Under the pieces are notes generated by a model. It was not told the DNA's origin, searched no databases, and was given only the letters and a program-made list of their open reading frames with translations. A DNA stretch of 34,325 bases. Origin: Deltaproteobacteria bacterium (GTDB lineage: Bacteria; Myxococcota_A; Polyangia; Haliangiales; Haliangiaceae). Each line of letters starts with the position of its first letter. Positions within the stretch are counted from its first letter, which is position 1. The position numbers and the translations under genes are program-made. This document shows positions 1 through 34,325 of the stretch, in pieces. The stretch covers positions 1 to 34,325 of the forward strand of contig JAIOQA010000083.1 of the NCBI GenBank assembly GCA_021413675.1. The letters run 5' to 3'.

Positions 1-655
1 TCACCAGCTTGCCGCGCCAGCGCGTGGCGCGCGCGCGCGACACCAGCCGCGCGCCGCGCCTCAGGCCGATCACCGTCTGCAACATGCCGCGCCGCACGAG
101 CAGCATGCCGAGCCCGATCCCGATCGCCGCGAGCCCGCCGCCCACCAGCATGACGACGCGCAGGCCGGTCGGCAGCGGCAGCACCAGCGCGCAGATCGGC
201 GCGCCGATCGCCACGCTGGTGAGCCGGAGCCCGACGCTGGCGAGGTTGTAGCGGATCACCGCCGCGATCGCGCGGTTCGGCGTGGTCCGCGTCATCAGCG
301 CGGTCGCCTTGGTCGCCTCGCCGAGCGCGGCGAGCGGCGTCACCGCGTTCACGGCGCGCCCGGTGACCTGCGCGTGGAGCACCTGCAGGTAGCTCGGTCG
401 GCGGCCGCCCGCGCCGAGGAACCCGGACAGCGCGGCGCTGTCGGACGCGGTGATCGCGACCTCGATCGCGATCACGACCGCGAAGCCGGCGCCGATGTCG
501 GCGATCTGCGTCACCAGCTCGTGCGGCCCGACCGACCACACCGTCGCGACCAGCGCCACCGCCGCGATCGCCACCGAGATCGCCGTGACGTAGCCGGTCC
601 ACGAGGGCGCGGCGGCGTCCTCGTGCGGTGGCGTCTTCTCGGGCGGCGATGACAC
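1..655 (-). CDS. Partial (3' end off-window) integral membrane protein resembling the lysylphosphatidylglycerol-synthase-like / flippase-like TM domain family
   Basis: The minus-strand translation from GTG at 653-655 reads VSSPPEKTPPHEDAAAPSWTGYVTAISVAIAAVALVATVWSVGPHELVTQIADIGAGFAVVIAIEVAITASDSAALSGFLGAGG...LQVLHAQVTGRAVNAVTPLAALGEATKA. GC3 is high, it has alternating TM helices and it is not in the ORF track because it runs off the window. The start is uncertain: in-frame ATG at 761-763 is also possible, but 656-680 is AT-richer and looks non-coding. Confidence 0.45.
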   Translation of the reverse strand, partial: MSSPPEKTPPHEDAAAPSWTGYVTAISVAIAAVALVATVWSVGPHELVTQIADIGAGFAVVIAIEVAITASDSAALSGFLGAGGRRPSYLQVLHAQVTGRAVNAVTPLAALGEATKATALMTRTTPNRAIAAVIRYNLASVGLRLTSVAIGAPICALVLPLPTGLRVVMLVGGGLAAIGIGLGMLLVRRGMLQTVIGLRRGARLVSRARATRWRGKLV

Positions 656-838
656 GTCAGTAGAGTAAGCAACGATGAGGCCAGCGCCATCGCCGACGGC
701 GACAGCCGGCGGCGACGCCGTCACGTGCAGGAACTGCGCAAGTGCGCAGCGGCCGGGCCGCATCCTGCATCGGGGGCGCGGCGGCGAATCAGGGTCGTGC
801 GGGTGCGCGCCCGACGAGCGCCTGCGCCACACCCCGGA

Positions 839-1063
839 TCAGCGGGCGCGACGGGTGAGCGCGATCCGCGGCACCCGTCCGAGGGCGAGCTGCACCCCGA
901 CCCGCGCGCCGTCGTAGACGGCGTCCTGGAGCCAGGCCTTGCCGGCCTCCACGTCGACGACCCGTCCGTCGGGCAACAGGCACGTCGGGTCGCGCATCGT
1001 GGCGGCCAGCTCGATCAGCTCGCTCCACGCGTCGATCCAGCGCATCTCGATGTCCGCGGACAT
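839..1063 (-). CDS. Hypothetical small protein (74 aa)
   Basis: It is a track ORF. GC3 is almost entirely G/C in this frame, consistent with real coding. It sits 4 nt downstream of the 109-aa ORF on the same strand. No family was recognised. Confidence 0.5.
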   Translation of the reverse strand: MSADIEMRWIDAWSELIELAATMRDPTCLLPDGRVVDVEAGKAWLQDAVYDGARVGVQLALGRVPRIALTRRAR

Positions 1064-1067
1064 CGCG

Positions 1068-1397
1068 TCAGATCGGGACCTGCGCCCACTCGGGCAGCGC
1101 GTCGAACTCGGCGTAGTGGACGAGCAGCCGGATCTTGTCGGCGATCGTCGTCGATCGCCCGGCGAACACGCCGAGCGCCTCGCGCGCGACCTCGACCTCG
1201 AGGAAGTACGCGAGCCCGGTCGCCGCCTCGAAGTCGCGCGCGAGCACGCCCTCCTCCGGCAGGACCGACACGCACCGCGAGGCCGCCGACCACGGCTGCT
1301 GGACGTAGAGCGTCGCGAGCGCGTCGAGCGCGTCGAGCTGCATCACCGCCTCGGCGAGCCGCATCGTCGCGAGCGTCGGAGCCGTGAGGTCGGACAT
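1068..1397 (-). CDS. Hypothetical small protein (109 aa)
   Basis: It is a track ORF with strongly G/C-biased third positions. It lies 30 nt downstream of the PP2C gene on the same strand. A weak LDALDAL resemblance to barstar-type motifs is not convincing. Confidence 0.55.
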   Translation of the reverse strand: MSDLTAPTLATMRLAEAVMQLDALDALATLYVQQPWSAASRCVSVLPEEGVLARDFEAATGLAYFLEVEVAREALGVFAGRSTTIADKIRLLVHYAEFDALPEWAQVPI

Positions 1398-1427
1398 TCC
1401 GCCCAGTGTACGCGCGATCGCGCGCCG

Positions 1428-2069
1428 TCACCCGTCGGCGCGGACCACGATGATCGCGGCGTCGTCGGGCATCGCCCCCGACGGCAGCCGGACCCGCGCG
1501 ACCAGCGCCGGCCCGATCGCGGCGAGGTCGGGGCCGCGCGCGATCGCCGCGATCGCGTCGCGCGGCGCGTAGGCGAACAGCCCATCCGAGGCGACCACGA
1601 GCGTGCCCGCGAGGATCGCGCCGCGCCCGAGCGGCGCGACCCGCGCCCCGCTGCCGAGCAGCGGCTTGCGCGCCTGATCGGCGGTCAGCTCGTCGATCGC
1701 GTCGGCGCGGACGATCCAGGCGCCCGAGTCGCCGACGCTCGCGCCCACGACGCCATACCGCGTGACGTGCGCGACGACCGCGGTGCACTGCCCGTGGCCC
1801 AGGGCCGCTGGCGCGCGATCGAGGCGGGTCAGGAGGCGCATCCACGCCGCCGCCACGCCGCCGCGCATCCCCTCGGCGACCTCGGCGACGGCCGCGATCA
1901 CCGCGTCGGCGGCGGTCGCGCCGCTCGAGGTGCCGCCGGCGCCGTCGGCGAGCGCCACGACCAGGCCGTCGGGCACCGCGAAGACCGCGGCGCGATCCTC
2001 CCCGGCGCCGCGGGCGGGCGCGCTGGTCAGGCTCCACCGGAAGCCCGCGTGTGCACCCGCGCCGGTCAT
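1428..2069 (-). CDS. PP2C-family (SpoIIE/RsbU-like) serine/threonine protein phosphatase, short form (213 aa)
   Basis: It has PP2C-type motifs: VFAVPDGLVVALADGAGG, VGASVGDSGAW, LVVASDGLF and a C-terminal DD. The start cat at 2067-2069 was verified. It is 9 nt downstream of the hybrid kinase. Confidence 0.75.
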   Translation of the reverse strand: MTGAGAHAGFRWSLTSAPARGAGEDRAAVFAVPDGLVVALADGAGGTSSGATAADAVIAAVAEVAEGMRGGVAAAWMRLLTRLDRAPAALGHGQCTAVVAHVTRYGVVGASVGDSGAWIVRADAIDELTADQARKPLLGSGARVAPLGRGAILAGTLVVASDGLFAYAPRDAIAAIARGPDLAAIGPALVARVRLPSGAMPDDAAIIVVRADG

Positions 2070-2078
2070 CGTCCGAGG

Positions 2079-3578
2079 CTACGCCTGGTCGAGCGCGGTC
2101 CGCACCCGGATCGCCAGCTGCTCTGGCGTGTACGGCTTGTCGAGCACCTGCCAGGTGTCGCGCATCACGCGGCTCTCGTCGGCGAAGCCCGAGGTGACGA
2201 GCACGCGCAGCTCGGGTCGCAGCGCGCGCAGCGCGATCGCCAGCCGCAGCCCGTTCATCTGCGGCATCGCGTAGTCGGTGAACAGCAGGTGGATCGGCCC
2301 GACGTGGCCCTCGGCCACGCGCAGCGCGTCGGCGCCGTCGCGCGCGGTGAGCACGACGTAGCCCAGCTCGGTGAGGATCGTCGTGACCAGCTTGCGCAGC
2401 GCGTCCTCGTCCTCGGCGACCAGGATGGTCTCGCCACCCCGCACGACCGCGACCTCGGGCGCCGCCGCGGCCTCGGCGAGCGCGGCGGTCGGCAGGTGGA
2501 TGACGAACGTCGTGCCCTGGCCGGGCGCGCTGTCGACGTTCACGTACCCGCCGTTCTGGTGGATCACGCCCTGCACCGTCGCGAGCCCGAGGCCGGTGCC
2601 GCGGCCGAGGTCCTTGGTCGTGAAGAACGGCTCGAAGATGCGCTCGCGGGTCGCGGCGTCCATGCCCTCGCCGTCGTCGGCGACCGTGATCCGGACGTAC
2701 TCGCCGCGCGGCACGAGCGCGCCGTCGTGCGCGATCGCCACCCGGTGGGTCGCGATCCGCAGCGCGCCGCCCGATGGCATCGCGTCGCGCGCGTTGGCGG
2801 CGAGGTTGAAGAGCACCTGCTCGAGCTCGACCTGGGCGATCCGCGCCGGGCCGGTCGCGGGCGCCGCCTCGAACGCCAGCGCGACGTGGGCGCCGACGAG
2901 GCGCGCGAGCAGCGGCATCATCGCCTCGATCACCGCGGCGACGTCGCACGCGTCGGTGGCGGGCTCGCGCCGGCGCGCGAACGTCAGGAGCTGTCGGGTC
3001 AGCGCCGCCGCGCGCTCGGCCGCCTCGAGCGTGACGGTGAGGTCGGCGCGGCTGCGATCGTCGGGGCCGAGCCGGCGCATCGCGAGCGAGGTCGCCGTCG
3101 TGATGACCGTGAGCAGGTTGTTGAAGTCGTGCGCGATGCCGCCGGCGAGCCGCCCGATGCTCTCGAGCTTGCGGGCCTCGACCAGCGCGCTCTCGAGGCG
3201 CTTGCGCTCGGTGATGTCGTGCAGCGTCGCCACCAGCTGCACGATCCGGCCGGCGTCGTCGAACTCGGGGTCGACGTTGACCATCAGCCACACGCGGTCG
3301 GCGCGCCGCGGCCGGTACACGCCCATGACCACGTTGCGGACCGGCTTGCCGGTCGCGAGCACCTGCGACATCGGGCGCTGCGCCGCCTCGAACGGCGTGC
3401 CGTCCTCGCGCACGATGTTCCAGTCGGGATCGTACGAGGTCTTGCCGCGGTACTGGTCCTCGTCGAGCCCGAGCAGCTCGAGCGCCGCCGGGTTGCACAG
3501 CAGCACCTCGGTGCTGGGGCCCTGCACCACCACGCCGACGCGGAGCGCCTCGACGAGCGCGGCGAAGCGATCAGGCAT
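2079..3578 (-). CDS. Hybrid sensor histidine kinase (PAS - HisKA - HATPase_c - receiver)
   Basis: It has an N-terminal PAS-like region, an H-box IAHDFNNLL, an N/G1/G2 ATPase region (LFNLAANARDAM...DDGEGMD...GTGLGLA) and a C-terminal receiver (ILVAEDEDALR...LFTDYAMPQMNG...KPYT). The start cat at 3576-3578 overlaps the upstream hydrolase stop by 8 nt. Confidence 0.9.
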   Translation of the reverse strand: MPDRFAALVEALRVGVVVQGPSTEVLLCNPAALELLGLDEDQYRGKTSYDPDWNIVREDGTPFEAAQRPMSQVLATGKPVRNVVMGVYRPRRADRVWLMVNVDPEFDDAGRIVQLVATLHDITERKRLESALVEARKLESIGRLAGGIAHDFNNLLTVITTATSLAMRRLGPDDRSRADLTVTLEAAERAAALTRQLLTFARRREPATDACDVAAVIEAMMPLLARLVGAHVALAFEAAPATGPARIAQVELEQVLFNLAANARDAMPSGGALRIATHRVAIAHDGALVPRGEYVRITVADDGEGMDAATRERIFEPFFTTKDLGRGTGLGLATVQGVIHQNGGYVNVDSAPGQGTTFVIHLPTAALAEAAAAPEVAVVRGGETILVAEDEDALRKLVTTILTELGYVVLTARDGADALRVAEGHVGPIHLLFTDYAMPQMNGLRLAIALRALRPELRVLVTSGFADESRVMRDTWQVLDKPYTPEQLAIRVRTALDQA

Positions 3579-4287
3579 GAGCCAAGAGCGCCGCGGCGGC
3601 GAGGTCCGGCGCGGTGACCATGACGTCGTGGGGGGCGTCGAGCCGCGCGAAGCGCCAGCCCTCCGCCTGCGCGCGCGCCGCGAACCCGGCGAGCGGATCG
3701 ACGCCGAACAGCGCGATCAGCCCGGCGTGCTGCGTGCATTCGAGGTAGCTGCGGGCCAGCCCATCCGGCGCGCCGGCCAGCCGCACCGGCTCGAGCAGCG
3801 TCCGCATCGGGTGCGGGTGGCGCCGCGGCGCGACCCACGCGACGTCGGCAGGCGCCGTCACCCCGACGGCGTCGAGCGGCAGCGGCGGGAGCTGCCAGGT
3901 CTCGTCGGAGAGCGCGGCCAGCCCCGCGGTCGTGGCCTCGCCCATCGCGCCGCTCGCGGTCTGGCCATCGATCGGCGCCTGGGCGTCGAGGTAGACGAGC
4001 GCCTTGAGCCGCGCCGCCTGCCGGCTCGCGACCACGGTCGCGACCGTCCCGCCGTAGCTGTGCCCGACCAGGATCCCGTCGTGCACGTCCTCGTGGACCA
4101 GCGTCGCCTCGAGATCGCAGACGTGGGTCTCGAGCCCGATCTCGCGCGACAGCAGGTGGATGCGATCACCGCAGCCGGTGAGGGTGGGCGTCAGCACCTC
4201 GTGGCCGGCCGCGCGCAGCCGCGCCGCGACCCGGGCCCAGATCCAGCCGCCGTGAAAGGCGCCGTGCATCAGGATGAAGCAAGCCAT
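3571..4287 (-). CDS. Alpha/beta-fold hydrolase (SABP2/methylesterase-like, 238 aa)
   Basis: The real gene is the C-terminal 238 aa of the 720-aa track ORF. It reads MACFILMHGAFHGGWIWARV..., with a nucleophile elbow GHSYGG. A strong SD GGAGGGGGG lies upstream of the ATG (cat at 4285-4287). The upstream part of the track ORF is Arg-rich read-through. Confidence 0.8.
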   Translation of the reverse strand: MACFILMHGAFHGGWIWARVAARLRAAGHEVLTPTLTGCGDRIHLLSREIGLETHVCDLEATLVHEDVHDGILVGHSYGGTVATVVASRQAARLKALVYLDAQAPIDGQTASGAMGEATTAGLAALSDETWQLPPLPLDAVGVTAPADVAWVAPRRHPHPMRTLLEPVRLAGAPDGLARSYLECTQHAGLIALFGVDPLAGFAARAQAEGWRFARLDAPHDVMVTAPDLAAAALLAHA

Positions 4288-4380
4288 CGTCCCCCCTCCG
4301 GAGCGAATAGTCCGGCCGGCGCGGCCGAAAGTCGAGGGGGCGGACGTCGAGGGGCGTGAGGACGCGGCCTGCGCGTCCGG

Positions 4381-4418
4381 AACGAAAACGGCCCGGTGAT
4401 CCGCTGGATCACCGGGCC
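4381..4418 (-). terminator. Rho-independent terminator of the EF-G gene
   Basis: A perfect 13-bp stem GGCCCGGTGATCC/GGATCACCGGGCC with a 3-nt loop at 4390-4418. On the transcribed minus strand it is followed by GTTTTCGTT (4381-4389). It lies 6 nt downstream of the EF-G stop. Confidence 0.6.
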
Positions 4419-4424
4419 TCTTCG

Positions 4425-6449
<2,025 letters not shown>

Positions 6450-7016
6450 GGCTGTTCCATGGCGAGACCGGGAGTTCCGGTCGCGCGGACGAGCGAGAGT
6501 GATCCGCCAGGCGGGCCGCGCGAGCCGGCAGGCCTGTCGAGCGGCCCCGTCGACGACGACGGGCCCGATTCCGGACAGACCTCAGCCGGCGACGTGGTCG
6601 CCAGAGGGCGGATCGCGGGGTTGGCGATCGCGCATCATCCGCGTCGGAGCGGTCGCGGCGGATCTCGACGAGAGACCGCGCGCGACGGAGGGGTGCTCCG
6701 CCGCGGCCTAGCGACGTCCCGGAAACACGGACAGGACGCAGTAATCATGCGCGCGCACGCTCGCCGCCACGTGGGCAGCGGTTGCGCGGGGGAAGCGGAG
6801 CTTCGGCATGACGATCCTCGGGCGTCACCCTAGAGTCGCGATCACCGGATGTCAACAACCCATCTCGAAGTGACCGAGTCTGCGCCGATGATCGCGAGTG
6901 CGAGATCGCGAGATCGGGAGACCGCGGCGCGGCCGCGGGAGGGGCATCGCCCGCGCATTTTGGTTGACGATGAACCGGCGTCCGCGCTACTGGTCCGGCC
7001 ACTCAAGGAGCACATC

Positions 7017-7878
7017 GTGACCCTCGCCCGCACACTCACCTACGCCATCCTGACCCTGCCCATGCTGGCGTGCGCGGTCGACAAGGCCGACGTCGACGAG
7101 GACTTCAGCGACCTCGCCGGCCTCGACGCGAAGTCGGACTACTTCTCGTACCGCCTCAAGCTCCTCGGCACCCTCACCGACGGTGACGCGAAGACCGTGC
7201 GCTACACCAAGACCCCGCGGTTCCGCGGCTACGACTTCACGGCCCTGCCCGGCGAGTCGGTCGACGTCTGGGTCCGCTCGTCGACCGGCGATGCGCTGGC
7301 GTGGGTCCTCGACGGCAAGTTCCGCGTCATCGCCAAGAACGATGACGCCGACGACACCACGTACGACGCGCACCTCGCGGTCGTGTTGCCCGCGAGCGGC
7401 ACCACCGATCACCGGTACTACGTCGTCTTCCGCGACTACGACGCCGCGAGCCGCACGTTCCACGTCAGCTTCGCGCACGCGGCGACCGCGCCCACCGACG
7501 CGGCGTGGCAGCGCGCGGCGGAGGACCGGATCGCGCAGCTGGTCGGCGATTACGCGCCGCTGGCGGCGTTTGCGGTGCCGGCCTCGGCGATGCCGGCGGC
7601 AGCCAAGGACCGCATCGCGGCGAGCGCCGCGGTGCTCGAGGTGCCCACGACCTACACGATCGACGTCGACGGGCGGCCCGTCGATCGACGGCGCCGGGCG
7701 CTGGTTCGCGCACGGCATCGGCCGCTCCGTCTGGGATGGCGGCGGCGGGCTGGCCTGGTCGCTCGACAGCGCCGATCCGACGATGTGCCGCTGCACCGGG
7801 ACGGGCGCGAGCGCGACGGCGACGTGCACCTGGATGGACGGCAGCACCTCGCCGGCGACCGAGCTGACCTGCGAGTGA
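7017..7878 (+). pseudogene. Lipoprotein with a bacterial pre-peptidase C-terminal (PPC)-like domain and an apparent +1 frameshift near 7665-7690 (disrupted gene or sequencing indel)
   Basis: GTG at 7017 lies 6 nt after AAGGAG. The signal and lipobox read TLARTLTYAILTLPMLAC, and a PPC-like segment reads GESVDVWVRSSTGDALAWVLDGKF...DDADDTTYDAHLAVVLPASGTTDHRYYVVFRDYD. After ...TYTIDVDGRP the high-GC3 coding frame moves to +1, reading SIDGAGRWFAHGIGRSVWDGGGGLAW...CTWMDGSTSPATELTCE and stopping at 7876-7878. The original frame continues as low-GC3 Arg-rich text to 8081. Confidence 0.5.
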
Positions 7879-7915
7879 CCCGCGGGCCGCGGTCGGCGCG
7901 CTCGCGCGGCGCGGT

Positions 7916-9064
7916 TCACGCCGCCATCGCACCCACGCGGTGCGGCCCCGGCGCGACCGCCGGCCGCGGCGCGACCGCCGCGGACGCGCGCTTCACCGAC
8001 CGCCGCGCCGACGGCAGCGCGAGCGTGGCGATCCGCTTCGCGACGCTGCCGAGCTGCTTCGCGAAGCTGCCAGTCGCGTAGCTCTGGCCGTAGCGCGCGC
8101 AGATCGCGCGGACCTTCGGCGCGAGCTCGGGATAGCGCGACGCCGGCAGATCGGGGAACAGGTGGTGCTCGATCTGGTGGCTCAGGTGCCCGGTCAGGAC
8201 ATGCAGCCAGCGGCTGCCCTCGATGTTGGCCGAGCCGTTGAGCTGGCGCGCGTACCACTCGCCGCGGCTCTCGTGCTCGGTGTCGGCGCGATCGTAGACC
8301 TGCACGCCCTCGGGGAAGTGGCCGCAGAAGATGACCGCGAAGGTCCACAGGTTGCGCCCGAGGTTGGCGAGCCAGTTGCCCGCGATCACCCGCGGCGCGT
8401 TGCCGAGCGCGAGCGCCGGGTAGAACACGTAGTCCTTGCCCAGCTGCCAGCCGGCCTTGCGCAGGAACGGTCGCGCGCGCTCGCGCAGCGCCGCGAACGA
8501 CTGCTTGCCGGCGAAGGCCTCGTCGATGCGCAGATCGTGGGTCGCGACACCCCACTGGAAGTTGACCGCGAGCGCGAGCGCGGTCAGGGGCTGCGCCAGG
8601 TGCGACGGCCGCCACGCCTGGGCCTCGTTGACCCGCAGGAAGCCGTAGCCGACGTCGCGGTCCTTGCCGAGGATGTTGGTGAACGTGTGGTGCTCGTAGT
8701 TGTGCGAGTGGCGCCAGTCGCCCGCGTCGCACGCGTTGTCCCACTCGTAGGCATGGCCGGCGAGCGCCGGATCGCCGGTCCAGTCGTACTGGCCGTGCAT
8801 CACGTTGTGGCCGATCTCCATGTTGTCGAGGATCTTGGCCAGGGTCAGCGCGGTGGTGCCGACCGCGAACGTGATCGGCCCGAGGCCCACGTGCAGGAGC
8901 ACGCGACCGGTCGCCTCGCAGGTGTTGGCGACCTTGATCACCGCGCGGATGTGGTCGACGTCGCGCTGGCCGAGGTCGGCGAGCACCTCGGTGCGCAGCG
9001 CATCGAGCTCGCGGCCGAACGCGTCGGCCTCGTCGCGGGTCAGGGTCCGGCTCGGGGTCGTCAT
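7916..9064 (-). CDS. desB: Membrane acyl-CoA/acyl-lipid fatty acid desaturase (DesB/DesA3-type)
   Basis: Three His boxes are present: HNVMHGQY, HSHNYEHH and HQIEHHLFP. It has hydrophobic membrane segments. The SD GAGAGGA precedes the ATG (cat at 9062-9064). It is the downstream partner of the oxidoreductase, matching Pseudomonas desCB. Confidence 0.88.
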   Translation of the reverse strand: MTTPSRTLTRDEADAFGRELDALRTEVLADLGQRDVDHIRAVIKVANTCEATGRVLLHVGLGPITFAVGTTALTLAKILDNMEIGHNVMHGQYDWTGDPALAGHAYEWDNACDAGDWRHSHNYEHHTFTNILGKDRDVGYGFLRVNEAQAWRPSHLAQPLTALALAVNFQWGVATHDLRIDEAFAGKQSFAALRERARPFLRKAGWQLGKDYVFYPALALGNAPRVIAGNWLANLGRNLWTFAVIFCGHFPEGVQVYDRADTEHESRGEWYARQLNGSANIEGSRWLHVLTGHLSHQIEHHLFPDLPASRYPELAPKVRAICARYGQSYATGSFAKQLGSVAKRIATLALPSARRSVKRASAAVAPRPAVAPGPHRVGAMAA

Positions 9065-9095
9065 GGGTTCGTCCTCTCGTTCGAAAAGGTCAGGG

Positions 9096-10190
9096 TCACA
9101 GCGCCAGCTCGAGATCCGAGCGCGCCGCGGAGATGCACAGCTGGATGTCCTGATCCGGCGCGCTCGACTCGACGCCGGTGATCAGGTTCACGACCGTGCC
9201 GCTGGTCTTGCGGCAGGTGCAGGTGTGGCAGATGCCGATGCGGCAGCCCGACGCCGGGCGCTCGCCGGCGCGCTCGAGCTGCTCGAGCAGCGAGCCATCG
9301 GTCGAGGCGGGCACCGTGCGCGCCGCCCGCGCGAGCGACAGCTGCACCCGCGCGGCCGGGCCGCTGGCCGCGCGCGGCGCGGGCACGACGAACCGCTCCT
9401 GGTGGAGGCGATCGGCGAGCCCGTCCTGCGCCCACATCGCGGCGACGCGATCCATGAGGCCGGTCGGCCCGCACACGAAGGTCGCGCGGCGCGCGCGATC
9501 GGGGACCGCGGCGGCGAGCGCGGCCTCGTCGAAGCCACCGCCCTCGTCATCGAGGCGGAGGATCAGCCGCAGGCCCGGGTGACGCGCGGCCAGCCGGGCC
9601 AGCTCGCCGCGGAACGGCACGTCGGTGGCACTGCGCGCGTGGTGCACGAAGACCACGTCGTCGACCGCGCCCGTCGCCGCGAGCTCGCGCAGCATCGACA
9701 TGACCGGCGTGATGCCGCTGCCGCCGCTCAGCAGCAGCAGCGGCCGGGGTGCGTCGGGCAGCGTGAACTCGCCGGCGGGCGCGCCCAGGCGCAGGACCTG
9801 GCCCGCCTTCACGTGGTCGTGCAGCCAGCCCGAGACCCGGCCGCCGGGCACGCGCTTGACCGTGATCGACAGCGTGCGCGCCGACGGCGGCGACGCGATC
9901 GAGTAGCAGCGGCGCACGCGCACGCCGTCCAGCTCGACCTCGACCGTCGCGAACTGCCCGGCCTTGTGCCCGGGCCAGCGCCGGTTGGGCGCGAGCACGA
10001 AGGTCTTCACGTCCGGGGTCTCGGCGATGACCTCGATCACGCGCGCCTGGACGTGGCGAAACGAGCGGGCGCTGCCGACCGCGCCCAGCCAGAACTCGGC
10101 CTGGCGGTCGAGGAACAGCCCGCGGGCGACCGCGGTGGCGGTGGCGCGCCAGGTGCGGGCGGCGGAGGTGGGCATCGCGGGGGTGGTCAT
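9096..10190 (-). CDS. desC: Desaturase-associated oxidoreductase with FAD/NAD(P)-binding ferredoxin-reductase fold and a C-terminal 2Fe-2S ferredoxin domain (DesC / Rv3230c-like)
   Basis: It reads RCYSIAS...GGRVSGWL (FAD-binding), LLLSGGSGITPVMSM (NAD-binding) and a C-terminal CRIGICHTCTC cluster. The start was chosen at the second ATG (10188-10190), which has AAAGGAG 5 nt upstream. The track ORF extends 12 codons further. Confidence 0.85.
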   Translation of the reverse strand: MTTPAMPTSAARTWRATATAVARGLFLDRQAEFWLGAVGSARSFRHVQARVIEVIAETPDVKTFVLAPNRRWPGHKAGQFATVEVELDGVRVRRCYSIASPPSARTLSITVKRVPGGRVSGWLHDHVKAGQVLRLGAPAGEFTLPDAPRPLLLLSGGSGITPVMSMLRELAATGAVDDVVFVHHARSATDVPFRGELARLAARHPGLRLILRLDDEGGGFDEAALAAAVPDRARRATFVCGPTGLMDRVAAMWAQDGLADRLHQERFVVPAPRAASGPAARVQLSLARAARTVPASTDGSLLEQLERAGERPASGCRIGICHTCTCRKTSGTVVNLITGVESSAPDQDIQLCISAARSDLELAL

Positions 10191-10200
10191 CGGGGCTCCT

Positions 10201-10217
10201 TTGTTACGCAACCGTAA
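10201..10217. promoter_or_regulatory. Candidate TetR (DesT-like) operator half-site pair 1: TTGTTACGCAACCGTAA
   Basis: It lies in the divergent intergenic region between desC and the TetR gene. A near-identical copy with the 8-bp core inverted occurs 97 bp away at 10299-10316. Confidence 0.4.
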
Positions 10218-10298
10218 GTTACTCATTCGTAGGTTTCAGTCAATCCCCAATCGACGCACCGCACCACAGCGCCGGCTATCGTGCGGGATGCGCTCGGA

Positions 10299-10316
10299 TT
10301 GTTACCGTTGCGTAAC
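10299..10316. promoter_or_regulatory. Candidate TetR (DesT-like) operator site 2: TTGTTACCGTTGCGTAAC
   Basis: Its reverse complement GTTACGCAACGGTAACAA matches site 1 except for one base. It lies 27 nt upstream of the TetR start codon. Confidence 0.4.
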
Positions 10317-10343
10317 CTACGGTCGTGGCTTAGCGTGGCCGCC

Positions 10344-10964
10344 ATGAAGAGCAGTCGCACCCGGCTCCCGGCGACCGAGCGCCGCGCCCAGCTCATCGAT
10401 GTCGGCCGCGCGGTGTTCGCGAAGCACGGCTACGAGGCGACCTCGATGGAGGACATCGCCGACAAGGCCAAGGTCTCCAAGCCGATCGTCTACGAGCACT
10501 TCGGCGGCAAGGAGGGCCTCTACGCGGTCGTCGTCGATCGCGAGATGGACTACGTCGTGCGGCGGATCGTCGAGGCGATCGCCTCGGGCTCGCCGCGCGA
10601 GCGGGTGGAGCGCGCGGCGCTGGCGTTCCTCAACTACGTCAAGGATCATCCCGATGGCTTCGCCGTGCTGTCGCAGGACTCACCGCTGACCTCGTCGCGC
10701 GGGCGGCTGTCGAGCCTGCTCAACGATCTCGCCGAGCGCGTCGGCGACGTGTTCGCCGCCGGGTTCAAGGACGCCGGGTTCGATCCCAAGTCGGCGCCGA
10801 TCTACGCCCACGCGCTGGTCGGCATGATCACCTTCGTCGGCAAGTGGTGGACCGACGTCCGCAAGCCCTCGGTCGAGGAGGTCGCCAAGCACATCGGCGC
10901 GCTGGCCTGGATGGGCCTGCGCCACCTGCCGAAGAAGCCGACGCTGGCGATCCGCCCGGGCTGA
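10344..10964 (+). CDS. desT: TetR-family transcriptional repressor (DesT-like, divergent from desCB)
   Basis: The HTH reads [52 protein letters not shown] 10344 was chosen over the track's GTG 10281 so that the operator-like site lies upstream. Confidence 0.85.
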
Positions 10965-11017
10965 GCCAGGTGCCGCGGATCGCGAGCGGCGATCGCGATC
11001 CGGTGGTACCCCTACCG

Positions 11018-11683
11018 ATGATCGATCTGTACACCGCCGCCACGCCCAACGGCCACAAGGTCTCGATCGCGCTCGAGGAGCTCGCCCTGCCCTACACGGT
11101 CCACGCGATCGATCTGGGCAAGCGCATGCAGAAGGAGCCGGCGTTCCTGCGGCTGAACCCCAACGGTCGCATCCCGGTGATCGTCGACCGCGCGCACGAG
11201 GACTTCGCCGTGTTCGAGTCCGGCGCGATCCTCCTGTACCTCGCGGAGCAGACCGGCCGCCTCCTGCCGACCGACGCGAAGGGCCGCTCGCTCGTCGTGC
11301 AGTGGTTGATGTTCCAGATGTCGGCGGTCGGGCCGATGATGGGTCAGGCCAACGTCTTCCACCGCTACTTCCCCGAGAAGATCCCCGCCGCGATCCAGCG
11401 CTACCAGAACGAAAGTCGCCGGCTGTTCGAGGTGCTCGACGGTCGGCTCGCCGAGAGCGAGTGGCTGGCCGCCGACTACTCGATCGCCGACATCGCCACG
11501 TATCCCTGGGTCAAGACGCACGACTGGTCGGGCGTGTCGGTCGAGGGACTACCGCAGCTCCAGCGCTGGATGGCCGCCTGCGCGGCGCGCCCGGCGGTGG
11601 TGCGCGGCCTCGCGGTCCCGGCCCGGCGCGACGCCGACGCGGCGGCGGTCGCGAAGACCGGCGCGTCGATCATCCAGCTGTGA
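11018..11683 (+). CDS. yfcG: Nu-class glutathione S-transferase (YfcG-like GSH-dependent disulfide-bond oxidoreductase)
   Basis: The N-terminus [22 protein letters not shown]...[15 protein letters not shown]...[12 protein letters not shown] is closely similar to E. coli YfcG (MIDLYFAPTPNGHKI...). ATG at 11018 verified. Confidence 0.85.
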
Positions 11684-11798
11684 TGCACGGCGTCGCACAC
11701 AGTGGCCGGTGAGCCTGCCACTCGCACCTACGTCCGGCGATCGGACAGTGCCACCGACGAGGATTGACGAGCCCGCGCGCCACACGCTACGAAGGACG

Positions 11799-13262
11799 AT
11801 GTCTCGATTTCACTTTGCTGTGATGAGCCTGACACTCGTGGCGTGTGGTGGTGGGAGCTCGAACCCGCCGGATGCGAATCCGCCGGATGCGGCGCCGCCG
11901 GTGGTGACGCTGGGCGTGCCGTGCACCGACACGACCGACGACGTCTACAAGCTGCCGGCCTCGGAGCCGGCGTTCGACGAGACCCACCGGGGCGACGTGT
12001 TCCGGTGCTCGCGCGACCGCTGGATCGACGCGGCCTCGCTCGACGCCGCCGCGCGCGTGGCCGGCTACGTCGGCCCGACCTTGACCAGCGGCGCGACGAT
12101 CTTCCGGATCGCGTATCGCACCGAGCGCGCCACCGAGGGCACCGAGCTGGTCGAGGGCCACAGCGCCGGCTTCCTGCTCGTCCCCGACGCGCCGCGCGCG
12201 ACCGGCGCGCTGGTCGTCTACGCCCACCCGACCGTCGGCATCGCGCCGATCTGCGCGCCGTCGCACCTCGACCTCGGCGCCCGGGACGACGGCTGGGAGG
12301 CGGTGCGCTCGCCGATGCTCGCGATGGTCGGCGCGGGCTTCACCGTCATCGCGCCCGACTACGCCGGCTTCAGCTACGGCGAGCCGCCGTCGTTCGCGAT
12401 CTCGTCGGATGAGGGCCGCTCGATCCTCGACGCGACCCGCGCGGCGACCCACCTCCTGCCCACGGCGATCCGCCCGGGCAAGGTCGTGATCGTCGGTCAC
12501 TCGATCGGCGGCCACGGCGCGCTGTCGGCGCACGCCATGGCGGCGAGCTACGGCCATGATGGCGAGCTGGTCGGCGTCGCGACCTACGCGCCGTTCTGGG
12601 TCTCGAACCTGGCGTGGGGCGGGTTGCTGAGCCCGTCGCTCGGCTTCAACACCACGACCGCGTCGTACCTCCTCGCCTACGACCTGATCTACTTCTACAC
12701 GCACGGCGAGGTGCTCGATGGCCCCGGCCACGGCGTGGACCTCATCAAGCCCGAGAAGCAGGCGGCGGTGACCACGCTGGTCACGACCAAGTGCCTCACC
12801 CCGGTCGCCGAGGGCATGAAGGACCTGGGCGCGACCCCGGCGGACTACTTCACCCCGACCGCGGTGAGCGTGCTCGGCAACTGCGGCCTGTCGGGCAACT
12901 GCACGACCGACCCGTCGCCCAAGTGGTTCACCCGCTTCCTCGCCGACCGCCCGGCCATCGACGCCGCGGGCGCGCCGATCGTGATGTGGTTCGGAGAGAA
13001 GGACACGACCGTGACGCCCGGCTTCGCGCGCTGCGCGGTCGAGAAGATCGAGAAGGATCTCGGCACCTCGGGCACCACCGCGATCACGCTCTGCGACGAT
13101 CCCGACGGCGAGCACAGCACCGGCCCGAAGAAGCAGGCCGCTTGGGTGAACGACTGGATCGCCGCGCGGGTGGACGGCACCGCCGAGCCGACCTGCACCG
13201 CCCCCAAGGCGCCCGCCGACGGCGGTGCGGCGTGCCCGGCGCTCCCGCCGAACCAGTTCTGA
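11799..13262 (+). CDS. Secreted lipase-like alpha/beta hydrolase lipoprotein
   Basis: ATG 11799 follows GAAGGA. The signal and lipobox read MSRFHFAVMSLTLVAC, followed by a Pro/Ala-rich linker. It has a GHSIGG nucleophile elbow and a Cys-rich C-terminus. Confidence 0.8.
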   Translation: MSRFHFAVMSLTLVACGGGSSNPPDANPPDAAPPVVTLGVPCTDTTDDVYKLPASEPAFDETHRGDVFRCSRDRWIDAASLDAAARVAGYVGPTLTSGATIFRIAYRTERATEGTELVEGHSAGFLLVPDAPRATGALVVYAHPTVGIAPICAPSHLDLGARDDGWEAVRSPMLAMVGAGFTVIAPDYAGFSYGEPPSFAISSDEGRSILDATRAATHLLPTAIRPGKVVIVGHSIGGHGALSAHAMAASYGHDGELVGVATYAPFWVSNLAWGGLLSPSLGFNTTTASYLLAYDLIYFYTHGEVLDGPGHGVDLIKPEKQAAVTTLVTTKCLTPVAEGMKDLGATPADYFTPTAVSVLGNCGLSGNCTTDPSPKWFTRFLADRPAIDAAGAPIVMWFGEKDTTVTPGFARCAVEKIEKDLGTSGTTAITLCDDPDGEHSTGPKKQAAWVNDWIAARVDGTAEPTCTAPKAPADGGAACPALPPNQF

Positions 13263-13385
13263 CGCCTCGGAGCAATCTCGGGCGATCGCGCCAGCCCGTC
13301 GCGGTCGCCCGGCCCGACCGCGATTGTCAGCGCCGGTGACGACCCCGACGGCGACGTAACCGTAGGTCGCCACCATGATGCCGGC

Positions 13386-14270
13386 ATGCGGAACACGCTG
13401 CTCGTCGCGCTCGCGCTCGTGGTTGGTTGTGGCGGGTCGTCGCCGTCGTCGGACACCGATGCCGCGGCACAGGACGGCGACGCGGCCCCCGGCGACGGCG
13501 CCGTGGGCGCGGTCGATGCCTCCCCCGGCGCACCCGACGCCGGCGCGACCCAGACCGCCGGGTGCGGCATGAGCGGCGGCGCGCCCGGCCTGCAGACCAA
13601 GACGCTCACGGTCGCCAACGTCGCGCGCACCTACCGCGTGTTCGTGCCGACCGGCTACGACTCGTCGACGCCGACCCGCCTGGTGTTCGTGTTCCACGGC
13701 CTCGGCGGCGACGGCAACCAGATCCGCGCGTACTTCGGCTTCGAGGCCCAGGCCGGCGGCCAGGCGCTGTTCGTCTATCCCGATGGCCTCGTCGTGCAGG
13801 GCGGGCAGACCGGCTGGGCCGCGAGCGACCTCGCGTTCTTCGACGCGATGGTCACCGAGATCTCGGCGCACTATTGTGTTGACCCGCAGCGCATCTTCGC
13901 CGCCGGCCACAGCTTCGGCGGCTACATGTCGAACCTCGTCGGCTGCTCGCGCGGCACCGTGGTCCGCGCGATCGCGCCGGTCTCCGGTGGGCTCGCCGGC
14001 GGCGCGTGCGATCACCCGGTCGCCGCCTGGATCGCCCACGGTGACAATGACCAGACCGTGAACCAGAGCGAAGGCATCGCGGCGCGCGATCGCTGGCGGA
14101 TGGAGAACGGCTGCGCCACGACCTCGACCGCGACCGATCCGACGCCGTGCGTGACCTATGACGGCTGCTCGGCGGGCCACCCCGTGACGTGGTGCTCGTT
14201 CAGCGGCGGGCACTACCCGCTGCCGGCGTTCATCAAGCCGGGCATCTGGAACTTCCTCGCGCAGTTCTGA
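13386..14270 (+). CDS. Secreted esterase lipoprotein (PHB-depolymerase/feruloyl-esterase-like alpha/beta hydrolase)
   Basis: The lipobox reads LALVVGC, followed by a Gly/Asp/Ala-rich linker. It reads RLVFVFHGLGGDG and has a GHSFGG nucleophile elbow. Confidence 0.8.
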   Translation: MRNTLLVALALVVGCGGSSPSSDTDAAAQDGDAAPGDGAVGAVDASPGAPDAGATQTAGCGMSGGAPGLQTKTLTVANVARTYRVFVPTGYDSSTPTRLVFVFHGLGGDGNQIRAYFGFEAQAGGQALFVYPDGLVVQGGQTGWAASDLAFFDAMVTEISAHYCVDPQRIFAAGHSFGGYMSNLVGCSRGTVVRAIAPVSGGLAGGACDHPVAAWIAHGDNDQTVNQSEGIAARDRWRMENGCATTSTATDPTPCVTYDGCSAGHPVTWCSFSGGHYPLPAFIKPGIWNFLAQF

Positions 14271-14370
14271 CCGTCACCGACGGTCGCGCACCGCCGGGCG
14301 ACCGAAGCCCGGCGAGATGGTGGCCAGCGCGTGACCGGATCGTGTCCGCGGCGGCCCTACCTTCGGCGGC

Positions 14371-15003
14371 ATGGAGCTCGCCCGACCCACGCTGCGCGGT
14401 GTCTCGCACCGCTTCGCGTTCTTCATCGCCCTGGGCGCGGGCGTCACGATGGTGGCGCAGGCGCGCGCCCTGCCCGCGCTGGTGACGACGGCGATCTACG
14501 CCGCCACGCTGGCGGCGCTGTTCGGCATCAGCTCGACCTATCACCTGCACCCGGGCGATCTGCGCGCGCGGCGCGGCTGGCAGCGCGCCGATCACGCGAT
14601 GATCTTCATCTTCATCGCCGGGACGTACACGCCGATCTCGCTGCTCGCGGTCGGCGGCGCTGACGGCATCAAGCTGCTCGCGCTGGTGTGGATCGGCGCA
14701 GGCCTCGGCGCGCTGCGCGCGATCGCGTGGCCCGACGCGCCGCGCGTGATCAGCACGGTCCTGTACCTCGCGCTGGGCTGGGCGATGGTGTGGTACTGGC
14801 CCGCGGTCCGCGCCGCGCTGTCGCCCGTGGGGCTGGCGCTGCTGTTCGCCGGCGGCGCCTGCTACACGGTCGGCGCGGTCATCTATGCGCTGCGCCGCCC
14901 GGATCCGCTGCCGGCGGTGTTCGGCTACCACGAGGTGTTCCACGCGCTGGTGATCGCGGGCAGCGCGTGCCACTTCGCGCTCGTGCTGATGGTGGTTCGC
15001 TAG
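14371..15003 (+). CDS. Hemolysin III / PAQR family membrane protein
   Basis: It is 7-TM, with the characteristic HLHPGD...ADHAMIFIFIAGTYTP...GYHEVFHALV motifs. Confidence 0.85.
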   Translation: MELARPTLRGVSHRFAFFIALGAGVTMVAQARALPALVTTAIYAATLAALFGISSTYHLHPGDLRARRGWQRADHAMIFIFIAGTYTPISLLAVGGADGIKLLALVWIGAGLGALRAIAWPDAPRVISTVLYLALGWAMVWYWPAVRAALSPVGLALLFAGGACYTVGAVIYALRRPDPLPAVFGYHEVFHALVIAGSACHFALVLMVVR

Positions 15004-15140
15004 GCCGCGGGGCGCGAGCCGCGATTTCGCGCAAATGACGCGCGGCCGCGCGCAGCGTCGAGCGTGAGAGTGGCGCCAACGCGCCGATCCACCGCACCGC
15101 CGCCACTGGTTCGTCACGATCGCGGTGTTACGTTGCCGGC

Positions 15141-16280
15141 GTGCTCGACTTGAACCAACGCGTCGTCCTGGATCGCGCGGGGTTCGCGGCGCTCCTGCAG
15201 GCGCTCGCCGATGACGGCCACGCGCTCGTCGGCCCGACGGTGGGCGACGGCGCGATCGTGCTCGACGCGATCGCCGGGATCGACGATCTCCCGCGCGGCG
15301 TCGGCGACGACCAGGCCCCTGGCCACTACCGCCTGCGCGATCGCGGCGACGCCGCGCTGTTCGGCTACGCGGTGTCGCCGCACGCGTGGAAGCGCGAGCT
15401 GCTGCCGCCGCGCGTGCCGCTGGTGCAGATCCGGCGCAGCGCGACCGGCCTCGCGATCGAGGCGGCGCCCGCCCCGACCCGCAAGGTCGCGTTCATCGGC
15501 GTGCGCGGGTGCGAGCTGGCCGCGATCGCCATCCAGGATCGCGTGCTCGCGACCGGCGCCCACCCCGACGCCGACTACGCCGCGCGGCGCGCGCAGAGCT
15601 TCATCCTGGCGGTCCACTGCGGCTCGCCCGCCGGCACGTGCTTCTGCGTGTCGATGGAGACCGGCCCCCGCGCGCGCGGCGCGTTCGACCTCGCGGCCAC
15701 CGAGCTGCTCGACGGCGAGCACCGCTTCGTCATCGAGATCGGCAGCGACGCCGGCCGGGCGATCCTCGCGCGCGTCGCGAGCCGCACCGCCACCACCGAC
15801 GACGTCACCGCCGCCACCGCCGTCACCGATCACGCGGCGACGCAGATGGGCCGCGCGATGCCGACCGCGGGCCTGCGCGATCTGCTGATGGCGAACCTCG
15901 AGCACCCGCGCTGGCAGCACGTCGCGGATCGCTGCCTCGGCTGCGCCAACTGCACGATGTCGTGCCCGACCTGCTTCTGCACGAGCGTCGAGGACACGAC
16001 CGATCTCTCGGGCGACGTCGCGACCCGCACGCGCCGCTGGGACTCCTGCTTCACCGCCGACTTCGCCTACGTCCACGGCGGCAGCGCGCGACCGTCGCTG
16101 CGCGCGCGCTACCGGCAGTGGATGACCCACAAGCTCGCGACCTGGCACGATCAGTTCGACTCGTCGGGCTGCGTCGGCTGCGGCCGCTGCATCACCTGGT
16201 GCCCGGTCGGCATCGATCTCACCGAGGAGGTCGCCGCGATCCGCGCCGCGCCCGCCCCCAGGAGCCACGCCGATGGATGA
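15141..16280 (+). CDS. hydB: [NiFe] hydrogenase (group 3b-type) Fe-S beta subunit (HydB/AsrA-like 4Fe-4S dicluster protein)
   Basis: It starts at GTG 15141. It has Cys clusters [26 protein letters not shown] and [12 protein letters not shown]. It is the first gene of a B-G-D-A gene order like Pyrococcus sulfhydrogenase. Confidence 0.82.
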
Positions 16281-16722
16281 TCTCGAACGGATCCTCAAGA
16301 CCCACCCGTTCATCGCGGATCTCATGCCCGCGCACGTGCGGTTCCTGGTCGGCTGCGCCAAGAACGTGCGCTTCCGCCCGGGCGAGTACCTGATGCGCGA
16401 GGGCGACCGCGAGGACACCCTCTACCTGATCCGCCAGGGCACGGTCACGATCGAGATGCCGCGCCCGGGCGCCGAGCCGAGCTGCCTCGAGACCGTCGGC
16501 CCCGGCGACGTCCTCGGCGTGTCGTGCCTGACGCCGCGCGCCGCCCACCTCGACTGCCGCGCGCGCGAGAACGTCGTCGCGATCGGCATCGACAACGCCT
16601 GCCTGCACCGCAAGATGGACGAGGATCCGCGCCTCGGCTACGCGATCTCGATGCGCCTGCTGGAGCGCACGTACGACCGGCTGGCGCGCGCGCGGCTACA
16701 GCACCTGGACGTGTACCGGTGA
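16273..16722 (+). CDS. Stand-alone cyclic-nucleotide-binding (CAP effector) domain protein, 149 aa, no DNA-binding domain
   Basis: A cNMP-binding beta-roll reads [27 protein letters not shown]...GPGDVLG, followed by a C-helix. It overlaps the hydB stop by 8 nt, and its own stop overlaps the next start (TGATG). Confidence 0.8.
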
Positions 16723-17558
16723 TGGCGACGAGCCTCCCGGTCGCGGCGAACGCATACGCGCTCGAGCCGATGACGATCGCGCGCGCGAGCCGCGATCTCG
16801 ACGACGTCTTCACGTTCGAGTTCGACGTTCCCGGCGGCTTCGCGTTCCGGCCCGGGCAGTTCAACATGCTGTACGTGCACGGGGTCGGCGAGGTCCCGAT
16901 CTCGATCAGCGGCGATCCGGCGACCCCGCAGCGGCTGGTCCACACGATCCGCGCGGTCGGCACGGTCACCCGGGTCATGGACAAGCTCAAGGCCGGCGAT
17001 GTCCTCGGCGTGCGCGGGCCCTACGGCGCCGCCTGGCCGCTCGACGAGCTGCGCGGCAAGGACGTGCTGGTCATGACCGGCGGGCTCGGCCTCGCGCCGC
17101 TGCGCCCGGCCATCCTGCACCTCCTCGCCCACCGCGGCGACTACGGCCGGATCACGATCCTGTACGGCGCGCGCTCGCCCGCCGACATCCTCTACCGCGA
17201 CGAGCTCGCGCGCTGGCGCGGCCGCTTCGACTGCCGGGTCGAGGCGATCGTCGATCGCGCCGGCCGCGACTGGTACGGCCCGATCGGCGTGGTCACGCGC
17301 CTGCTCGACGGGCTCCCGCTCGATCCCGACGACGGCGTGCTCCTGTGCGGGCCGGAGATCATGATGCGGTTCGCGGTCCGCGCCCTCGACGAGCGCGGCG
17401 TGCCGCGGACCAACATCTGGGTGTCGCTCGAGCGCAGCATGAAGTGCGGCGTCGGCCTGTGCGGCCACTGCCAGCTCGGTGGATCGTTCGTGTGCAAGGA
17501 CGGCCCGGTCTACCGCTTCGATCGCATCGCGCCGGCCTTGCAGGTGCGGGAGCTCTGA
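16722..17558 (+). CDS. hydG: [NiFe] hydrogenase gamma subunit (FAD/NAD(P)-binding oxidoreductase with C-terminal 2Fe-2S, HydG/AsrB-like)
   Basis: It reads MATSLPV..., has an FNR-like fold ([22 protein letters not shown]) and a C-terminal [10 protein letters not shown]. The ATG at 16722 overlaps the previous stop (TGATG). Confidence 0.85.
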
Positions 17559-18352
17559 TGTCGCGCCCCACGCTCGCGGTCTGGAAGTTCGCGTCCTGCG
17601 ACGGCTGCCAGCTCAGCCTGCTCGACTGCGAGGACGAGCTGCTCGCGGTCTGCGGCGCGATCGAGCTGGCCTCGTTCGCCGAGGCTACCTCCCACGTCGC
17701 GCCCGGACCCTACGATCTGTCGCTGGTCGAGGGCTCGATCACCACGCCCCACGACGCCCTTCGCATCAAGGAGATCCGCGCGCAGTCGAAGACGCTGGTG
17801 ACGATCGGCGCGTGCGCGACCAGCGGCGGGCTGCAGGCGCTGCGCAACACCCGCGATCACGCGGCGATGCTGGCCTCGGTCTACGCGCGCCCCGACTACC
17901 TCGAGACGCTCGCGACCTCGACGGCGATCGCCGATCACGTGCCGGTCGACTTCGAGCTGCGCGGCTGTCCGATCGACAAGCACCAGCTGCTCGAGGTGGT
18001 GTCCGCGTTCCTGCACGGCCGCAAGCCCAACGTGCAGCGCCACTCGACCTGCCTCGAGTGCAAGATGCGCGGCACGGTGTGCGTGATGGTCGCGAAGGGC
18101 CAGCCGTGCCTCGGCCCGGTGACCCACGCTGGCTGCAACGCGCTGTGCCCGACCTACGCGCGCGGTTGCTTCGGCTGCTTCGGGCCGAGCGACGCGGCGC
18201 GCCCGGTGCCGATGGCGGATCGCCTGATCGCGCTGGGCACGGCGCGGCCGGTGGTCGAGCGCCTGTTCGAGACGTTCAACGTCGCGGCGCCCGCGTTCCG
18301 CGAGGGCGCCGCCCGCGCGCGCGGCGACGCGCCGCCCAAGGATCACGAATGA
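17558..18352 (+). CDS. hydD: [NiFe] hydrogenase small (delta) subunit
   Basis: It reads [20 protein letters not shown]...GACATSGG...GCP...CLECK...[14 protein letters not shown], a NuoB-like small-subunit cysteine pattern. The start overlaps the previous stop (TGATG). Confidence 0.9.
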
Positions 18353-19641
18353 CCCGGACCATCAACGTCGAGGTGCTCGCCCGTGTCGAGGGCGAGGGCG
18401 CGCTCACCCTCGTGCTCGACGGCGAGGAGGTCGTCGACGCGCGCCTGCGGCTGTTCGAGCCGCCGCGGCTGTTCGAGGCGATGATGCAGGGCCGCGCCTG
18501 CACCGAGGCGCCCGATCTCACCGCGCGGATCTGCGGCATCTGCCCGGTCGCGTACCAGATGAGCGCGTGCCACGCGGTCGAAGATGCGCTGGGCGTGACG
18601 GTCGGCGGCGAGCTGCGCGAGCTGCGCCGGCTCCTGTACTGCGGCGAGTGGATCGAGAGCCACGTGCTGCACATGGTGATGCTGCACGCGCCCGACTTCT
18701 TCCGCGTGCCCGACGTCACCGCGCTGGCCGCGCTCCACCCCGAGCGGGTGCGCGGCGCGCTGCAGGTGAAGAAGGCCGGCAACGCGATCGTCGCCGCGCT
18801 CGGCGGCCGCGAGATCCACCCGATCAACGTCAAGGTCGGCGGCTTCTACCGCGCGCCGCGCCGGGCCGAGCTCGTGGCGCTCCTGCCCGATCTGCGCGCC
18901 GCCCTCGACGAGGCCGAGCAGCTCCTCGACTGGACGAGCACGTTCGCGTTCCCCGAGTTCGCGCGCGACTACGAGCTGGTGTCCCTGCGCCACCCGAGCG
19001 AGTACCCGATGAACGAGGGCCGTCTGGTCTCGACCAAGGGCCTCGACATCGACGTGCGCGAGTTCCGCGAGTACCTGCGCGAGGAGCAGGTGCCGCACTC
19101 GACCGCGCTGCACGCGCAGATCGTCGGGCGCGGTTCGTATCAGTGCGGGCCGCTCGCGCGGTTCGTGCAGAACTTCGACCGGCTGTCGTCGCGCGCGGCG
19201 GCGGCCGCAGCCCGGGTCGGCCTCGATCCGAGCTGCCGCAACCCGTTCCGCATGCTGCTGGTGCGCGGCGTCGAGACCATCTACGCCCTCGGCGAGGCGA
19301 TCCGCGTCATCGAGGCCTACGTGCCCCCGACGCCCGCCGCGGTGCCGCTGCCGATGCGCGCTGGCGTGGGCCACGCCGTGACCGAGGCGCCGCGCGGCAT
19401 CCTCTATCACCGCTACGAGCTCGACGACGCCGGCCTGGTCACGCACGCGCAGATCACCCCGCCGACGTCGCAGAACCAGCGCGGCATCGAGGAGGATCTG
19501 CGCGCGATGGGCCCGACCCTGGCGAAGCTGTCGCTCGAGGACGCGACCCGCCACGCCGAGCACGCGATCCGCAACTACGATCCGTGCATCTCGTGCTCGA
19601 CCCACTTCCTGACCCTCACGATCGAGCAGCGCCGGGCGTGA
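18349..19641 (+). CDS. hydA: [NiFe] hydrogenase large (alpha) subunit
   Basis: The N-terminal motif is [10 protein letters not shown]. The C-terminal motif DPCISCSTH is followed by an 11-aa extension ([11 protein letters not shown]) of the kind removed by a maturation endopeptidase. The start overlaps the previous stop (ATGA). Confidence 0.9.
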
Positions 19642-20189
19642 GCCCTGAGAAGTTGTCATCAACTTCGATCTGCTCCTGTTCCGGAGGAGATCGGGACCGT
19701 CGTCCTCGACGGGGCCGACCGATCGAAGGCGAGCCTGGAGGCGAACGCCTCACAGGCTCGTACGCGGTCATCGTCGGCATCGGCCAGGACGCCGCCGGCG
19801 ACGACGGCATCGGCCTCGCGGTCGCGCGGGCCCTGATCGCGCGCGGCGTGCCGGCGCGGCCGTGCGCGGATGCCTCGGTGCTGCTGCCGCTGTTCGCCGA
19901 GGGCCGCCGGGTCGTGCTGATCGACGCGGTGATCGGCGCCGCGCCGGGCACGGTGATGCAGCTCGATCCCGACGCGCTGGCGACCGGTCCCGCGCCGGTG
20001 TCCTCGCACGGCCTCGGGGTGCGCGAGGCGATCGCGCTGGGCCGCACGCTGTACGGCGCGGTGGCGATCGCGATCGTCGGGATCGCGATCGATCCGCCGC
20101 GCGAAGCGCGGGTCGGGCTATCGGCCGCGGTCGAGGCGGCGATCGCGCCGGCGAGCGCGCTCGCGAGCGCGCTGGCTACCGGCGGTTGA
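19638..20189 (+). CDS. Hydrogenase maturation endopeptidase (HycI/HoxW/HybD family)
   Basis: Conserved [23 protein letters not shown] and VVLIDAV motifs are present. There is no ATG upstream. GTG 19638 overlaps the hydA stop (GTGA), matching the coupling seen at the other junctions. TTG 19653 is an alternative. Either start gives an unusual N-terminal extension of about 36-41 aa before the conserved core. Confidence 0.65.
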
Positions 20190-20260
20190 CCAGCACCCTC
20201 GGTTGCGCGCGCGCGAGACGCGGGCGACGCTGGTCGCATCCCAAGGAGGGGGGCCTCTCA

Positions 20261-28119: not shown

Positions 28120-31100
28120 TCAGGAGCGCGGCACCTGTGCGCTCTCGCTCGCCGGCGTCGGCGCGCCCGCCGGCAGCCCGCGGCCCTTCCAGATGGCGAA
28201 GACCGCGGGATAGACCAGCAGCTCGAGGATGAACGAGGTCACCAGCCCGCCGACCATCGGCGCGGCGATGCGCTTCATGACGTCGGCGCCGGTGCCCGTG
28301 CTCCAGAGCACGGGGATGAGCCCGATCATCATCGTCATGACCGTCATCAGCTTGGGCCGGATGCGGTGCGCGGCGCCCTCGACGATCGCCTCGCGCAGAT
28401 CGCCGCGGGTGCGCAGCAAGCCGGCCTCGTGCCAGCGGCGGTGGGCGATCGTCAGGTACAGGAGCATCACCACGCCGGTCTCGGCATCGAGCCCCGCGAG
28501 CGCGATCATCCCGACCCAGACCGCGACGCTGACGTTGTAGTCGAGCAGGTACAGGAGCCAGATCGCGCCGACCAGCGAGAACGGCACCGCGAGCAGCACG
28601 ATGCCGGTCTCGACCAGCGAGCGCGTGTTCAGGTACAGCAGCAGGAAGACGATCAGCAGCGTGATCGGCACGACGATCGCGAGCTTGGCCTTGGCGCGCT
28701 CGAGGTACTGAAACTGCCCCACCCACGCGATCCGCACGCCCGGCGGCAGCACCGCCTGGCGCGCGACGATCGTCTTGGCGTCGGCGACGTAGTCGGCGAG
28801 CGGCCGGTCGGTGTCGACGAAGACGAACCCGACGAGCTTGCCGCCCTCGGACCGGATCATCGGCGGGCCGGTGACGGTGCGCAGCTCGACCACCTGCGAC
28901 AGCGGGATCTGCGCGCCCGACGGCGTCGGCACCAGCACGCGGTCGAGCAGCTGCGGGTCGTCGCGGAACTCGCGGGCGTAGCGGATGTTGATCGGGTAGC
29001 GCGCGCGGCCCTCGACGGTCTCGCCCACGTCCATGCCGCCGATCGCGGTCTCGATGACGTCGTCGATGTCGCCGACGGTCAGGCCGAAGCGCGCGGCCGC
29101 GTCGCGCTTGACGACCAGGTCGATGAAGAACCCGCCGGTCGAGCGATCGGCGAACGCGCTCTGGGTGCCGGGCGCGTCGGCCAGCGCCTTCTCGATCGCG
29201 ACCGCCGCCTGCTCGATCTGCGCGGCGTCGTCGCCGTAGACCTGGATCGCGATCGGCGCGCGCACGCCGGTCGACAGCATCTCGGTGCGGGTCTGGATCG
29301 GCATCCACACCAGGTTGGGCATGCCCGGGTACTGGAGCTTCTTCTCGATCTCCTGCTTGAGGCCGGTGAAGGTCAGGCCCGGACGCCACTGGTCCTCGGG
29401 CTTGAGCACGATCACGGTCTCGACCATGCCGAGCGGCGCCGGATCGGTCGCGGTCTCGGCGCGGCCGTTCTTGCCGAACACCGTGAGCACCTCGGGGATG
29501 TCGTGGAGCTCGCGGTCCATGATCGCCGTGACCCGCGACGCCTCGGCGATCGACATGCCGGGCGGCGCGCTCGGCATGTACAGCATCGTGCCCTCGTTGA
29601 GCGGCGGCATGAACTCGCTGCCCAGGCGGAACATCGCGGGCACCGTGAACCCGACGACCAGCGCGGCGCCGACCAGCACCATCGCGCGGTGCTCGACGAC
29701 GAACCGCACGACCGGCGCATAGACCGCGACCAGCACGCGGTTCACCGGGTGGCGATCCTCGCGCATGATCTTGCCGCGCACCAGGATCGCGGCGAGCGCC
29801 GGGGTCAGGGTGATCGCGAGGATCGCGGCGAAGCCCATCGAGTAGGTCTTGGTGAACGCCAGCGGCTTGAACAGCCGCCCCTCGACGCCCTCGAGCGTGA
29901 ACACCGGGATGAACGCGACCGTGATGACCAGCAGCGAGAAGAAGATCGAGGGCCCGACCTCCTGCATCGCGGCGATGATCGCGTCCCGGCGATCGCCCTT
30001 CTGCCCGCCGCGCTCCCAGTCGTCGAGCTTCTTGTGGATGTTCTCGATCAGGATGATCGAGGCGTCGACCATCGCGCCCATCGCGACCGCGATGCCGCCC
30101 AGCGACATGATGTTGGCGGTCAGGTGCTGCGACCCCATCGGGATGAACGCGAGCAGCACGCCGAGCGGCAGGGTCAGGATCGGGATCAGCGCGCTGCGCA
30201 CGTGCAGCAGGAACAGGAAGATGATGATGCTGACGACGATCATCTCCTCGATGAGCGTGCCGCGCAGCGTGTCGATCGACGCGCGGATGAGCTCCGAGCG
30301 GTCGTAGGTCGGCACGATCTGCACGCCCGCCGGCAGCGTCTGGCGCAGCTCGTCGAGCCGCGCCTTGACGCCGTCGATGACGTCGAGCGCGTTCTGGCCG
30401 TAGCGCATGATCACGATGCCGCCGACCACCTCGCCCTTGCCGTCGAGCTCGGCGAGCCCGCGGCGGATGCCGGGCCCGATCGCGACGTCGGCGACGTCCT
30501 TCACCGTGACCGGCACGCCGGTCGGCCCGAGCTTGAGCGGGATGCTCTCGAGGTCGGCGGTCTTGGTGACGTAGCCGCGGCCGCGGATGACGTGCTCGTG
30601 GCCGGCGATCTCGATGACCTGCCCGCCCACGTCCTGGTTCGAGCGGCGCACCGCCATCATCACGTCGCCGAGCGCGATGCCGTAGGCGGCGAGCTTCGTG
30701 GGGTCGACGGTGATCTGGTACTGCTTGGTGTAGCCGCCGACGGTCGCGACCTCGGCCACGCCGTGCACGCCCTGCAGCGCGTAGCGCAGGTTCCAGTCCT
30801 GGATCGACCGCAGCTCCTGGAGGTCGTGCTTGCCGGTCGGATCGGTGAGCGCGTACTCGAAGACCCAGCCGACGCCGGTCGCGTCGGGGCCGAGGCTGGG
30901 CGAGACGCCCTCGGGCAGGTGCGACTTGACCTGGTTGAGGTACTCGAGCACGCGGCTGCGCGCCCAGTAGATGTCGGTGTCGTCGTCGAAGATCACGTAG
31001 ACGAACGACATGCCGAACATCGACAGGCCGCGCACCGAGGTCACGCCCGGGACCGCGACCAAGGCCGACGAGATCGGATACGTGAGCTGATCCTCGACGA

Positions 31101-31353
31101 GATCGGGGCTGCGCCCCATCCACTCGGTGTAGACGATGACCTGGGCGTCGGAGAGATCGGGGATCGCGTCGAGCGGCGCGCGGCGCAAGGACATCCAGCC
31201 CCAGACCGCCGCCGCGAGCACGAACAGGATCGTGATGAGCGGGTTCCTGGCGGAGGCCGAGATGATCCGCGCGATCACGCCGACCGGCGCGACCACCGCG
31301 GGCGCGATCGGCTCGGGCGCGGCCGGCGCGGCCGGCGTCTCAGGGACCGACAT
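28120..31353 (-). CDS. cusA: Heavy-metal efflux RND transporter, CusA/SilA family (Cu+/Ag+), 1077 aa
   Basis: It is a full-length HME-RND protein with 12 TM segments. Conserved segments include GGIAVAMGAMVDASIILIENI and DAETGVVMLLYL. Met-rich periplasmic residues are typical of the Cu/Ag subgroup. The start cat is at 31351-31353. Confidence 0.95.
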   Translation of the reverse strand: MSVPETPAAPAAPEPIAPAVVAPVGVIARIISASARNPLITILFVLAAAVWGWMSLRRAPLDAIPDLSDAQVIVYTEWMGRSPDLVEDQLTYPISSALVAVPGVTSVRGLSMFGMSFVYVIFDDDTDIYWARSRVLEYLNQVKSHLPEGVSPSLGPDATGVGWVFEYALTDPTGKHDLQELRSIQDWNLRYALQGVHGVAEVATVGGYTKQYQITVDPTKLAAYGIALGDVMMAVRRSNQDVGGQVIEIAGHEHVIRGRGYVTKTADLESIPLKLGPTGVPVTVKDVADVAIGPGIRRGLAELDGKGEVVGGIVIMRYGQNALDVIDGVKARLDELRQTLPAGVQIVPTYDRSELIRASIDTLRGTLIEEMIVVSIIIFLFLLHVRSALIPILTLPLGVLLAFIPMGSQHLTANIMSLGGIAVAMGAMVDASIILIENIHKKLDDWERGGQKGDRRDAIIAAMQEVGPSIFFSLLVITVAFIPVFTLEGVEGRLFKPLAFTKTYSMGFAAILAITLTPALAAILVRGKIMREDRHPVNRVLVAVYAPVVRFVVEHRAMVLVGAALVVGFTVPAMFRLGSEFMPPLNEGTMLYMPSAPPGMSIAEASRVTAIMDRELHDIPEVLTVFGKNGRAETATDPAPLGMVETVIVLKPEDQWRPGLTFTGLKQEIEKKLQYPGMPNLVWMPIQTRTEMLSTGVRAPIAIQVYGDDAAQIEQAAVAIEKALADAPGTQSAFADRSTGGFFIDLVVKRDAAARFGLTVGDIDDVIETAIGGMDVGETVEGRARYPINIRYAREFRDDPQLLDRVLVPTPSGAQIPLSQVVELRTVTGPPMIRSEGGKLVGFVFVDTDRPLADYVADAKTIVARQAVLPPGVRIAWVGQFQYLERAKAKLAIVVPITLLIVFLLLYLNTRSLVETGIVLLAVPFSLVGAIWLLYLLDYNVSVAVWVGMIALAGLDAETGVVMLLYLTIAHRRWHEAGLLRTRGDLREAIVEGAAHRIRPKLMTVMTMMIGLIPVLWSTGTGADVMKRIAAPMVGGLVTSFILELLVYPAVFAIWKGRGLPAGAPTPASESAQVPRS

Positions 31354-33397
31354 GGCTGCGCTCCCAGAACGCCGCCGAGCGGATCCGGCTCTCGGACGCG
31401 ACCAGGAAGTTCCCCGAGGTCACCACCCGGTCGCCCTCCGCCACGCCGGCGAGGATCTCGACGGTGTCGGTGCCCTCGGCGCCGATCGTCACGTCGCGCG
31501 GCGCGAGCTGGCCGTCGCCGAGATCGACGAAGACGATGCGCCGCGGGCCGGTGTAGACCACCGCGCCCTTGGGGACCTGCAGCCGCGCGCCGAGATCGAT
31601 CGTGAACGCGACGGTCGCGTACATGTCGGGCTTGAGGTCGAGCGCGCGGTTGGCGAGCGCGAGCCGCACGCGCCCGGTGCGCGACGCGGGATCGAGGTAC
31701 GGATAGATGAAGGCGACGGTGCCGTCGAAGGTCTTGCCCGGCAGGTAGGTCAGCTCGATCGCCGCGTGCTGGCCCTTCTTGATGCGCGGGAGATCGGCCT
31801 CGTAGACGTCGGCCTCGACCCAGACGACGTCGAGCGCGGCGATCCGGTAGAGCCGCATGCCGGGCTGGATCGCGTCGCCCTCGACGACGTCCTTCTCGGT
31901 GACGACGCCGGCGGCCGGCGACGGGAACGGGATGTCCTCGAGCGGCTCGTTGCGGGCGTAGAGGCTCTTGAGCTGGGCGTCGCCGAAGCCCCAGAGCCGG
32001 AGCTTGGTCTCGGCGGCGTGGAGCAGCGGATCGGCGTGCGGGTCGGCGGTGGGCGCGGCGGTCGCGCGCCGCCAGGCGAACAGGGCCTCCTGCTGCGCGG
32101 CGTAGAGATCGGGGCTGTAATAGGTGAAGAGCGTGTCGCCCTTCTGCACGGTCTGGCCGGTGGCGTTGACCCGCAGCTTGGTGATGTAGCCGCTGACCCG
32201 GATCGTGACGTCCTTGAGCTGGGTCTCGTCGAAGGTGAGCCGGCCGACCGCGCGGACCGCGAGGCTCATCGGCGCGCGCACGACCGGCTCGGTGCCGATG
32301 CCGAGCACCTGCCGGCGCGCGGGATCGACCGTGATGACGTCGGCGGTCGCGTCGACCGGTGCGGAGGAGGCCGCCTCGGTTGCGGCCGGGCCCTCCCACG
32401 TCGACGGCCCGCCGCAGGTCGGCGAGCGGGCGCCCATGTACGGATTCTCGAGATCGGCGCTGCGCTGGAACCAGCCCTGGTAGCCGGGCGCCATCGGGCA
32501 CTCGAAGACGTGCCAGCCGCTGGCGAGGCGCGGATCGGCGATCGCGAGCGCCTGCAGCGCGCGGCTGAGCTCGCCGAAGGCGGGGCGCGTGTCGTCGAGC
32601 GAGCCGGCCGCGGCGATGGCGGTGATCGCGGCGGCGGCGGCGCGGACCCGATCGCGGATCGCGGCGGGCGCGCTGGCGAGGGCGCTGTCGGCCTGGCCGA
32701 GGGCACCGCCCACGTCGCGGGCGGCGGGCCCGATGTCGGCGAAGCGATCGTGGGCGAGCGCCGAGCGGACCCGCTCGTAGCCGTCGAACGCGCTGGTCAT
32801 CGCGGTCAGCGCCGGCGCGGGCAAGGCGAAGCGCGCGATCGTCGGCGGGGCCGCCGGCGGCGCGGGCGCCGCGGGCGCTGCGGGCGCCGCGCTTCGGGCG
32901 CCGACCACCGCGAGGCCGGGATTGCCGACGGTGAGCGTGTAGCGCGCCGTCCCGCTGGTCGCCGCCGAGGTCACCGCGACCTCGAGGGTGTAGCTGCCGC
33001 CGCCGGGCAGCTCGAGGTTGCTGCGGTACACGCCGCCGCCCTCGCCCGCCGCGGTCGAGCTGCCCTTCATCTCGGCCATCGCGCCCATCGCGGGCATGTC
33101 GTAGGTGACGGTCACCGTCGCGCCGTCGAGCGGCGCCCCCGCGGCGTCGCGCACGACGACCCGGACCTGGTTGCCGCTGATGCGCGGCGGATCCGGCGCG
33201 ATCGAGGTCTCGATGGCGAGGCTGCCGGCGGTGACGCGCGCGCCCGGCGACGCGACGCCGGCGTCGAGCTCCGCGCCGCTGAACCAGGCGACCAGCCGCG
33301 CGCGGAAGATCAGGGCCGCGGTCGCGAGGACCGCGAGCGCTACCCCCGGAACGGCGAAGCGCCGCAGCCGGGACGGAGGAGCAGGCGTGGGAGGCAT
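31340..33397 (-). CDS. cusB: RND efflux membrane fusion protein CusB family with about 330-aa N-terminal extension (Ig-like YtkA/FixH-type domain, Ala/Pro linker and helical FECPM-motif domain)
   Basis: The C-terminal 350 aa form a typical periplasmic adaptor (TFDETQLKDVTIRVSGYITKL...GDRVVTSGNFLV). The N-terminal part carries VRVVVRDAAGAPLDGATVTVTYDMPAMG...YTLEVAV and ...WHVFECPMAPGYQGWFQ. The start was chosen at the ATG at 33395-33397. The first 51 aa of the track ORF upstream are Arg-rich. The stop overlaps the cusA start by 14 nt. Confidence 0.82.
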   Translation of the reverse strand: MPPTPAPPSRLRRFAVPGVALAVLATAALIFRARLVAWFSGAELDAGVASPGARVTAGSLAIETSIAPDPPRISGNQVRVVVRDAAGAPLDGATVTVTYDMPAMGAMAEMKGSSTAAGEGGGVYRSNLELPGGGSYTLEVAVTSAATSGTARYTLTVGNPGLAVVGARSAAPAAPAAPAPPAAPPTIARFALPAPALTAMTSAFDGYERVRSALAHDRFADIGPAARDVGGALGQADSALASAPAAIRDRVRAAAAAITAIAAAGSLDDTRPAFGELSRALQALAIADPRLASGWHVFECPMAPGYQGWFQRSADLENPYMGARSPTCGGPSTWEGPAATEAASSAPVDATADVITVDPARRQVLGIGTEPVVRAPMSLAVRAVGRLTFDETQLKDVTIRVSGYITKLRVNATGQTVQKGDTLFTYYSPDLYAAQQEALFAWRRATAAPTADPHADPLLHAAETKLRLWGFGDAQLKSLYARNEPLEDIPFPSPAAGVVTEKDVVEGDAIQPGMRLYRIAALDVVWVEADVYEADLPRIKKGQHAAIELTYLPGKTFDGTVAFIYPYLDPASRTGRVRLALANRALDLKPDMYATVAFTIDLGARLQVPKGAVVYTGPRRIVFVDLGDGQLAPRDVTIGAEGTDTVEILAGVAEGDRVVTSGNFLVASESRIRSAAFWERSHVGP

Positions 33398-33744
33398 GAA
33401 AGGTCTCGGACGAACCCTCGTGCAACCGCGGCGCCAGCCTGGGTGCCAGCGAGATCCGCGGGGCCATCGTAGGCCGGATCGGTGGCTTCGGCCGGGTCGT
33501 GTGGCCCAGAACGCAGGACCTGCGTGTCGCGGCGTCACCCGCAGGATCACGTGTAACCGACTCGGTCACGCATCCGATGCGTCGCGAGCCACCCGGGACC
33601 CGAGAATCATTCGATCATCTGCGCAAAGCGCGCGCCTCCGATGCGGGCCGCGCACGTCGTGCACCCTCGTCGCCCGTGTCCCCTGGGCACGTCGCTTGCT
33701 GAGACTCCGAGCCTGTAAGGCCCCCCAGGCCAAGGACCGCACCC

Positions 33745-34325
33745 ATGCTCTCGCTCCTCGCCGTGATCGCGATCGCCTCCACTGCTCCGCTCACCCTGCC
33801 CGAGGTGCTCGCCGATGTCGGGGAGCGCGCGCCTGTGGTCGACGCGGAGCACGCGCAGATCGCGGTGCGGCGCGCGCAGGTCGAGGCCGCCGGGACCTGG
33901 GACGACGCCACCGTCGGCGTGATGGCCTCGGCGATCCCATTGCCCGGCGGCATGGATGGCGATCCGCTGATGATCGAGTACCGGATCGCGCAGCCGCTGA
34001 ACCTGTTCGGCCGGCGCGGCCTGGCGCGCACCGCCGCGACCGCCGAGGTCGCGCAGGCCGAGGCCGCGCTGCGGCGCACCGCCTGGGACGCGCGCGCGCA
34101 GGCGGTGTCGCTGTTCTACGAGCTGTGGATGAACGACGCGATGGCCGCGCTCATCGACGACCAGCTCGCGACGCTCGCGCGGATGCGCGACGCGGCCCTG
34201 GGGCGCGTCGCGGCCGGCCTCGAGATGGGCCACCACGAGGTCCTGCGCGCCGAGGCCGAGCAGGCGGCGATGGCGGCCGAGAAGGCCTCGCTCGCCGACG
34301 AGCGCGACGCGATGACGGCGATGCT
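33745..34325 (+). CDS. cusC: Outer-membrane efflux protein (TolC/CusC-like OMF), partial (3' end off-window)
   Basis: ATG 33745 follows an in-frame TGA at 33700-33702. The signal peptide reads MLSLLAVIAIASTA. The body ...LTLPEVLADVGERAPVVDAEHAQIAVRRAQVEAAGTWDDATVGV...YRIAQPLNLFGRRG... is typical of the OEP-family helical repeat. The frame is open to the window end with high GC3. It is absent from the track because it has no stop. Confidence 0.7.
   Translation, partial: MLSLLAVIAIASTAPLTLPEVLADVGERAPVVDAEHAQIAVRRAQVEAAGTWDDATVGVMASAIPLPGGMDGDPLMIEYRIAQPLNLFGRRGLARTAATAEVAQAEAALRRTAWDARAQAVSLFYELWMNDAMAALIDDQLATLARMRDAALGRVAAGLEMGHHEVLRAEAEQAAMAAEKASLADERDAMTAM

Follow-up and report, generated by a model that had tools for sequence, protein, structure and literature searches.

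The acyl-CoA-responsive TetR repressor acting on palindromic operators is a textbook arrangement, and the gain from the locus described here lies in its annotation and in the scope of the comparison, not in a new concept. In Pseudomonas, the repression of desCB by DesT responds to acyl-CoA (PMC10634369). For desA1 and desA2, which encode soluble desaturases, the TetR-type repressor is MadR (Rv0472c), and saturated acyl-CoA relieves its repression (PMC8872791). FasR (Rv3208) is an activator of fas-acpS that recognizes three inverted repeats at fas; acyl-CoA with a chain of at least C16 threads the FasR tunnel and displaces the protein from DNA, to which neighbouring FasR dimers bind side by side (PMC7382501). 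McGuire et al. predicted in 2012 a clustered TAC-N6-GTA motif upstream of the mycobacterial genes desA3 (Rv3229c), Rv3230c and fas, and linked it to palmitate-induced genes (PMC3388012). A preprint reports Rv3230c-Rv3229c as an operon and attributes the 12-bp inverted repeat in front of Rv3230c to the TetR protein Rv1019 (10.1101/2022.04.26.489556), which makes Rv1019 another candidate for the cognate protein in mycobacteria.

We analyzed a 34,325-nucleotide stretch of high-GC DNA from a myxobacterial metagenome-assembled genome, referred to below as the window. It encodes a TetR-family regulator that is 100% identical over 206 aa to the database protein P0001 and whose close relatives in the databases are labelled Kofleriaceae or Polyangia. 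Positions 10191-10343 are exactly the 153-bp intergenic gap that separates the TetR gene on the plus strand from a reductase-desaturase operon on the minus strand, and the gene order given by a first-pass annotation of the sequence was confirmed.

7916 to 9064, minus strand: membrane fatty-acid desaturase, second gene of the operon (Pfam FA_desaturase PF00487, E 1.4e-26)
9096 to 10190, minus strand: FAD/NAD-binding ferredoxin-type reductase with C-terminal 2Fe-2S, first gene of the operon (Pfam FAD_binding_6, NAD_binding_1 and Fer2)
10196 to 10202, minus strand: AAAGGAG, seen in the sequence itself, as Shine-Dalgarno of the reductase; the block is kept in an alignment of eight intergenic regions
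10344 to 10964, plus strand: FasR-like TetR-family regulator of 206 aa (Pfam TetR_N plus TetR_C_24/32/46), the presumed box-binding protein

The reductase ATG lies at 10190 with AAAGGAG just before it, and this start is equivalent to the gene calls in relatives. Homologues of the desaturase occupy the same position in nine related loci (L001, L007, L081, L083, L085 and L087-L090). The window desaturase matches the NCBIfam DesB model only weakly, at 28 bits against a cut-off of 500. As in the two-protein desaturase DesA3/Rv3230c, a membrane FA_desaturase is combined here with a FAD/NAD/2Fe-2S reductase, and the reductase gene comes first. The domain set of the window reductase is that of Rv3230c/DesC.

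The gap holds four boxes of the form TAC-N6-GTA, one of them degenerate.

10205 to 10216, unstranded: box L1, TACGCAACCGTA, exact TAC-N6-GTA; its columns are kept in the eight-region alignment
10220 to 10231, unstranded: box L2, TACTCATTCGTA, exact, starting 15 bp after L1
10303 to 10314, unstranded: box R1, TACCGTTGCGTA, exact TAC-N6-GTA
10318 to 10329, unstranded: box R2, TACGGTCGTGGC, degenerate, 15 bp after R1, with GGC as its right arm versus GTA

An exact TAC-N6-GTA occurs three times in the 34-kb window, always within 10205-10314, against 0.28 expected. The longer TTAC-N6-GTAA occurs twice, both times in the gap, where 0.00 would be expected from 100 shuffles. When we searched for two boxes 15 bp apart and allowed up to 2 mismatches, only two matches were found in the window, at 10205-10231 (exact) and 10303-10329 (2 mismatches), compared with 0.02 expected. 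The unit itself can be fixed: every isolated box has the form TAC-N6-GTA, and we therefore rejected GTA-N3-TAC, a form in which no isolated box occurs, as the putative binding unit. The spacing of the box arms is compatible with the usual operator spacing of a TetR dimer.

The first-pass annotation had recognized two operator-type sites in the gap. Both exist, with L1 and R1 as their cores, but the count is four boxes in two 15-bp-phased pairs, since L2 and R2 had been missed. Both 17-mers are present, TTGTTACGCAACCGTAA at 10201-10217 and TTGTTACCGTTGCGTAA at 10299-10315; the end of the second had been placed at 10316, one base too far. The 15-nt arms of the two sites are 93% complementary. 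Their 8-bp cores had been called reverse complements, which is inexact and holds at 7 of 8 positions (the reverse complement of CGCAACCG is CGGTTGCG, versus CCGTTGCG in the second site). Neither this relation nor the shared TTGTTA flanks, the two traits that had been stressed, is conserved, and both are gone in the closest relative, L081, whose TetR protein is 96% identical. There the first site reads TACCTGACCGTA and the left flank of the second is cgcc, while L081 and the window agree in the TAC/GTA arms, in the 15-bp partner box and in all positions. Because they are absent from L081, we regard the core complementarity and the TTGTTA flank as incidental, and reverse-complement cores were rejected as a functional feature.

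In the center of the gap, which is not conserved, an imperfect 12-nt inverted repeat spans 10259-10286 (CCGCACCACAGC/GCTATCGTGCGG). It is not kept in relatives, is probably meaningless and was dropped as an element.

We scanned one genome per species with an alignment of the TetR protein, which returned 80 loci. All 16 loci with at least 57% TetR identity, from Myxococcota, Binatia and some Actinomycetota metagenome-assembled genomes, carry TAC-N6-GTA boxes immediately in front of the TetR gene, in most cases two to four of them in an array with exactly 15-bp spacing. In the window together with L001-L016 (153.6 kb), 48 of 50 exact boxes sit just upstream of the TetR gene. Extending the count to 88 loci (743 kb) gave 204 exact boxes versus approximately 26 expected, with 89 neighbor distances of exactly 15 bp. 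Exact pairs numbered 82 versus 0 in shuffles, and at least one pair was present in 14 of the 16 loci L001-L016 and in 57 of the 64 loci L017-L080. A metagenome scan added 80 further loci, and there boxes were found upstream of every homologue of at least 59% identity that had upstream DNA. About 115 loci from Myxococcota, Binatia and Actinomycetota thus show the TAC/GTA arms and the 15-bp phasing beside a TetR homologue.

The consensus is (A)(A/G)(C/G)T-TACG-N4-CGTA-(A/G)(C/G)T(T), a unit made of a 12-bp palindrome and a 3-bp AsT linker. When eight intergenic regions were aligned, the conserved columns were only the Shine-Dalgarno block, the four boxes, GTCAA, a -10-like TAG/TAC block and the ATG; about 60 nt in the center of the gap showed no sequence conservation. 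This phylogenetic footprint, with boxes that track the TetR family across phyla, supports the earlier proposal of operator-type sites for the divergent TetR. The boxes are a real conserved element and, judged from sequence, putative binding sites of the adjacent TetR protein.

A generic sigma-70 promoter and terminator scan of 9900-10600 returned nothing, and our promoter proposals rest on conserved TTGAC and TAnnnT elements, by a consensus-like argument.

10238 to 10243, minus strand: predicted -35 TTGACT of the reductase-desaturase promoter (AGTCAA on the plus strand)
10216 to 10221, minus strand: predicted -10 TAACTT of the reductase-desaturase promoter, at the L1/L2 junction, fitting TAnnnT and 16 nt after TTGACT
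10308 to 10313, plus strand: predicted -35 TTGCGT of the TetR promoter, inside box R1
10331 to 10336, plus strand: predicted -10 of the TetR promoter, TAGCGT, separated from TTGCGT by 17 nt and from the ATG by 7 nt

On the TetR side of 43 of 57 clusters, GTCAA lies 6-9 nt past the last box, whereas the other side has it in none (0/57); on the desaturase strand it reads TTGAC. The GTA-AsT-TAC junction is also found in relatives. With these elements, box L1 would cover the predicted +1 region and box L2 would lie in the predicted promoter spacer of the desaturase operon.

On the other side of the gap, the 17-nt spacer of the predicted TetR promoter contains box R2. L081 and L083 keep the R1 core CCGTTGCG, and L089 very nearly does; we attribute this conservation to the -35-like hexamer TTGCGT embedded in the core. 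In L085, L087, L088, L090, L001 and L007, the R2 position is an exact box and the R1 position is degenerate. A TAGnnT element also stands 6-7 nt before the ATG in L081 (TAGTCT), L083 (TAGATT) and L089 (TAGCTT), and the window sequence has no Shine-Dalgarno before the TetR gene. A -10-like hexamer so close to the ATG, combined with the missing Shine-Dalgarno, suggests that the TetR mRNA is leaderless. Because boxes would lie over both promoters, repression of both transcription units can be argued: their positions point to a left pair acting on the desaturase-operon promoter and a right pair acting on the TetR promoter. The idea in the first-pass annotation that two sites serve the two divergent genes fits these predicted overlaps.

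The first-pass annotation had proposed a DesT-type regulator, which was not borne out by our searches. The best NCBIfam match of the TetR protein is mycobacterial FasR (NF053731, model positions 4-197 of 199), at 122.7 bits versus an equivalog cut-off of 330, so the function of FasR is not simply transferable. The best PDB matches are the M. tuberculosis FasR structures 6O6P, 6O6N and 6O6O (phmmer E 1.4e-28, query residues 6-197), and a profile search against PDB again placed FasR first (E 5e-30), over the full length including the effector domain. We estimate the identity between the two proteins at roughly 35%. No DesT-named chain appeared among the 47 PDB matches (E<=1e-5) or the best 60 profile matches; DesT structures are present in PDB.

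In the recognition helix, the segment VSKP(I/V)xYEHF hardly varies within this TetR family and is close to VSKPVLYQHF of FasR. The patterns used in the locus search enforced YEHFGGK, and only the rest of the segment counts as evidence. FasR residues L98, F123 and F138 form a hydrophobic transmission spine and matter for signal transmission (PMC7382501). When aligned with the window protein, F123 corresponds to F95 (identical), L98 is replaced by V71 (conservative) and F138 by S110 (not conserved). An AlphaFold2 model built from a 15-sequence alignment was too poor to use (mean pLDDT 60, pTM 0.53). A TAC-N6-GTA box stands at the start of TACCCGTACGTAGAACTCGCCAGTA (TACCCGTACGTA...), the oligonucleotide that was co-crystallized with FasR (PMC7382501).

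The window regulator resembles FasR in its full-length homology, its similar recognition helix, the F123/F95 identity and the box in the FasR oligonucleotide. The two systems also share several adjacent sites, to which FasR dimers bind side by side, and the clustered TAC-N6-GTA palindromes of the FasR-like group are present here as the putative operator. Unlike FasR, the window TetR is linked to desaturases rather than to fas, and the positions of its boxes predict repression, not activation.

The comparison with DesA3/Rv3230c drawn in the first-pass annotation is accurate, given the TAC-N6-GTA clusters predicted in front of Rv3229c, Rv3230c and fas. The McGuire motif has the same TAC and GTA arms around six less conserved bases. 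It is published as evenly spaced clusters of two or three sites (the 15-bp figure comes from the present loci), precedes a pair of genes for a reductase and a desaturase and, as a further likeness, is tied to fatty-acid-responsive expression. It differs in being a computational prediction for which no adjacent regulator gene was reported, whereas here the cognate TetR gene is divergent and has its own operator pair, and the host is a myxobacterium.

The layout of DesT-desCB in Pseudomonas aeruginosa, where the TetR gene diverges from genes for a reductase and an acyl-CoA desaturase, is matched in the window and kept in L081-L090. The expected logic, that of an acyl-CoA-responsive and self-controlling repressor, is also shared, but DesT belongs to a different TetR subfamily. 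The window system would work like DesT/desCB, but its place is among the FasR-like TetR proteins, together with the mycobacterial TAC-N6-GTA motif. MadR likewise combines a TetR protein with desaturase genes, and L005 and L006 have the DesA1/DesA2 class of desaturase. The MadR motif, TCTGTGxxxxxxxGT, is unrelated to TAC-N6-GTA and was rejected as a match for the boxes.

The TetR gene is the constant neighbor of the boxes, and the enzyme gene beside it changes among four desaturase classes.

Window, L001, L004, L007, L011, L012, L015 and L081-L090: reductase plus membrane desaturase
L003 and L009: membrane desaturase alone, approximately 357 aa
L005 and L006: soluble acyl-ACP-type desaturase (FA_desaturase_2 PF03405), unrelated to the membrane type
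L008, L010, L014 and L016: short membrane desaturases of 260-290 aa

L002 is an exception, in which a PGAP1-like alpha/beta hydrolase gene is divergent from the TetR gene. In the 64 actinomycete loci L017-L080 (Streptomyces, Micromonospora and others; approximately 54% identity), the TetR gene follows the desaturase gene in the same orientation, with its start overlapping the desaturase stop, and the exact 15-bp pair found in 57 of them stands upstream of the desaturase. This repeated re-pairing with desaturases provides strong contextual evidence that the TetR protein regulates desaturases, with the boxes as its putative operator.

Within the actinomycete operons, the pair of TACG-N4-CGTA boxes precedes the desaturase start by about 40-70 bp, and the genera include Saccharothrix and Kribbella. 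In L017, for example, the boxes are at 2840-2866, the desaturase at 2877-3929 and the TetR gene at 3926-4621. We found no published description of an actinomycete desaturase-TetR operon with such a box pair. The soluble desaturases of L005 (3021-3923, minus strand) and L006 (2980-3894, minus strand), both from Actinomycetota metagenome-assembled genomes, come with a three-box array and TetR proteins of 69-72% identity.

On the 3' side of the window TetR gene lie a glutathione S-transferase gene (11018-11683, plus strand) and then a secretory-lipase-like (LIP/alpha-beta hydrolase) gene (11709-13262, plus strand), in front of which no TAC-N6-GTA boxes were found. In L081 the lipase gene (4757-6223) directly follows the TetR gene with no glutathione S-transferase gene between them, so the latter appears to be an insertion in the window lineage.

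The best overall explanation, and one that we consider likely, is that the gap contains two operators for a FasR-like TetR protein that represses both the desaturase operon and itself and is released by acyl-CoA. Each operator would be a pair of 12-bp palindromes, T-TACG-N4-CGTA-A, with starts exactly 15 bp apart. The left pair (10205-10231) would overlap the spacer, -10 element and start site of the leftward TTGACT-16-TAACTT promoter of the reductase-desaturase operon, and the right pair (10303-10329) would overlap the -35 element and spacer of the rightward, probably leaderless, TetR promoter. One TetR dimer would occupy each box, with neighbors side by side, and RNA polymerase would be blocked at both promoters; TetR would thus repress the desaturase operon and its own gene. 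By homology with FasR, long-chain acyl-CoA in the effector tunnel would take TetR off the DNA, and the desaturase would be induced.

We also considered that TetR, bound to these boxes, might activate transcription in the manner of FasR at fas, in which case acyl-CoA would turn the desaturase operon down. FasR is the closest characterized homologue, and its activation of fas-acpS and departure from DNA on long-chain acyl-CoA (PMC7382501) speak for this scheme. However, the boxes lie downstream of the conserved TTGAC and over the predicted spacer, -10 and +1, which is the position of a repressor. An enzyme that uses acyl-CoA would be expected to be induced by its substrate rather than shut off, and the mycobacterial motif goes with palmitate-induced genes (PMC3388012). 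Activation is therefore improbable in our judgement.

Two further possibilities are much harder to sustain. The shared layout of divergent TetR gene, reductase and desaturase could reflect a strict DesT/desCB module, with a DesT orthologue that binds tighter with unsaturated and looser with saturated acyl-CoA, in keeping with the acyl-CoA-responsive repression of desCB by DesT (PMC10634369). This is very unlikely for a protein that matches FasR over its full length at 1e-28, has no DesT-named chain among its 47 PDB or best 60 profile matches, and has its relatives in Myxococcota, Binatia and Actinomycetota. It is just as unlikely that the boxes are read by a regulator encoded elsewhere and that the adjacent TetR is a bystander. 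At desA3 and Rv3230c the mycobacterial motif is described without a neighboring TetR gene (PMC3388012), and the preprint assignment to Rv1019 (10.1101/2022.04.26.489556) would fit a distant reader. Against this, in about 115 loci the boxes travel with the TetR family while desaturase class, gene order and phylum change; a box or pair lies directly on the start region of the TetR gene itself; and the helix segment VSKP(I/V)xYEHF is nearly invariant and near that of FasR, the search-enforced YEHFGGK part not being counted as evidence. Least probable of all is that the repeats are mere promoter elements or a chance likeness, although box junctions double as TAnnnT -10-like hexamers and R1 holds the -35-like TTGCGT. 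The boxes have twofold symmetry and strict 15-bp phasing, form arrays of up to four, and stand on one or the other side of promoters as well as in the leaders of Streptomyces operons; shuffles give 0 pairs, and these counts contradict the idea.

A side observation concerns the separation of the operator pairs. Among relatives with 78-96% TetR identity, the pair centers lie 98-101 bp apart, and the length of the spacer is kept while its sequence is not. Measured from start to start, the distances that separate the inner boxes of the two pairs fall into clusters at 51, 71-75, 83-86 and 114-115 bp, which is approximately 5, 7, 8 and 11 helical turns (window, L081, L083, L085, L087-L092, L001, L002, L004 and L007). 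This pattern of spacer lengths may reflect looping or a face-of-helix constraint, with the assignment of degenerate boxes being ambiguous.

For the control of a desaturase in an uncultured myxobacterium, the locus supplies a putative operator, a predicted promoter map and a candidate ligand. The mycobacterial TAC-N6-GTA clusters appear to be part of a wider system of FasR-like TetR proteins and desaturases in soil bacteria of at least three phyla, and a regulator gene that adjoins its target may help to decide whether FasR or Rv1019 reads the desA3 motif in mycobacteria. We found no literature link between FasR and desA3, for which only the MadR paper was returned, nothing relevant on the motif string or on myxobacterial desaturase regulators, and no published description of the wide conservation of the TetR/operator/desaturase unit or of the operator-pair separation. 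We tentatively propose, as an idea somewhat more apt to fail than to hold, an undescribed regulon that spans Myxococcota, Binatia and Actinomycetota: a desaturase-dedicated branch of FasR-like proteins with a 15-bp tandem grammar of TACG-N4-CGTA boxes and four desaturase classes, in which the myxobacterial array is split into two pairs. Their separation keeps its length and comes close to whole helical turns, which would point to looping that connects the divergent promoters.

Departures from the common arrangement were seen at a few loci. L089 has a second FA_desaturase gene (6865-8004, minus strand) about 2.2 kb downstream of the TetR gene, and an isolated TAC-N6-GTA at 8509, inside a neighboring gene, that is probably there by chance. 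In L099 (about 1112-1159) and L101 (about 738-785), two boxes overlap at a 6-bp offset, as in TACGAATACGTCACCGTA, which breaks the 15-bp rule and gives 21-bp steps.

Follow-up and report, generated by a model that had tools for sequence, protein, structure and literature searches.

Six co-directional genes lie on the plus strand between positions 15141 and 20189 of the window, by which we mean the whole 34,325-nt stretch of DNA that was analysed (Table 1). They encode the four structural subunits of a [NiFe] hydrogenase in the order beta, gamma, delta and alpha, a maturation endopeptidase and, between beta and gamma, a stand-alone cyclic-nucleotide-binding-fold (CNB) protein. The first-pass annotation gave the order of the structural subunits correctly but recognised only five genes, since it left out the CNB gene though counting the two junctions that flank it. 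Third-position GC is 0.94–0.97 across the genes, and neither a promoter nor a terminator consensus could be recognised for the operon. The operon is real at these coordinates and is an intact, ordinary copy of a widespread bacterial type.

Table 1. Features of the hydrogenase operon, in window positions.
Feature	Position	Strand	Length	Description
Beta, hyhB-type	15141–16280	+	379 aa	Diaphorase-half Fe-S protein; AsrA/HydB relative
CNB protein	16273–16722	+	149 aa	Stand-alone cyclic-nucleotide-binding fold
Gamma, hyhG-type	16722–17558	+	278 aa	FAD/NAD(P)-binding; [2Fe-2S] motif at the C terminus
Delta (small), hyhS-type	17558–18352	+	264 aa	
Alpha (large, catalytic), hyhL-type	18349–19641	+	430 aa	Pfam NiFeSe_Hases
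Structured insert	19642–19760	+	roughly 120 nt	From a small dispersed repeat; lineage-specific; between GTG 19638 and the protease core
Maturation endopeptidase, conserved core	19761–20189	+		HycI/HybD-type; Pfam HycI 5.6e-07, TIGR00072 2.5e-19

Structural subunits and gene junctions

The beta subunit carries a Fer4_22 domain (Pfam, 4.5e-32), matches the NCBIfam models sulfhyd_HydB (5e-42) and ShyB (2e-40), and has as its best solved relative the beta chain of Pyrococcus furiosus sulfhydrogenase I (SHI; 9nez_B, 1.7e-36, 129 bits). Its GTG start is the earliest start codon of the reading frame, and the same length recurs in the 95% and 66% relatives. Gamma contains the Pfam domains NAD_binding_1 and DHODB_Fe-S_bind, scores from 8e-63 to 1e-52 against the NCBIfam hydrogenase gamma, AsrB, ShyC and HydG models, and is closest among solved structures to SHI gamma (9nez_C, 2e-50, 175 bits). 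Delta has an Oxidored_q6 domain (Pfam, 1.9e-22), matches ShyD (6e-47) and HydD (4e-43), and finds its best solved relative in SHI delta (9nez_A, 2e-38, 135 bits); no twin-arginine signal peptide was found in delta, the N terminus of which leads directly into the first cysteine motif. The top NCBIfam match is a sulfhydrogenase model for beta, delta and alpha, and gamma ranks the related 'cytochrome-c3 hydrogenase subunit gamma' first.

The Ni-Fe ligands of alpha are C62 and C65 in RICGICP (18526–18546) and C413 and C416 in DPCISCSTH (19579–19605), and all four cysteines are invariant among 20 relatives. Alpha scores 232 bits against ShyA and 216 bits against HydA, compared with 133 for frhA and 121 for VhuA. 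Its top four PDB matches are group 3b large subunits (195–198 bits, with 197 bits for the SHI chain 9nez_D), followed by group 3c/3d large subunits at ~150 bits and F420-reducing enzymes at about 98–116 bits. Eleven residues extend past DPCISCSTH (19606–19638) and a HycI-type gene follows, in agreement with the C-terminal extension and downstream protease described in the first-pass annotation. The four structural genes are under purifying selection (dN/dS 0.13–0.18 against the 95% relative, L001; 0.135 for beta and 0.168 for alpha).

Successive genes overlap by 8 nt between beta and CNB (ATGGATGA, with the CNB ATG inside the end of beta), by 1 nt between CNB and gamma and again between gamma and delta (TGATG in both cases), and by 4 nt between delta and alpha (ATGA). 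Independent gene calls on the identical public contig reproduce these four boundaries (−8, −1, −1, −4). At the alpha/protease junction a GTGA string is present at the ancestral protease start position, but because the insert parts this start from the protease core, the overlap is not secure; the earlier claim that every junction overlaps therefore stands for the first four and is doubtful for the last. Over 83 related loci, the median gaps of the five junctions are −4, −4, +1, −11 and +11 nt, values that rest on approximate start calls, and in the 81–83% relatives all junctions overlap. Tight junctions are thus a trait of the whole operon family, and those seen here do not go beyond expectation. 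Where stop and start codons abut or overlap, the subunits would tend to be translated together and in roughly equal amounts; the translational coupling proposed from the overlaps is plausible, but as a generic property of the family.

The CNB-fold protein and the protease gene

Only two features make this operon noteworthy, the conserved extra gene for the CNB-fold protein and the small repeat inserted where the protease gene begins, and the former is the more interesting of the two. The CNB protein has a cNMP_binding domain (Pfam, 3.7e-13), and its AlphaFold2 model (pLDDT 84.5) adopts a plain CNB fold; neither the Pfam domain results nor the model contains a DNA-binding (HTH) domain. The cNMP site is degenerate, and the canonical phosphate-binding arginine is not conserved. 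In one lineage, represented by three independent assemblies, the CNB protein is naturally fused to gamma (protein P0316). We infer that the CNB protein most likely serves the diaphorase half as an attached accessory or regulatory subunit resembling HoxI, the precedent for a CNB-type subunit in a soluble hydrogenase (PMC3189943, PMC12319191), and that a role as a cAMP-responsive transcription factor is improbable. The copy in the window is without the Trp/Tyr signature of the family and has lost one of its three conserved cysteines; its role in this lineage may have drifted.

Alignment of the protease to the Pfam HycI and TIGR00072 models begins at residue 44. The core keeps the candidate metal-ligand positions (GDDG, IDAV, SSHG), with a GC3 of 0.94 and a dN/dS of 0.36 against L002. 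Upstream of it, the only in-frame canonical starts are GTG 19638 and TTG 19653, and no in-frame ATG, GTG or TTG occurs between 19653 and the core; the start codon is uncertain among these two and a non-canonical codon. The 40 codons of the insert differ from the core in composition and constraint (GC3 0.55, dN/dS about 1.1 against the 95% relative). Its predicted RNA fold (−75.2 kcal/mol, z = −5.68) includes hairpins at 19649–19666 (GAAGTTG/TCAT/CAACTTC) and 19667–19692. The insert is also found in L001 and L002 at 91–93% identity, where both arms of the first hairpin are altered, from GAAGTTG...CAACTTC to GAATTTG...CAAATTC, with pairing kept. Within the window, an inverted partial copy lies at 22766–22844 and a further 33-nt copy at 6537–6569. 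The insert is missing from three relatives with an 81–83% identical large subunit (L088, L090, L091), in which the protease starts at an xTGA overlap and runs directly into AVVVGIGQ. Since the insert leaves no canonical start near the core, maturation could be impaired or need another protease.

Enzyme class, proposed function and alternatives

All four structural subunits match the P. furiosus SHI chains best, and the group 3b assignment, already made in the first-pass annotation, therefore holds. We assign a probability of about 0.85 to the locus being a group 3b (Hyh/sulfhydrogenase-type) cytoplasmic bidirectional NAD(P)-linked [NiFe] hydrogenase operon of a Kofleriaceae-like myxobacterial metagenome-assembled genome. 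In such an enzyme, alpha and delta would form the H2-activating module, in which two CxxC pairs hold the Ni-Fe site and delta carries an Fe-S relay. The diaphorase module, which would trade electrons with NAD(P)(H), would consist of the AsrA-like, poly-Fe-S beta subunit and the AsrB/PyrK-like gamma subunit, gamma supplying the FAD, the [2Fe-2S] cluster and the NAD(P) site. After insertion of the metal centre, the protease would trim alpha behind His419, taking off the 11-residue tail. By analogy with Hyd3 of Mycobacterium smegmatis, the likely role of the enzyme is to release surplus reducing power as H2 in hypoxic conditions, or to take H2 back up into NAD(P)H. Directly observed here are the genes present, their homologies, the conserved ligands, the purifying selection and the synteny, whereas the cofactors used, the catalytic direction, the coupled translation and the physical association of the CNB protein are inferred.

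The first-pass annotation called such an enzyme unusual in an aerobic-looking, myxobacterium-like genome, a view that its distribution does not support. Close relatives carry Kofleriaceae labels, Labilithrix luteola has the same operon with a 66% identical large subunit, and in Vitiosangium sp. and Myxococcaceae genomes the operon adjoins hyp genes. Relatives are encoded in 597 of 600 pattern matches among species-representative genomes, hence in at least 597 species genomes of many phyla, and the best 80 matches are labelled from more than 15 phyla. The CNB gene is present and collinear, in the order beta, CNB, gamma, delta, alpha and often the protease too, in 70 of the 73 informative related loci. 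Obligate aerobes are known to possess group 3b enzymes; one such host is M. smegmatis, whose group 3b enzyme Hyd3 is hypoxia-induced (PMC2799521).

Decay of the operon to a non-functional state is very unlikely. The hyp maturation genes are absent from the 34-kb window, the protease core is preceded by the insert, and the CNB gene of L001 shows a 1-nt deletion; however, the latter may be an assembly error, and hyp genes are often unlinked: of the 83 related loci, 22 carry hypFCDE immediately after the operon, L006 and L009 of the myxobacteria among them, and 61 have no hyp gene within reach. Moreover, the six reading frames are all open, the metal ligands are all kept, dN/dS is low in the structural genes and the protease core, and the insert is in frame and stop-free in all three carrier genomes.

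We consider it very unlikely that the main role in vivo is that of a sulfur/polysulfide reductase ('sulfhydrogenase') or a sulfite-reductase-like system. Beta and gamma do score against AsrA (1.4e-27) and AsrB (3.8e-54) of anaerobic sulfite reductase, and 'hydrogenase/sulfur reductase' is among the database names, but hydrogenase subunit models outscore the Asr models and an AsrC-like sirohaem subunit is absent from the operon. It also counts against this role that the reduction of sulfur is generally seen as a side activity of P. furiosus SHI. An F420-reducing (group 3a) identity, suggested by the JGI name 'coenzyme F420-reducing hydrogenase alpha subunit' given to many homologues, is effectively refuted: ShyA and the group 3b structures far outscore frhA and the F420-reducing structures, the best frhA stretch covers only residues 1–169, and the partners are HydB- and HydG-like, with no FrhB-like subunit in the operon.

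Comparison with known systems

Among solved enzymes, P. furiosus SHI (HydBGDA; PDB 9nez/9nf0) and the cytosolic [NiFe] hydrogenase of Thermococcus kodakarensis (PDB 5yxy) have the same four subunit types in the same order, and share the CxxC pairs and the C-terminal extension with the window enzyme. Similarity is moderate (129–198 bits), and the bacterium that carries the window operon is a high-GC mesophile. The CNB protein has no match among the 9nez chains, so the solved archaeal SHI appears to be without a CNB subunit.

The soluble-hydrogenase operon of Cupriavidus necator (group 3d; HoxHYFUI2) likewise encodes a small stand-alone CNB-fold protein, HoxI, and like the CNB family described here HoxI is without the canonical arginine of the phosphate-binding cassette. 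Pairwise identity is only 18% (25 bits). HoxI reaches 44.8 bits against the family profile and shows neither the GWSW...PPY.W signature nor the three conserved cysteines. Its gene follows the protease gene rather than sitting between diaphorase genes, and it is partnered with the NuoF/E/G-like diaphorase HoxFU instead of a HydB/HydG-like pair.

Identical in gene content are the six-gene group 3b clusters of Frankia synton-4 (Francci3_4500-4495; PMC11879354) and Rhodococcus equi 103S (PMC13332983), which encode Fe-S, CNB-domain, FAD/NAD(P), small-subunit, large-subunit and protease proteins, as in the window. In both, the CNB gene also lies between the two diaphorase genes and the cluster contains no hyp genes (PMC11879354, PMC13332983), although these hosts are Actinomycetota rather than Myxococcota. 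The CNB protein was termed a small transcriptional regulator in Frankia (PMC11879354), a label with which the absence of a DNA-binding domain and the natural gamma fusion in the present data contrast. M. smegmatis Hyd3/Hyh (MSMEG_3931-3927) shares beta, gamma, delta, alpha and protease with the window, but its published gene list goes straight from beta (3931) to gamma (3930) and has no intervening CNB gene (PMC2799521). Hyd3 is the best physiological model for the window enzyme.

Gene content and group assignment

The hydrogenase operon lies in DNA of 72–75% GC and forms an unbroken row of plus-strand genes with third-position GC of 0.94–0.97. Translation together with Pfam and NCBIfam searches reveals six genes in this row, one more than the five implied by the gene order of the first-pass annotation. 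That order holds for the four structural subunits and the protease; it had overlooked a gene between beta and gamma whose product has a cyclic-nucleotide-binding (CNB) fold. The literature already contains this six-gene arrangement, and the large subunit has a public database entry under the name 'nickel-dependent hydrogenase large subunit'. Across the whole window Rfam detected no RNA element, and scans for sigma-70 promoters and intrinsic terminators across 14800–20500 found nothing.

Genes of the hydrogenase operon and other features of the window
Feature	Coordinates	Strand	Assignment
Beta	15141–16280	+	4Fe-4S dicluster protein, HydB/ShyB/AsrA-like
CNB-fold protein, 149 aa	16273–16722	+	Cyclic-nucleotide-binding fold
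Gamma	16722–17558	+	NAD_binding_1 and PyrK-type [2Fe-2S] domain, HydG/AsrB-like
Delta	17558–18352	+	Oxidored_q6 small subunit
Alpha, 430 aa	18349–19641	+	NiFeSe_Hases large subunit
Protease	end 20189	+	HycI/HybD-type
Insert	19642–19760		Extra sequence at the protease start
Inverted insert copy	22766–22844		66 nt at 80% identity (22779–22844)
Inverted partial insert copy	6537–6569		33 nt at 88% identity
Desaturase-like, ferredoxin-reductase-like and TetR-like genes	7916–10964	−, −, +	Fatty-acid desaturase, ferredoxin reductase; divergent regulator
Vault-protein-like gene, 834 aa	20258–22762	+	Homologue of eukaryotic major vault protein (MVP)
RND pump gene	28120–31419	−	CusA/CzcA-type
Membrane-fusion protein gene	31340–33565	−	CusB-like, long
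Outer-membrane-factor-like gene	from 33703	+	Divergent from the CusB-like gene

All comparisons run point to a group 3b large subunit, as first proposed. Alpha carries the Ni-Fe motifs RICGICP (C62 and C65) and DPCISCSTH (C413 and C416), which fit the RxCGxC and DPCxxC patterns, and these four cysteines are invariant among 20 relatives. The C-terminal extension noted earlier is indeed present and spans 11 residues after DPCISCSTH; the protease gene follows, likewise as described. In a PDB search, alpha scores highest against group 3b chains (195–198 bits), including the Thermococcus kodakarensis cytosolic hydrogenase (5yxy, 198 bits) and Pyrococcus furiosus sulfhydrogenase I (SHI; 9nez_D, 197 bits), compared with ~147–154 bits for groups 3c/3d, ~98–116 for F420-reducing and <98 for periplasmic enzymes. 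The other three subunits also find their best PDB matches in SHI: beta in 9nez_B (129 bits, 1.7e-36), gamma in 9nez_C (175 bits, 2.1e-50) and delta in 9nez_A (135 bits).

The NCBIfam models agree, with alpha scoring 232 against ShyA and 216 against HydA, versus 133 against frhA and 121 against VhuA; the sulfhydrogenase models align over the full length, while the best frhA and VhuA stretches cover the N-terminal part only. Partner subunits separate the groups further: group 3b has an AsrA-like beta and an AsrB/PyrK-like gamma, 3a has FrhB, 3c MvhD/Hdr and 3d HoxFU. The diaphorase module of the window pairs an AsrA/HydB-like poly-Fe-S beta with an AsrB/PyrK/HydG-like FAD-NAD(P)-[2Fe-2S] gamma. 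Many relatives carry the automated JGI label 'F420-reducing hydrogenase', which the scores and the partner subunits lead us to reject. Papers sought for the group 3b L1 and L2 motifs mention them without printing the strings. The N-terminus of delta has no RRxF motif and hence, by inspection, no Tat signal, and a Pfam search of the six products matched no membrane-protein family, as expected of a probably cytosolic enzyme. Its predicted activity is that of a reversible H2:NAD(P)+ oxidoreductase.

Against a 95% relative, dN/dS is 0.135 for beta, 0.129 for gamma, 0.180 for delta and 0.168 for alpha, which indicates purifying selection on the structural genes. A motif scan found no hyp maturation genes in the 34-kb window, in L001 (a 95% relative) or in the related locus L003. 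Unlinked hyp genes are the majority state among related loci, and a Frankia group 3b cluster also has none (PMC11879354). hypFCDE lies directly downstream in 22 of 83 related loci, including the myxobacterial L006 and L009, and hypC directly follows the protease in L090, an 81% relative. A search seeded from Vitiosangium detects HypD in Hyalangium, Sorangium, Minicystis and Polyangia genomes; no match listed there is labelled Kofleriaceae or Labilithrix, which is uninformative for the source genome.

Gene junctions and the protease start

The overlapping junctions had been singled out as noteworthy in the first-pass annotation. All of the overlap strings are present, and the first four boundaries (overlaps of 8, 1, 1 and 4 nt) are matched exactly by gene calls made independently on an identical Logan contig. 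The fifth, GTGA between alpha and protease, is insecure because the window has no canonical start codon near the protease core. Across 83 related loci, with starts called approximately, the median gaps are −4 nt for beta/CNB, −4 for CNB/gamma, +1 for gamma/delta, −11 for delta/alpha and +11 for alpha/protease, and in relatives whose large subunits are 81–83% identical (L088–L091) nearly every junction overlaps. Closely packed stops and starts thus characterise the operon family as a whole, and they are common in other parts of the contig too, where the CusB- and CusA-like frames, for example, overlap at ~31340–31419. Translation of the subunits may reasonably be taken as coupled, a feature that would not be special to this window. 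In three related loci (L018, L065 and L079) the large-subunit gene lies ~3.1–3.3 kb downstream of the small-subunit gene, with an insertion between delta and alpha.

Relatives start the protease on a codon that overlaps the alpha stop (TTGA or GTGA), with AVVVGIGQ following within 2–5 codons. The window and its two 95% relatives (L001 and L002) keep the GTGA, followed by ~120 extra nt and then AVIVGIGQ. Several properties indicate that this insert, which is missing in the 81–83% relatives, is a small dispersed, strongly hairpin-forming repeat inserted immediately behind the start codon of the protease. Its GC3 is 0.55 versus 0.94 for the protease core, and its dN/dS is ~1.1 versus 0.36. It has a predicted folding energy of −75 kcal/mol (z = −5.7), and its first hairpin reads GAAGTTG...CAACTTC in the window and GAATTTG...CAAATTC in both relatives, so that both arms differ and pairing is kept. 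Two inverted copies lie elsewhere in the window, both outside conserved coding cores; the longer directly follows the stop codon of the vault-protein-like gene. Reading the 40-codon stretch as a genuine coding extension is opposed by its codon usage and dN/dS, by its absence in relatives and by the repeat copies. In all three genomes the inserted repeat is in frame and free of stops, so that the protease may be translated from GTG 19638 and bear 40 extra N-terminal residues. The protease retains its candidate metal-ligand positions (GDDG, IDAV and SSHG).

Distribution and genomic neighbourhood

The operon is an ordinary group 3b [NiFe] hydrogenase operon, correctly recognised at the outset and of a well-known and very widespread kind. 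It had also been called unusual for an aerobic-looking myxobacterium, a claim not supported by the occurrence of relatives in other myxobacteria and across phyla. The closest proteins listed (80–83% identity) are labelled Kofleriaceae, and the cultured myxobacterium Labilithrix luteola (CP012333) has the same operon with a large subunit 66% identical. A scan of one genome per species yields at least 597 relatives among at least 600 pattern matches; the best 80 of these relatives carry labels from Myxococcota, Acidobacteriota, Bacteroidota, Ignavibacteriota, Chloroflexota, Planctomycetota, Zixibacteria, Binatia, Verrucomicrobiota, Actinomycetes and others. The operon is also found on Burkholderia and Pandoraea plasmids, among them a B. 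thailandensis copy (NZ_CP068711); B. thailandensis and Vitiosangium sp. are, like L. luteola, carriers that can be cultivated. Obligate aerobes are established hosts of group 3b enzymes: in M. smegmatis, Hyd3 genes are expressed up to 67-fold higher at 0.6% oxygen (PMC2799521). The operon is in keeping with the accepted idea that these enzymes serve redox balance under oxygen scarcity, and the finding itself means little, being one more uncultured myxobacterial example of a hydrogenase class spread across bacteria, aerobes included.

Upstream of the operon lie genes resembling a fatty-acid desaturase and a ferredoxin reductase (identified from translations in the window, with Pfam domains taken from L001). 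As a pair these enzymes depend on oxygen, in line with an aerobic lifestyle, and L001 conserves both genes in the corresponding upstream position. Directly downstream is the vault-protein-like gene, also present in L001 (14145–16115). Its product is near MVP in overall length, matches Pfam MVP_shoulder (3.8e-25) and Vault_3, and aligns over residues 468–767 with residues 467–762 of rat and human MVP. Inspection of translations further identifies the RND efflux set of the table, in which the N-terminal half of the CusB-like protein is low-complexity and Ala/Pro-rich. An RND metal-efflux set also adjoins the Labilithrix operon, possibly by coincidence.

The CNB-fold protein and its comparison with HoxI

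Of the 73 loci spanning both beta and gamma, 70 have the CNB-fold gene in collinear position (for example L003, 7972–8421); the three that lack it are labelled Caldilinea, Chloroflexi and Anaerolineae. Orthologues are 149–171 residues long. Pfam recognises the CNB domain at residues 32–117, and an AlphaFold2 model (pLDDT 84.5) adopts a bare CNB fold in which this domain is followed by one long helix. The structures most similar to the model are PKG, CRP, GlxR and stand-alone CNB proteins. In L001 (GCA_964268695.1), a 1-nt deletion at ~8280 (gatccgcgc to gatcc-cgc) throws the reading frame off after codon 118, and this position has no gene call; the sequence downstream of the deletion is otherwise conserved, which makes an assembly error and a true pseudogene equally likely.

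A paper on Frankia describes the CNB gene as a small transcriptional regulator (PMC11879354). We reject a CRP/FNR-type reading on the absence of a helix-turn-helix DNA-binding domain, found neither by Pfam nor in the AlphaFold2 model. The family also has no conserved cNMP-binding arginine. Reference cNMP cassettes (CRP, PKA-R, PKG and HCN), which we take to read G-E-x-x-x...R-[ST]-A with a conserved Arg, appear to differ from the cross-phylum motif of this family, G-[DE]-[VI]-L-G-W-S-W-L-x-P-P-Y-x-W-H-F-D-A-R-A. The canonical Arg position holds Tyr in 59 of 70 cross-phylum orthologues and Arg in the window only, and is not conserved even among 71–91% relatives. Three family cysteines (Cys28, Cys110 and Cys115) are 84–93% conserved. 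Most signature residues are replaced in the subclade of the window (Kofleriaceae-like relatives, Labilithrix and the related locus L004), and the window protein itself has neither Trp, nor the Tyr, nor Cys115.

Indirect support for a physical tie to the diaphorase module may be drawn from the position between beta and gamma, the overlapping junctions and a natural fusion. A search of 1.84 billion representative proteins recovered a 468-residue protein (P0316) in which a CNB domain is fused to a full-length gamma, 46% identical to that of the window. The fusion occurs in three independent assemblies (L085–L087), each time directly after the beta gene, and the two longer contigs carry a further gene after it. 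We infer that the CNB-fold protein serves the diaphorase half as an accessory or regulatory subunit and does not act as a cAMP-responsive transcription factor. A fuller proposal, to which we give roughly a one-in-three chance (0.35), is that most bacterial group 3b hydrogenases have it as a conserved fifth subunit, docked on gamma/beta, and that it senses a signal other than cAMP or cGMP and thereby gates electron flow. Candidate signals would be redox state, read through Cys28, Cys110 and Cys115 and the GWSW...PPY.W pocket, or NAD(P)(H), which has been proposed for HoxI.

If this proposal is true, the four-subunit textbook picture of group 3b, drawn from archaeal enzymes, is incomplete for bacteria. 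Among the PDB entries searched, the only solved group 3b complex is archaeal SHI, and none is a bacterial complex with a CNB subunit; should the protein prove a real subunit, it would belong in structural and biochemical studies of the bacterial enzymes. It merits specialist attention as a near-universal component of these bacterial operons that is routinely annotated as a cAMP-binding regulator.

The published precedent for a CNB subunit is HoxI of the C. necator soluble hydrogenase (gene at 14836–15339 of locus L092), and one paper gives the name 'HoxI' to the CNB gene of a group 3b cluster (PMC12319191). HoxI of C. necator dissociates at high salt. A profile of the CNB family aligns to it along the entire CNB domain with 44.8 bits, and it has none of the family signature residues; compared directly with the window protein it shows 18% identity and 25 bits. 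The two proteins are analogous, with a common fold and genomic setting and low likeness in sequence.

Follow-up and report, generated by a model that had tools for sequence, protein, structure and literature searches.

Genes and features of the hydrogenase locus

The window analysed here, a stretch of 34,325 nucleotides, carries a set of [NiFe]-hydrogenase genes in the order hydB-X-hydG-hydD-hydA-protease, in which X encodes a small protein with a cyclic-nucleotide-binding (CNB) fold. The genes and features at this locus are the following.

15141..16280, + strand: hydB-like gene for the iron-sulfur subunit of the diaphorase module, 379 aa (Pfam Fer4_22, E=4.5e-32; NCBIfam sulfhyd_HydB, 5e-42)
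16260..16264, + strand: AGGAG ribosome-binding site of the CNB gene, within the 3' end of hydB and 8 nt before the ATG at 16273, read from the sequence
16273..16722, + strand: CNB gene, ATG start, 149 aa (Pfam PF00027; AlphaFold2 model; 206 bits against the profile of the operon-linked family, built from 101 sequences that include this one)
16516..16563, + strand: equivalent of the phosphate-binding cassette in the CNB protein, residues 82-97, lacking the cNMP-contact residues in the alignment to E. coli CRP
16627..16716, + strand: long C-terminal helix of the CNB protein, residues 119-148 (DSSP on the AlphaFold2 model), ending in RLxxxRLQxLDVY
16722..17558, + strand: hydG-like gene for the FAD/NAD(P)-binding subunit with a [2Fe-2S] domain, 278 aa (Pfam NAD_binding_1 and DHODB_Fe-S_bind)
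17555..18352, + strand: hydD-like gene for the hydrogenase small subunit (Pfam Oxidored_q6; NCBIfam sulfhyd_ShyD, 6e-47)
18349..19641, + strand: hydA-like gene for the [NiFe] large subunit (Pfam NiFeSe_Hases; NCBIfam sulfhyd_ShyA, 1e-68)
19638..20189, + strand: gene for a HycI-type maturation protease (Pfam HycI, E=3e-7, on the residues encoded by 19743-20186)

Judged by its NCBIfam and Pfam matches, its motifs and its closest relatives in the PDB, the operon is of the group 3b [NiFe]-hydrogenase type, with the NCBIfam matches of the hydrogenase subunits lying below the equivalog cut-offs. The translated HydA contains the motifs RICGIC and DPCISC (DPCISCSTH), which provide the Ni-Fe ligands at both ends, and in the PDB it comes closest to two archaeal enzymes of group 3b, 5yxy and 9nez. 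The HydG-like protein matches NCBIfam PRK08345 (8e-63) and sulfhyd_HydG (1e-52) as well as the sulfhydrogenase gamma subunit 9nez_C (2e-50). The protease would start at the GTG at 19638, which lies in a GTGA overlap with hydA. The CNB gene overlaps hydB by 8 nt, its ATG at 16273 preceding the hydB TGA at 16278-16280, and at its other end the junction reads TGATG (16720-16724), so that the hydG ATG at 16722 shares one base with the CNB stop codon. Both overlaps had been described in the first-pass annotation as coupling the gene to its neighbors, and both are seen. Since 259 close homologues of near-constant length were found (148-150 aa in 119 of the 120 listed), the reading frame is not a chance product of a GC-rich genome.

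Fold and ligand pocket of the CNB protein

The sole Pfam domain of the protein is cNMP_binding (PF00027, E=3.7e-13, residues 32-117). Neither Pfam nor the AlphaFold2 model reveals a helix-turn-helix (HTH) or a catalytic domain, and the chain ends at residue 149, the position of the CRP hinge. The model was computed from a 101-sequence alignment (pLDDT 92, pTM 0.86). In it, a helical segment at the N-terminus precedes a beta-roll of eight strands, which has a short helix at residues 83-86, and a B-helix (108-117) and a 30-residue C-helix (119-148) follow. The earlier description as a stand-alone CAP-type domain, composed of beta-roll and C-helix only, is thus correct. Top matches in Foldseek are the effector domains of M. 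tuberculosis CRP, C. glutamicum GlxR and P. aeruginosa DNR (TM about 0.8, E about 1e-11). With these CRP/FNR effector domains the CNB protein has the beta-roll and the long C-helix in common; it lacks, however, the DNA-binding domain, the cAMP-contact residues and the FNR-type Cys cluster. Stand-alone CNB proteins are among the Foldseek matches too (3mdp, for instance, with an rmsd of 1.4 A), and many CNB domains are matched with a probability of 1.0. In the alignment with E. coli CRP the C-helices coincide and the C-terminal LDVY of the family falls on the FLDV of the CRP hinge, and therefore the protein resembles a CRP/FNR regulator truncated at the hinge. R136, L137 and D146 are at least 90% conserved family-wide and belong to the C-terminal motif RLxxxRLQxLDVY, which the window protein has. 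In the model, helix 119-148 is probably a dimerisation or docking helix. We propose that the protein derived from a CRP/FNR-type effector domain that was cut exactly at the hinge; such a protein could for that reason not bind DNA. An FNR-like [4Fe-4S] site was considered as well and found unsupported, there being only two family-wide conserved cysteines and no N-terminal Cys cluster.

The ligand pocket differs from that of cyclic nucleotide receptors. CRP residues Glu72, Arg82 and Ser83 correspond to Val83, Ala91 and His92 in the alignment with E. coli CRP, in agreement with alignments to PKG, and the cassette Gly is retained as G82. The same three contact residues are lost in the clade of the window protein (119 relatives with 70-91% identity), in which the cassette segment starts with GVS[LC]. 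The only Arg of the loop in the window protein, at position 89, varies within this clade (A/V/R/H/T), while His92, Cys95, Cys28 and Cys110 are nearly invariant across the 119 members and the length is kept as well. In the wider family the cassette reads GWSWLxPPYRWxFDARA, mostly with Trp at both the Glu and the Arg position and a variable residue at the Ser position. The window clade is devoid of the GWSWLxPPYRW signature and carries the conserved pair His92/Cys95 instead; P0121, P0128 and P0140 have cassettes intermediate between the GWSW form and the window-clade form. To judge from these residues, the canonical cAMP/cGMP site is absent from both cassette forms, and because the pocket residues differ strongly between the window clade and the rest, no single ligand can be proposed for the family.

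These data bear on the suggestion of the first-pass annotation that the protein senses cAMP or cGMP. A genuine receptor that tunes the hydrogenase to second-messenger levels would be in line with the Pfam cNMP_binding match, which is above the gathering threshold, with the PKG and PKA cNMP-binding domains as best sequence matches in the PDB, and with an Arg one residue ahead of the canonical position (R90) in 62 of 101 family sequences. However, the Glu, Arg and Ser/Thr of the cassette are all replaced, the Arg at position 89 varies freely in the clade, and the wider family has Trp at the Glu and Arg positions. Several CNB-fold proteins, for example trypanosome PKA-R, are moreover known not to bind cNMPs. 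We therefore regard a cyclic nucleotide receptor as improbable. It seems plausible that the former cNMP pocket was rebuilt, Trp-rich in most of the family and containing His and Cys in the myxobacterial clade, and with such a rebuilt pocket cAMP/cGMP sensing is most likely absent.

Precedents for a pocket of this kind exist. The CNB homology domain (CNBHD) of KCNH channels holds an intrinsic aromatic ligand and trypanosome PKA-R binds nucleosides, and neither of them binds cyclic nucleotides. Structures of the cAMP-independent trypanosome PKA-R are among the Foldseek fold matches. Both precedents have the fold in common with the CNB protein and a likewise rebuilt cassette, but their genomic and functional context is unrelated to that of a hydrogenase protein. 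By analogy with the KCNH CNBHD, the aromatic-rich cassette could fill its pocket by itself. Cys28 and Cys110 occur together in 66 of the 101 sequences of the wider family, Cys28 alone in 18, Cys110 alone in one and neither in 16 (Fisher p=2e-8, a value that ignores phylogeny). This co-occurrence points to a functional cysteine pair, and the covariation of the two residues hints at redox control.

Distribution and conserved operon position

When 1.84 billion representative proteins were searched exhaustively and without a profile, 813 clusters were obtained at E<=1e-10. The best 150 of these 813 clusters comprise about 100 full-length stand-alone proteins of 145-165 aa with 31-53% identity; over residues 1-149, the identity of the window protein to about 100 representatives is 35-53%. 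A scan of one genome per species found a family member in at least 593 species genomes, the queries being ten GWSW-type sequences, so that this census covers the aromatic-motif branch and stands apart from the window's own clade, whose genomic context was inspected at L001 only. The 80 loci kept from the scan belong to at least 15 phylum-level groups, across which about 40% of the positions are conserved. Among these are Acidobacteriota, Alpha-, Beta- and Gammaproteobacteria, Gemmatimonadota, Ignavibacteriota, Bacteroidota, Zixibacteria and Planctomycetota, and further Verrucomicrobiota, Actinomycetota, Nitrospinota, KSB1, Armatimonadota and Binatia. L046, a MAG labelled as Bathyarchaeia, also figures as a carrier, perhaps owing to contamination.

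The position of the gene in the operon is conserved. It immediately follows hydB, on the same strand, in 76 of 80 loci, and hydG is the next gene in all 75 loci with a continuing contig, usually with hydD and hydA behind it. Over 81 loci both junctions have a median of -4 nt; overlaps of -14 recur at 32 loci and those of -4 at 25, lengths that are biased towards small gaps by taking the nearest start codon for each gene. The four exceptions among the 80 loci are Actinomycetota MAGs in which a paralogue lies away from hydrogenase genes, amid stress and hypoxia-type genes; we count them against a role as hydrogenase subunit. A 3b-type HydA was also found on 15 plasmid or chromid records, with an adjoining CNB gene on 12 of them, and the plasmid copies of Rhodococcus BH4 and Burkholderia thailandensis are members of the same CNB family according to the profile. 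Culturable bacteria with the gene include Rhodococcus equi 103S, R. qingshengii, Burkholderia thailandensis, Paraburkholderia phenazinium LMG 2247 and Frankia casuarinae. In the 3b operon of Streptomyces NBC_01340, hydG directly follows hydB and the CNB gene is missing, which also counts against a subunit; for two close relatives the search alone gave no CNB match. The beta and gamma locus tags of the Hyh hydrogenase of M. smegmatis are consecutive, and Mycolicibacterium gave no match among the homologues of the Rhodococcus CNB protein. The M. smegmatis Hyh operon thus probably lacks the gene, which would likewise count against a subunit. From the census and the plasmid counts it follows that the CNB gene is the usual, although not universal, fifth gene of bacterial 3b operons. 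What the first-pass annotation had taken for an unusual insertion is the prevailing arrangement in the sampled bacterial 3b operons, in species genomes and on plasmids alike, and has been mentioned in three papers.

The archaeal enzymes are organized differently. The four subunits of archaeal sulfhydrogenase I/II (Pyrococcus/Thermococcus HydBGDA) are homologous to those of the window operon (E 1e-42 to 1e-68), and the PDB entries 9nez, 5yxy and 9e15 are the best matches for the window HydA and HydG. These are, however, four-gene enzymes to which the bacterial operons add a fifth, the CNB gene. As the first-pass annotation had stated for archaeal operons, a CNB-like chain is absent, here from the solved archaeal 3b entries 9nez, 5yxy and 9e15. 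A solved bacterial 3b enzyme with a CNB subunit was not found in the PDB, where all matches are archaeal, and our literature search found no paper accompanying the 9nez structure.

Conservation of this kind also bears on the idea that the gene is merely what is left of a regulator gene, degenerate and without function. The first-pass annotation had named lost cassette residues and absence from homologous operons as the marks of a lineage-specific remnant. The canonical ligand residues are indeed lost, but the gene is conserved across phyla and hence no lineage-specific remnant. Length and about two fifths of the positions have been kept over the phylum-level groups sampled, the 119 clade members are intact, and the gene overlaps on both sides are conserved. 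On these sequence comparisons, a remnant is so improbable that we regard this reading as effectively refuted.

The family has been sighted before. In Frankia casuarinae, Francci3_4499 is a CNB gene in a 3b cluster that was called a 'small transcriptional regulator' and noted as a departure from the HydDB scheme (PMC11879354). Rhodococcus equi has the same five-gene order (WP_013415449.1; PMC13332983), and a 3b-cluster protein of the methanotroph 'M. acidophilus' 29 was named 'HoxI' (PMC12319191). These published genes lie in the slot between the genes for the 4Fe-4S and the FAD/NAD(P) subunits, a likeness that is drawn from the described positions, the published sequences not having been aligned; the window protein, in contrast, belongs to the myxobacterial clade with His92/Cys95 and without GWSWLxPPYRW. 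We found no functional test of a 3b CNB protein in the literature. The gene has thus surfaced before, in databases and in three papers, though without characterisation, and the window copy is a new, somewhat divergent member of the family.

Thousands of database entries name the family 'Crp/Fnr family transcriptional regulator', although the proteins have no DNA-binding domain. Together with the statement in the Frankia paper, the closeness of fold and C-helix to the effector domains of CRP, GlxR and DNR, and a sequence that ends at the CRP hinge motif, these labels would suit a transcription-related regulator that hetero-dimerises with a full-length CRP/FNR protein. We consider such a function rather unlikely: the protein has no HTH, its slot between two diaphorase subunit genes is conserved across phyla, fusions to HydG exist in several lineages (see below), and no CRP/FNR partner gene is conserved beside the operon in L001-L003.

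Proposed contact with the diaphorase module and a possible regulatory role

Natural gene fusions link the CNB domain to the diaphorase module. CNB-HydG fusions occur in Acidimicrobiales and other lineages (P0196, P0271-P0280, P0292 and P0296), on contigs of up to 846 kb. The Acidimicrobiales proteins form more than ten clusters at 90% identity, with P0292 and P0296 more diverged, and the fusion gene of P0196 lies directly 3' of hydB in all three contigs checked. These CNB-HydG fusions argue for contact of the CNB protein with the diaphorase module, and they back the proposal of the first-pass annotation that the protein docks there as a subunit. A CNB-CNB-HydG protein (P0282) was found on 12 contigs in the arrangement hydB-[fusion]-hydD-hydA-hycI-hypC; its doubled domain fits a CNB dimer. 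In another variant, a USP-USP-CNB protein (P0207) is encoded exactly between hydB and hydG, and its universal-stress-protein domains would fit a sensory role. The AlphaFold2 model of a natural CNB-HydG fusion has both domains confidently predicted and a disordered linker of about 30 residues (153-182), with a pTM of 0.64; it defines no interface between CNB and HydG, a point that we count against the subunit reading. Stand-alone tandem CNB-CNB proteins with the same motif exist as well. For P0158, the single informative contig (14.9 kb) has no hydrogenase gene near the CNB-CNB gene, and the contigs of P0129 and P0144 are too short to show the context; these proteins have no bearing on the role in the operon.

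The fusions also weigh on the possibility that the CNB protein helps to assemble or mature the diaphorase module, acting in flavin or Fe-S insertion or as a subunit chaperone and absent from the mature enzyme. A helper of this type would be co-encoded and translationally coupled with HydB and HydG, as is the case here, and some 3b operons manage without the gene, which would suit a helper better than a core subunit. Against this, covalent HydG fusions in several lineages hold the CNB domain on the mature subunit, and the CAP fold has, to our knowledge, no known chaperone role. An assembly factor hence appears unlikely to us, if somewhat less so than a cyclic nucleotide receptor or a transcriptional regulator.

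On balance, we favor, with guarded confidence, an explanation in which the CNB protein has no catalytic role but serves, probably as a dimer, as an accessory or regulatory subunit that docks on HydG/HydB and does not sense cAMP or cGMP. It would be made in step with HydB and HydG through the overlapping genes and would bind the HydG/HydB diaphorase module, its long C-helix probably holding two copies together. There it would probably modulate or stabilise the NAD(P)H-side module upon another signal, for which pyridine nucleotides or the thiol redox state are our leading guesses. What the analysis shows directly is the fold, the loss of the cNMP-contact residues, the conserved place in the operon and the fusions; presence in the mature enzyme, the dimeric state, a ligand and a regulatory effect are what we infer for the protein.

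This proposed role would parallel that of HoxI in the soluble NAD+-reducing [NiFe]-hydrogenase (group 3d) of Cupriavidus necator (Ralstonia eutropha) H16, where HoxI is a homodimer of CNB domains on the HoxFU diaphorase and is described as the NADPH activation site (PMC3702609; PMC3189943). HoxI is lost from its enzyme at high salt and alkaline pH. Like the window protein, HoxI is a small stand-alone CNB fold without HTH, its gene stands among the structural genes of a cytoplasmic NAD(P)-linked [NiFe]-hydrogenase, and it has no canonical cassette Arg (TPHSLS in HoxI). There are obvious differences, however. HoxI retains the cassette Glu, which the window protein does not, and its gene follows the protease gene hoxW, whereas the window CNB gene lies between diaphorase genes. 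Furthermore, the partners are unrelated, HoxFU being Complex-I-like and HydBG AsrAB/PyrK-like. HoxI and the window protein are 18% identical (BLASTP E=2e-4), and against the family profile HoxI scores 50.7 bits, compared to 44.5 for E. coli CRP and 144-236 for family members. With this low identity and a profile score about that of CRP, we reject the orthology to HoxI that was stated for the methanotroph 3b protein (PMC12319191). HoxI is best regarded as a functional analogue and the nearest functional precedent, not as an orthologue, and NAD(P)-linked [NiFe]-hydrogenases seem to have enlisted CAP-fold proteins on two separate occasions.

A more far-reaching proposal, which we put forward as speculative, is that most bacterial 3b hydrogenases are five-subunit enzymes, in which the fifth subunit, derived from CRP/FNR and equipped with a rebuilt pocket and Cys28/Cys110, couples the NAD(P)H-side module to the pyridine-nucleotide, cofactor or thiol-redox (O2) status. 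If true, fermentative H2 production by the bacterial enzymes would be under a built-in post-translational switch, a feature missing in the archaeal model enzymes. Hydrogenases of group 3b are common among the bacteria of soils and sediments, and in mycobacteria they serve H2 fermentation under hypoxia. All group 3b biochemistry and solved structures that we know of come from the four-subunit archaeal enzymes of Pyrococcus and Thermococcus. The NADP dependence of bacterial 3b enzymes has, according to a genome paper, never been tested (PMC6688271). Should the CNB protein be a real fifth subunit, models of the bacterial enzyme would be incomplete in composition, cofactor specificity and redox/O2 regulation, and heterologous expression for biotechnology should include the CNB gene. 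In practical terms, the 'Crp/Fnr family transcriptional regulator' labels in databases are at odds with a protein that has no DNA-binding domain.

Presence, variation and possible transfer of the fifth gene

Bacterial group 3b operons can be without the fifth gene, the stand-alone cyclic-nucleotide-binding (CNB) gene between hydB and hydG, as is shown by a plasmid of Streptomyces sp. NBC_01340 (L088). Here hydG follows hydB directly after a gap of about 130 nt and the CNB gene is absent. In a second locus (L092) its slot, with hydB and hydG on either side, is filled by a fusion of two universal stress protein (USP) domains and a CNB domain. In a Vicinamibacterales metagenome-assembled genome (MAG; L084), hydD and hydA are set apart by about 1.1 kb, while this junction is tight in the other loci.

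L088, 3102-7329: group 3b operon without CNB gene
L092, 2741-4138: two-USP-domain and CNB fusion protein, 465 aa
L084, 8086-9252: hydD-hydA spacer with about 1.1 kb of extra sequence

A complete bacterial-type five-gene operon was found in a MAG labelled Candidatus Bathyarchaeia (L046), and its proteins share 44-58% identity with those of the window. Its occurrence in an archaeal-labelled bin could reflect horizontal transfer or bin contamination.

Relatives away from hydrogenase

The family signature GWSWLxPPY is also present in stand-alone tandem CNB-CNB proteins of 300-350 aa (P0129, P0144, P0147, P0158, P0160, P0198 and P0244). P0158, the only one of these on a contig with context, has an outer-membrane factor/RND efflux system as its genomic neighbour rather than a hydrogenase. 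In four Actinomycetota/Mycobacterium MAGs (L058, L066, L082, L086), a GWSW-motif member of the family, matched around positions 6001-6460 in all four, has no hydrogenase genes within 6 kb of it. Judged from ORF N-termini alone, the neighbours include a wax-ester/TAG synthase-like, a USP-like and a 1213-aa pyruvate:ferredoxin-oxidoreductase-like ORF.

Genes flanking the operon

Upstream of the hydrogenase operon, a Burkholderia and a Rhodococcus replicon encode CBS-domain, universal-stress, STAS, PEP-synthase and PfkB proteins, a hypoxia/stress-island context that resembles the mycobacterial DosR region.

L002 (Burkholderia), 4311-5781: stress-type genes 5' of the operon
L003 (Rhodococcus), 1008-5120: stress-type genes 5' of the operon

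In the window, the immediate 3' neighbour of the operon encodes a protein homologous to the major vault protein of eukaryotes.

Window, 20258-22762, + strand: major vault protein homologue, 834 aa (Pfam MVP_shoulder, E=4e-25; Vault_3)
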